A stretch of DNA of 64,000 bases from Trichosphaerium sp. ATCC 40318 (taxonomy: Eukaryota > Protista > Tubulinea): the NCBI GenBank assembly GCA_038496445.1, contig JALMLS010000631.1, positions 1 to 64,000 of the forward strand, read 5' to 3'. The notes beneath the pieces are model-generated. The model saw nothing but the letters and a program-made list of their open reading frames with translations, did not search any database and was not told where the DNA came from. The translations under genes and the position numbers were made by a program. Positions 1 through 64,000 of the stretch are shown piece after piece. Numbering within the stretch: the first letter of the stretch is position 1; the number at the start of each line of letters is the position of its first letter.

Positions 1-130
1 AAGAAAAACCTCTCAAGTCGGACCATAAACGGATAGCTCTAAACTTAAAGGTACCAATCAATAATTTTACACCTGAAAAAAGATACAAAGTCAAAATAGA
101 AAGGTTGTACCTCAGAAATGTAAGTAACAA

Positions 131-1059
131 CAGGGCTGAAACTAAACAAGGCTTTGCCTTAAATATGAAGGCATTTTTTTAAAATCAGGCATTGATGGCA
201 AAAATCAGGCATGCAAAAATGGCAATGCCTGATTTTGCAAAGGCAATGGCAAAAAAGGCAAAAATCAGGCATTGAAATAAGGCTTTGTTGGGCAATGCCT
301 TAATTATTGCAATGCCTTGTTTTTTTTAGGCAATGCCTGCCCTAGTTTTTTTATGCATTGCCAGCCTTAAATTTACAGGCACCAATTAGGCATTGGTTGT
401 GTACACATTGTACATTAAGGATACATTGGTTTAAGGTAAGTTTCCACCACACCAACACTTCCTAAACATTTTTTTTCATTTACTACTGACGTTTTATATA
501 GACGACGTCACCACTCGCTTAGTATTTTATGGATTCTAACGAAACCACCGCCATTCGAACCGCAGCACCCAAATGCACCTACAACAGGAGTATAGGTACT
601 TTAAACCATTTTTCCAGTCCGCGAAAATTATACCAATAATTTGTTAATTTTTTTTTCTAGCTAAAGGTTTTTTTTCACATGGAGGACATTGAAGTTTTTT
701 GTGTTTTGTGTACTGTACTTTAATAAATGAATCACTATTGTATGCCTATATAAAGCCTTGTTTTATGAGTATATGGTGCCTGGGTTATGCCCAAAAATTG
801 AGGGCAAAAATGCCTTATTGTTGCACTAAAAATGAGGCATTATTGAACCAACAATGCAGGCTATTTTAAGGCTAATTAGTGAACCAGTTGCTTGCTATTT
901 GGCCCAAATATGAGGCTCCAAAGCCCAAAATTACAAGGCAATGCCTCATATTTGCTCATTTTTTTTGGCAAAAACAAGGCAATTTGGTGAAAAATAAGGC
1001 TGTATTTGGTGGCAAAAAAAAGGCTTTTGCAAAAAAAGCCTTATTTAGTTTCAGCCCTG
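131..1059. mobile_element. Non-autonomous TIR DNA element E1 (929 bp), family A, 2-bp TSD AA
   Basis: TIR cagggctgaaactaaacaaggc / gccttatttagtttcagccctg (21 of 22 match). Many AGGCAT/ATGCCT subterminal repeats. Flanked aa|...|aa. No transposase ORF. Confidence 0.9.
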
Positions 1060-1398
1060 AAATACCTCAAAAAACTACTTGCCTGAAATAACTTAAAGGA
1101 GCACATCGGACCTGAGGTTATAGATATATATCACAAAGCATTAAACGAAGGATACGATGAAATTGCGGATATTTATTGGAATTTATTTTTAGAAAAATTT
1201 ACCAGTAAACTTTATACTTACCTCGAATCTAAAATAGGACATAAATCCAAGCTTAGAGTAAACCTAACAGAAAAAATCATCAAAAACTTTTCTCTAAACA
1301 ATGCTAAAACGTTATTTAACATAATTAAACATGGTAGGTATCTTATTAGTTCAAAAATCAACATTACACAAGGAAAAAAGATATTAGAGAATGCGCTA

Positions 1399-2458
1399 CA
1401 GGTCTAAAAAAATATACCAGTTTTTTTGGTATATACCACTTTTATACCACTTTTTTATACCAGTTTTTCATGGTATATACCAAAAAAAGTGGTATATTTT
1501 GACTGAAATATACCAAAAAAAGAGGTATATTGACAAAATATACCAAAAATATACCAAAAAAAACAGGTATAAAAACAGAAAATATACCACTTTTTTTCAC
1601 CAGAAAAAAAAAAATATACCACTTTTTTATACCACTTTTTTTAGGTATATACCAGTTATATACCACTTTTTTATACCAGTTTTTCATGGTATATACCACT
1701 CTTATATACCACTTTATGCCTACTTATGGTACACCTGCAATTCCAGAAAATACACTTTATTTAATACACAGTTTGTGAGTTACAAGTTTTGGACAATGTC
1801 CACTACAGTTACATTACTATGGGCGTCTGGAAAATTCGTCCATCTCCATGAGCTTGCTGTGCCTACTGTAAAAACATGCTGCGCACCTAATGAAAGTGGT
1901 CCCACCCGAATCTATCAATTACTAAGGCCTACGGAGGTCGGTTAATGTATATCAAACGAAAATAAAATAACACTTTGTCTGGTACCCACGAACGTCTGTA
2001 TAATACCTGCAATATAGTTTCCTTAATGTTGGTACTGGAATCAGGTCCTGCGGTTTGAATGAGCTTGGTTTGGTTAGATTCTATGATATACTAAGGTCCC
2101 TACGCACCGTTCAATGTATGACGTCTATGATCGTTCAACAAGAAAACCCATTACCAAAAAGCTCCTTAATGACCTTCTTGAAGCATACCATAAAAGTGGT
2201 ATATACCAATAAAAAGGTGGTATATACCACATATCATAAAAAAGTGGTATATACCACTTTATATACCATTTTTAGAAGGTCTCATTATGTGAATGAAAAG
2301 TGGTATATACCACTTCCATATACCACTTTTTTATTCACTTAATTTCTAAAAAAAGTGGTATTTCAAAATGGTATATACCAGTTCATATACTATTTTGTTG
2401 AAAAAAGTGGTATATACCATAAAAAAACTGGTATATACCACTTTAATTTTTAGACCTG
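1399..2458. mobile_element. Non-autonomous TIR DNA element E2 (1060 bp), family B, 2-bp TSD TA
   Basis: TIR caggtctaaaaa / tttttagacctg. Dense ATATACCA(C)/GTGGTATAT repeat arms at ~1410-1715 and ~2185-2445. Flanked ta|...|ta. Confidence 0.9.
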
Positions 2459-3029
2459 TACTTCACAAAGTCAATAAAATACTTAAAGGCTTTGAAGATA
2501 CTATACCTCTAAGCAACAAAGAATATATAGATTTCGCAAATGAAGCAATGAAAAAACTGAAAGTGGTCAAAGATCAAATTAGGAAGGAAATAAGAAACAA
2601 ACACGTTGACAACATGATCGAAAAAATAGTCAATAGTAAATCAAGATCTCTCTTTCGCAGATACAGAAAACTCAGAAACCTCAAAACTAACGATTTCCCT
2701 CAATCATTCACTAGAGAAGATGGTACAGAAGTCGCATCAAATGAAGAAATGAATGAAGAAATTAAACATAAATGGGGTACGGTTTTTAAAGATAGCGAGG
2801 TACAAAACGCAGAAGAACTTATACCTTTTGACATGGAACCTAAAACTAACAACGAAGAATTTGACATAGACGCAATTGATGAACATACTTTCAAAAACGC
2901 TGCCAAACGAATAGCTTCATTTAAAGCACCAGGGTTCTCCAAAATTGACGCTAAAATATATAAAACGCTTCCTAATGAAGCAATCACCATGCTCACTAAC
3001 CTTATGAAATATTGCTTTAAAATGTCTTT

Positions 3030-4067
3030 CAGGGCTGAAACTCAACAAGGCATTTTTGGACAATGCCTAGGCATTTTCATCAAATAATGCCTTATTTTTT
3101 ACAAAAATGCCTAGTTTTTGCTTCATTCAAAAAGGCAAATACAGGGCAATGCCTTATTTTTTGCTCCAAAAATGCCTTATATTTGATGAAAAATGCTTGC
3201 ATCTGGTACACAAGATTGCAATGGTTTTGCCTGCATATTTTTAGGAATTATGCCCTTCAAATTAGGGCATAACTCATGCATCAATGCCTTATTTTGAAGG
3301 CAAAAAGTAAGCATTATCATAGTCTACAGTGCCTAATAAACCAGGGCATTTTCAGGTAATAACACAACTATTTATTTTATAATACAGTACACATACAATA
3401 CACAAAACTTCTAAGTCCACATTTGAAAAAACCTTAAAGAAAATATGAGATGGTGTAGAAAAAAAAAAAAAAAAAACTTACCTTGTAGTGTTAGAATTCC
3501 GCGGTCCTGGAAATATCGCGGAGTTCACTCCTACTACTGTTGTAGGTGAAATAGAGTGCCGCGGTTCGTTTGGCGGTGGTTTCGTCTAATTTCATGAATT
3601 ACTAAGAGCGCTAGGTGCCTATCTATATAAAACGTCAGTAGGTGATGTGAAAAAAAAAGTGTAAAAGTTGTTTGACTGTTACTTACCTTAAACCACTTCC
3701 TTAATGTGATCAGTCCTATGATATAGTATAGGCAATGCCTTATATATGAATTAAAATACAAGGCATATATTGCTTAAAAAAATAAGGCATAATAAAGGCA
3801 TAAAGTACTTGCAATACAGGGCATTACTTGATTTTATGCAATGCCAAAAAATGCAATACAAGGCATTACCTGATTTTATGCAATGCCAAAAGATGCCCAA
3901 AAATGCCTGGTATTAATGTTTTTTTGATGAAGGCATTGCCTTTTTGTAAAAATGCCTTATTTTATTGGGCATTGCCAAATGCAAATGCCTTGATTTTGCC
4001 ATCTAATGCCAAATGTTAGAAATATGCATCATTTTTTAAGGCAATGCCTAGCTGAGTTTCAGCCCTG
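3030..4067. mobile_element. Non-autonomous TIR DNA element E3 (1038 bp), family A, inverted relative to E1, 2-bp TSD TT
   Basis: TIR cagggctgaaactca / tgagtttcagccctg. AGGCAT/ATGCCT repeats. The internal core is a reverse-complement homolog of the E1 core. Flanked tt|...|tt. Confidence 0.9.
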
Positions 4068-7000
4068 TTTATTCCTGAGAAATGGAAAAACAGTACCACT
4101 ATAATGCTAGTAAAAAACGGTGATCCAACAGATGCGTTAAATTTTAGACCAATATCACTACTCAACTCATTGTATAAAATTTATTCTAGAATACTTACAG
4201 ACGTATTAGAATCAGCTAATAAAAATAACAATCTGTTAAGTAAAAACCAATACGGTTTTGTTAAAGGTAAATCAATTCATATGGCACATAAGAAATTTAT
4301 CTCGGCGGTAAGAGAAGCTAATCATAAAGGTAAGGATCTATATGCGTTATTTATAGATTTAAGAAAGGCGTACGATTCAATTCCACATTGGGCTATTGAC
4401 AATATCTTCAAATGGCATGGTTTCAGTAAAAGTATAAGAAAAGTGTTGGTATCGCTTTTTAAAGAAATCAAGACAACGATTAAAACTCAGGTGGGTGAAG
4501 CAGAAATTAGAATTAATAGAGGTACTAGACAAGGAGATATCATATCACCAATGATTTGGGATTTCTTTATTAACTCGCTTGTTCTTAAAATGGAAGAAAG
4601 TAAGTTAGGTTTCAAATGCGCTGACGGTAAAATTGTTACAGTAATCGCTTACGCAGACGACTTAGTGATTTTAGCGGAGAACTTAGAGGATTTACATAAA
4701 CTATATGACCTACTTCTTTCTTTTTGCTCCTTTTATGACATTAATATTAACACAGAGAAATCATCATTGCTCACTAACAAAGAAGAATTAGCTGAAGAAA
4801 TCTACCATAAACCATTGCGCTGGAAAGGTAGTCAAATCCCAATAGGAAAACCAAATGAAACGTATAAATACCTTGGTATACTAATTAACATGAATCTAGA
4901 CTTTAAGGAACATTTTACCAAATTAGGAAGCTTCTTTAAGACGGTAATTAATTTAGTTAACACTAATTACTTTACTACAGCCCAAAAAGTCAGGATTATT
5001 AATCAAGTAGCAATAGCTAAAGTTAGATTTACACAAAGCGTCATCAACATCCCTAAAGTATGGCTAAAAAAATGGGATAACTTAGCAACAAGAATTATAA
5101 AGCGTAAAGTTAAAATACAAACAAATACACATAATGAGAGAGTTCAATCGAGCAACGTAGGTTTTGGTCTTTTATCATTAAAGAATACTCAAACACAGGC
5201 ATTTGTAAAGACAGCTCTCAAAGATAATCTCAACTGTAAAGAAGGTGCAATAGGTAGTGAATCAGTAGCCTCAGACTTTAAAACGTGTAAAAGGCTCCTT
5301 AATAATACTAACTACAATATTAAATACATAGGTTTGATTCGTAAAACGTCTTTACTAGCAAAACCCATGAGTGTGCCAACTTTTAATAGCATTACTACAA
5401 AAGTCAATGGTACGTCAATTATTGCAACGGATGGTAGCGTTATAGATGGAGTTGCATACAGTGGCATAGCGTTGTCAATCAACAAAAACAAATGGTTGAA
5501 ATTTCATACTTTATTTCATGACGACTCAAATGGGGCCGAACTAGAAGCTATAAAAATGGCAGCTCGTATCACACCCAAAGAGTTACCTATTATTATAGTT
5601 ACTGACTCTTTAAATTCTAAAAGATGGATCAAACAATTCGACAAATGGCTCCCTATTAAAAAATTCAAGAGTCCTTACGCACACACTCTAGAACGCATAA
5701 ATGACCTCATAAATAATAGAATTGGTACTACTGACATTATATGGTATCCGAGTCATACTCTGGAAAGTAGCTCTAAAAAGGTAGCAGCACTTAAAGCTTC
5801 TAAACACATCACTAGAAAGTACTCAGCCCAATTAGTTCCATGGTGTATAGCTTTAAACGCATACACAGATAAGATTGCATCTGATAAGTGCTATAAAGCA
5901 GAAGGTAGATGCTTACTAGGTACTAATCTACACCCTATAAGAACAGGTAACTACTGTCTTGTTAATTCAAAAGACTCTCCTACATACCATGACCCGTGGA
6001 AAATTCTTAAAATAGCTGCGGAAGAAAAAAAAATTAAGTTCATTAACAATGTTTCTAGTAATCTAGGTAGAAATAGATTAAATCTAGATATGGCTCGATC
6101 CAAGATTTCTTATTTCAACATGCAAAATGACAGAATAGTAGATTTTGCATTCAGAGTCAAGCGACATGCATTGTTTCTCAACAGTGTGAAATTCCACAGA
6201 CAACCAAAAGTCTGTGACTCTCTATGGGCTAGAAGAACTAAAATTAATTATCCTAACCCATTTTGTTCTATGTGTCAAGATGGATCTCATGAAACCTTCC
6301 AACATTTCGTTAGATGTAAAAACAATCCGTTCGATATCAGAACGCATCTGTTTTATCACATTGCCAGAATATACACTGAAACTATTGACGAAGAATTCCC
6401 AGACTCTGAGGAAAAATTCCGTAAGTTCAATTTTTATTCACTTATCAGAAATAAAACTAAAGATAACTACTTTGTTTCGAACTCCTTCCAACTCAGATAC
6501 AAAGTTAAACACGCTATGTTCTGCGTTCTTCAAGCAGGTAGAAATATAGATTCGCTTATGGAAGAGGAATATTGGGTTGATAAGTATATTGGAAAAAATT
6601 TATTGGGTGCAGTGGTGGAAAAATTTATTGACAATTACGGTTTTATGGGCGTCACACATAATTTATCTTTCCGTGAAGCACAAGGATGGGTCACAGAAGA
6701 ATTGATCAGCAAGATAAGAGAAACTTTTGCCATTAATACACCCAAAGCTAGGTTCATGGCACAACGTATTAACCGTATTTATATTGCATTATTATATAGA
6801 AGATATATATCATGTTGTAAGAAAGATATCACATATAAGAAATCGGTGGGCGCTTACCTAGGGCCGAGGGTTTTTGCATTGGCTAACGACAATATTAGAA
6901 ATATCTTAGGTCTTTAGTATCTTGAAATTTCTCCTCTTTCTTTCTTTTACATTTGTTTCTATTCTTACCGGGCTTCCCTTTTATAGTTGAAGTTAGTTTA

Positions 7001-7344
7001 TGGAGGAGTTAGGTTAGAAGCTTACGTTATAGCATGGTTCACTATTATAAGTTTATTGGCATAATGGTCTCACACTGTTTAGAAACTCTAGGTCACCTCG
7101 TCTCCTTTTCTGTATATTGGTATTCTTTCTTGTTTTTTTCCCCCTTTTTTTTTTATCAGTCGCCCATAATAACCTGGCTGCGTCTAGAAGTTCAGAGTTT
7201 ACCTCTTGTAGTGTCCTAGTGGACCAGTAGAACTTAGGTTTTCCGAAAGGAAGACCGTTGACGTTAAATAAAATAATAATAATAATTTCGAAGTCTTTAT
7301 TTCTTTTGAACTATCTTTTGACTTTTCATCCATTCTAAACAATC

Positions 7345-9405
7345 ATGAGCGCATCTTCAAGCCCTATTTTAATGATACCAGGACCAATCGAGGTCGATCC
7401 ACAAGTTCTCGAAGCGCTAGGTACGTTTATGTCATTTTCACTAAAAAACAAATGACAAGTCGCCTAGGAAGGCGCCCAGAGAGCCACGTATCGCCTGTAT
7501 TCATTAAAATCTTCTCTGAAGTGTTAATAAACCTAAGGTACTGGTAGTTTACGCTGACTGTAGCTTATGATGTATAGAAAGGTATTTTGCTGTAAAAAAG
7601 GGCAACCGTTTGTAATTTCAGCCTCAGGTACATTAAAAACTCAGTAAACATCGTCTAATAAACGAATAGGCACCTTAGGATGGGATGCAACTGTAGTTAA
7701 CTTGTTTGAACAAGTATGTATTTAGCTATTTTACAAAAAGTGTTTGTAACTTTTTCTTTCCAAAAAGGACAGCGACGCTCTTATCATTAGCTCAGGATAC
7801 GTACGTGACCTTTTTTAAAGCGGTTTTTTTGTTGTACTGACAGTTACAAAATAGTTCGGTGACCGATTTTTGAACACGTGCGTGAACGTATAATCACGTT
7901 TGTTGTTTTGTGCCAACAAAGTATCGTTAGGTTCAAATCATACAATGTAAATGCAGATATAGTCCAAGGACCTGCTGGAACTTTTCCATCAATGGAAGAT
8001 ATAAAGGTACGAGTTGTTTTAATTGTTCAAGTGATCATTAGGTAAAAACAACGCTAACACTGTAAATAGAAAGCTCTATCGAGTAAGAAGTATCGTGGCG
8101 TTACGATAACCCATGTTGATACCAGTACTGGAGTACTAGCGGGTAAACCTTTACACGTGAATCACGCTTAACAAAGTTTAGATGTGAAATCCGTTGCTGC
8201 AGTTGTAAAAGAAGTATCACCAGATACATTAATTATAGTTGATGGCGTCTGTGCATCAGGTAATCATACTTTAAGATACATGAAATTCTAAAATTTAATT
8301 AGCTGGAGAAGAGTTGCGAATGGATGAATGGGGTATCGATTACGTAATGACTGCAAGCCAGAAAGCTCTTGGCGTTCCTCCAGGTAAGTTTTCTTAAAAA
8401 CTTTCGTAACGTCTTTTAACCTTAAATCGAAGGTCTATCTGTTTCAATGGCATCAGAACGTGCCATAGTACGTCTTGCATATAAACCAACGTCTTTTTAG
8501 CGTTTTAATATTATCAACAGGCTACACACGGAGCAAGAGTAAAAAAGGTACCTTTTGCATTTTTTTAATTTTTTTTTGTTGGTTGTAATTTTGTTTTCTA
8601 AAATAGGTTCCTAATTACTATGCTGACTGGCAAAACTGGCTTCCAATTATGAAAGCATACGAGTCACTGAAACCATCATATTTTGCTACACCTCCAGTTA
8701 ATCTCATCACTGCGTTGCACGTGTCATTGACCCAAATGCTCGCCGATGGTATGTGTACAATTATCATCAGCAAACTCCATTAGTAGACTACTGAATTATT
8801 AATCCTATTTGTCAAGGTGGTATGGAAGCAAACTGGAGCAAACACAAGAAGGTATGTAACATAATTGTCATTCTCTTATTTACCGAGCGTAGGCAGCTGC
8901 AGCTTTCAAATCAGGTATACCACAACACGCCTTAGAAAGGATGTAATTGTTTTTACTCGTCCTAATATTGTTATGTAGCTGTAAAAGCTCTCGGATTAGG
9001 TACAGTACCAGTCGAATCGTACTTGGAAGCAAATACGCTTTCTTGTGTACGCTTCCCTGAAGGCATAAATGGTATGGAAAGTTTAGAAGAGTTACTATTA
9101 TTGTGTTACGACTAAACATATCTCTAGCTGGTTCTCTTCTACCAAAAATTAAAGCCCAGGGCGTCATTCTTGCAGGAGGACTACACAAAGACATAAAAGC
9201 AGAATACTTCAGAGTTGGTCACATGTCAATATCAGCAACAAGACCAGCACTTGGTCATTTGTATGTCGTTACCATCATTTACAAGATTAACTTGTTTTTA
9301 AGGACCAAAACAGTTGAAGCAATTGAAACAGCACTCGCAGAATGTAACTACGAGTTTAAAAAAGGAGCTGGTATCGAAGCCTTCGCAAATGCAATGAAAT
9401 GTTAG
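7345..9405 (+). CDS. AGXT: Alanine--glyoxylate / serine--pyruvate aminotransferase (class V PLP), ~20 short introns
   Basis: Exon peptides [69 protein letters not shown]. Confidence 0.9.
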
Positions 9406-10620
9406 ACACTCCAATTTTGACACATTGAAATCAGAAAAAACTCAGAAAGTTGCTCGACAAATATTTTTCAGATTGAAAAAAAATAAACTTGGTCCAGAAG
9501 CGTTTTTTTAACACTACGTTCTATTATATATTATATTACAGTACGGATAACAAACAAAAAAAGGTCAATGCGATAGTACGACGAATATTCCGGAAAGTCG
9601 TTTTTTTGTAATTCACCCTTAAAAAAGCAAGTATTTCAATGGTACCAGTTTACCTAAACGTAAAAAAGTAAGTAAAAAAGTCATATCCATTTTCGATTTT
9701 TTAGTGAAAAGGGTGATGATGCCACAAAGCGTACCGCTTTCTTTTTTTTTCTATACAAAGCGATGACGTTACACAAGAAGTGTTTCACCATCTATGAGGA
9801 AAACTCTACTCATAAACATATGTCGAGAAGAGTGTGGTAATTTTGTGAGTATATTCCTTGCTATAGGTGTACTACGAGACTTTATTGACCTAAAAAAAGA
9901 CAAAGTCAGCATCAAGACGCACTGGGATGGTAATAGCAAAAAAATTTCTTGGGCGCGCACTGATGGCGCGGTCTAACTGCTGGGTTCGTTGCGTTTTGAG
10001 TATTCTGTATTTTTTGTTCTCCGTCATTACTTTCTTCTTGTGCTATTTCTATGCGTGATTGCGCACCACCTGGGCCCTTTAAAATACTATTCAGTACGAA
10101 AAACTCGTAATTTCGTAATAACTCTTTCGAAAACAACTACGTTTTATCTTTTACTTCGTAATTGGCGTTGGAAAAAGCGATAAAAACCATTTTGTGGCCG
10201 TAACGCCGATAAAGTTTCGCTGTAGCGTATTTTTTTGTTTTTACCTGAGACGAGCTTTGAAGTCGTTCCATTTGTATAATTTATGATATGAAACGCCTTG
10301 TAGTACTGCTTACGCTTGTCTAATACGTAAATAGAAAATTATACGGTTTAGTGAGAAATCGTTTGACTTTGTCGGTATCTTCGAATGTTACCCAAACCAA
10401 CCTTTTCGTTTATTGAACATGAGCGTACAAGGCCTTGAGTTATTTGGATTGTTGGAATAACGTAATGTCGTAACAAACTGTGTTTTCGCTAGAAGAAGCT
10501 TTCAGTTCACACTCGGCTGATCATACCCCCGAGCGCCATAAGGCGCACTTCCAGAACAATTACAAGCGACTTACGTAATGTACATTTTTATTACAGTGAG
10601 TGGTTTTTATATTTGTGCGG

Positions 10621-13600
10621 CTACTTGTAGCGCCAACAATAAACTGAATTACCACTACCACTGTATACACAGCCACCGCCAAGAGCAAACGTTCTTACGC
10701 GGCCATTAAACCCACTCCACGTGGAGTCCACTTTTTTTGTCTAAAGCATTAAGAGGTTAACCACCATTACAATAGTTTTTGGTTGTAGTTCGCACCTTTT
10801 TATTCATAATCTGTATCACGCTGTTACCTAGAGCGACCCATACGTGGTCACGGTCTTCTATACTAATTAAACAAGTAGCAGGTGAGCTACAAGGTATAAA
10901 AGTCGGTTGTTCGCCACCCTGCCACTAAAAAAAGATCAGAAAAGAGTCTACTAAGGACAAGCTCGTACGTTAGTAGGCCATGCGGCTACCTTTGTGTCCC
11001 CACTACTCCACACTTCTTGCCCATTATTTACACAAATAATAGAGTGTACAGGCGAAGCGTGCGCATTCCAAGTACCAGTACTCTGGGCAGTTTCAAGGCT
11101 GACAACGTGAATGTTACCTTGCTCTGTTCCCACCCAAACAAACTGAGACCCTGCACCTACCTCTACGAAGCACATACAGGTTATAGATTCCTGACAAATG
11201 GAAGTTTGATGCAGTTTACTGCCATCCTAAAAGAAAACGTTAATCTCTTTTTCAAACCAAAAAAAAGCTTCCAAAAAAATTATCGTACCAAGCTCCACAT
11301 TACAATATTACCACTGGAATCAGCTGTCCACATATAGTCATTTGCAACGCGTAATATTACATTAACTTTAGTTGCATGCCCTGACAGTTCAGTACCACCA
11401 TTAGAAAGGTCCTAAAAGAAGTCGTTAATATTATTTTACTATTACAATCAACACACCATTATTGACCATAACTTAAGTGAATCTGCTGCTGTCCACACAT
11501 TTTCGCCAACCTTAAGCATTGCATTGATAGGTTGGTTATGTCCTTGAAAACCCCATGGAGGTTGAGCCTAAATAAGGTTAGAACCATGTAACATTTGACC
11601 AAAACATACGTGATCGCCAAAGTTATATGTAGTAATTTGACCATCCTCGCTACCACACCAAACATATCCATCCATAAGGAATATTGACTTCGATGCAGCG
11701 CTACCAGTTACACTGTGTACTAACTCTGCTAGTTTCGAAGGTTCTGTCTGTTTTGGAGGTTGCACTGGCTTTGGAGGCTGTGCTGGCTCTACCTTCTTCG
11801 GAGGTTCAACTTGTTTCGGAGGTTGAGGTTGCACTGGTTTTGGAGGTTCTGTAGGCTCTATCTTCTTAGCTATAGCTGCAAGGTTTTGATTGCTTGTAGG
11901 TGGTGTTGGTCGTTTTAGAGTAGCGGAAGATGTTGTGTTGTTTGGAGTCGTCAGTGGAGGTGCCAGAAAAGATGAGCTGCGAGATGCTGACACGCGAGGA
12001 CTGACAGTTGGTGACAACTGAGACATACTCCATGATAAGGCAAGGTTGTGAGCTGACTTGCGTCTATCAATAGGGTCTTTGTGTTCATCAAAGCTATTCT
12101 CATAGCTGAACATATCACTGAATACTCTGATAATAGTAGCGTATTCAGGTCTTTTTGAAGGATCTTTTGCCCAGCAACGTTCCATAACCCTTGCTACCTC
12201 TGGAAGGCAGTTTTTCGGTATTGTAGGGCGTAACCCCTCAATAATGGCATGTCTGATCTCTTGAGTCTTGTATTCTTCATTAACAGCAAGGTTATCACGA
12301 ATTGTCCAGCCTGAAGAACGAAGCTGTTCAACAAACGCAGGGTCTGAGAGTTGCTGGGGTGTTAATGGCTCTGTACGACGTGTAATAAACTCTGTGTTTG
12401 CAGAGAATGGGAATTGCCTTAAATAAGAAGGTTAGTCATGAATCTCTACTAAACGAGTATAATTACCTTGAAGCTAACTCCCATAGTACAACACCAAAAC
12501 TGTAAATGTCAGAACGCTCATCATACTTTGAATTATCATCCAATACTTCAGGTGCTAGCCATTGGAATGTAGCCAATGTTTCATTGAGACCATGTGCAGC
12601 ATGCTACGTTTATCATTAGATGGGTGATGATATTCTTTTCCAAGATCGTACCTGCGCTAAACCAAAATCTCCAACCTTTGCAATAACATCTTGTGATGGA
12701 TCTAATGACGCAATCTTGTAATTGTGTCAATATACATTTCTCAAATGAATCTATCATTCACGTACAAATATATTAGGGGACCTTAGATCGCGATGAATAA
12801 TTGGTGGTGTGCGTGTTGCAAGGTACAGCAAACCACGTGCAATATCAATTGCTAGAAATTATCAAGTCAGTAAAAGTATTTGATTATAAATCATCCGTTA
12901 GGCACACCTATGCGAATACGTATTTCCCAATCAAATTGCTGATCACTCAAGTCAACATCATGAAGATGATGATGAAGTGTGTTGCCAGGAATATACTCTG
13001 TAATAAGGGAAAGCGGTTGTAGCTCGATACCAAGCAATTTTACAAGATTCTCGTGGTCCAAGGTACTAAAGAATATGACTTAGTGTTTGATCAAAAAAGA
13101 AAAGTTAACATACCTCATCACCCACGCCTCTTTTGTAAACTCACGGAAGTCTGATTCACCAGTATTATTCTTGAGCTCCTTAACAGCAACTTCCTCCCCT
13201 GCACTAGTGAACCCTCTGTACACGGTTGAGAAAGCCCCTTCGCCTAGTTTCTCTTGTCTCTCAACATTAGTCAAAAGAGGCAAGTGGCTCAGTGCAATCT
13301 CAGGAGCGATGGCATCTATTTGTATGGTTTCATTGGTTTCTGCGACATTTACGGTCTTTTCTCCTTGCATAACAGCATTCACAAGCTGTTGATAAGAGAA
13401 AACACGCTCCACAGAACCACTAGGTTGGTAGATGTACTCACGCATCACCTTCTCCCTATTAGATGCGTAGAACGTATCAATAAGGGTATCAATAGCTTGT
13501 GTTAATAATACAACCAGCAACGAATCATTTGCAGGGTAACTACAATAAAGTATCAGCAACTAGAAGTAAGAATCCGACTTTAAACAACGTACGGCTTATT

Positions 13601-16600
13601 TGTGTAGAATCGCGTTACTAGTATGAGTGCATGTGTACTTCTATCATATTCAATATAGGCAAGTTCGTTACCTCTAAAAGTTAAAGTGAGTTCTTCAATT
13701 GATACCAACTTTACGCACTTGGCTAAAGCAATGCCTCCAAGCCATGCCTCTTTACATTCTATACCCTCAATTTGTCTCATACGTACATAAATACGTGGAA
13801 AGAAACCCATAGGTAAGAAATCCATTTGGTACTGTCGCTTGAATTGATACATTGAATCAGGACAAGGTCCCCTTAGTAATTATGTTACAAAAAACCAAAA
13901 ATGTAACTTGAAAGAAAAAACAACATACTTGAACCATTGCTGCGGTTGTAGTACTGGCTCTTCTGCCAATAAGCAAGGGACAACACTATAAGATGTTTCA
14001 CCTAAGCAATGTGGTTAGTGGCGAATGTCGAGACTTTCCTATTTACCTTTGACAGGAAAGACAACTTCAAACTTTGCGAGCAGCTGTAACAGACGGGCAT
14101 GTGTAGCGCTAGGATACTTCTTCCATATCTGAGGCAGCATGTCATGCATAAGCAACCCATTTTGGACGTTTAGTTTGAAGCTAACTATGCTGGACATAAC
14201 ATCGGCAAGCCACTGAGGGTTTAACACTACAATCTCCCTTACTCCAGGTTGATTATACCAAACCAATTCACCAACATCATTAAAGAACTCAGTCATGCTC
14301 TCTACACTCTTTTCTGGTACTTGATTTGTAGCACAGAGTGCAGTATACTCACTCCATGTCATATATTCTTTTTCTCTACGTTTTTGCAAGAGATATTTAC
14401 TCATAACCTTGAAAGAGAACAAATAAGATTCAAAACTATTTCACGTGAAGTAGCATACCTCGTAAAACCCTGGTACAAGCTTAGAAAGAATACCTTGCTT
14501 TAATGCAAGTCTCTTGAGACTACGTAGAATATCTTTTATACCATCACCAGACTTAGAGCTACAAAAGTATACAGATCTAATATTCAAGTATCTCTTTTGA
14601 TATTTTTTCAACATTTGTTGTATGCCTTTAAGATACTCTGAAGTACACTTTGGATCATCCTTTGAATTAAAAATTAGTCACAGACATAAATACATGAATA
14701 GAAAAGAGTATAATAGTGAACAAACACTGAAAGACTATGAAAAAAAGCTAGGAGTTTACGTACTCTATGTGTTCCAATAACAACAACTGGTGAGGATACA
14801 AGATCACCAAACAATCGGATTGTCTTTAACCAGTACTCTATACGAGATTCGTTTGGTGCAACAAGATTGAATACAAGCACATAAATAGCGCGTTTGCTGA
14901 GGAAAAATTGATGTGTTGGGTAGAATACTTCTTGACCACCAAAGTCGTATATTTGCAAAGCAATATCTTTTGAAAGGTTCAGAGATCCAATGGCTATACC
15001 ATCAGTTGAAATATTAGTATACTTCTCATGTTTCTTCTTTTTCAACAAAGAAGCAGCTCCTGTCTTCGCAGACATTTCATGCAAACGCCATATCAAGTGG
15101 CTCTTACCAACATTCTCCTAGCAATGACGTTAACAAAAAATATAAAATGTAAAATTGTTTTATGTATACCTGGCCAACAACTAATAGTTTGAGGCGACTC
15201 CATGGTTTGGAATCGGATTGAAGATTACGCAGGTAAAGCAATAGCTTTGGTGTGCTCTTTGTCAAAATTTCTGGAGGCACACCATCTATTGGGTTCTTCT
15301 TAATATTAAGACTCTTCAAGTGCATATCACCAAGAATAGTTGGTAACTTTTTGATATTATTATTCGACAGATCAAGTGATCGCAACGTTTTCATATTGAT
15401 AACCCATGATGGAATCTCATTTAGATCTAGGGTTCATTAACAAGGAACAATATGAAATAAATTAGTGAACGTACTCAATGATGATAACGTCAACTCCTTG
15501 AGTGTTGGTCTGTGATTGCTTGTAGCTAATATTTCGGCAATATCCATTCTTTTAACTTGCACAGCACGAACAATAGCATTGTCAACGTCAACCGGTGTTG
15601 TAGCTTTAAGAATTACTTTAATTATATCGACATGGCTGTGTTTAACAGCTATTGTAAGTGCAGTATCTCCAGAGATATCTGTCGCATTAACATTGGCATT
15701 TATACTAATACCAAAATTAAAGAACATCACGATTGGCATTTTTCAATAGCATACCTGCATAATGCGCTTACAACTTCTGTGTGACCTCTCTTAGTAGCCC
15801 TCATTAACGGTGTCTCTTTTGTCCGTTGCAGAGGTGCGTTAGGGCTTGCACATGCACCAAGCAATAATTTTACTACTTCAACATTGCCTTGTTCACAAGC
15901 AATATGCAATGCTGTCTCGCCGCTCTCACTTGCTACATTAGGATCCATTTTACCTACGAATATGTTTATTAATAATATCAGAGTGATTGAATAGCTTACC
16001 TGATGTTAAGAGCACTTTAAGTATATCAAAATCGCCTCCCATAGCTGCCAAGTATAGCGTGGAATAGCCAGAGCCAAGTGCATTGTAATCACTTGGTTGA
16101 GCATTCATGATAAGTTTAACAACATCTAGATTAGCGGATATAACAGCCATTGTTAATGGAGTTGAGCCATCTGGTAAAGCTAAGTTTACATCAGATCCAT
16201 GTTGTAATAGTGCTTCAACTAATTCGGCATCTTTGCACTTGATTGCAATATGAAGTGGAGAATCCTTAGTACCAGGACTCACAACATCAGTTCTACACAA
16301 ACTGTCAAAAGAAAATCAAAAATAATGAATATGTACCTAGCGCCTTCTGATATCAAGTATTTGGCCACCTCCCTGTGTTTATTTGTAAGAGCAATGAGAA
16401 GTGAGGTCAACCCATTTGTAGAAACAGCATTTACATCTACACCATCGTCTTGCACTACTTCCTTAGTGCGTTCCAAATTGCCTTGCTCTGCAGCAAAATA
16501 TAGATCCTCATTAGTTAGCTTGGGTTTAACCTCTATGTTTTCCCATGGCATTGCAGCTGGTGCCGGTGCTGGTGTTGGCGTAGGAGTAGCTGCCACTCTC

Positions 16601-19600
16601 ACAGGAGGGGTAGGAGGTACTGGATCGCCAAGAGCATCAGCAAGACTGTCCAAGTCTGCAGAGTCCATACCGTCTATCATTGTGGTAATCATAGCAGAAT
16701 CCATGCGCTGCAATGGCGGTTTAAACTTTCGTGGTTGTGTTGCTTTCGGTAGCTGGAACTTTGGAGGTGATTGTGTCCTTGGTGGAGGGAACTTTGGTGG
16801 CGCTTGTGTCCTTGGTGGAGGAAACTTTGGTGGCGCTTGTTTTGGTTGCATATATTTCGGCGTAGGTACCTTTTTGACAGGAGCTACTACCTTGGGTTGT
16901 GGAACAACTGGTGGCATTATATACACCTTTGGTGCTGCAACTACTGGTTGTTTTAAAGCTCTTGGGAATTTCTTTGGACCCTTTGGTGGGGCATACTTCT
17001 TCGGTGCCAATTTTGGGCGTGACATCATAAATTGTGGTTTCTTTGCTGACACAGGTCTGAAGTTTGGAGGCATAACAACTTTTTTAGGTCCAATCTTTGT
17101 ACCTAATTGATTAGGTGCAGACACCTTTACCGGAGCTGGAGGGCGTGGAACAAATGTACTTTTCTTTGCAGCGAATTTTTGAGGCGCTACGCCAAACTTG
17201 ATTGATGGTGGTTGAATGTGCGCGTTCATTTTCTTCGGTGCGAATTTTGGAGGCGCTACACCAAACTTGATTGATGGTGGTTGAATGTGTGCATTCATTT
17301 TCTTCGGTGCGAATTTTGGAGGCGCTACGCCAAACTTGATTGATGGTGGTTGAATGTGCGCGTTCATTTTCTTCGGTGCGAACTTTGGAGGTCCCACAGC
17401 CAGTTTGATTGAAGGTGGAGCAACTGACATTGGCCTCTTCTTCGGTGTAAATGTTGGTGGAGCTGGTACGTTCATCTTCTTCAAACCAGAGGCGATCGTG
17501 TTGGTCTTTTTAAAAGACGCTGGTGGTGTAAATGTTGGAGGAGGTGGAATGAATCCCTTCTTAACACCAAATTTAATACCACTAACTCCCTTTGGCCGGA
17601 AACCTTTAGGAGGGCCACCTCTAGCGTTGAATTTAAGAGATTGTGGAGCACCCTTTGGTCGGAAACCTTTAGGAGGTCCTCCTTTAGCGTTAAACTTGAG
17701 AGATACGCCTTTTGGTTGAAATCCTTTCTTTGCTCCCTTGCCAAATGTTTTCAACTTGAGAGAACGTGCACCATACTTTCCTCCTCTTCCTAATGAAGCC
17801 ATCTTCATCGACCTAGATCCAAACTTTCCTTTGCCTTTAAGTCCTTTACGACCTGGTCGAGCTACCACAAAGCCTTTCTTTGAAGCTGGTGCGCTTTGGT
17901 TACGCTGTAACGATCCAGGCATCTTGGGCACACCCGATACTGAATTTGCGTGATGAAACTCCTTGTTAAGAGGCGGAGGCGTAAAATTGGGAGGCGTTGT
18001 CACAGATGATGCAGTAATGACAGGCTTCGGTTGTTCAGGTGTATGAGCAGGCGGTGGTGGTGTATGGTCTGGAACAGCAACAACAGCAGGTGGTGGCGGC
18101 ATGTGAGAAGGAGCATTTGGCACATGGTTTGGTGGAGGTATACTAGATGTACGACCTACCGAAGGTGCTTCAGAACTTGAATCATCGTATGATGCGCTGC
18201 TCATGTTTGATCTCAGAGTATCCCTCTGTTTATCCTTCTTATTTGACTTTTCTGGTCTTGGTGTCTTTGTACGAGGAGTTTTGAGCTGTTTCATCACCAC
18301 AGTGGCCTTAAAATTATAGTGTTAACAATTTGTAATACAAAGTTAGCGTACCATGTTAGCAATAGAGTACTTATTCAACATTGATGCTTCTGACTTTAAT
18401 TTTTTTCCTTTGTACTCTAGGTAGTACAAGGACACATTCTCAGGAGGAAGATTCGCCTTGCCTATCACCTCATCTATAATCTCGTGTACTACTGTGTCCA
18501 CACCAAGCTTTACGGTCTTAATAACATCAACTTCTTTGACTTGTACATGTATACGACAGAATATACCGCCACCTCGAGGAGATATTGCACGAGGTGTTTT
18601 TTTCTCCTTGCCCTTCTTTTCCTTGTCTTTTTTCTTTTCACCTTTCTTGTTTTTGTCAATTGATACAATTCCCTTTATGGGTGGAACCTTTAACGACATT
18701 TGCTCAGCCATTGACGCTTCTATTTGTCATTAGAAAATATTATTATACGACACTAACGCACCCTCTTCTTGTTTACGCTGCAAAGCTTCTAGTTCTTCTG
18801 CCTCTTTTTCCGCTTCTTTTTGACGAAGCGATTTTATCCACTCCTGGCGTTGCTCTTCTTTTTCCCTCTTTTCTTCAAGCTCTTTTTGTTTGCGCTTATT
18901 ATCTACTTTACGGCGCTCTCTATCAATACGACGTTGGAATTGTAGTTTCTGAGAAGGCAACATCTGGGACATGTCCACTTCTTCGAGTTTCTGTAGTTCG
19001 GTCTTTTCCTCTGGGAATGGATTGACCCAACTACGCGCCATAGTTACCCTGTTATAATAGTAAATCTGTCCACCAGGTGCTGTGGCTTTTGACCAATCTT
19101 CAGCGGAACCAAGTTGCTATTTTCATTAGCAGGCATGCAAAAACTGATTAATTTTACCTCTGGTGTCAAATCAATTTCTTGTGCTTTATCAACACCTTTA
19201 GAAGGCGCCGAGGTGGCTCGTTGCACTACTTTTGGTGTGGGCGCATCCATTTTGACTGGCTTTGGTGTTAAAGAAGGTGGCGGCTTGTGCCATTGTCCAA
19301 ACTGTGCAGCTTTCTTCTTTGCAGGAGAAGCACGTTTACCGAATGGCTTGCGTGGCATGGTTCGAGCTCGCGGATTACGCTTCTTCTTGCTTGACTTCTT
19401 TGGCCGATTTTTTACCCCTGATGGGATTGAAGAAGGTGGAGGAATATCTAAATTGCCCATACTAGTACTAACTGGTGGGCCACCAATTGAAGGTTTTCGC
19501 GTTTTCTCTAGTTTGTTATTAATAAAGTGACAAACAAGTTTACGAACGTACTGGCGCGCGCAGATTTGGGACGCTTTTTTAAACAATCTGGTTTGTCCCA

Positions 19601-20416
19601 AGTAGTTTCGTTTGTTTTGGTATTAAAATAGTAACTTTAAATAACACTTAGTTTTTGCAACAACAAAAAAATATTTTTGAGGGTAACATACGTCTTGCCA
19701 TTGTCTGTTGCTTGGCTCCAGCATGCAGGATCATTCTTAGGATCTAATTTTGCCTTTGGACGCGTCCAAGAGGTTTCATTCGTCACTGCATTGTGATAAT
19801 ACGTCTTGCCTTCGTCAGATTTATGTTCTGTCCTAAATAAAACTATTAAAAAACTACAAAATTTGTAGACATTGACAACGTACCAGTTGGGAGGTAGTGG
19901 GCGCTTTTTCCTACGCGTAAAGTTAAATTAAAACAATTTACAGTGACATTTACTTTTTGCGTGCAGACTTCGGTTTTGATACATCTGTCACGCTCATTGG
20001 AGGAGGTACAGATGAGATGTCCAGTGGTGGAGGGATATTCAACGGTGGCGGAACTCCCAACGGAGGAGGAAGGGACATACCGGCACCAGGTGCCGAAATT
20101 GTGCTCCTAAGTGTTTATTAGCGGCTGTGAGGAAAAATAGTTTAGTACTGCGAACGGCTGTGTCTACCAGTTCTTTTTTTCTTGCTTTTACCACTACCTT
20201 TGCCAATCGTCCCTGACAAAATAAGACGTTGTGCGATAATTCAGCGTACCTCGTCTTTTATGCCCTGGGTGCTTCCACGACGTTTCGTTGGTCCCTTGGT
20301 TGTAGAAATACGGCTTTCCTGAGCAACGTTAATTATTTTAATTTGTTTTGACAAAAAAGGGCACCTTCAGGAGAAACTGCTGATTGCCATCCTGGAGGCA
20401 AAGGAATCTCGCTCAT
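10621..20416 (-). CDS. Giant ROCO-family kinase: 3 WW, Pro-rich, ubiquitin-like, ankyrin, LRR, Roc, COR, TKL kinase, WD40 (multi-exon)
   Basis: Starts MSEIPLPPGW..KPYFYNQGTNETSWKHP (WW), with two more WW exons at 19590-19890. Ankyrin ORFs at 15437-16550, LRR at 15104-15394, Roc STDGI/DFGGQEVFY, COR NPQWLAD, kinase LGEGAFS/HRDLRSPN/DFGLA and WD repeats at 10620-11630. That all exons form one gene is inferred. Confidence 0.8.
17170..17392 (-). repeat. Coding tandem repeat, ~3 x 69 bp (PPKFAPKKMNAHIQPPSIKFGVA), inside the ROCO gene
   Basis: Near-identical 69-bp units are visible in the DNA and in the 673-aa ORF. A 33-bp QAPPKFPPPRT repeat lies at ~16750-16840. Confidence 0.9.
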
Positions 20417-20989
20417 GGAGTGCTAAAGGTCAGATCAAACTGACTCTTGTAATGCAAGTAGTTATAACAGCAGTAATCGCTAACGGGGCGTATATCAGCG
20501 GCTAAACATAATTTTTTACCTATTCTAACGTACTTGTTATTAAGCCAATACGGTATAATAGACCATCGCACGGCCACAGTAGCTGTTGTTACGCTAAAAG
20601 TTTGCTTTCAAAAAAAGCAATGAAGAACTCCTCAGACCGAAATGTTTTGCAAGTTTCGTAGCGAGCCAAACGATAGTAAGCTCAGATAAAAGAAGAAGGA
20701 GTATGATCTATGTTGACGCGATACTATTTTTGTTAGAAATTGCAAAAGCATACGCAATTTTGACGTCATTTTCATTAAAACACCAGTCTCAACATCTACA
20801 TTTAGGCTTAACTGGTTGGATTGGTGAACCAATGACCTTTTCGGGATAATAATATTCATGAAGCAGCGTTCTCGGTTTTGCAATTCTCAATAATCAGCCT
20901 CGACAAACATTCGACTGGAGCCAAGCAGGTTATGGAAAAGTACATTGTACAAACATTATTTTATTTCTTTTAAAAGTACAAATGATTGG

Positions 20990-22121
20990 TCACTCGTAAG
21001 TGGCTGAAACCATGGGGATATCCGAAAGAGACATTATACCTTCGCGAAGAGAGTCCAGACCATCACTCGGTTGGGTCTTTTTTGTGACACCATCCTCTAC
21101 TTGCTTTTTTTTCTTTGTTGGCTGGGATGCAGATTTTACGTCTTCACCCCAATCATCAGTTCCTAATTGATCGCCCCAATCATCGTTAGCCGTGCTCCAT
21201 AAATCATCTGGTTCGCCCTCTTCCTCAAGAGTGGATAAACCTCTATCAGATTTACTTTCGAGGTCTTCCTGCGAACTGTCAATTTCGTCAGATGTAACAT
21301 CTGACCTTCTAGACAATGTAGAGCGTGGACTTAGTGTGCAACTAGATGCACTATCAAGCTCATAGAGGAGATTACTCTTAAGGGTTTCGGAGCGACACTT
21401 TCTTAAAAATGTCATTGCGTCACTTTGACGAAGAGTATAAGATCTTGGTGTCTTTGCTAGTTTGGCAGGTCGCTTCCTCTCACTGCTTTGACTAGAGGTA
21501 CTCACCAATGAGGATATCTCAGGTATTGAAATAGAGTGTGGTACACTTTCTTGTAATCGCGCAGAGTCCATACTTGCTTTCCTAGCTGTAGGAGCCGAGT
21601 TCTTTGACGCTGCTCGATCCCGTGTCGCCTTTTTTAAGTCTAGAGGCTCTACAACTGGCTTTGCACGCTTACTAGAGGACCTTGAATCACTGGTTAATAA
21701 AATAGAATATGTTAAAAAGGTATTACTTATAAACTAACCTTTTTCGCCTGTTTTTAGCTTTCTTTTTCCGTTTATCACTCTTACTGTCACTAGGTTCTTT
21801 TTTCCTACGCACTATGCACACGATTAGATATATATAAAGAAATATGTAAGACGAAAGTTTTTTTTGTTTTTCACTGTAACTACAAAAATAACTGCGTACA
21901 ACTACTGCTCAGGCGCCTTCTTGAGCTGCCTAAATTGAACCCTTTCTTACGCCCTGATTTCTTAGTTTCCCTTCGTTTACAATTATCAGTCACGAAAAAA
22001 CTGCAAACACTTACTTTAATAGAGGAGGAATAACTATTTTTTTAGGCGACTGTAGCTCCTTTATAGCTGCGTTCCAAGCTTCTTCTTCTTTCTTTATGTA
22101 CGCTAGCACTTCTTGTTCCAT
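20990..22121 (-). CDS. Hypothetical low-complexity Lys/Ser/Asp-rich protein (multi-exon)
   Basis: ATG at 22121 (MEQEVLAYIKKEEEAW), GT-AG introns and a terminal 193-aa ORF. No recognised domain. Confidence 0.6.
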
Positions 22122-22890
22122 GTTTGGATAAGTCTCAATAAAACAGTGAAAGTCCTCTGTAATGGGTGGACTTGTGTCTAGGTAGTGCTGGTACTTTTCG
22201 TAGATTGCTCGCTGTTTATAGGTTATTTGTAAAAAAAGTGTTGTGGATGCCTTTCCGTACCCCGAAGTCAGGACGTCTTATAAATTCTGGAGAGTTTGTA
22301 TCTTTTAACTCCTTCGAAACGTTAAAATATTTATTTCAGATTTTACAGGACATTGTAACAGCCATACCTTTGTCATGTGGTCGCCTGCAGATGGCAATTT
22401 ATCTAGTTTCGAAAATAATCGGATTGTTTCTGCCTCACTAACAACCTTTTTCTTTACAAATGGTTCTACGAACACCTATAGCGCTTTGTTATGACATAGA
22501 GTGGTCAAATATCACTACAAACATACCTCTTGTAAAAAAATTATATCTTCTTGATATCTCTGCTTTAATTCCTCTAATTGTGCTTGCTCGCGCGTGAGTA
22601 CCTTTTTAGCGACACCACGTTGAGAGGCTCTGGTGTAACCTGCGCTAACTTTACGCGAAGCCCTCATAGTCTATGGACAACTGACGCTAGCCACTAACGG
22701 CCAGAATGTACTGGTTTACAACTCCTTGAGAATTTATCCCAGCTAAAGTCAAATGTTGAACATGGACTTTGCCCACAAACTACAGTCACTTTGATAGCCA
22801 AACTTTGAATTTTCTTAACAGAATAAACAGAACACACAGAACACATTTAAAGCATTCCAACCGCACCGTAGCAATCCCACATAATAACAA

Positions 22891-24603
22891 ATGCACCTTA
22901 CTACCGCTAACAGTCCAGTAAATCGATTTCGCATCACGTACCAGGGTTCAGAATTGGTGGAGCAATACACCCGCGCAGGTTCGTTTTATTCATTACAAAC
23001 GAAGTTGACCTCTATTAGGCCAACTTGCAGACTGCCACGTAGTTGTTAAAAACCACGCCTTTACTATCTCTGCTTGTATTCCTGATGATTTTCCTGCCGC
23101 TATTTTGCATACTGCAAGTATTAATGTCGTTCTGGTTTATGAAGAAGACACAAACAGGGCCGTGCCGGGTGTTAAAACGTCTCCGCTTGAAACTTCATCA
23201 ACTGCAAACCTTGACCTCAGACGAGTTACCGTGGAAACCAAAATTAAGGTACATAATTTTTTCTTGCTAATCTCCCCTGTCGGTACCTTGTGGAGGTTGT
23301 TGATGGGAACAACTTCAGCCTTCACGATTTTGGCTTTGGCTGCTTTAATAATTATTTGGTGGCATACGATAATGATACTGGCATTGATAATGGCGATTTG
23401 GTCCTTAATAAGCAGCCACAGAGACTTTCTGCCTGTTCCCCGTAAAATAAATGGTATTACACCAACCCCAATTTATGAATCTTTTTTTCGTCCCCACACG
23501 TTATTCTTTTTTTTTTTTCTTCGTTCGATGATCTCACATGACAAAGGTACTCACTTCTCAACACGAAGGAGCGCGATTTCGCGTCCGAATCCGTCTACTA
23601 AACCCATCAACTCTAGCTCTAGTGCATCCTTGTTTGGAGGTATTCTCTGCGCCAATACGCGTAGTTTCAAAGAGGGATCAATTGCGTAATCGTGGGCAAG
23701 CAAAGACGTCTACAAAGCGTGGGATCAAGCGTGGCTCAACATCAAAAAATGCTCAAACCGAGCGCATTGAAAAACTGCTCGCGAAACAATTCCAAATGTA
23801 CAACGACCTATTGCAGGAGAAACACGCTGCCCACCAGCACACGATCAACTTGCTCACGCAACGCATAGCCCTCGTAGAGAAAAAACATACCAACGCACTG
23901 GTACACATTCATTTTTCTCTTCTTTTTCTTTCTTGAAATCCTTCAATTCCAGTTTGTAAAAAGCTGGCGGGAAAAACTAGTTTACCGCGCTTTGTAAAAT
24001 CGTACGAGTTTCTCACGCTTTAATAGGAGCTACCTGGAGACGGTTGGGGTAAGGACGACGAACATTCAACAACATCATTGCCTTCATCACCAGCCGAGGC
24101 TCACACGCCAGATTCGCCATATTTGAACCCTTGTGCGCCAAAACAAGAAGCACCTACCAAACTCAATTTGTCCGGTGCTGTGAACTCTGCGCTTCAGGCC
24201 TTTTATGATACAAATATTGATGATAGACCTACAAAACTAAGAAAGGTTATAAGCCAGGCTGATGGTGAAACAATATTGAAACTTAGTACGTCTCAACCGT
24301 TTTTTTTGTTTTTTTTGGCGTCTCAGTGAACTAAGTTTTGTGTTCCAGGTGAATTTGCTAGGGTGTTATATTCGGCTTGCGACACAGGCGCCAGATTTTC
24401 TACACAACAAACGACTACGCCACAGTCAACAGATTACACAAAAGCAGGAGTACGTTGTATTTATTTTGTGAAGCGCAACTAAAAAACGTGAAAACTTATC
24501 GTCTGTTTTAGGAGGACTTCTGTAATTCTGTTTTGACTTCAGAAGTTACTAATGTCACTTTTCCTGTACTAACGGATCCACCGTTGTTCCAAGATCTCTT
24601 TTA
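22891..24603 (+). CDS. CudA-like transcription factor (multi-exon)
   Basis: HVVVKNHAF...VETKIK|VLTSQHEGARFRVRI...SAPIRVVSK resembles the amoebozoan CudA core as recalled, followed by a coiled coil. Ends are approximate. Confidence 0.6.
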
Positions 24604-24906
24604 AATTGTAAAGAGGAAAACCCAACCAATGAGGCTTAAATAGCTCTTTTTGAACGCAACTGTACAATTGTAAATAAAATAATGCGTATTTCTATCAACC
24701 GTTGCTCGTTTTTCTCGTGGCGCACGTGACTTGTTATAGACTACACCATCACCTTTTCGCCGTTTCTATTCGAACGAACATTATGATGCCTTTCTAGCTG
24801 CGAAACAACCATAACAACAATAAATCAAAATACAGATTTTTATTTTACAAAACACAATGACATTTTTCGTTTGATTGAAAACGATCTACGTTAACTGGTA
24901 AGCCTG

Positions 24907-26194
24907 TTAGTTCCTTTTACCTTTTGATACTCTTCGGCGCTTGCTCTTTCTTGTACATTTCGTATCTGATTTCGTACTTGATGGACTAACATCTCCTATT
25001 TTACGCTTGTACCTGATTCTCTTGTTGCCGAACCAGTTCTAAACAAAATCTCAGATGGAGTTATTGTGATTTTTTTCGCGTACGTTAATTTGTTGAGTTG
25101 TCAACTCGCATTTCTTAGCGAGGTCGTTTTTTTGTTCTTCAGTAGGGTATGGCGAACTTAAGTGAGCGAAAAACCACGCTTCGAGGATACCAGTCGCTCT
25201 TTTTGAGAGTGTTTGGCGTTTTCTTTTTGGTTGATTGTATTGCTTCTATTGTTGAACATTAGTATCACGTGAACTTAGCTATTTCCTTACCTGTATCATT
25301 GATACAGTTTTACAAACGAACTCATAAAGAGCTTTTTTGGCATAGTTAAAGCGATGATCGATCGCTTGAATCTTGGCATTAACTTCTTGTTGAGAAACTG
25401 TGCGGAACTGTGACTGTTGAAAAAAAAGTTACAAATAGTTTTTCACGTGGTGAACGAAAAGTTCGTTTATCGTACTTGTTCTCCGAGTATTCCAGTAAGC
25501 CTGTCTATGTACGATGTGCGCACTTGATTTATTTTATCCTGCTCTAGCCGATACCTTGAAAAAGTTTCAAATCAGTTGAAGTTTTTAACACTCTTTTGGC
25601 GAACCTTTCTTTTAGGAGGTTTAGTTTTCTAGCAAACTCATCTCTTTTGGCGTCTCTTGGTCTCTTTTGAAATGCCGCAGGGGTTAAAGCGTGCTTCTTG
25701 AGGAAGTCGTTGAGATCATACGTCTTCAATAGAAAATATCAGCGTGTCAAAAAGGTAGTTACAAAAAAAAAAAAGGATGCCTACCTCAGAGCTGTTTTCG
25801 GCGTTGTTAACTCTGGAGTAGTCAATAGAGAGCACTTGTTGTATAGCCGTATGAAACTGTCGGAGTAGGCCTTCTTGTTTTAATACACTAGTTTTGGCTC
25901 TTTCAAGAGATTCTTTGTTTCGGTAGTCTGTTCACGTGTTAGAGATAGAACCACGAGTAGATACAAAAACGTGGCGTCAGGCCAAAAACAAAACACAAAA
26001 AGAAAAGCAGTTTTTGCTTCTTGATTGAGTAACAACAAAAAAAAATGCTGTGTGCCTCGGAAGTGTACTGCAATTTTGGCGTCTACAGTAGTTGGGTTTG
26101 GTGTCGATTTGGCCCTTTGTTCCCCTGAGCTCGTGGCCAAGGTATCTTGGCTTTGTTTGCTAGCAACTGTATCGTCAACGTTTGGTAGAGTCAT
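24907..26194 (-). CDS. PBX/PBC-class TALE homeodomain protein with PBC-B-like domain
   Basis: Spliced reading: LGEQ|SQFRTVSQQEVNAKIQAIDHRF..CKTVSMIQ|KQYNQPKRKRQTLSKRATGILEAWFFAHLSSPYPTEEQKNDLAKKCELTTQQIN|NWFGNKRIRYKRK. The PYP loop and WFGN signature are typical of PBX. Confidence 0.88.
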
Positions 26195-26476
26195 TCTTGA
26201 GTGGTGTAGCCGTGGTACAATTGAGATTAAAAAAACGTATGGAAATGCCATGACCAGGTCTTGGTGAAATTTCGCACGTGATTTTTCCTGTCCACAAATA
26301 CTGTGATAAATGGACTCACAAGTTGTATGGCAAAGTGATATGGTGTTCGTAACGTTCACAAGCTTCTTTTTTGTTGTAGTAAGCGTAAAACAAGCGCCAA
26401 TTGAAAGCCCTTTTCAAAAATTACGAATTAACTTAGTGCTCTTTAAGTACCGTAACAACAAACAAGCGTGACACAA

Positions 26477-29297
<2,821 letters not shown>

Positions 29298-30104
29298 ACT
29301 CTTTCTTTAAAACGAGGAAGTGGTAGAGTAAAGTTTTATTAGTTACTACTGTTTCTTGAGTTACTGTAGCAACATGACTTTTTTTCAATAAGTTCTGAAG
29401 AAGTCACTTATACTGTAACTTCATAAGCACTCCAAACAGTTGCGTGGTTTACCTCCTTATCTACTTATACTCTACATAGAACGATTTATCTAGTTTACTT
29501 AGAGCCTTACATTCACTACCGGGCGTAGCTATCATTGGATTTCATAGTATACCAATACAAAGATCTTCTTGTACGTTAACGCAAATCAAAGCAGCAAAGA
29601 GGTTTTTGCCGTTACTGTACACGGTTACTTTTTTCAAATAGACCGGAAAATTATTGATGACGCCTATATAAAGCCATTCGCTGCATATTTCGTCATATCA
29701 AATAGGGATTAACTCAAAACCTGAATCACTAATAAATTTACAAATTCATTCACATCTATTACGATGATATTCATGTCTCTCAGTGCGTAACATCGGTAGA
29801 ACAGCGTCCACACGTTCATAATACTCTAATATCACTGTAGAATAAAGTTTGTCAGCCAAAAGGAAAAGACTATTCAATAGTGAAGAACGTTGGTTTTATC
29901 TTCATTTCAACTGTTTTCATTATTGAATAATAACGGATTTATTAGATATTTAACCTGAATACTGGTCACATACACGTTTTTTCTGGTATTTGGACTTTCA
30001 AAACTGTGACGTTTTGTTTTTAGCTTTTAGTCACGTGATTTTGTAATAATATCTCATTTAAGCCACGACTTCTACGAACACAACAGCTCGTGATTCTACC
30101 GATA

Positions 30105-30645
30105 ATGGCAGTTTACTTGTTCTTTAAACACGTAGACCAGGAAGATTTAACGAAAAAACCACATCAATCTTTTTCGATAGATTTCAAAGAGTGGGCTGAA
30201 GGCACTGGTCTTGGATCTAAAACTAGCATTGGAGGACCAGAGAAAAAGGCTACATTTGATTTAGTCACGCTGAAGTGGATTATTTCATACTTAGATGGCA
30301 GTACTTTGGTACATGATAGCATAAGAGATGAACTAGATTTTTGGACCGGCACTGACAACAGAAGGGCTATCATTATTTACGACAAGAATTGCTGCGGTTA
30401 CAACGTCAATAACCCAGCAGTTGTTAATTTTGAAGAGGACGATGGAACTTGTACGTTTGCGCAAAACTACACTAAACACAGTACTGGTTTTTTTTCGCTA
30501 ACCGTTTTTTTGTTTAGCCGTTGTACAGTCAAACTTCATAACATACACAACGTGGCTAGCATGGGGAGGTGAATTTAAGGCTGAGATTATCCCAGTTCTG
30601 GAAACCACTTGCAATCACTTGGGTTGGCAGTACCCACCGTGCTAG
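30105..30645 (+). CDS. Hypothetical protein (~2 exons)
   Basis: Open frame MAVYLFFKHVDQED..., one GT-AG intron at ~30452-30518 and a downstream AATAAA-like signal. Confidence 0.55.
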
Positions 30646-30943
30646 AAAAGTAAAAACAAAATTTTATAACTTACAAGTGTACACCATTAGATAAAGGGTT
30701 TTTTTTATTTCTGGGGCTTTATATTCGTGCGAACGCACGTGTAATCATCTTTATATGATTTGATTTAAAAAAAATAACATTTGGGATAAATACGAAAATC
30801 ATAAAATAACACGTGACGTTGTTTTTTGTTTGGGAATGTGCATGATGACTTTTTGAGGTTTGTTTTTAGGCAACAGTGATTCGTAAATAGCTTCGTTTCC
30901 CGTTTTGGTTTCTTAGTTGTGGGAAAATTACTATTGGGTCATA

Positions 30944-31196
30944 AGAGATGTTTAGATACAATATCTAGATAATCTAGATAATTTCGCCAAAACTAGATAA
31001 TTCACAAGTATCTAGATATTTTAACACGTGTTTTCAAAAGCCACTTCCTATGGTACAACGTGGTATTTGAAACCATATGAAGGTGCCTTATTTTCGAATA
31101 TCTAGATAATTTTTAGTATCCAGATAATCTATATATTTTTCGCAAGACTAGATATTTCACAAATATCTAGATAATGTAAAATATCTAAACATCTCT
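30944..31196. mobile_element. MITE (253 bp) with 15-bp TIR and 3-bp ATA TSD
   Basis: agagatgtttagata / tatctaaacatctct, flanked ata|...|ata, with internal TATCTAGATA palindromic repeats. Confidence 0.8.
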
Positions 31197-31640
31197 ATAA
31201 ATGACGCTATTAGGCGTTACTTTATCCACGCTACAATCTTATTACAAACAAAACTAAGAACAAAGTTCTACTTAATCAAAAAACAAACGTGTTCAGAAAA
31301 TAACCGTATCGAAGTAGAAAAAGACTTACTCTGTTTGTCTTAGTTGTGAACAGTACCGATTATAGAGATTAAGGGGGTTTGGCGCAAGTACATGAAAATT
31401 ATAGTTACCAACAAATGACTTGTAAACGTATGTTGAAGAAATGTGAGAAAACGTTGCCGCATTGTAGCTACCTTTACAAAAAAAAAACTATCTGATTTAT
31501 TCGTGGAGTTTGATCACCAAAATAACAAACCACATAAAAATGGAGAGTATTGCAATCCTATCTTAATCTTCCCTAACACATACAGTTAATAAATACAAAA
31601 AAAAGAGAAGGAAAATCCTTACTAAAAACCAAAAACAACT

Positions 31641-34600
31641 TCACATAAAAAAATCGTACAGTGGTACATTTTCGTCCTCATTAAGTGGCACAATATCGTA
31701 TTCCTCAAAATCTATCTCTGTATCATCTCCACCAATACCGACTGTATTTTTCATAAAGTTTCTAAACCTTCAAAAGAAATAAGTCACGTGCTCTATAGCC
31801 GCATAAAAAATGTTGATTTTATAAAGTAGATGCTTTTCATACCTTTCGCTCATTTTGTATGCCACAGCTACAGCAACAATTATTGCAATGAGAATAACAG
31901 CGATGAATGATGTAGTGAAAATAAATATTTGACGCCCAGAGTAGACAGCAGTTGGCACAATTTGACTTGAAGGCTCTAGTGTTGCAGTAGGACTAACAGT
32001 AGTACTAACAGCAGGACTACTAAATGCCACAGGTTGGACTGTGGTAGGCGGGACGCCTCCAGAGGTAGGAGTTCCTGTCTGAGCACAACTGAGAAGAATT
32101 TCACAATTGAAAGACTCCGGACACTGGTTTTGAAAAGTATCCATGGTGTTTATATACATCTGGATACAAATAGTTAGCTGAATGGGTTTCTTCCGAGGAT
32201 TATACCTGTATAGCGGCTACATTGCTTGGTTTAAAGCATGACGGTGGTAAACAAAAATGAGTGCGAACATAAGCCGTTATTGGTAGGAGCACATTTGTAG
32301 ACTGGACGTGAGCGAAAGCCTAAAATACAAAAGATATTTTGATGAGAAAGAGAAGCAAGAATTGGCGTTCATACGTTACAATAATGACCATTTGCAGATT
32401 CACAGGCGCTTTCGAAACGTTTTTTGTTGTCAGTGCACGATAGTGAGACGTTAGTCTTCCCTGCAACTATAGAGATGACATTGTGTAAGTATGCAATGTT
32501 TCTTACTGAAACAACAACTTACGTGCTTGTGTAATAATCTCTTGTCGTTGTGAGGTTACACAAGTTGTTAACTCTTCTCCATATGTCTTATAGAACGAGT
32601 TATATTGGGTGTTCCAAAGAAAGGAAGGTCTAAACGTACCTGTATTTCATGTTTTAATCCAGCATTATCAATCATTGCACGCAGATTAGTTCCTACAAAG
32701 ATATGTGTGAGTACTTCTATTGTAAAAAAGGATGGCTTACCACAAGGTTCTGTCACGTGAGGAAAGTTAGGATTGGCCGTAGTTGGAGAAACGGGAGAAT
32801 TAGAAGAAGCTATAAATACTTAGTATGAGAATTAATTAAGTTGATTGTACGTGTGAGAATAAAGAACACGCTCACATATGCAGGTGTTGCAGTAGCTGGT
32901 GGCACAGTTAACGTCTTTTCAACAGGTAGATAACCTACACAATTAAATTATACTTAAATAACAAGTTCTATTAAGTACCTTGTGCATCTGCTCTGAGAGT
33001 ATATTCTCCAGGTAGTAGTACCCGAAAGAACTCGCCACTAACTTAAATATTTGTAGTTAAGTATTGTAATGGAATGATTTTTACAAACCTGATGTTTTAG
33101 TTATGTGTGTATTTCCAATTAGTGTCAGAGCAACGTCTTTCATGAATGTCCCATCAGCAGTTCTAACTGTACCTCTGACGCCTCTATAAGCCTACGTAGG
33201 AATATTATTGTGAGCATTGATTTAAAACAAGTGGCATGAGCAGTATACTTACTGTCTCAATGAAATTCAACAGTGACTCCTCATTATCATCGCTAAAAAT
33301 ATAAGTGATGTAGTTGGTCAAATCACCACGTACAGCAGCTGAGGTGGCGTTTGATTACTATCAGTTAACCCTATACTGATGTCCATACAGTCACTCTTGC
33401 GGTACATCCACTAACATTAATGTAAACAAAAATGAGAGTAATGCAAACAGGTACGTCTGAGAAACTATCCGTGACTGGTGCCCAGTTTGCCCCATTTTCC
33501 GTAGTTTTATGTCCCAGAATTTGTTCCGTCATTTTAGGATTCCGTGTGGCATACTCATTGGATATGTATCTGATGTACAATTGTTTGAGTGGAGGTAGTT
33601 AAAGTGCAACTGTACTCACTTGAACATGCTGTCATCAGGAGCTTCATTGTATCTATGATCACCATCTGAACATGTTGGACAATCCATGTATGGATATAAG
33701 ATAATATCACCACTTTTAAAACTTGCAGATAACACATAGTTATGAGTATTCACCTCAAGAAAATGTTACTTCACAAAAAACTTCAAAATCAATTTTTGGG
33801 AGTACCAAGTCAATAATGTGTTGTGTCTCTACTTCACTATTTTGTGACACAAAATTACTTTCCAAGTTCACACCATTTGCATTTCCACTAGTTCCTAAAT
33901 CGAAGCCTTGCTTGACGTAAGCATATCTGACAATACTTTAAGACAGGTTAGTACCATCAGGATTAACAGCTGGAATGATATGAATGTGAGCAGCTCTTAG
34001 AATATCACGGACTCTCTCATCGTCGTCGTAGTCAGCACGTGATACCAAACGCTTAGCGAACTCTACAAGCATTTCTCGGCCCAAATTATCAGTGCCTTAA
34101 AGTACGATTAATTTAATGATTTTTTTGGTTGCTTATCACGTGTACCGTTCAAGTTTGCGACAAATAGAACATAAGGTTTTTGTTTTTTGTCTACTGGATC
34201 ATCAGGTTCAGTGCCTGTTATCTCTATACACCATATATCATTACCATTAACACTCTTACCTGTTATGTGCGTTAGAAAGGGAACAAGGAGTAAGGTAAAC
34301 ATGCCTATGGATTCCAATTTGGTTTGGGATGGGTATCTAGCATTCAATTCAACCAAAGCGGTGTGTATTTCCTCGTTCGTGCGTTGACTATCCTGTTGAG
34401 TGTCAAAAGTTGACTACAAAAGTAGACACTTACTTGATGACGTTTTACAGTTTCCACCTTCCACTTACGCCTCAATGAACGTACAGCGCGTTGTGATGCT
34501 AGTACGTGCACGTATGCTTTGTTCTTATTTAATATTGTAAACGAACGCTTGTTTTGATCAAAAAGTAAGCTCCGATCGTGTTTGGGTGCGTATATTCTGT

Positions 34601-34685
34601 ATTCCCCCAACGGTTGTGTTTTGTAGTGTGAAGTGGAAGCTGAAGCCACAATGGCTGTTATAACCAGCAACAGAAGCGTACGCAT
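31641..34685 (-). CDS. M14 carboxypeptidase D/N-like type I membrane protein, apparently catalytically inactive
   Basis: Signal peptide, SIG|KSVNGNDIW, IHIIPAVNPDG, GEFFRVLLPGEYTL (transthyretin-like domain), S/T stalk, TM helix and acidic tail. Zinc ligands are replaced. Confidence 0.8.
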
Positions 34686-34769
34686 TCACCAAAAATCCCC
34701 TCAAATGTTTGTTTGGGTTTTAAGTCGCCGGTGAACTGCTTCTTAGAGTGTCATTTTTTTACGTTAGCA

Positions 34770-35646
34770 ATGAAGAGCGCGTTGTTGTGTCTGTTGTCAC
34801 TTGTGTTTATCACTGCTGCAGCGATTGTAAATGGACCTGGTACATCAGCGCACGCAACGCTCGTTAAATATTACAGGAACGCCCTACCAGTATCAGATGC
34901 CGCTGCTGAATACAGTTTAACAATGGAACTCAAAAATAGTGGTTTTCATCGCGAACTGCACCTTGAGAGCACTCGCCAATACAAGGAGGGGTGTTTTGTG
35001 CATGTTATTACAGTTTTACCTTCTGCTTTCTTCCTTGATGAAGCAGAAGGAGTATTTGGTGATCCCAACCCAGAGGTACATAATGTGGTGCGTATATAGT
35101 TATAAATTTAAACCTAGACAACAGCTGACAAGGCGGTACTACCAAATATCATCGTACGCACGCTCGCTACAACGTATGTCACCTTTAGGGACCAAAATAA
35201 CACCGAATTTTTTTTGACACATTGCAATCAGTGACACGTACTAAAATTTTGTAAGAGGCTCAGCACAATCTGTGGTGGTGCCAATACACTTTCGCTATTT
35301 TCCTCCTGGAAGTAACAGCAACACTACTATTTCATCACCAATAGTGATAGAGTCGTGCAAAGATTATGACACTCGTACGTTCGAAGTCCAAAACCTTGAA
35401 TTATGTTCTAAAAAAAAAAAAGGTGATATTGACATGTCGTTCGTTGTGCACCCACAAGCCAGAAAAACTTTACAAATACTGTCCTCACAAGCTAAACTAC
35501 TATTCCCAATTAATGACGAAGCTATAACAAAAGTGGTAGCATCAGTGCCAACAGGCGACACTAGTTCTACACTTATCATTAGCGTACTTACGCATGTGAT
35601 AACCATTACTGGAGCTGTTTATTTATTTTTTAAGATTGTTTCTTGA
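34770..35646 (+). CDS. PIGX: PIG-X/Pbn1-like GPI mannosyltransferase I subunit
   Basis: Signal peptide, GFHREL, LPSAFFLD, VPIHFRY, VPTG and a C-terminal TM helix. Confidence 0.75.
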
Positions 35647-35822
35647 ATGCTTATTTCCAGCACGACACAATGTACAAAGTGAATGCTTAATATGTAAATA
35701 AAACACTGTAAAGACAACACCACACAGATAAAAATAAGCAAAAAGCGCACTCACGAAGCACTGCCAAATTAGTTTTTTTTGCATTACTTTGCAATCGTTA
35801 GCGGTAGTGCGCTCTTTACAAG

Positions 35823-38016
35823 ATGTCTCGATCACCTTTTGACTGTTTTGGTCATACTTAATAACAACAGTCTTCACCGTTCAGCAATACATAATTTTAC
35901 TTCGTACCTATGCAAAGGGACGAAGACCAGGACGGCGGTGAAGACGAATACGTTGAACTTGATTCAACAACGTTTGCGTACTTGCAACGATATTTCTTGC
36001 ACTTGCGGCGTAGATTTATATCTGGTAATGGAGATGAGGACTCAGGGCAAGCAGAATACCTTTTTCTGGTTACGTCTCTTATTTTTACACAGAGACGACT
36101 CAGACGATGACTTTATGGATGAGGAACCTATCACAGCGAACCTAGAGGTAAGGTTGAGTTTACCTCACCAAAATAACAGTACAATTAAGGATCACGCTTT
36201 ACACCTTGATACGCTCAGTAGAACAGGCAGTTCACCCTTTAGCAGTACGTATTCGTTACTAAATCACACTAGTAACATTTGGTAGCCAAACCAAACGAGA
36301 GTGTATTTAGCATGATACGCAAGGTAAGCGCTTCCACTAAATTCTCCCCCAACACGAAATGGATTTTTCGTTAAATAATTTATCCGCTAACTTCTCCAGC
36401 GTGAACTTGGTCCAACCCTACGTACGCCAGGGGCAATACAAAGCTGTCCTTTTGGCCCTAAAGCAAAAAGCCACATCGGTCAGGTACGCTTGTTCTCACC
36501 AACCCATTTTTAGTTCCTTTCAACGGAATTTGACTTATTACTTGCTTAGCGCTTTGTACCTACAACGCCTGGGCTTGTAGCAAGGCACAATGACCAAGTG
36601 TTTTGTGGTATGTTCAGTAGAGATGGATCCATGTACATGTCCGCTTGCCAAGGTATTACACTTGAATTCGAAAAAAGTTTTGTTGACATGTTCCAGATCG
36701 GTCTATTCGTACCTACGAAACGTACAAGTGGCAAGTACAAAAGACTATTGTAGCTCGTGATGTTGGCTGGTCTATCATTAGTGTAGATTACAGTCCAGAC
36801 AAGGATTGGCTCATCTATAGTTCATGGTCTGATTACGTTCATATTTGTAATACACAAGGAGAGCACGAAGTACATGAAGCACTCGACTTTAAGTGCGTGG
36901 TTTTTTTCTCGAAGGTGTAAGATTGTTCATGTTTTGTATAGACCTCAAGCTCATCGTTTTTGCTTGTTTTCTATCCAGTTTTCTCCAGATAATAGTGAGA
37001 TTCTTGGTGGTAGTAATGACAAATGTTTATACATGTATGATATTGTAAAGAAGCAACGTGTGCTCGCGGTACGATTTTTTTTTGTGGAGGTAGTTTTGCT
37101 GATGCTTTTTTTTTGATTTAGGTTAGAGGACACATGGACGATATTAATGCAGTTTGTTATGCTGATAAATCATCACAAATCTTCTTTTCGGGATCCGATG
37201 ATGCATTAGTTAAAGTTTGGGATACTAGAGCAATGGGCTCTGGAACATGCGCTGGTGTACTTGCTGGACACAATGAAGGTGTCACATTTATTGATTCGAA
37301 GGTACTTAAGCCTAAACTCGATATTGAGTGGGAATTAATGCACGTAATGTAGGGTGATGGTAGATACTTGATTTCTAATGGTAAAGATCAAAAAATAAAG
37401 TTATGGGATTTAAGAAAGATGAAAGCACAACAAGAGATACCTGTGAGACCACGTCGTCAGGTTAGCCTTAAAAGAAGCAAAATTAAACTTACTAAAAAAT
37501 TATTAGCGCATGTGGGGTCAACCGCAACAACCACATCCAGAGCAGCCTGACGAATCTGTTATGTCTTATAGAGGCCATAAGGTGTTCCAAACACTCATTC
37601 GTTGTCGTTTCTCTCCAGCTCATTCGACTGGACAACGTTACATTTACACTGGCTCATTTGATGGTTCAGTCTACAGTAAGTTCACAGAGAACTGAGCTAT
37701 TATTTTTAAGTTTCAGAACTAATTGTGTTACTAGTTTATGATGTTCTGACTGGTAAACTTGTGAATAAGCTGAATGGACATCAACATACCGTACGTGATG
37801 TGCACTGGCATCCATACGATCCATTGATAGTATCAACTTCTGTACGTCTTATTTACATTCTAAAAACTTTTCATAAACTAACTCATTTGTTTCTAAAAGT
37901 GGGATGGTTCTGTGAAAAAGTGGTCTTACTACCCAGCAGAGCTTGGTATCAAAGTAGAAGAACCACCTCCAGAGAGGAGAAGTGCTCGAAGCTTGTACTT
38001 CGATGACTATGAGTGA
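35823..38016 (+). CDS. DCAF11: DDB1-CUL4-associated WD40 protein DCAF11/WDR23/LEC14B
   Basis: ARDVGWSIISVDYSPD, ISNGKDQKIKLWDLRKM, YRGHKVFQTLIRCRFSPAHSTGQRYIYTGS. Confidence 0.9.
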
Positions 38017-38305
38017 GACCTGTTGTACAGTTACCCTAGTCGTGTATTATTAAAAAGTTGCATATTCAAGATTCATAAATACTCAGCTGTTTGTTCTTAT
38101 TTTCGTAAAGCGAACGATCCTGATGATTGCCTGTCAGCTCAGAGATCAAAGAAAGTTGACAAACTTTGAAAAAAAGCTAAGTTGAGAATAAGTTGGTTTT
38201 CTCCTTTTTTGCCGGCTATTTCGTCATAACGACTTAATATAGCTGTCAGTTAGAATTCTACATGCTTGAGTGGCACGACAGGTGTAGTAACTAATACGAT
38301 TTATA

Positions 38306-41300
38306 ATGGAGTTTAAATTAGCGACAAAGATTGCATCAAAGCGCAGAAGCTATAACCCGTACTTCTATTAAATGGTTAGACGTTGCTCTGAGAAATTTAT
38401 AGCGCGGATGTTTTGGAAGGATACTCTACAGACGTTTTTGAAGTGGCGGAGGAACCAGCATACACACAAAAGGACCTACCGAAGCATGTGCTTCATGTCC
38501 CGCATTTAAAAGAAGTTATTGAACCCATAATGGCAGCTTTAACGCCTGAGGATGTACGTAGCGTCAATGTTTCTTTCATGAACGTGTAGTGTAACGCTTA
38601 ACTTTGAACAGGCGAAAGAATTATTTAAAGCGACGCTATCCGCCTGCTTTTGTCCAGTAATGTACTCTAGAGATCATTTAGACAAGCTAGTGTCAAACAA
38701 CTGCCAAACTATTCAAACATTGTTTCAAACGGTTGTCTCTACGGAGATTGCTACTAAGCAAATTCAAATCGTAGCAGACTCTGCTCATGTACTAATTATT
38801 CTTATATTTCCTCAACATTTTGACATCTTTCTAGGACGTGTCAGCCGAGCTACAACGACAATTGCGAACCGGTACACAAAAATGTTTTGTGATTATTTCT
38901 TTACCACGAGCTGCAGAACCCTTCATTTTCTGACATAGTTGCGGTTTTTTAGTTGGTTCTCATGCGTTATACAACAAATACGCTTTTAAGAACGCTACAC
39001 AGTATGACGCGTGGTGTGTCGCAAAGAAGAATGAGCTCAAGAACCATATTGCAGCAATACAGGGTGTAAGAAAAAATTACTTTTAAATTATCTCTAAGCT
39101 GTTTAGATACCATCATTTGTGGGCATCGCTACTGTAACTGGTATGGTTCATACACTGATGAAATGTTTATTCTAACACTTAAAAGTTGTACGAGCTGAAG
39201 GGTTGCATGCGAAAGATTTATGCACGTCAAGTAACAGTTACAACTAAATCTCAATGTTTTGTTTTAAATAGTCAGCAAATCCCCGAAGATTTTTTGTGTT
39301 GTTAAAGTTGGTCAAACGACAGAACAAACAGCTTCGCACAGTGATGATACACCATCGTGGGATGAAGAATTCACATTGTACGAAGCTGACAAGTGCCAAT
39401 AGTTCTATTAACTCTTGAACCAGTACAACAAATGAAAGGAGTTCAGTACTTGAGATTGAAGCACGTGCAGGTAGACTTATGGGATCAAGCTTCTTAGGAC
39501 ATGCTACATTCGATTTAGAATCTCTTATGTTTGCGTGAGTCACCTTTTAAAATCCTCACGTGATCATTTTTAAATTCATTTAAATTCTAGTGATGCACCA
39601 GAAGAAGGTGTTTGGTTGGATTTAACTACAAGGAGCGGTGAGGAAACACTTGCTAAGGTTCTTGTCAAAATTGGATTTACATTCAGATTGGTACGTTCTA
39701 GATTGTTTTTAGGAAACCTGTTAATTTTTGTCAAAGGGTTCTTCGACTGTTACTAGTAGTGTTAAATCATCTTTTGATCCTGAGAAAGCTTACAAGTACG
39801 TTGAAGATATGTTGTACGTTTTATATTTTAAAGTACATGTTAGGTATTTGCTATGCTTGTCTTTATTGACTAAAACGAGTGATGCCAGTATTCAATCAGA
39901 AATTAGATGGCTAATGGATAATTATTGTGCTAGATATGGCATTGAACCTGTCAGTGGCCAGATACAGTACGTTAAAACCCATGCCTATTCCTCTACAGAA
40001 ACGCTTATTGTTATACTTAGAACCCTAGAAATACTCTCTGGAGCTGTGAAGCCTAAAGTAAAGCACTTGACTAAAATACATGCAACACTGGCACGTGATA
40101 TAATTACAATGAAAAATTAACCATAGTTAAGGCTGAGATATCCGCTATGATAAATACAGGAGCAATACTAACAATTTCGGAGGTGGTTCCTACCACGCTA
40201 TTCTTTCTCATTTGCTATTAGGCCGAAACTCTTGAAACAATTCAAGAGAATATATCCGCAAGTGTTTCGACACTGCTGGAATATTATTATCAAGTCTTCC
40301 CTGGAAACAAGCCCGAAGGAGCATTGCTTGTGCTTACGCTTATATATGCATTGTTAAACGAAGAGCATGATCCTAGCAAACGGAATGAGGCTTTATGTAT
40401 TAAGTTATCGACAGAAGTGGAGGTACAAGAGCATTGTGTTGTTTAAACTGACAACACGGTTTTGTAGAGTGCAAGAGAGCAGATCTATTACACGTTTATT
40501 GGAGATTCTCCAACGGAAGAAACACTCTATCGTGCATGCAATATGATTGCATATTTGATAAAGGTATTGCTACTATTGCATCCTAAATTTTGTTTTGACG
40601 TGTTTGTACAAAGGAGGATGAGAAGTTCTGTGAAGTATTTCCTAGGTATGTATTATTGTGTGTTGTACTTAGTAATTATGTTGATTTTGCTTAGTGATAT
40701 GGAGTTTATGCTTAGCTCTGTTCGAACTTTTTATAATGATTTGTTGATGCAAAACGTAACAGATTTTTATATGAGTTTATCAGCTAGAGCTATTGGCGAT
40801 TATACTATGCCATTATATTTCCAACTACGGAAACTTCGTAAGATTTGCACAACATTTGTAAAAGAGTACGGACCTTAGTTAGTTGTGATTCGTTGTTTCG
40901 AACTCTTACAATGTTGGTAGCTTCGCACCTGTAGAGTTTTATCCATGTTTCCAATCCAGTACATCTAGGTGGCTTCATAAAGTAGAAGATACATACACTA
41001 AATGGCAACACCGTGTTGCTTCTCGGGATAAAGTGCGTTCTATCATTGAAATACTGTAGCTGATGAAAATATTAGTACAAGCGTAGTGCTAGCATTGGGT
41101 TATCATCATTGTACGTCTAAACTTGTATCAGTTGTGTATTGACCTTAGGCTTAGGTATTCTCAACCAGCATATGATTTGTTTACACTAATATACTCCTCT
41201 TATTGTATCTTTAAAAAGTTCGAGTTGCGCACAGATACAGATATGGATAAATTCTTCAAGGTAACCTATTTTTTATGAACCTTTTTTGTTTATACTTTTT

Positions 41301-44070
41301 AGTGTGTTGAGACGGCTGTTTCGAGTTATGTTGCAAGAGTAAAGCAGGATATTGGTAAGGAGATGGGAATGAAGTCTGCAGCCCCAAAGAAGAAATCTAA
41401 GAAACACAGAGGCCGCAGTTCACGTGGAAGCAGTGCATTTGGTAAACATACCTAGTTACCAAATTTTTTTGTGAAGAATTGCTAACCATCTTGACAAGGT
41501 TCTGTTGGATCTGTAATGAGATCGATGACAAAACATCATAAGGAGTGTCCTATAATAGAATTAGAACCAACTGGCATTGTTACTACACCTAAGGTACGTA
41601 CAGAAGTATATCTTTGCAAGTAACTAAATAATTTATAGCTTTCAGTTCAGCTCTCCAATATTGAGTTTGTTACGCACCAACTGTTTGATTTGTGTAACCA
41701 TATAAACAAAGACCCTGATGTTGAGGTGTCAGATACAAGACAAATATTCGGATCTCTATTTAGCGAGCTAAAGAATACTCTTGAGGATTCTATCAAGCTT
41801 TATGTTAAGAAGGTACTAATTCCTTTCCTTGATTTCAGTTCACTTATTGCTTGTTTTCAACTAGGTGAGCGTTTCAGCACATCTAGAACACGCAATGGGT
41901 ACGCACCTTTTGTACTAAGAAGTTAACCACTCTCATTAGATGAATTTCTGGAAGACGCCCCTTCAAATGATGATAGTAAGCAATTTACCCTATTAGTAAT
42001 AAGTAACGAATGCTTACATTTGTGTTACAGTTACAGAAGAAGTGTTAGTACATAGGGTAGAGTATATACTGCAATGTATTAATGCACATGCTGAGATATT
42101 ATCTACAAACGTACATATCAAACAACAATGGTTTGTTCATGAATCTTAACCATCTTGTTATAGTTGTGCTACTCCTTGTTTAAGAAAATATTTGAGAAAT
42201 TATGGCAAATGCTACTCAAGGTAAATTTGTCTCTGCACGTGAGAGAAAACATTAATCACGTGATTTAGAACTTGATGTTTATGCTTTTCCCAAATCCACG
42301 TAAAGGAAAAGCTGATAAAGGTATTAATTGCTGTCACGTGTTGTTCTTAATAGAGTTAGATGCGGCAAATCTTTGTGCTACAGCACTTCCTATGCTAAAA
42401 CGGTTCTTTCATGCAGATGGAGATGGTCCAAGTAAGTGTGTGAGCCGAGCTTTTACAGTCGTTTGTAGCAGTATTCACTTGATTACGTAATGAGTAATAT
42501 CGTTAACAATGATAAGGTGAAGAGTGGCTTAATGAAACAGCTAGTGGCTTAGTTGATGCATTGGAGTTATTTAAAGGTATTTTGGGTTTGTTGTCAACTC
42601 AAGTTATTCACGTTTTATTTATTTAGTTGATACACCAACGTTGATTGATATGTATAAACAACAGGATAAAATACAAAGAGAAATTGTTATTCTTAGTGTT
42701 TTGGGTACATTTGAAGGACAACAATATCAACTTGGGTTTTTCCTCGTTCAATTAGTTTCACAACCTTTATGTTTTTTTTTTGACAAGTTGTGTAGCATCT
42801 AGGCCAAAAGATAAGGAAGCAAAAACACTTGTACGTGCTGAAAAACCAACGATACTTACACGAGAGGTGGTCTCGGTATTTGGTTTATCCAGGGAAGAAA
42901 AGATAATTGACTGTAAGTGTTTTTTTTGGTTAATAAGCTACTCACTAATTGTTAAAAGATCACCATTGTGTTAATGTCGTTCATGAAATAAGTGGATTCT
43001 TGTATGTTCTTACTAGTTACATATGCTTCGATACAGCACTATGGGGCGACCACAAGACAATTATTTCAATCTCAGAAATCGCAGCTCTGAAAAAAGTAGG
43101 AAGAACCTTAAAACAATTTATCACTAAACCGATTCTTAGAACCAATGTGATATGGATAATATGCGTATAGTAATAACACTCATAGATGGACATGTACACT
43201 TCCCCGAGGATATAAAAGCAAGTATTAACGTCTGATTAGGAGTACACTTTTGCATCATTTTTGAAGCCAAGAAAAGCTTACAATGATATTGCTCTTCTAT
43301 GCGAAAAGAATAATGTTACAGTTGAAATGGATAGTATTATAACAGAAAAGCGTACGAATGAGAACATGCCATTGTTATCACTTGAGTACTAATCAAAACA
43401 TTGTAGCTACTGAGGACTCCCTACTTACTGTTGGTCGCCAAGGAGACAGGCATAAAAAACGCAAGAGCAAATCTATTGCTGTACGTCTATTTGTTTGTTT
43501 ACTATGAATCACCTGTAATTCCAGATATAATACTTGTCTTTGTGTATTAATATAAGGTTTAGAAAACTGAGAAGGAAGCTGCTAATTTAAGTAAAATCAT
43601 AAAGTTATTTAAACTCAAGGAAAAAGATGCTCATTTTATTACACGTACGAAGCAATAATCCCTTAGTGATGTTTATTGATGTTATGTCTTAGGTGTTGCT
43701 TGCTCTTATGCTTTCTCTGCAATCCCTCACCGCGGACATATTTATATCTTTCCTAAAACTATTGGTTTCTTGACACATATTCGTCATAATACTGTTTTGA
43801 TCCCTTATACTTCAATCAAAGATATTAAAAAACGAAAATCTGGTAACGTAGTACCTTCTGATATTCTCATAATTGAACATCGTCCTGAGCACAAAGACAA
43901 ACGTGTACGTAGTAATATGAAGGGTTTTTTTTCTTTTTCGTATTTTTTTCCAATGTGTTTAACATTTTATTTAGCATATTTTCCGTTCGTTACCTTTAAA
44001 AGCACGTGATGAGGTATTTGATATTATACAAGAACAATGGTGTAAGCAAAAGATGGCAAGTAAAAAATGA
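38306..44070 (+). CDS. Large C2 + MUN-like helical + GRAM-domain membrane-trafficking protein (many exons)
   Basis: C2 exon VVRAEGLHAKD...VKVG..TPSWDEEF..FLG, helical region with QLSNIE and RFFHADGDG, and two GRAM-like segments (FGLSREEKII..GFLYVLTSYICF; HRGHIYIFPKTIGF). Domain calls are from recalled motifs. Confidence 0.6.
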
Positions 44071-44250
44071 GACAGCGAATAAAACAAACAAAATAACACA
44101 AAAAACCCAAAACACTTGTAGATAAAATGTACAAAAATGGTTGTAAAATACAGTGTCACGTGTTATGTATAACTTTTGCCTCCTTTCCAAAATCGGGACT
44201 TCGAACAGTACCTTAAGTTTGATGTACCTAAGTGACAAACAACAAAAAAC

Positions 44251-47250
44251 ATGACAGCAAAGGTTGTATTTGTTTTTTTCGCTTTCTTTTTCATTTTTAC
44301 TTTTGGTTGGCCTCCATTGCCTCCATCAATACCTCCACAAGTTGGAAAAGATATACCAGGCGGAGACTTGGCCAACATGCCAATAACTTTATCTGCTGAT
44401 AACTACACCTTGTGCGCTGAGAAATGTCAAAATACACCTGCATGTATCGCTTGGGCATATGGAGTGCGTTTTTAATCACTACTATAAACATTTCCACGCC
44501 AATGCTCTTTGTATTGATGCTTTCTTGTGTAGTTAGAGACTTGTGAGAAGAAACCGCTTTGTTGGTTAAAATCTACAATTGGAAAGGTCGTAGACAATTC
44601 TTGTAGAGTATATGGAACGTCACGTGCGTCAAGTGACACTCCTTCTTTTTTTACAGCTGACGTGTTTTTTTAGCCAAAAGAGCTTGTCAATTACCCACAC
44701 AGTGGACCCACTTGGTGGATCCCAAAAGGCCTCTTCCTTATTACCCAAGGCCACAAATGAAAAGACCTGTTGACCTGGCACAAAACTTGAACGGATTGTG
44801 GGAATTCACGCCTGGAAGCAAAGGAGAAGCACCGCCTTTTGGCATAAAATTGGAAAAGGTGTCGTAGCTTTCTTTGGTTTTTTGTCTAATAGTTCTGTTT
44901 AAGAATATTCTTGTACCGTTTCCTGTGGAGAGTTGCTTGTCTGGCATCGGCGAAACACATCAGTATTTATGGTACAGAAAGGTTATGGACAAACCGAGTC
45001 ATTTTAACAGTGGAAAAATTCTTCTACACTTTGGCGCTGTAGATTGGCAAACTACGGTCTACATTAACAAGAAGTACCTACACATTATCTTATTATTTAC
45101 TAACCAACGTTAAAGAAAAATCGCCGTTCATACCGGAGGATACAGGTACGAGAACACAAAGAGATGAATGGTTAACATTAAAAAAAAACCACAGTGGATT
45201 CAGTTTCGATGTCACAAGCGATATTAAAGAAACGGATAATGAGATCATCATTGGCGTATTTGATCCTACCGAAAAGTAAGGTGCACGTGTGATACACAAA
45301 TATTAATTCTGTATAAGCGGCGGACAACCTTTTGGGAAACAGCAAATCGGAAAATTCGGAAATCCAGGAGGCACGTTTTGAACAAAATACACTAGTGATG
45401 TGTTCAAAATCACTGACACTTTTTAGGAGATCACTATTCTCCAGCATCGGGTATTTGGCAGGTAATTAGTTTAAATGCGCTACAGTCAACGACTAATTTT
45501 TGATGTAGACAGTATGGATGGAGAACGTGCCACAGCAGTATATCCAAAAGCTGAAGATCTCAGCTGACATGAAATCTGTTTCGGTTAATGTATCAAGCAC
45601 AACTACAGGAGAGAAAGTAACTTTTAGTGTTTTGGATAATGGTAAAGAAGTAGCGAACGCCACTGGAAAGTAAGTCATTGAATTTTCTTGGTTGTGTTTC
45701 AACAACATTTCTCAAAACAATCACGTGACATATTATTTTTTATGTTAGATCAGGAAGCATAACAACAATTGTTGTACCAAATCCAAAACTATGGGGACCT
45801 CTACAACCTAATCTATACGATCTCAAAATCACATTGGAATCAGGTGACACTGTTACATCATACTTTGGCATGCGGACAGTGACCAAAGGGAAAGACGCAA
45901 AGGTAACACTAACTTACATAAAACACCTTGTTCGCGTCACTGATAATACAACTTTTTTCCCTTAGGGTGTAACAAGGCCTCTAATCAATGGGAACTTCAC
46001 ATTTCTCGCAGGTTGGCTAGACCAATCTTTTTGGCCGGGTAAGAGAAAAACCAAAACAAATTGACACTAATTGAGAATGTAGATGGAATATATACAGCTC
46101 CTACATACGAAGCATTGGCGTATGATCTCAAAGCACTTGATACATTCGGAATGAATTTTGTGAGACTCCATCAAAAGGTACATCAGGTTACATTGAGACC
46201 TGCCCAGCTCGCCAATAGCCAGCTGTTTTTCTGTTGGCTTTCCAATTGTTGATGACTGTTTTTTGTAGGTTAATCCTGAGGTTTGGTATCACATCGCGGA
46301 TACTCTCGGTATTATTGTGCAACAAGATATGATACAGCACTTTGATATATCCACGACACCTGATGCTGATTTATATCACGATGACCTTAAAGCAATGATT
46401 GATGATCGATACAATCATCCATGCATAGTACAATGGACAGCCTTTAATGAAGGTATAGCTGTACTATTATTAATAGTAAATAGTCGTCTAAGTAATACTG
46501 TAGTGGATATGGTAAAACATTTTGATGCCAAGTCTGTTGTTGAATGGATCAGCGCTTACGACCCTTCAAGATTAGTAGATACAGACAGCGGTGGTCCTGC
46601 GAATGACTTGCATGTTGGGGATGTAAATGATATACATACATACCCAGATCCAAAGATTCCATTGCCTTCAGGTATCAGCATAAGTTCCTATTAATACCAA
46701 CATTTTTTGTTGGCTCAAGCAAGACTTATTGACACGTGTTTTGTTTTTCTCCAATATTTTATTGTATTGAATTTGGTTACATAGTCGTAAGAGCTAGGTT
46801 GCTTCTGTTATTAACTCTTGTATGTAGCAACTCAATATGGTGAAGTTGGCGAATTTGGTGGCTTAGGAGCTTTTGTAGAAGGCCATGTTTGGTTACCAAA
46901 CCGTTGCTATGCGTACACTTTTGTAAATCTCCCAATTCCCTTCTCATTGTTTTTGTTCAGGTACCGTAAAGTAGGCACTCCTAATGCACAAGCAACAGCT
47001 TACATAGCAATGGCAAAGACAATACAAGATAATAAAAAGGATGTATCAATAAGTGTCTATACACAAATAACTGATGTCGAATTAGAATGTGATGGCTTCT
47101 TAAATTACGATAGGCACGTGATACTTGCGATTTTCTTTTTACTTTCTTTCTTGTTTGGGTTTGTGTTTATCGTTATCCAGGACGAACAAGTTTACAGAAG
47201 AAGATACTAAGAGAATACGAGATGCAAACTTGGATCTTATAAACGCTTAG
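44251..47250 (+). CDS. Secreted GH2 glycoside hydrolase with N-terminal PAN/apple-like domain
   Basis: YYPRPQM, NLNGLWEF, VPFPVESCLSG, LHFGAVDW, HTGGY, GWLDQSFWP|DGIYTAP, NHPCIVQWTAFNEG, GEFGG and YTQITDVELECDG. Confidence 0.9.
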
Positions 47251-47571
47251 TCTGACATTGTAACTTGATAGTAAACATAAGCGTCTACCCTCTATAACCC
47301 TCAGATTTCCGTTTACTGGCATGCCTTTTCCATATTAAAAGTCCAGTTAGGGCACGACCTGAAACCATTGTGACTTGGTCTATGCTAATGTTAGAGGCGC
47401 TTTATCTCAACAATCTAAAAAAGATTCCAAGAAAAGGGTTTGATGAAGAAGGTGTAGCTGTAATAGTATGGAGCGCTGTTGATAAATGGTTTCGTACCAA
47501 CGGCTAAAAGGCCAAGGAGTGTATAATATCTTAAGATGTTTTTGTTCATACCATAGGCTGTAGTAGATAAT

Positions 47572-47853
47572 GTGCAAATGCAACGTTCTACTTCTTCATT
47601 TATTATTGGTGATGAATTCTTTAACTTTGTTGAGTGCCCAATATTAATGCCAACATTGTCTCCAATGACACAACCTCCTCCGACTACATTGCAGCCAACA
47701 TCCTCTCCAACAACTTCTGCACCACAAACTCCTAGTTCCACTATCAATAGTACAACAAGCGCTCCAAGCATGCCTATACACTCAGGAACAATACAACTAG
47801 TATGGCATTTCGCTGTACTTGGATGCTTACTTGTAACTTTCACTTGTAATTGA
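47572..47853 (+). CDS. C-terminal exon of a putative small S/T/P-rich GPI-anchored protein (start not resolved)
   Basis: PTT-rich stalk followed by a hydrophobic tail. Upstream exons are unclear. Confidence 0.35.
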   Translation: MQMQRSTSSFIIGDEFFNFVECPILMPTLSPMTQPPPTTLQPTSSPTTSAPQTPSSTINSTTSAPSMPIHSGTIQLVWHFAVLGCLLVTFTCN

Positions 47854-48000
47854 GTATCTGTCACGAAAAACATAACATAAAAAAACTCAAAAATATTATG
47901 GCCACAAAACGTTGACGTTTTGTATTCACAATTTTTTCATAAAACGATATCTTTTTAGCTGTTTTTTTACTCATAAAACGTTAACGTTTTACCTTTTTTC

Positions 48001-48223
48001 TTTGGTCATAAAACGTTAACGTTTTGTAGGAGGATTGGATGAGTTTTTCTACCTCAAATCATCATTACTTTAAGACAATTCCAAAACATTATGTTTTGAA
48101 GCAACCTTTGATGATTTGTACTAGCATTGGCAATACATTTGGTGTTTTTGTAAAAACAATGACGTTTTGAGGTAGAAAAACTCATCCAATCCTCCTACAA
48201 AACGTTAACGTTTTATGACCAAA
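48001..48223. repeat. Perfect 58-bp inverted repeat with 107-bp spacer (MITE or hairpin RNA)
   Basis: 48001-48058 is the exact reverse complement of 48166-48223. It contains the palindrome AAAACGTTAACGTTTT, with further copies at ~47906 and ~47975. Confidence 0.85.
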
Positions 48224-48725
48224 AAAATAAAAAGAGAATATTGTGAGAAATGTAGGTTTAAACGTTAAAATTTTCCTAAAATCCCTATCATCAATTTTTT
48301 TTGTAACCAGTTTTTTTTTTGAAGCTGTTGTTCACGCACCTTCAACAATATTTCTCAGTTGCCTAATTTGGCTTCCAAATTTTCAGACTTGTTTTATTGG
48401 ATGGATAGGACATACACTATAGTAGCATTCTTTTACAAGCCTCAAAACTTTCATAACTAATGTAATGTTGTTTGTGAACAAAACTCAATTGTGGAATAAA
48501 CGTTTATTGGGCTAAAATTTTCTAAAGGGCAAACCCTTAAATGTTTCCACATTTGCCCAGACTTCTGTTCTTCTAATTTACATCATTCACAGAACTTTTT
48601 GTTTGTTGCCACAGGCACTGTATCAGGAGCTGGTCTTTACTGTGAATTGTTTCTACAACAAAGACATAAATATTTTTTGCATGTGATGCTCAGTAGACTA
48701 AGTAGTACATACCTGTTTTGATTGA

Positions 48726-49549
48726 TTAATGGCTAAAGTAAATCTTTACCTTTTGTTGAACTTTGACCTTGCATAAAGGACATTCTGATAATAAGGTAAC
48801 ACAACTATCACATACACATGCATGACCACATGGGACCAAAACAAAAGAGATATTATCATCCATACAAACACAACACTCTTTAATCTTGTTCCCACCTTCC
48901 TCCAATAATAATCTTTCCTACAACGGGTAAGTAAAAGAAAAAGAAAAACCAAGAAGCAGACACAAAACAAAAAAAAGAAAGCTAAGAACGAAGTGCTTTT
49001 CTTCACTGTACCTTTTGCTTGTCTAGTGATTGTAAGGCTGAAGTATGTAGTGCTTTTGCAACTTCTATCTCATCTATAGTCTTATAGGTTGCTGTACCAT
49101 TGATTCGAGAGAGTTGCGTAAGTAGTTCTGTGTTTTCTGTTTTCAGCTTTATGACTTGTGCTTCTAGCCCTGAAATTGCTTCTAAACTACTCTGTTGCTT
49201 CTTTTTTTGGTAAGAATCAATCTTTTCTATTATTTCGATTCTGAAATCTGCATCTAGAGCGTCAATTGTTTTTTGACGTTTACGTGGCGGTGCTTGTGGC
49301 GCTTCCTCTTTATCCTATGTTGTTTAGGCGAAAAAACACTTGTCAACCAAATGTAAAGCTCGTAAAACAGCGAGAGAGATAAATATGGGCTGGAGCGAAT
49401 TGTGGGATGCGTACTTCCTCTAAATCAATCTCTAGTAGCTAAATGAGTCAGAAAGTTGCGGTATTGAAAAGAATACATACCTTGCTTCGTTTACGTTTTT
49501 GCTCGTTTTCTCTTGCCCGGCGCCTCCAGGTTTGCTTTGTCCGCGCCAT
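48726..49549 (-). CDS. Coiled-coil + C-terminal C3HC4 RING protein with histone-H3-like N-terminus (MARTKQT)
   Basis: ATG at 49549: MARTKQTWRRRAREN. Last exon ECCVCMDDNISFVLVPCGHACVCDSCVTLLSECPLCKVKVQQKVKIYFSH*. Confidence 0.8.
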
Positions 49550-49938
49550 TTGCAGAAGAGAATGCTAAGGTGATCACTTTCAACCATTCCTTAAGCAAGA
49601 CAGCTCTCCAGATCTAGCCTACTCCAGATCTTCCTGGTACTAGATACATTTCAATGGCCGTAACAAAGTGTACAAGCTATGATTTGTAGAAAATATTGCC
49701 ACCTAGAGAATGCACGTGTTTGTGCCTGAATACGTAGCATTGCAAGTGGATTCACTTTACAAGGGGATAAAATGCACTAGAGTTGAGAGAATTCAGGTTT
49801 TTAATTTAGCTATTTTACATGGTGGTTTACAGGTTCAAGGGGATTTTTCACAGTATGTACATAAGCGTGATTTTTTGGAGTTTTTTTTTGTGCACGAAAA
49901 TTTTTTTGATAGTTAGTTGAACAACAACAGATCCTTAT

Positions 49939-52164
49939 TTATGCATCAGTCCATGGTGGGCTATCTTGATGCACCAAATCATATGTGAGCTTCAAGCGCT
50001 CAGATGTTTGTGTAGTTTCAAGTATTTGTTGTCGAAATTGTGCTAAAGGAGAAAAAAAATTAGTAAAAAGAAATCACTCATTAAGATAAGGCTCTTACTT
50101 GTCAATGGCAAGTAGCTTGCTACCCAATAAGAGAATTTAGAAGGATCATCCAAAGGAATTTCCATTTCTTTCTGTCCAGAGAAACGTATCTAAACAATTG
50201 AGTGAGTACTTGTTATCAATGGTCTTGGTGGTTCTTTTCCACTGCACTTTGACGTACCATTAAAGCAGCTAGTTTACGAAGCTGTCCTTGATGCATCAAC
50301 TTTAAGAGTTGATCGTAAATACCCCTCACAATTTTTTTATTCTCAGGTGTATTTGGATCCCCAGTTTCATCAGGAAGATAATCAACTAAAACAACGATAA
50401 GAAACCCGTAAATCGCAGTTTTATGCCGAAAAAAAAAACACAATGAAATTTACACGTGTGAATTCACGTGTGTCAAAGGGACATATTCTATAATAGTCAT
50501 AGAGTATAATAATAACACGTACTCTTTGCTACACGATAACCATCGCAAACCCAATGCTCCAAAATTTTGAAACGTCTAACACCAATGCAATCAATAAAGC
50601 TTCTTCCATCTTGTAAGAGTTTAATTGTTTTAATCTCTAAACAACAACCAACATCACATGGTTCCCAACCACCACCAACAGGGTTTTGTCTACAACTAAC
50701 AAGACCAAACCTAGCAAACGAATTAAAAAAACGCCAAACATATAAAAGAATTTCTAGTGCTTCACCTTTTCAAAAAAAACAAAAAAGTCAACAAAATTTA
50801 AAGCAGCTTTTTGAAACGACGTGTTGAATCACATTTTAGTAAATAACTTATTTCCGAGGTTGATAGTATAGCGTCTATTGACATACCTTTTACTTCCTTC
50901 CATACAACGTCTTATCATCAACCTATACCGAGGTTCGAATATATGCATAGGGAACGGAATACCAGGATACGCCGTGATATTGAGCAAGAAAAGCGGCATA
51001 CTACGCGATATTTCGTAAGTCGAAAGTTTTTCGTAACGAAAAAAATGAATATTTAAAAAAGTATTGCGCAATCGAACCTTTCCGTTGTTTGAGACACTTC
51101 TGTTTCCATTTCTTCACATCTTTGTTGATATTCAGCAGGATGAGCAGTTTTTACAATATTTTGAAGTGTAATAGATACAGCTGTCTTTGAAGTATAATGT
51201 AGAACGCGCCTAGCGTTAAAATGCGTAAGAACTCGTGATAATCGCACGTCGTTTTTACGAAAAAGTGAAAAAAAAAATGTGGCAAACAAAAACCGCCTCT
51301 AAAAAAAATGAATTTGGAAATTACCTGCAAAGCGGGCAGGTGGGGTTATGATCCATGGCACGTAGTAGACACTGCTTGCAGAAACTGTGACCACACTAAG
51401 AGAGTAAATAAAGGGATCTGGGCGTTTTTAAAATTGTACCGGTGTTGTAACTGGATCATAGAACAGTTTGAGGCATAGAACGCACTCTAGATCATCTGAC
51501 GTTGTGTGCACTACCATTCTTGTTATTACCAAGCAAATTATACTGTTTTTGTTTTTCGTTGCTTTTTTTTTTTGTATAATTGTATCAAGCATTTGGATGG
51601 TGCGTATGGGTTATTTGGTACATACCTGTTCTATAACTGAGACCTTTGTCAACAATTATTTGGTTCAGCTTGCTGAGAAGTTCGCGAATACCCACATTTT
51701 GAGGACTGTTGCGCAGGGCATCATAGTACACTTTCTACAACGGATTGTAAGCGGCAGGAGAAATAATATACGGAAAATCGCTGTTACGATAAGCGCCGTA
51801 ATGTGGCTGTGTAATACCTTCGCGTCTTCATATCTATGTTGGTCTATCAATAATTGAGCCTTGACTTTGTACGCGTGTGTATAATCTGGTTGTAGTCTTA
51901 ATGCCTGCCAAAAGAGTCAAAAACACCATTTCGCACGTCGCTAGTGCCTCTAGAGGCCCTACGGACAATTTTACTTACGGAATTCGTATCAGCCTCCGCC
52001 TTGTCGAACGCAGACATCTTTTGGTATATTACAGCACGTTCTGTGTACACCACAGGATTATTAGGCTCTATATTCAACGCCTGGCTAGCATAATCCAACG
52101 CCTCATTTAGATTCTCTTGTAAAAGGGCGCTTTTTGCTGAGCGCAATAGTTGAGCGCTTGACAT
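49939..52164 (-). CDS. LONRF: LON peptidase N-terminal domain and RING finger protein (TPR, 2 RING, LON-N)
   Basis: TPR-like N-terminus, ECVLCLKLFYDPVTTP|CGHSFCKQC..CPLC, PFPMHIFEPRYRLMIRRCMEG and LQDGRSFIDCIGVRRF. Confidence 0.85.
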
Positions 52165-52555
52165 TTATGGTAAGCTACGTTCTGTAATCAAAGTGTAATA
52201 ATATTTTTGACTTAGCTAGGGCTTTTTATCTTACGACTTGGACAAAAGAAAACTCCCGAAAATTTGTACTCTCCGATTAGTTTTTACACTGTGCAAAAAA
52301 GTTAACCTTGTAGATACACAGTGTCGGGATAACAACGACCGTATCGGTTTATCAAATATCCGGTTCTGTTTTACATAACAAACCGGTTTAAAAATGATCC
52401 GTCGACGTATTTACGTCGTGATTACTATGAGTATATAATTAGCTCGTTTTCTACAAGTGCAAACACATATTCTCTCTTTAACCAAAAGTAGCACGAAACG
52501 AATTCGGACGCATTTTTGTATTTATTTTTTATTGTACAGTTGTTTTTTGTGGTAA

Positions 52556-53492
52556 TTATGTTATAACGCTGAAGTAGTCCGTAATATACGTTCCTAGGTC
52601 TTGGGCAGTAGGTAATGATGTAAGTACCCAGTTTTCTTCATCAGCAGTTGCAAAATCGCACCTACACATTGGACATGTGCCACCGCTCTTGTTTTCCCTA
52701 CAGATAACGTCAACCAGGCTCAAGCAGCGAGTAAATGTCCATTCATCAACATTGGGTCGCTTTGACATGCAAGCGCATCAATGCAGGAGTCTGCACTAAA
52801 GTCCCGATGTAAAATTCTTGTTCTTGCTACGCACCATTCTTTTAAACATGGGTTACAAAAAGCGTGATTGCATGGTAGACATGTTTCTGCGTCTCTCTCC
52901 ATACTTGACAGGCGTCAAAAAAAAACAAAAAAATAATAGAATTTGAGTGGGAGCGTGCCATATTACACATTCATTGTCATTTTGGCGTGTCGTTGTTTGT
53001 GTTATATTATAGACACTCTTCGCCAAGATTCTTCTTCTTGATTTAACCTGATTTAGGTAAGCGATTGGCAAGACCGTTGGTAGCATACAGAGCCTTCAGT
53101 ATCGGCAAGTTGCTTCATTCGTGAAAATAATAAGTAAAATTGCTTCCAACCAAGTGTTTTTGATGTATTACCATTGTCCTTAATAGGGTTAGGCGTGACA
53201 TATATGTAAATGTACAAATTGTTGGTTACCGTTGAAACACTAATGCGAACACGGCTTTTCCAATAGCGATCTATTTTTTGAGCTTCCAAGGCGAATGTAA
53301 GGACTGCTCCGTTGTCTATCTTAAACTTGGTAGCTCTACAAGAATAAGCACGCTATAGAATGTGAGGTGAAGTATATACATTGTATTTGCTTCTGTAACA
53401 TGGCTAGTAAGCTCGTCCCAAGTATTGGCCCGAGGTACTTTTATTTGAACATCTCGGTTACCAGAGGTAATGGCGCTGATTTTTTGGCCCAT
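52556..53492 (-). CDS. RNF141: RNF141-like myristoylated RING protein
   Basis: MGQKIS start (compare RNF141 MGQQIS); ECVIC|MERDAETCLPCNHAFCNPCLKEW..TCPMCR..ENWVLT. Confidence 0.75.
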
Positions 53493-53813
53493 TTAAGGCT
53501 ATTTGGCCGGCGTCCAGTTTATGAAAAAAAAACCTTTATGTGAATACCCAACAATCGTAAAAGTCTTAAGGGGTCAAGAACACACGCTCTTGGTATTACA
53601 TATAATTGTATTTACATAGGTACGTTTCCGTTTCGCGATGGCAGTGAAGGCAGCAAATGATTGTACAAAGAGGTGGCCATATTTATTGACCTTTCATTTC
53701 GTAGGTGACAGGTGTCAACATTTACAATGTTAGATGAGCTTTACTAACGCGAGTTGTTGCGGTTGATGTCGGTATCAACTCAATCCTTAGGCTGTTCAAG
53801 TGTGTATAACCTA

Positions 53814-54349
53814 TTATTTAAATACAGTTGCTTTACTCCACGTATAACTAGTTTTTGAGCCAGTTTGTCTAGAAGACATTAAAATGTAATTTGAAATGCC
53901 TTAGTTTTACATACCAACATTTGATTTTGTAATTTGTATTGCAGGATTTACCCAAGTGCCACAAGAGCACTGACTACCAATCCACTTCCATGAACCAAGC
54001 TTGTGTTTGCATTTGGGACAATAAAGGACTCCTTAACGCACAGTCAGCGTAAAAGTACTCGTAACGCGTTTGTACCCTTCATGGCGGATGTGTCACCCAT
54101 CCAAGGTGCTGGTTGGCTCAAAAAATGCGACGAGCACCCCACATTAGCTTGTACGATACTGTAGTACGCATGGTAAATAAATTTGTACTATTGTAATTAA
54201 TTAATTGCGTACCCTCTCGTTTTATCACGAGATATGCTGTGAGCGCCTTGTTGGTGGCTTTCAAAATCCAATTCGGTAAATAATAACTGTCTACATATTC
54301 TACAAGCGAAAGCGTCTACCTCTTGATCTACTTTAGTTTCGTCACCCAT
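53814..54349 (-). CDS. Stand-alone DUSP12/Yvh1-type zinc-binding domain protein (no phosphatase domain)
   Basis: FACRICRQLL..H..CSSHFL..PWM..LYCPKCKHKLGSWKWIGSQCSCGTWVNPAIQI. Confidence 0.75.
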
Positions 54350-54447
54350 TATTAACTCTATTCGCTTCTTATTGTTATACCTGAAGCGTATTCAACAAAT
54401 TACACAACAAGAATTTTCATTTTTTTCTTTATTTTGGAATAGTTACA

Positions 54448-56167
54448 TCAAACATGTTCATTTTCTTTTTTCTTTCCGGCTACATCGTCTTCGTTATTTA
54501 TTTCGTAGTCCTCGTCATCGTCGTCATCCTCTTCTTCGTCTTCTTTCTTTTTCTTCTCGTCCTCTGTCTGTTGAAACCATAGAAAGTCTTCTTTATAACC
54601 GTTTGTTTCGCAATCTTTTCCACATGTGTAAATGGCTAGAGTGCCCCAGTTCAATGGATCTGTCATACTCTCTACTTTAAGGTGATATAGCAACTGTGGC
54701 AGTACCTTTATTTTTGGTAAGTAATTTTAAACAAAGCGCATGGGACCAAGAAAGAAGTAGTGCTTACTTGAAATTCGAAAATGCGTTCAGCTCCACATTT
54801 ACATTTTGGAATATCTGTCTTTGTTGGTATACCCTTACTTGCTATCCATAGCGGTTTAGCTACATCTCTTTCATAGTATCTAAAGGTGTTCATATTAGCT
54901 TTTAGCTTTGTTGTTTGTCAAAATAACAAACCTTAACACTTGACTTGGTTCTCGTCTGACACGTGTACTAAAGGTTGAAAAATTTTTATCTACGTCTGTT
55001 TGCTGTTCTTCTAGTTCTTTAAAATCTGACATTGATAACTTAATACCTGAATTAGTTTTAGAGGTGTAATCTACGAGTTGCAATAAAGTACTGTTTTTTT
55101 TACACTCACCATTTTTGTTTGTTTTTAACATTTTTTGTATAGCTTCTTCATCTAATTTACCACCTTTAAATAGCTTATCTGCTCTTGGTACTGGTTCGCT
55201 CTCAGATACGAGTTCCATTTCATTAAAAACTTGAGGTGATTTTACACGTGCAGCTGCCTTAGAAGCGTCTTCGAATTGCTAGATACTAAATTAAACGAGT
55301 TTGTTTTTTTCTTCAAAATACCCTCCATGTGACACTTCCGCCCTCAGCGAGTTTCTTTAGTATTGTGCACTCTAAGTTTTTATTAGAGTTTATTAAAATT
55401 GTTTTGCTTACCTCGTTCATGGCCTAAGCGCCAATCTGCAAGTTGATGTTGTTTTGAACAGTAATGCCTTTAACACAAAGCTGTCAATATAAAAACATCG
55501 GTTTCGAAAACATGTCAAATGTGATTGTAACGTACTTTAAACCACATGTGCCACACCGCTTTGTTGCTTTTACACCACAATAATTACAAATGTTTGCTAA
55601 GCGTCAGATCTTAAGATAAATAGAGATGACAGACGTGCAACGTACAGCGTTTAGATAACATTTCAGGAGTCAGTGATTCTTCTTCATCATCTGACAGGCA
55701 ATCTTCTTCATAGTATGGATTGCTCAAAGGTATTTTACACCGTAAAACTTTGAAACTACGCATAAAATAAGTTGGAGAAGGTTGGGATGCATGATTGCAC
55801 CTTTTTTGAGGTTCTTTACTGCATGAACCACGTTTACAACAAAATACGAACACTGTACGGTGCGTGTCATCATCTAGTGGTGCATAGTACTAATGGTTGA
55901 TTTAGTTTAAAAATGTTACAGAAAATGTTTACCTGTAGCATGAACGACATTTGATTGCCGCAAACGCCACATTTTATAGTTTCTGGAACGTTCTCGGGAT
56001 CTAGCCATGTCTAAAGTGCGTATTACAAAAAAGCGAGAAATGAGTTAGGAATGTACTGGATGGCCACCTATTTTACATGGATAAAACCTCCCTTGCCTGA
56101 GAGTGTGTAATTTCTCTTCAATGCTTTGAGCAAACCCTAACGTAATTCCATACTCGTATGCAGCCAT
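54448..56167 (-). CDS. PDCD2: PDCD2/Tsr4-family protein (MYND finger + PDCD2_C)
   Basis: KIGGHP.WL, CGVCGNQMSFMLQ, YAPL, YCSKQHQLADWRLGH, EPSQVLRY, IPKCKCGAERIFEFQ and LNWGTLAIYTC. Confidence 0.88.
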
Positions 56168-56243
56168 AATTATTCCCTAGTACGTTTCTACTTGCGTAAG
56201 ATAGCAAATTAATGCGTCTGCGGTCTTTATTTTTCCAAACACA

Positions 56244-57612
56244 ATGGCAGACGAAAAGAAAAGAAGCACAGCCAAGTTACGAATTCGCCCAGCGTATGGC
56301 GGTATCGACAGTCGTCAACCAATTGATAACGACGGTAATGATTGGGAGTCAGAATGCCCATTGTTGCGTACAACACTCCCAGAAGCAGACGACTTTCTAG
56401 ACAATAGCGAGCTCGCAGCGCTACAAGACTTACTTGAAGAGGTAAACCATTGATAAAGGTTATTAATACTCACTAATACAGGGTGGAACACCTGAAGAAC
56501 GCGTAGAAGACCTAAAAGCAGCGGGTAATGAGCTATTCAAAGGGAAATTGTACAGGTACGCTGGCGAAAAGATTAAGAACCTAGCTCACATATGACTAGA
56601 GAGGCAAGAGAAAAATATAAAGAAGCAACAGAAATTGGTGAATTTCACTGGGTGGAACAAAAAACGCTTTCAATCCTCAAGAGTAACGAAGCAGTATCAG
56701 AGCTCAATTTGGGTACTATCTACACCCAAAAAACGCGAATGTCACAGTGTGTTTATAGGCAATTACGGTAGAACGATCACAGCTTGCGACAGAGCTCTGC
56801 GGTGGGACCCTACAAACGTCAAAGCGTACTACAGAGCTGCTCGGGCATCTAACACTCTAGTAAAGCATGACAAAGCGCTTGCATACGCTACAAAAGGTCT
56901 AGAAGTATCCGAAACAGTGTAATTTTTTTCAGATTTTTTGTTTTAACTGAATGCATCCAAACTTTTGTCCTTGACTTCTATTTTGATTGACAGTACAAGC
57001 AAGCTACTCCTAAAAACACAAAAAGAAGCTCAAGATGGTATAGAAGAACAAAAACGTAGAGCAATAGCAGAAAAGAAGCAAAAAGCAATTATTACACAAA
57101 AAAAGAATGTACTTCGCAATGCTTTGACTAAGCGTGGTGTTGTACTCGGTGACTACTTTTTTCCTTCTCGACAAAAGCAATACCTATCTGATAGCTCTCG
57201 TATAAGATATGAGTCCGCTACAGATAAGTTTTACTGGCCTGTATTGTTCCTATACGAAGAACACAGCCAATCCGATATTGTAAAAGATTTCGATGAAGAT
57301 GACACTTTTGAAGTCCATTTGAGACGTATGTTTCCTCCTGGTGAGTACTTACCTTGGGATACTGATAGAAAGTATACTGTTGATAATATGAACATTTATT
57401 TTATCGCAAATGCAGTAGAGGCTTTGGATAAGAGTAAGCGTACAGATAAGAAAAAAAGAAAAATCAAAGTCAAGAGAACAACAACTTTAAAGACTGTTCT
57501 TACACATCCGGAGACAGTAGTACCTGGCTTTCCAATTTTCTATATTTGTATTGCTGGATCAACCTTCCACAAAGAATTTTTACAAAGACCAGTAGAATCT
57601 TTGTACCAATGA
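56244..57612 (+). CDS. TTC4: TTC4/Cns1-like TPR Hsp70/90 co-chaperone
   Basis: CPLLRTTLP..LAALQ, KAAGNELFK, GNYGR..ALRWDPTNVKAYYRAARA and WPVLFLYEEHSQSDIVKDFDE. Confidence 0.88.
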
Positions 57613-57879
57613 TTAAATATAAATATAAAATTCAATCAAAATTGGAGCACGTGTTTTTGGTTTCTGCAGGATGACTCACGATACTGGTTTTTGATACTTT
57701 TTGTTTTTACTTTTGACATTAGTTTTAAACAAGGGATAGATAGTGTTGAGAAAGGTGGAGGGAGTTTCAAAGGTTTTTTTTTATCACTTGCCTCACATTG
57801 ACATATTTAATTCTTGTTTTTTACATAATTTTTTAGAATTACGTTTGATTGCAACACAAAATTACATTACCTACTAACT

Positions 57880-59059
57880 TAAAATTTGATTGTTGAATTT
57901 TTGTTCACTTGCATTGACGCTCTATAAGAGTAGCTTGTATTTAATAGTTGACTTCAATGAGGGCTCGACGGTTTGCAAACCAAGGCACATTAACCTTATA
58001 TTTAGCCTACATGTGGTTAATTACTTATGTTTCCAAGTATCTGAACTAACCTTGTACAGTTGTACAGGATCATACGATGTGATGCCATTTTCATTGAATT
58101 GTCTTCCATCCTTTTATTCAGGTAAGGATGAGTTTAAGAATGACATTGTGACATACCGCGGGTGTAAAGTTGCGAACAATTGTTGGTCTTAATAAAAACC
58201 CTCGCAACGGAAGAACTCTGTTGCTTCGCAAGTAATTGTGAATTGAAAAACCTATATTCAATATCTTCATCGTCACTTCTCTAACAGTTTCTAAAGTCTC
58301 AGTCGCTATCTATAAACATGTTTTTAGTAAACCGATAGCCTAGCAACTTTTCTTACTTCAGACACGTACCTCTTGTACTAAACCACCCCAAGGCTCGCCA
58401 TTTTGTCGACTGATTTTAAACCATCTCACTCGTCTAAAGGGAATCAAAGCAGAACTCTTAGTATCTGAAACAGCAAGAAAATAATCTAGATATTGCTTTG
58501 ATTCTGTACCAATAAAGTCAGACTCTTTTGCAAACTGAACTCCACTAATCAATCTACCAACAATGTACTCTTTCTGTTTTACATCTTGCACAATGACAGC
58601 GTCTCCTATTCTCATCTTGAAGAACAAGGCACTAGTTTCGTTTGTTACCAACAATAACAATGCATTGTACAATTTCTCACTTTGCAGTAACATGATAGAA
58701 ACGGTTTTCATTTGGCATCAGTTCAAGAATCATTTTAACTCTTGTGTTATCAGGAGCCATCCTTGCATATGATTAAGGGCTAGTATGAAGTACAATAAAG
58801 AACGAACGCGAGCCTGTCCATGATTTCAATAATGTCTAAGGACTCGGGGTCGTAGAGAAGGCGATATGAAACTACGTAAGAGTGAGTCTTGTACAAGTTG
58901 TATAAAAGCGAACTCAAGTTGTTGTGCTTATTGTCAGAGTTATACGATTGGTTCTTACCCTTTTGTTTTAAATGCTTCATAAGCTTCTCGTGTAGACAGT
59001 GGTGAAGGAAAAACTTTCCATAGCGGTGGCGCTGCTTGTTGTGGTATTCTTTGTCTCAT
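57880..59059 (-). pseudogene. Paralog A of the PUA/EVE-like domain gene pair; apparent +1 frameshift in exon 2
   Basis: PPLWKVFPSP..YEAFKTKG and FFKMRIGDAVIV..GRL..PFRRVRW match paralog B with the same intron positions. One extra base at ~58855 relative to B. The 3' end is approximate. Confidence 0.55.
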
Positions 59060-59329
59060 AATATTTAAGCCTCTTCGCTATAGGTTTAGCTACCCTGCAC
59101 GCTACTACAATATGAAATGATTTCTGGGTGTTTTACCTGTCGTTGACTTGATACGATAGAAAACTCCCACTATTGATTGTGCGAAGTAGTTAGGCTCACT
59201 TTACATTCCAGTCACAACTTTTGTTACCGTACGTTTTGCGTAACCACGTGATATAATATGTTATTGTGGTTCTGGTTTGGATTTGTTAAACCTTTGTGTT
59301 TTATTTAAATGAGCAATAGTTTTCTGTTC

Positions 59330-61146
59330 TCATTTTTTTACATGATTGCTCATGGTCATACTTTGCTTGTATAGATTATCAAGGTTCTCCTTTTCTTGTT
59401 TAATCAGTTGCCTCAGTCTCTGTATCTTTAAAATACTTGCACGTTTTTTATCTTCAATTGCTTTCTCATCTTGAGCTTTACCACGTGATCGAAAGAGTTT
59501 TTCTAAAGTTGTTACACGAATCAAAAAGAATAGTGTTTAAAACCTTTTTTTATAGGGCGTATATCATCTGGTATGACAGATTGTGATGCCATCTCACGTT
59601 GTTTAGGCGATATAAGACTAATATCTGAAGATTGGTAGTAACCAGATGTGCCGTTATACTCTTCACTATCGTCTTCTCCTGTCAAGTCAATCTCAATTTC
59701 TGCATATCACAAAAAGTGTGAGTTGATAACTAAAGATTGGAATGTATTACCATCATCTGTATCTTTGCTCTGATACTTGGCTGTCTTAGCGTGTGGATCT
59801 ACTTTGAACTTCCTTTCTTTTTTAATGAAAGGTGTTTGTGTTGCTTCGTCTGAATTGGTACTAGGAGGTCGGTTTGGAGTGTCTATTTTTGTGGCATCAG
59901 CAAGAAATGATTTTGAAACAATTGTCCCCTCACCGTTGTCAATGTTAAGTGGATTATTTTGTTGTATGTTTCGACGATTGGCAAACCAAGGCACATTTAT
60001 TCCCTTTCTATACTACGCTGGTTAAATGGTGTCATAAAGCAAAGATAGGCCTAATTATGGGTGCTGATTACCTTGTACATCTGTGCAAGATTATACGTTG
60101 TAATGCCATTCTCACTGAAATCTCTTCCATCCTTTTTATGAGGAGTAAGGATTTAAAGATAGTATTTGACCATACCTCAAGAGTAAAGTTGCGTACTATT
60201 GACGGATTTAATATGAACCGCCTGTATGTTTTCTTATTTGCCAAGTAATTGTGGAGTGCAGGTCCCCTATTAAACATTCTTCTCTCCACACTATCAACTG
60301 TGTCTTGAGTCTCAATTGCTATCTAAAATTCACTTAAAACTACTCAATGTCTATTCATCCTGTACCGCTTCAAATAACCCACCCCAAGGATTACCATTTA
60401 GGGCATTGCCTTTGGATATTTTAAACCATTTTACTCGTCTGAAAGGAAGCATTTCATATCCACAAATCTCGGTATCTGAAACAGTAAGAAAATAGTCATC
60501 GAGATTATTTTGATTTTGTACCAATAAAGTCAGACTCTTTTGCATACTCAACCCCACCAGTCACTCTACCAACCATATATTCCTTGTCTTTTCGATTTTG
60601 TATGATAATAGCATCTCCAAGTTTAATCCTGAAGAACAAAGCGCTAAGTATTTTGTTAACCCCTTGTCATGAACAACAATAAATACCCACAAAAAAAAAA
60701 CAAAAAAAAGAGACATTATTAACTCACTTCATAGCTGTGTAGTAGTTACGATTTTCACCTGGTGCTAGTCTAGTCATCATTCCGACTCTTTTACCGTCCT
60801 CGACTGACCTTAATTCATGGTTATTAAAGATCCTGTGTGGTTAAAAGAACGAACACAAGTTTGTCCATAATTTCTATAATGCCAAGTGTTTCTTCACCCC
60901 AAAAAGGTGCCATGAAACTAAATACACCATGTTAGCTCAAGAATACGTAGTGTGAACAGAATTAATCTACTTAATGTACCCCTTGGTTTTAAAAGCTTCG
61001 TATACTTCTCGTACCGCATGTGGCGGCGGAAAGACTTTCCACAGCGGCGGGTTTGTCTCTTTTTTCTTTCTTTTAGCCCTTTTTGTACTCTTGGCACATG
61101 GTGCTAGACGTTTTCGCTTTCTGCTCTCGATTATATCTAAGTCCAT
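59330..61146 (-). CDS. Paralog B: putative nuclear protein with PUA/EVE-like domain and C-terminal coiled coil
   Basis: NLS-like RKRKR..KRAKRKK; PPLWKVFPPP..YEAFKTKG|FMAPFW; FFRIKLGDAIII..EYMVGRVTGGVEY..PFRRVKW. Confidence 0.7.
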
Positions 61147-61332
61147 GACGTATAGGTGTCACTACGCCAAATATGCCAAATACGTCTGCTTGTTAACGTG
61201 TACAGAACTCGAAGGCTGAAAAGATAAAGGGGTGACTTAAGGACAGGCAAACAAGGCAGAAAAAAGTGGAACTACAGCGTCTCCTTTTTCCTACTTTTAT
61301 GTTTTTGTACTGCTACCTCAATGAGCGGGTTT

Positions 61333-62323
61333 CACCCTTTTGATTTTCTGTTTAGGAGAAGATATAAAGGTTGGACCCTCCAGGTTCCACTGCACGTGGC
61401 TACTCGTTACTTTTTTTGCAATTGTCTATGTCTAATTTATTCATGGTTCTCACAAGTACACACCTTGCCATGTTTAGCGAGGGTGGCAACTTTACAACGA
61501 AGTTCAATTAGTTCTTCTTGCAGTGTTTCAACCTGTTCTCGCAAACGTCTGTTTTCAGCCATAGCATCACTTGAGCAATTCTCACATGAAAGAGTGGTCA
61601 ACGAGCTATAGCAATTCCTTGTGTACTTACAATACGCTCTATGACATTCTGAACAAAATGAAAAATCGTCTTCTATAACAGTAGTAAAACCACATACCGT
61701 ACAAGTAACTGGCGGAGCACCTAAACAATAAACAGTAAATAAATGTTAAAACGACAGCCTAGAGCATACAAAGGTTACATTGTTCGGAGTAGCAATTTAT
61801 ATCCACGAAATCCTTGTCATTCTGATAGCATTTAAGGCAAACCATACCCTTGCAACATACAGGCATTCTTCTCACGTTGCTGTTTACTGTAAAATCATCT
61901 ATCTCAAAAATCTTGGAGCAAGAACAACAAAACCTCGAGTGATAATTAACGAATGACGCCTTGTTGTACTTCTAAGTACTACGCACGTGTAAATATAAAC
62001 ACATCTCCACAATGGATAGTGCAAGCTGTAGTCAATCATCTCTCTGCTATTTGTTAAGCATTTCCACAGATGTTGTATTGGTTGTAGTTCCTTCTTCCAG
62101 TACGTGTCGCTCTTGCAAAGCCTGTTGAAAGCTGTACTTACAAGCCACACACCTTGTACAAGGCTGGTTACATCGAGTTGCTCTGAAATTGCTTCCCATA
62201 TCTCAATTGGTAGTTCTGGTTGTTTTAATGTCCTAGTGTGAAGCCTAAACGCACGTGTTAGCAACACTTCCGAGAATAGCCACACCGCTTTGTTGTAGAA
62301 GCGCTCTTGAATTCATCTGACAT
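61333..62323 (-). CDS. F-box protein (multi-exon; 3' end approximate)
   Basis: ELPIEIWEAISEQLDVTSLVQGVWLVSTAFNRLCKSDTYWK is an F-box motif. Confidence 0.7.
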
Positions 62324-62471
62324 GACTACTGGTTAAAGTACAGTGGTTATAGCTTACTTTTTAATAAGGATAGGACTTGTAAGCCGGATTAAGTTAGTAC
62401 TTCATTGAAAGCATTGTTTTTTCTCCAGAGTGCCGCACGTAGATCAACTGGGTCAAATCGTATTTGTATGA

Positions 62472-63840
62472 ATGAAGCAACGTAGGCAGAAGCTACAGGA
62501 TGCTCAAAGAGACTTCAATTCACTTCATGTTTGTGTAGACACTCTACAGTGTGCCATTCAAGGTAATTACGCGTAGGGAATCTATCTGAACCATCTAGGC
62601 TGCGTTCCTTGTTGCTATAAAATTTTGGTTTACGCTAAAGAGCCATACGCTCGTAATCAGCGACCCGAGAGCTGTGCTCGTATAAAGAAGCAGAAATTAC
62701 CAATTAATTCGCACAGAAGTACAAGTAGCCAAAAAACTACTATAACCGCATCGAAACAACGAATTGGGTTGTATTCAAACGGCCAGAGAATTTTGACAGT
62801 TGGTGATGGAGATTTGTCGTTTAGTGCGTCTATTTCAACAATAAACTCAACACCAGGCCAACCAACAATGATAGCATCGTCATATCAAAGCAAGGCAGAG
62901 GTACACGCACATTTTACATAATTCCTTCTGACACTTTGCAACAGGTAACTGCAACATTTAAAACAGGTGCTAATAACATCAAAATATTAAATGACAATAA
63001 CGTCCCAACATTTTTTAACTTGGATGCCACTGGTACGCAACAATCTCATTTGTACACAATTTAATTTAAGTGTGATTTCTCAACGTTATTACTAGTATTG
63101 GATAAAATAGAAGTTCTAAAGGGAAAGAAGTTTGATCGTATTTTATGGAATTTTCCTTGTATAGAGTCTAAGACAAAAGCTGATGGACAGAATGAAGATA
63201 TGGAAGCTAATAAGTCACTACTGCGTAGTTTTTTTATAACAGCACAAACTATTTTAGCAAAAGATGGTATGTATGAGACTTCTAATTCTTTCTAAAATCA
63301 CGTGGATTAAATTCTTTTTTTTTCGACTTTTAGGAGAAATACACATCAGTCATAAAACAAAACCACCATACTGTCACTGGGATATCACAGCGTTAGCTCG
63401 TGATTCAAATCTTAAGTGCTTGGGAAGGATTGTTTTTGATAGGTCGCTCTATAGAGGTACGGAAGATAGTTGTTTGTGGCAGACTGAGATTAATAAAAAA
63501 TAGGGTACCAAAATAGAAGAACAAACTTGGCTAGAAAGTTTCCATTGTGGGACGCTGAAACATTTGTTTTTAAACCATTGTCTAAAGAAACTACACTCAG
63601 TAATACTTTTACACAAGATTTTATAGTATCTCTGAGTAAAGACGTTCAAAAATGTGTAGCTGGTATGTAGTAGATATAAACTCTAGAGATTTTACTTATC
63701 TGGCTTGTAGATGTACTGATTCAAATCAAGAACAAGAAATTCGATGCAACAGCGTCTATAGCTAAATACAATAATATATCAAAGCGAAAACGGTATGCTT
63801 TAGAAGACAATATTTTTGCCGTTGGCAAATGTTTTGATTA
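62472..63840 (+). CDS. DUF2431/Bmt5-like 25S rRNA (uridine-N3)-methyltransferase domain protein
   Basis: ILTVGDGDLSFS, LDAT, FDRILWNFP, LLRSFF and GEIHISHKTKPPYCHWDI. Start codon uncertain. Confidence 0.8.
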
Positions 63841-64000
63841 ACATCCTTGTGTTAACCCTTTGAAATAGTACTGATCATGATGGCAAGCCACAAGCGAAAC
63901 GGTTTAAGAAAAAAACGTGATCCAGTGCACGTGGGAGTACAGAGATAATAGAATACGTGTTTCTGGCTGCGACTTAGAAGTGTATAATAAAGAATAGTCT

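Follow-up and report, generated by a model that had tools for sequence, protein, structure and literature searches.

Among the described cut-and-paste DNA transposons, Ac/Ds-type hAT elements combine short terminal inverted repeats (TIRs) with subterminal arms of 250–400 bp built from short repeated motifs, generate target-site duplications (TSDs) of 8 bp, and include internally deleted copies of about 1 kb that are mobilised in trans. Tc1/mariner/pogo elements and the MITEs close to them (Stowaway and Tigger-derived) duplicate 2 bp upon insertion at TA, and the ends of Tigger, Tc1 and pogo start with CAGG or CAGT, while long subterminal repeat arrays are unusual there. CMC (CACTA/Mirage/Chapaev) elements, which terminate in CACTA or CACTG, reportedly create 2–4 bp duplications and carry subterminal repeat arrays. 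In compact protist genomes, for example that of Dictyostelium, mobile elements pile up in clusters and the gene-dense DNA stays clean. In introners, the MITE-derived introns of Fritillaria borealis and the non-conventional introns of euglenids, units with TIRs and TSDs are removed together with one TSD copy, which restores the reading frame (PMC11282704).

The window analysed here, the first 64,000 nucleotides of contig C107 (JALMLS010000631.1) of the amoeba Trichosphaerium sp. ATCC 40318, begins inside a LINE that is interrupted by three elements (E1, E2 and E3) of a group with CAGGG, CAGGT or CAGTG ends. These ends resemble hAT or pogo ends, and the terminal sequence CAGGGCTGAAA differs by a single base from the end of maize Ac, CAGGGATGAAA. 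The CAG-ended elements share with Ac/Ds-type hAT elements the short TIRs, the repeat-filled arms and an internally deleted ~1-kb format probably mobilised in trans; however, their duplications measure 2 bp, or 3–4 bp at some family A sites, instead of 8 bp. They share with Tc1/mariner/pogo elements and MITEs the 2-bp duplication and the CAGG/CAGT ends, but insertion is not TA-specific (TA at 8–9 of 26–29 family B sites, ~30%, and at 3 of 22 family A sites), some family A duplications are longer, and long subterminal arrays are present. A CMC-like affiliation, favoured in a preliminary description of this DNA, agrees with the repeat arrays and with the TSD lengths (2 bp, and 3–4 bp at three family A sites), but not with the ends, which are neither CACTA nor CACTG. 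Compared with Dictyostelium-type transposon nests, nothing essential is different, the guests here being uncharacterised CAG-ended DNA elements. Unlike introner-type units, the CAG-ended copies sampled in this amoeba genome interrupt other mobile elements, and none of them lies in a recognised host exon. If E2 is read as AG...AC, it would have the commonest Fritillaria splice-site pair; a Fritillaria-type intron reading was nevertheless rejected, as E1 and E3 fit neither AG-AC nor AG-AT in frame.

The interrupted LINE and its inserts

E1, E2 and E3 are three independent insertions of TIR elements into a barely decayed APE-RT-RNH LINE (Table 1). Their coordinates, CAGG...CCTG ends, 2-bp TSDs and repeat-packed arms were all reproduced as first described, and the other 57 kb of the window, previously said to hold no CAGG-type element, contained no further CAGG/CAGT TIR pair with a TSD. 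The TIRs of E1 span 25 nt with a 96% match and start CAGGGCTGAAACTAAACAAGGCTTT, its TSD is AA (129–130 and 1060–1061), and its arms are packed with AAGGCATT/AATGCCTT repeats. E3 has 25-nt TIRs with a 92% match and the TSD TT (3028–3029 and 4068–4069); it shares an identical 13-nt end with E1, and the two interiors are inverted relative to each other and 66–78% alike. E2 has the ends CAGGTCTAAAAA and TTTTTAGACCTG with a TIR of 12 nt, the TSD TA (1397–1398 and 2459–2460), and arms filled with GGTATATACC palindromes.

Table 1. Positions of the LINE segments, the inserts and related features in the window
Feature	Position	Strand	Length	Remarks
LINE ORF2, C-terminal end of AP-endonuclease	1–130	+		KSDH motif; from translation
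Candidate phase-0 short LINE intron	120–1098	+		GTAAGT 120–125 to AAG 1096–1098
E1, family A1 non-autonomous TIR element	131–1059	+	929 bp	
Gapless core common to E1, E3 and E2	E1 483–590; E3 3530–3640 and E2 2040–2150	.	~100 nt	E3 and E2 segments both on opposite strand
LINE ORF2, linker following endonuclease	1062–1398	+		From translation
E2, family B non-autonomous TIR element	1399–2458	+	1,060 bp	
LINE ORF2, linker up to RT start	2461–3029	+		
E3, family A3 element	3030–4067	-	1,038 bp	
Rest of LINE ORF2, uninterrupted	4070–6917	+		RT, RNase H, Cys/His-rich C-terminal part
LINE 3' UTR	6918–7287	+		Ends in (TAA)n tail, 7270–7287

The core common to the three inserts had no match in the related families C and D, and RNAalifold, applied to both strands, yielded weak energies without real covariation, leaving a consensus fold unsupported. 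The three ORFs tested inside the elements (184, 70 and 69 aa) had no credible Pfam match, a tRNA search of the inserts found none, and Rfam returned only sub-threshold miRNA-like matches to the palindromic arms. The inserts are non-coding cut-and-paste DNA transposons of ~1 kb with internal deletions and a layout like that of Ds elements or MITEs.

Deleting E1, E2 and E3, each with 2 bp, yields a single frame of 1,293 codons with a TGA at 1084–1086 as its sole internal stop and no need for a frameshift, in agreement with the ~1,290 codons and one stop reconstructed earlier. The window retains the last ~40 endonuclease codons, followed by the RT domain at 4137–4880 (RVT_1, 8.8e-37), RNase H at ~5418–5660 (RNase_H, 2.1e-5; 25.1 bits, just under the Pfam cut-off of 25.8 bits) and the stop codon at 6915–6917. 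An exact-protein look-up with the 937-aa ORF gave no match. Two 5'-truncated copies at 98% identity (on C171 and C226) share the 3' UTR to position 7287, and the family comprises one full-length locus and these two truncated copies. The element has the features of a LINE, namely ORF1, an ORF2 with AP endonuclease, RT and RNase H, 5'-truncated copies and a simple-repeat tail (ORF1 and the full endonuclease being known from contig C85, see below). Since E2 and E3 split the coding sequence, this copy is presumably disabled. The position of E1 may be different, as the candidate intron in Table 1, which measures 48 nt without E1 and its TSD, encloses E1 as well as the sole in-frame stop; that the segment could be a LINE intron, with E1 possibly inserted in it, is put forward here as a hypothesis only. 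Candidate short GTAAGT...AG segments of ~25–50 nt were spotted by eye in the window. The motif AAAAACT N5-8 CTGAAATAA, shared by two LINE stop regions, was rejected as a general signal, with 3 genome matches against 3 in the reversed control, and may be due to chance.

Element families and transposase sources

The genome holds ~100 copies of family A and at least 40 of family B, with identities of 94–100%. E1-type elements are represented by at least 40 full-length copies (96–100% identity) with unrelated flanks, E3-type elements by at least 40 copies (94–99%), and E2-type elements by at least 40 full-length copies (97–100%). The exact 13-nt family A end occurred 201 times in the genome and its reversed control not once, indicating that the family A repeats are not chance matches. 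Families C, D and F, which are related to these and likewise have CAG ends, occur as well. Family B duplications were exactly 2 bp in 26 of 29 real copies and varied in sequence, including AA, AT, TT, TG, CT and others besides TA. Over the families, the duplications are mostly A/T. At family A sites, the host ORF was restored by counting a duplication of 3 bp at L003 and of 4 bp at L016 and L023, and by 1 or 4 bp at another site. Target-site preference amounted to a weak V-WW-B pattern. With their TIRs, TSDs with empty sites, near-identical copies and tested ORFs free of transposase coding, these elements belong to the non-autonomous class II TIR elements.

As to the autonomous transposase envisaged in the preliminary description, hAT and pogo transposases do exist in the genome, with 22 Dimer_Tnp_hAT matches and about a dozen copies of intact pogo-like DDE_1 ORFs of 484–615 aa, among them those at C98:30821, C91:49836, C1:360878, C355:7390 and C36:9731. 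The one pogo element examined, which is struck by an E1-type copy, has unrelated TIRs starting TTAGTGAAAAG. Among the 100 matches listed for the family A end, no two ends formed a pair spaced by more than 2.2 kb.

A second copy of the locus and the sites of insertion

Contig C85 holds another copy of the same LINE, probably the other haplotype of the window locus, which has E1 and E2 in common with the window and adds 328 upstream ORF2 codons with the full AP endonuclease (Exo_endo_phos_2, 2.7e-8) as well as ORF1. E3 is missing from this copy, whose clean empty site reads ATGTCTTT followed directly by TATTCC and contains the junction tcttttatt that had been predicted; comparison of LINE copies thus confirmed an empty site for E3, but not for E1 and E2, both of which are occupied on C85. 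Most simply, the empty site reflects an insertion polymorphism between the two copies. Element C (1,031 bp, starting CAGTGGTAAAATG) is found in the C85 copy only, and its empty site in the window is at 2929–2930 (CC), 99 bp from the E3 site; at both sites the 2-bp TSD or the empty site is clean. The absence of E3 and the presence of C on C85 indicate that insertion is recent and ongoing. In all, the nest on C85 has elements C, E2, E1 and D and one E3-type copy within 10 kb.

Between C85 and C107, E1 and E2 together differ by 4 substitutions in 1,989 bp, compared with 22 in 2,656 bp of the LINE, a ~4-fold lower divergence (p = 0.003–0.005). This difference is unexpected under plain shared descent and counts against ordinary nesting, the explanation preferred below.

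Long ORFs also span the junctions at other sites once element and TSD are removed, in gypsy pol genes (L036, L038, L039, L044, L048 and others), in other LINEs (L006 and L023) and in a pogo DDE_1 transposase (L003), and a LINE endonuclease ORF lies beside the element copy at L004. Copies are also inserted in each other, and hosts include MITEs. Retroelement coding sequence was found within 1.5 kb at 17 of 57 sampled loci, and 37% of flank bases recur beside other loci of the sample. The copies cluster on small contigs rich in repeats, with about two thirds of the family A ends on contigs numbered 200 or higher. Among ~55 sampled loci, no copy lay within a recognised host exon. A search of the Atlas with the L016 junction ORF returned nothing usable.

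RT genes are numerous in this genome and mostly intact (at least 150–205 RT copies). Retroelement ORFs make up ~20–25% of the sampled insertion sites versus a few percent of the genome, the latter being a rough estimate from the RT copies, and this apparent over-representation is a second observation that counts against ordinary nesting. A third is the clustering of E1, E2, C and E3, four independent insertions that all fall in a 906-bp stretch of a LINE of ~5.3 kb (p ~0.017 if sites in the LINE were random, calculated post hoc), two of the four being younger than the split of the copies.

Nesting, targeting and removal as possible explanations

The locus probably owes its appearance to ordinary nesting, in which recent non-coding DNA transposons came to lie in a young LINE, and insertions persist in mobile elements and repeat nests and are lost from host genes. 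In the proposed sequence of events, a transposase supplied in trans would act on arms of 300–400 bp, whose family-specific short repeats are its presumed binding sites, and would insert the element by a short staggered cut, usually with a 2-bp duplication. The families would have expanded very recently and would still be moving. Insertions in host genes would be purged by selection, the presumed cause of the distribution, and those in other mobile elements and repeat nests would survive and pile up, so that a single young LINE could hold several inserts before its ORF had time to decay. In-frame removability is then a consequence of recent, TSD-forming insertion into a still-open ORF. The occurrence of the same families in unrelated gypsy elements, LINEs, a pogo element and each other points to an association with repeat nests generally rather than with this LINE family, and a family of a single full-length locus and two truncated copies leaves no family-wide targeting to explain. 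Nothing shows that the LINE has been specially targeted or kept usable. The preliminary description was thus right about the anatomy, that is, three independent insertions into a barely decayed LINE, and the neutral safe-haven effect that it named as the mundane alternative fits best, given the same families in open ORFs of unrelated mobile elements; its special reading, targeting of this retroelement, does not accord with the range of hosts that these families occupy.

In a broader form, targeting would mean that CAG-ended elements actively prefer mobile elements or their chromatin, by tethering to heterochromatin, by a preference for a certain DNA shape or by short hops from donors in the same nest, and that the LINE cluster is its outcome. 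We consider this unlikely, though it accounts directly for the enrichment of insertion sites in retroelement and transposase ORFs and same-family copies, and for a cluster with two recent insertions so close together. Element D and the E3-type copy, which belong to this nest and sit a few kb upstream, might further suggest short-range hopping, but over the 118 bp compared that copy resembles E3 no more than several remote copies do. The target motif, moreover, is a weak WW preference only, the hosts (gypsy, several LINEs, pogo, MITEs) are unrelated, and some copies adjoin ordinary genes, such as those for a proteasome subunit and an EF-hand protein. The 57 kb of genic DNA in the window that is free of elements is also predicted by purifying selection.

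It is highly improbable that the elements are removed seamlessly and frequently with one TSD copy, so that the LINE and other interrupted hosts would stay usable. Removal would be either from RNA as end-paired non-conventional introns, on the model of introners and of Fritillaria and euglenid introns, or from DNA, by ciliate IES-type or piggyBac-type excision or by excision followed by repair from the homologue. In favour of it, many sites have an intact host ORF to either side of the element, the element ends pair by design, the E3 site on C85 is clean, and repeated excision, with the gap filled from the homologue, could account for the low divergence of E1 and E2. Uninterrupted ORFs beside the elements are expected in any case, however, as guests and hosts alike are young, and the low divergence may stem from polishing of the assembly or from gene conversion among the many copies of the repeat. 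Recognised host exons lack copies at the ~55 loci sampled, both element orientations occur within one transcript, the family A end has no GT, and the only near-end GT...AG pair of family B (CAG/GT...TTTTTAG/ACCTG) leaves 10 extra bases and shifts the frame. Contigs of four read runs contained element interiors only, derived from other copies, with no LINE coverage and no joints.

For sequence-only scans, ordinary nesting carries a caution, in that an insert removable in frame tells that guest and host are young, not that the host has been kept working. That E1 and E2 diverge less than the LINE on either side of them remains a small puzzle, and if seamless removal were true, interrupted elements, this LINE included, would remain functional. 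E3, and C on C85, provide ready polymorphic markers. Our results reveal, in an amoeba that has been little studied, a diverse and currently mobile group of DNA transposons of ~1 kb that accumulate in other mobile elements. Their mix of features is unusual: CAG ends like those of hAT or pogo elements go together with long arms full of repeats and with duplications that vary in sequence, are rich in A/T and measure 2 bp, or 3–4 bp at some family A sites.

Young TIR elements inside a LINE

The LINE at the start of contig C107 (window base 1 is the first base of this contig, in a 70-Mb assembly of 642 contigs) carries three TIR elements, E1, E2 and E3, whose coordinates, inverted ends and target-site duplications of AA, TA and TT proved, when checked against the sequence, to be as given in the preliminary description. 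In-silico deletion of the three elements with 2 bp each left ORF2 in one frame of 1,293 codons with a sole internal stop (TGA at 1084-1086), so the claim that removal of each with one duplication restores the frame held true. ORF2 matched RVT_1 at 8.8e-37 and RNase H at 2.1e-5 (Pfam; the latter slightly below the curated cut-off); the AP endonuclease and ORF1 belong to the upstream part, which a second copy of the LINE on contig C85 carries, and the 3' end comprises a 367-bp 3' UTR followed by a (TAA)n tail finishing at 7287. The LINE family is small: a single full-length locus is accompanied by two copies truncated at the 5' end (98% identity) and by short fragments of the tail. Because E2 and E3 split its coding sequence, the copy in the window should, judged from sequence, be non-functional.

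The internal stop falls in a 48-nt phase-0 GTAAGT...AAG segment (window 120-130 plus 1062-1098), into which E1 was also inserted. An unrelated LINE on contig C1 (locus L006) has its single in-frame stop within a 39-nt in-frame GT...AG segment (L006:2759-2797), the deletion of which gives normal spacing ahead of the RID motif of the endonuclease. Both candidate introns contain AAAAACT-N6-CTGAAATAA, a pattern at chance frequency genome-wide (3 matches versus 3 for the reversed control), and introns kept inside LINEs would be unusual. The last 138 ORF bp of the LINE, its 3' UTR and ~1.6-2.1 kb downstream occur twice more on contig C184, and the downstream segment, which begins with a candidate aminotransferase-like gene judged by eye (26 protein letters, then gtacgt), recurs alone on contigs C414 and C85; segmental duplication or 3' transduction could account for these repeats.

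E1, E2 and E3 belong to TIR families that are abundant, young and non-coding. For family A (E1-type and E3-type copies), exact matches to the 13-nt end number 201 in the genome (~100 elements) versus 0 for the reversed control, and at least 40 copies each were found of the E1 type (96-100% identity), the E3 type (94-99%) and family B, the E2 type (97-100%), with the flanks of family A and B copies mutually unrelated. Pfam gave no credible family for three internal ORFs tested within the elements. The duplication is exactly 2 bp and varied in sequence in 26 of 29 real family B copies (TA 8, AA 7, AT 5, the rest others). It is 2 bp in most family A copies, where its length varies, since the host ORF is restored only with 3 bp at locus L003, with 4 bp at both L016 and L023, and with either 1 or 4 bp at L008. 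Insertion targets show a weak V-WW-B preference and nothing stronger. Further CAG-ended families related to these, C, D and F, were recognised within the sampled loci.

A gapless core of ~100 nt is common to families A and B, elsewhere unalignable (window 483-590; 2040-2150 and 3530-3640, minus strand). It holds two boxes, CTATATAAAACGTCAGT and one resembling GGTTCGAA, is flanked in E1 by AAG/GTAAGT (433-441) and tttttttctag (650-660), and had no match in families C and D, no Rfam match and no supported fold. The interior of element C (C85:1722-2752, loci L032/L062) contains two short TTAGGG telomere-like repeat runs. The flanks of two E1-type copies (L020/L021, C445:263-7256) are exact reverse complements, which indicates an inverted duplication of an element-bearing segment inside one small contig.

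Features of the LINE locus, the CAG-ended families and their hosts
Feature	Location	Strand	Length, ends or identity	Duplication	Remark
LINE	window 1-7287	+			ORF2 broken by three inserts
E1	window 131-1059		25-nt inverted ends, 96% match, starting CAGGGCTGAAAC	AA	
E2	window 1399-2458		ends CAGGTCTAAAAA and TTTTTAGACCTG	TA	
E3	window 3030-4067		25-nt inverted ends at 92%	TT	13-nt end identical to that of E1
Family C			about 1,031 bp, starts CAGTGGTAAAATG	2 bp	
Family D			1,981 bp, starts CAGGTCTGAAAAT	2 bp	
Family F			about 1.07 kb, starts CAGTGGTGGAATCGG	2 bp	
Sister LINE copy	C85:1-7053	reverse			E1 and E2 at same positions as window
Repeats of window 6783-9000	C184:4573-6790 and 12795-14487		identity about 100% and 95%		identical LINE break point, 7.7 kb apart
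Downstream part alone	C414:14938-16654; C85:10733-11593				latter upstream of LINE
Pogo-like DNA transposon	L063:4716-8349 (C1:9715-13348)		native length about 2.7 kb; 54-nt TIRs starting TTAGTGAAAAG		
Gypsy-type PR/RT/RNH/IN hosts	L036, L038, L039, L044, L045, L048, L025, L005, L008				
Other LINE hosts	L006, L023, L004				L006, insert in endonuclease; L004, LINE endonuclease ORF adjoins copy
Pogo-like transposase host	L003				DDE_1 domain

Two copies of the locus

E3 is missing from the sister copy on C85, which has ATGTCTTT/TATTCC at that site, in full agreement with the predicted empty site that the preliminary description asked for. Element C lies in the C85 copy (duplication CC) at the equivalent of window 2930, a position without an insert in the window, and element D and an E3-type copy lie upstream on C85; with five such elements within 10 kb, the locus is a nest. 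The LINE 5' part and 5' flank were found on C85 only. Most simply, the ends of C107 and C85 are two haplotypes of one locus, or the copies may have arisen by recent duplication; haplotypes or duplicates alike, E3 and C postdate their split, which shows ongoing transposition. The comparison confirms the 2-bp duplication, and insertion polymorphism suffices for the empty E3 site, with no excision required.

Between the two copies, LINE sequence shows 22 substitutions over 2,656 bp (0.83%) versus 4 over 1,989 bp (0.20%) for E1 and E2 (p = 0.003-0.005), and 25 of the 26 differences (window 1-5689 versus C85:1-7053) are transitions. Within E1, the first 868 bp hold none, and the flanking LINE differences lie 44 bp left of E1 and 23 bp past its right end. 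This lower divergence of E1 and E2 speaks against a purely neutral picture; it may reflect gene conversion or assembly polishing in high-copy repeats, or else excision with homologue-templated repair.

Host range and genomic distribution

Each sampled copy and its duplication were deleted in silico and ORFs crossing the junction were sought. Long ORFs crossed it at many loci, and all that could be identified were other mobile elements; those at L007, L012, L016 and L047 had no usable family match. Most RT genes of the genome are still open across 1,000-2,700 codons, and a duplication-forming insertion into a still-undecayed ORF is always removable in frame. In-frame removability of E1, E2 and E3 is thus not special; guests and hosts are all young.

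Retroelement coding sequence lies within 1.5 kb of a copy at 17 of 57 sampled loci, and 37% of all flank bases reappear next to copies at other loci of the sample, mostly as further members of the families described here. Contigs numbered 200 or higher, which by a rough estimate make up much less than a fifth of the genome, hold about two thirds of the family A ends. A few copies adjoin ordinary genes (e.g., those for a proteasome subunit or an EF-hand protein), and among the sampled loci none was inside a recognised host exon; the remaining 57 kb of genic DNA in the window likewise held no such element, in agreement with the preliminary description. This is the pattern expected if gene insertions are purged while repeat insertions persist, and the neutral alternative, earlier regarded as mundane, fits best: non-autonomous DNA transposons that were recently active have nested, in the ordinary way, inside a young LINE within a cluster of repeats. 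Nevertheless, the E1, E2, C and E3 insertions are confined to 906 bp of the LINE's ~5.3 kb, a clustering with p ~0.017 in a post hoc test if sites are random within the LINE, and the elements may mildly and actively prefer repeat chromatin.

The more exotic proposals of the preliminary description are not supported. Inserts of the same families occur in gypsy elements, other LINEs and pogo, and the host family is tiny; no feature of the pattern is specific to it. Splicing from the LINE transcript seems unlikely, given that the sole GT...AG pair close to the family B ends would leave 10 extra bases, the family A end has no GT, and the elements and their shared core occur in both orientations in one LINE transcript. 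Contigs of four sequencing runs covered element interiors alone, and within this coverage no joints were seen.

Superfamily affinity

The element ends resemble those of Ac/Ds (CAGGGATGAAA) and pogo/Tc1 (CAGG, CAGT), and the arms those of Ac/Ds or CACTA elements. hAT elements duplicate 8 bp and strict Tc1/mariner elements TA; both were rejected, since the observed duplications are neither 8 bp nor TA-restricted. The proposed CMC-like fit stood in part: the duplication lengths are within the 2-4 bp range of CMC, but the CACTA end is absent. The genome has 22 matches to hAT genes and 20 to pogo genes, many of the latter open for 484-615 aa. The pogo-like transposase at L063 combines HTH_Tnp_Tc5 with a DDE_1 split by an E1-type copy (3-bp duplication GAA), and the TIRs of the one pogo element examined do not match the CAG-ended elements. 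These CAG-ended elements are an uncharacterised group that is worth cataloguing.

Follow-up and report, generated by a model that had tools for sequence, protein, structure and literature searches.

Three transposons within one retrotransposon

The window, i.e. the whole stretch of 64 kb that was analysed, begins with the reading frame of a non-LTR retrotransposon (LINE), the reverse transcriptase domain of which lies within 4104-6917. It is interrupted by three insertions of about 1 kb each, E1, E2 and E3:

1-6917, + strand, host non-LTR retrotransposon ORF, interrupted by E1, E2 and E3 (Pfam RVT_1, E 9e-37, and frame arithmetic)
131-1059, + strand, E1, non-autonomous TIR element with CAGGGCTGAAACT ends, AATGCC/GGCATT arm repeats and the TSD AA; relatives at other sites in run X5
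1399-2458, - strand, E2, non-autonomous TIR element with two modules, CAGGTCTAAAAA ends, TGGTATATACCA arm repeats and the TSD TA
3030-4067, - strand, E3, non-autonomous element of the same TIR family as E1, with the TSD TT

The insertions represent two families with unrelated ends, and the similarity between the arms of E1 and E2 is not above that of shuffled sequences. All three have CAG...CTG termini, perfect TIRs of 12-13 nt and TSDs of 2 bp, and counting of stops across the host junctions showed that the host frame is restored at E2 and E3 by the 2-bp TSD only. Subterminal repeats are abundant, with 14 copies of GGCAT/ATGCC in E1, 27 in E3, and 28 copies of GGTATA/TATACC in E2. The CMCT clade is marked by CA..TG ends and a TSD of 2-5 bp (PMC12730594). 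Judged by their CA..TG termini, TIRs, 2-bp TSDs and subterminal arrays, E1-E3 are non-autonomous DNA transposons of this clade (CACTA/CMCT-like). The 64-kb window does not contain an autonomous partner with a DDE transposase (C(2)C and H(3-4)H motifs) and matching ends. Both families are young and mobile, as contigs with 98-99% identity and new flanks are present in three other runs.

A gapless module in a predicted transcription unit

The earlier note had described one core of 100 nt per insert, at 518-617 (+), 1827-1926 (-) and 3507-3606 (-). Their gapless alignment over 100 nt was reproduced, as were the hand-counted identities of 73% (E1/E3) and 55% (E1/E2), to which 54% for E2/E3 can be added, and the count of invariant columns in the three cores is 46 instead of about 44. 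However, the assumption of one core per insert was wrong, because E2 has a second core, E2A, at 2095-1996 (-), at a distance of 169 nt from the other, E2B. The best gapless 100-nt identity between E1 and E2 is 55%, and 63% for E2A, compared to 44.6 +/- 1.6% for shuffled sequences (maximum 51%, n = 300). In all four copies the gapless block comprises 123 nt, starting 23 nt before the described core with a TATA-like 8-mer (TAYATWRA), which is followed by 15 nt and the 100-nt core:

495-617, + strand, gapless module of E1 (TATA-like 8-mer at 495-502, core at 518-617)
1996-2118, - strand, module A of E2 (core at 2095-1996, missed previously; frame open, ATA in place of ATG)
1827-1949, - strand, module B of E2 (core at 1926-1827; 32-codon frame at 1915-1817, with ATA in the window and ATG in run X1)
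3507-3629, - strand, gapless module of E3 (core at 3606-3507; 34-codon ORF at 3595-3491)

The material thus consists of four complete copies plus a partial one from run X5. In the four window copies and the X5 copy the TATA-like box is found at exactly -23, although the intervening bases are shifted in E2B. The identity along the core is uneven: it amounts to 47-80% at positions 1-69, only 33-46% at positions 70-93, and 71-100% at positions 94-100. Short invariant boxes (TAYATWRA, CTTAGTA, ACCA, CGCAG, ACA and TTTCCAG) are distributed over the module, some of them outside the ORF. Not a single indel has occurred in the module versus at least 87 substitutions, whereas the flanks of E1/E3 contain at least 0.15 indels per mismatch; the probability of zero indels is about 6e-6 at this flank rate and 0.02 at a cautious rate of 0.05 per substitution. 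The two modules of E2 exhibit an identity of 56%, and both have kept their length. The module is at least 350 nt away from both element ends. Between E1 and E3 the cores are 73% and the arms 68-73% identical; the core is as diverged as the CpG-free arms and therefore not younger.

All 35 CpGs of the elements are located in or between modules (490-622, 1824-2132 and 3500-3633), while the arms, in total 1,800 nt, contain none instead of the expected number of about 39. CpG-free stretches are present also in host gene regions, which counts against the CpG argument, and methylation can only be presumed.

The cores are preceded by the motif CATTAAGGA and a GT donor. The motif has four matches in 64 kb, while 0.49 are expected, and each match is located 76-105 nt before a core. 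The following elements of a transcription unit are predicted:

413-421, + strand, CATTAAGGA motif of E1, putative start of a first exon of about 22 nt, or an upstream element
2163-2171, - strand, CATTAAGGA motif ahead of module A of E2; a candidate intron comes next, at 2154-2100
3698-3706, - strand, CATTAAGGA motif of E3 (motif match)
436-501, + strand, predicted intron 1 of E1 (GTAAGT, CTGAC branch, TAG), from sequence consensus only
1929-2006, - strand, predicted intron of 78 nt between modules A and B of E2, likewise a consensus prediction
3623-3686, - strand, predicted intron 1 of E3, 64 nt, the last 16 nt of which are retained in an X3 contig
3433-3481, - strand, intron 2 of E3, 49 nt, GTAAGT...AG, precisely missing from one X3 contig
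722-727, + strand, AATAAA of E1 (sequence match)
1756-1761, - strand, AATAAA of E2 (sequence match)
3371-3376, - strand, AATAAA of E3 (sequence match)

A motif and a donor do precede the E2 core, as proposed, but the ACATTAAGGA and donor that had been assigned to E2 are situated inside the tail of module A, which contains the CATTAAGGA (2028-2020) and the GT donor (2006) of unit B; the motif of E2A itself is at 2171. The upstream regions near CATTAAGGA were also considered as remains of further cores, and were not above shuffles after multiple tests. There is one piece of evidence for the proposed splicing: one public contig (run X3, guessed to be RNA) lacks exactly the 49-nt second GT-AG intron of E3 (3481-3433), which had been overlooked, but intron 1 is partly retained there and was not seen spliced, and an AAGGT repeat of 5 nt at both joints would also allow a deletion at the DNA level. 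The reverse possibility, that the core is itself a 96-nt GT-AG intron, was rejected, as it has no branch point and is kept in the X3 contig. In E1 and E3 the TATA/initiator letters also serve as predicted branch point and acceptor. GGAC, TGTGTA and AATAAA follow the core in the described order, but between E2 and E1/E3 the 3' parts show no significant similarity (P = 0.42 and 0.07).

The claim that the elements carry a selected cargo is supported by the lack of indels, the confinement of CpGs to the module, and the codons kept in family copies of other runs; such selection may act in the non-autonomous elements themselves or in their autonomous parents. A nested SINE or Helitron was rejected, because a TSD, a tail and, within 64 kb, a free copy are lacking.

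Peptide, relic or RNA

As reported previously, a single frame out of six is free of stops in all three cores. It is open in all four cores when E2A is included (column-shuffle P = 0.009 for that frame, 0.05 for any frame), and the antisense frames contain 3-9 stops. On the predicted joined exons, on which the first ATG was located by a script, this ATG opens the only open frame in all three terminal units, i.e. E1, E3 and the X1 form of E2B (P ~0.009). An ATG-first open frame in all three terminal units is not predicted by a pure cis element. In E1 the frame is as follows:

529-639, + strand, 36-codon ORF of E1, starting at the first ATG of the predicted RNA, without a purifying signal

The conserved micropeptide that had been proposed did not find support. 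A codon model yielded an omega of about 1.0, a value of 0.5 was rejected (worse by 2.7 log units) and 0.35 was worse by 5.9, pairwise pN/pS values ranged from 0.63 to 1.88, and the BLOSUM score and synonymous fraction of the frame were no better than those of shuffles. Only 2 of 32 residues are invariant. The dN/dS of about 1 and the seven invariant third positions indicate that letters rather than residues are conserved. A search with the peptide profile against 1.84 billion proteins revealed no homologue, as each of the five matches was a sum of weak repeat matches, and the ESM Atlas had no entry for the peptide.

The foremost alternative, though an unlikely one, is a peptide of 32-36 residues that evolves fast under mixed purifying and positive selection, e.g. 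an anti-silencing, addiction or family-recognition factor. Besides the open frame and its first ATG, it would account for codon 25, which encodes Leu or Met in all five copies, and for the family copies in other runs, which keep ATG, Arg, Pro and Ala codons lost in the window copies (ATG, Arg and Pro stand at the deviating window positions in the X1, X3 and X5 copies); both changes found only in X5 are synonymous. A precedent is the positively selected Pack-TIR protein Ssk-FB4 (PMC8277862). However, an ATG is present in only three of four families, being absent from E2A, the X5 copy has an in-frame TAG (though in a contig with a depth of only 4), selection on residues is not seen in the values given above, a homologue is lacking, and the invariant boxes upstream of the ATG and the CpG pattern are left unexplained.

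A passive relic is improbable. The module would then represent the promoter, first intron, and 5' and 3' ends of a transposase or cargo gene after internal deletion in an autonomous CMCT element, with constraint in the parents only. Internal deletion is the usual origin of non-autonomous elements, a promoter remnant would show fixed spacing as well, and the window copies show private decay relative to their own families. However, the decaying transposase fragment that the earlier note had named as the outcome that would speak against a cargo should exhibit indels, a coding signature or a protein match, and none of them was found. In addition, deletions that happened independently in unrelated families would each have had to spare the same 3' box at an equal distance, and the duplicated modules of E2 have kept their lengths at 56% identity.

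Equally doubtful is a shared accessory system, in which the module would be a small gene that is kept, duplicated and swapped by transposase-less CMCT families. The gene product, either a fast-evolving peptide of about 34 residues or an RNA that combines a fixed scaffold with a variable stretch of 24 nt, would actively license their mobility or shield them from methylation.

Still less probable is a small RNA with a conserved scaffold of about 69 nt, a variable segment of 24 nt that would act as guide or antisense, and a 3' box that is again conserved; E2 would be a two-unit array. The profile of conserved, variable but fixed-length, and conserved segments would fit, as would the tandem copies of E2 and an apparent module exchange in X5, a mosaic of which the head is identical to E1 at 59 of 63 positions and the tail to E2A at 17 of 30. 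However, the structured ncRNA suggested before was not borne out. A consensus fold was found on neither strand (with low power for 4-5 copies), single-copy folds were no better than shuffles, the best shared helix had P values of 0.053 and 0.94, and Rfam and ARAGORN gave no match for the core; resemblances of the core start to 5S rRNA loop E, tRNA box B, H/ACA, an HDV-like ribozyme and SL RNA, noticed by eye, are therefore unsupported. Of the stems described around TTTCCAG, that of E3 is above shuffles (P = 0.004), but that of E2B is not (P = 0.30), nor is that of E2A (P = 0.33), and E1 has none. The variable segments as guides to the LINE or the arms had no match above 16/20 in 64 kb, and an RNA-guided nuclease is not encoded nearby.

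Similarly improbable is a functionless Pack-type capture of host DNA, be it paralogous exons or a small repeat, taken up separately and spread between families by template switching or conversion. DNA capture and shuffling is documented for Pack-CACTA and Pack-TIR elements (PMC6379663, PMC8277862), the normal CpG content fits recent uptake, and the X5 mosaic fits exchange. However, there is no free, element-less core copy in 64 kb, the E1/E3 core is not younger than the arms, and divergence at fixed length still requires constraint somewhere. A host gene as source of the cargo was found neither in the 64-kb window nor in the protein libraries. A search of viral contigs, prokaryote genomes and phages gave no match to the core, and two metagenome matches turned out to be one chance bacterial site.

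A proposed cis-acting module and its relation to known systems

The best reading of the sequences is a constraint on DNA or RNA letters and their spacing rather than a conserved protein. We tentatively favor, with a probability of about 0.4, a cis module that has fixed spacing and nucleotide-level constraint, belongs to a small Pol II unit and would aid the element in cis. E1-E3 would depend on large autonomous elements in the same genome, which would mobilise them in trans by the cut-and-paste mode of the CMCT group (CACTA/Mirage/Chapaev/Transib/Plavaka). By analogy with CACTA biology, the arm repeats, which are specific to each family, probably serve as arrays to which family-specific proteins bind, while the small Pol II unit between the arms would contain, as its conserved part, the module of 123-130 nt under nucleotide-level constraint. 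As different families have the module in common, it is most likely read by a family-independent factor, either an element protein common to them or the transcription machinery of the host. A core promoter with downstream elements is suggested by the TATA-like box, which stands 23 nt ahead of an initiator-like TTAGT; the terms TATA and initiator refer to a general resemblance to the consensus. In cis, the module might keep the element transcribed, unmethylated and accessible to the transposase, and such an action on transcription and openness would explain its retention in transposase-less elements. The short ORF itself would be incidental, or be required merely as an open frame.

Two known systems bear comparison with the module. 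The omega-RNA of Fanzor/TnpB ends at the right end of the element and takes its guide from the flank. In such loci as in the module, a variable segment comes after a conserved scaffold, and both are found in non-autonomous elements of eukaryotes, but the module is central and has no shared fold; a Fanzor/TnpB omega-RNA locus was rejected, because of the distance to the ends and the lack of a nuclease ORF in the elements. Non-coding internal DNA and motif arrays that favor transposition or loss of methylation are represented by the internal enhancer of the P-element, the first exon and TnpA sites of Spm, and the VANDAL/VANC motif arrays. CMCT elements that carry TET are also known (PMC12730594). 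The likeness to these cases is a functional analogy; their sites are family-specific or short, and sequence similarity is not claimed.

The closest relatives of E1-E3 are the non-autonomous CMCT elements (EnSpm/CACTA, Mirage, Plavaka and ESTA, PMC12730594; CMC-NA MITEs, PMC6004678), with which they share CA..TG ends, short TIRs, a 2-bp TSD, the lack of a transposase, multiple near-identical copies and subterminal repeat arrays. They differ in having CAG ends, in contrast to CAC, TGT or CATCA. In the literature, as far as it was covered, a conserved internal module common to families with unrelated arms has not been reported. Pack-CACTA and Pack-TIR elements (PMC6379663, PMC8277862) resemble the predicted unit in being TIR elements with an intron-containing, transcribed cargo, and in the case of Ssk-FB4 it yields a fast-evolving protein (PMC8277862). 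However, the cargo of Pack elements has been copied recently from a known host gene and differs from element to element, while here one module is present across families, with 54-73% identity and a fixed length. The module is short and multi-copy and has natural variants, and its role is thus amenable to genome-wide alignment as well as to reporter or deletion assays. In the prevailing view, non-autonomous DNA transposons require their ends alone; a central module of fixed length across unrelated arms, which is the sole CpG-bearing part of the elements, implies that transposition, or the evasion of silencing, requires something more.

Elements within a retrotransposon

The window reads as intron-rich eukaryotic DNA with TKL kinase, GH9 and ankyrin genes, and has a GC content of 37.9%; for Trichosphaerium a GC content of 37.69% and a mean intron length of 75 nt have been published (PMC10521059). 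The following features were recognized:

1-6917: non-LTR retrotransposon (LINE) ORF, RVT_1 match, E 9e-37
131-1059: E1, starts CAGG, ends CCTG, flank AA
1399-2458: E2, starts CAGG, ends CCTG, flank TA
3030-4067: E3, starts CAGG, ends CCTG, flank TT
7346-9410: many-intron gene like serine-pyruvate/alanine-glyoxylate aminotransferase, directly after the LINE tail, read by eye
17160-17447: proline-rich ankyrin protein whose coding sequence contains a 69-nt tandem repeat
47890-48274: small, unrelated foldback element (85-nt arms 47994-48078 / 48146-48230) with AAAACGTTAACGTTTT palindromes and CpG, lacking the core described below
58049-58647 and 60070-60658, minus strand: tandem duplicate of a spliced coding segment, 69% identical

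The LINE ORF is broken by three inserts, E1 to E3, after removal of which it is nearly intact; the host frame is stop-free after removal of E2 and E3 only if the target duplication is 2 bp. No relative of the ORF was found at E 1e-30 (8,000 candidates scored). By-eye inspection places the 3' (TAA)n tail of the LINE at 7268-7287. Since three elements have inserted within 4 kb, the LINE may contain a hot spot, or the elements may prefer certain targets. E1 and E3 have 13-nt TIRs and AATGCC-type arm repeats in common, while the arms of E2 consist of TGGTATATACCA repeats and resemble those of E1 no more than shuffled sequences do. CA..TG ends and 2-5-bp duplications characterize the CMCT clade (PMC12730594); because the 64-kb window contains no autonomous partner, membership of E1-E3 in this clade rests on their ends.

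Small shares of the region occur in five public sequencing runs, and contigs from three of them, placed on 61-4560, lie on the elements only and never on the LINE. They are mostly 95-99+% identical to the elements and have novel flanks at the element ends; therefore, the families are young and multi-copy. Taken together, E1-E3 are mobile non-autonomous elements of an already known kind, as previously undescribed members.

A GTAAGT lies in the LINE ORF 9 nt before E1 (region 120-1098), and the only stop near the E1 junction, TAA at 1084-1086, precedes a possible AG, which suggests a candidate short spliceosomal intron inside the retrotransposon ORF. L001 (5344-5412) and L002 (13059-13127), which correspond to one bacterial intergenic site, were rejected as a chance match of a degenerate pattern (10 bits).

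A module of fixed length under constraint

The earlier note had described a gapless 100-nt core in all three elements, with about 44 invariant columns and a single open frame. The gapless alignment is confirmed, with identities of 73, 55 and 54% (best value in shuffled sequences at most 51%), as is the frame, and 46 invariant columns were counted. A fourth core had escaped that note:

518-617, plus strand: core of E1
2095-1996, minus strand: E2A, the additional core of E2
1827-1926, minus strand: E2B
3507-3606, minus strand: core of E3

E2A shares 63% identity with E1 and 56% with the neighboring E2B; a four-core profile revealed no further copy in the 64 kb. Exactly 23 nt upstream of CTTAGTA all four cores have a TATA-like TAYATWRA, a pattern derived from these copies, so that its shuffle count shows only confinement to them. 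The window contains four copies of the motif CATTAAGGA against 0.49 expected, all of them 76-105 nt upstream of a core and 7-14 nt upstream of a GT; for E2B, motif and donor lie within the tail of E2A. Identity is 47-80% at core positions 1-69 and 33-46% at 70-93, where "gapless" means equal length only, and positions 94-100 are conserved again. The module comprises 123 nt of fixed length, and its short invariant boxes lie both within the ORF and beyond it.

Between E1 and E3 the core (73% identity) is no more similar than the arms (68-73%). However, the flanks contain about 33 indel events per 221 mismatches, whereas the core has none, and the four cores have accumulated at least 87 substitutions by parsimony. 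The probability of zero core indels is about 6e-6 at the flank rate, which aligner overcalling of gaps in AT-rich repeats may inflate, and 0.02 if a conservative rate of 0.05 is assumed. The confinement of CpG is a second, independent sign of selection. All 35 element CpGs fall within 490-622, 1824-2132 and 3500-3633, i.e., the modules and the interval between the two modules of E2, while the arms have none in 1,800 nt (39 expected). The element bodies (131-490, 622-1059, 1399-1824, 2132-2458, 3030-3500, 3633-4067) lack CpG altogether and account for all but one of the window's seven longest CpG-free stretches. In the simplest reading, the bodies would have been methylated and deaminated, and the module would be protected or its CpGs needed. 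CpG-free stretches are not confined to the elements; those in apparent host gene regions, 48501-48924 (423 nt) and 33543-33901 (358 nt), would be consistent with gene-body methylation. Our verdict is that the module is real and under constraint; that it is a functionless capture appears quite improbable.

Possible roles of the module

No conservation of amino-acid sequence or of fold was seen in the module. We favor, with a probability of about 40%, a module that acts at the nucleotide level and benefits the element in cis, because free-riding elements would lose a trans-acting product, yet the module has been retained across families. A family-independent factor would read it as sequence at fixed spacing. 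With its TATA-like box 23 nt upstream of an initiator-like TTAGT, the module could be a Pol II core promoter that includes downstream elements; in E1 and E3 the same letters may also form the end of intron 1. The benefit could be, e.g., open, unmethylated chromatin for the transposase.

A fast-evolving micropeptide is the strongest alternative, albeit an unlikely one. One frame is open in all four cores (column-shuffle P 0.009; 0.05 for any frame; 0.13 with the three copies of the earlier note); in E1, E3 and the E2B type of run X1, translation of the predicted RNA from its first ATG would follow this frame (36, 34 and 32 residues). However, pairwise pN/pS is 0.63-1.88, the synonymous fraction is 0.11 (0.12 in shuffles), codon-model omega peaks at about 1.0 (with kappa fixed, the fit drops by 2.7 log units at 0.5 and by 5.9 at 0.35), only 2 of 32 residues are invariant, and no homologue was found among 1.84 billion proteins, Pfam and the ESM Atlas. 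These results exclude both an ordinary conserved peptide, as had been proposed, and an ordinary transposase fragment; nucleotide constraint overlying a coding frame may be compatible with them. A relic of a parent's gene is less probable still.

A scaffold-plus-variable RNA is about as improbable as functionless capture. The proposed structured ncRNA found no backing at the limited power of five copies: single-sequence folds were no better than shuffles, RNAalifold paired no bases of the sense strand and reached -1.9 kcal/mol for the opposite one, a helix scan of five copies yielded P 0.053 and 0.94, and Rfam gave no match. Of the stems suggested to close a TTTCCAG loop, that of E3 holds and none holds elsewhere. 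As to the claimed splicing, a 237-nt contig of run X3 has the length of 3353-3432 plus 3482-3638 and equals E3 minus a 49-nt GTAAGT...AG segment, which X1 retains. This sole splicing evidence weakly shows removal of the E3 intron: the contig still contains 16 nt of intron 1, its derivation from RNA is conjectural, and AAGGT occurs at both joints, so that a DNA deletion could have produced an equivalent sequence.

The runs also reveal decay of the window copies from their families, since their variants agree with the other cores (ATG for ATA in E2B, in X1; CGA for CAA in E2A; CCC for CTC in E3). Run X5 contains a partial fifth core at depth 4, possibly chimeric or erroneous, with TAG at codon 7. 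Its head is identical to E1 at 59/63 positions, its tail to E2A at 17/30, including GT at 90-91, and its upstream part to E3 at 18/23. If this core is real, modules have been exchanged between families.

Comparison with known systems

Literature searches retrieved no description of such a module. Omega-RNA does not fit the elements in position or structure. E1-E3 resemble Pack-CACTA and Pack-TIR elements, which carry transcribed cargo (PMC6379663, PMC8277862); in contrast to these, the putatively transcribed cargo of E1-E3 is without known source and recurs across families.
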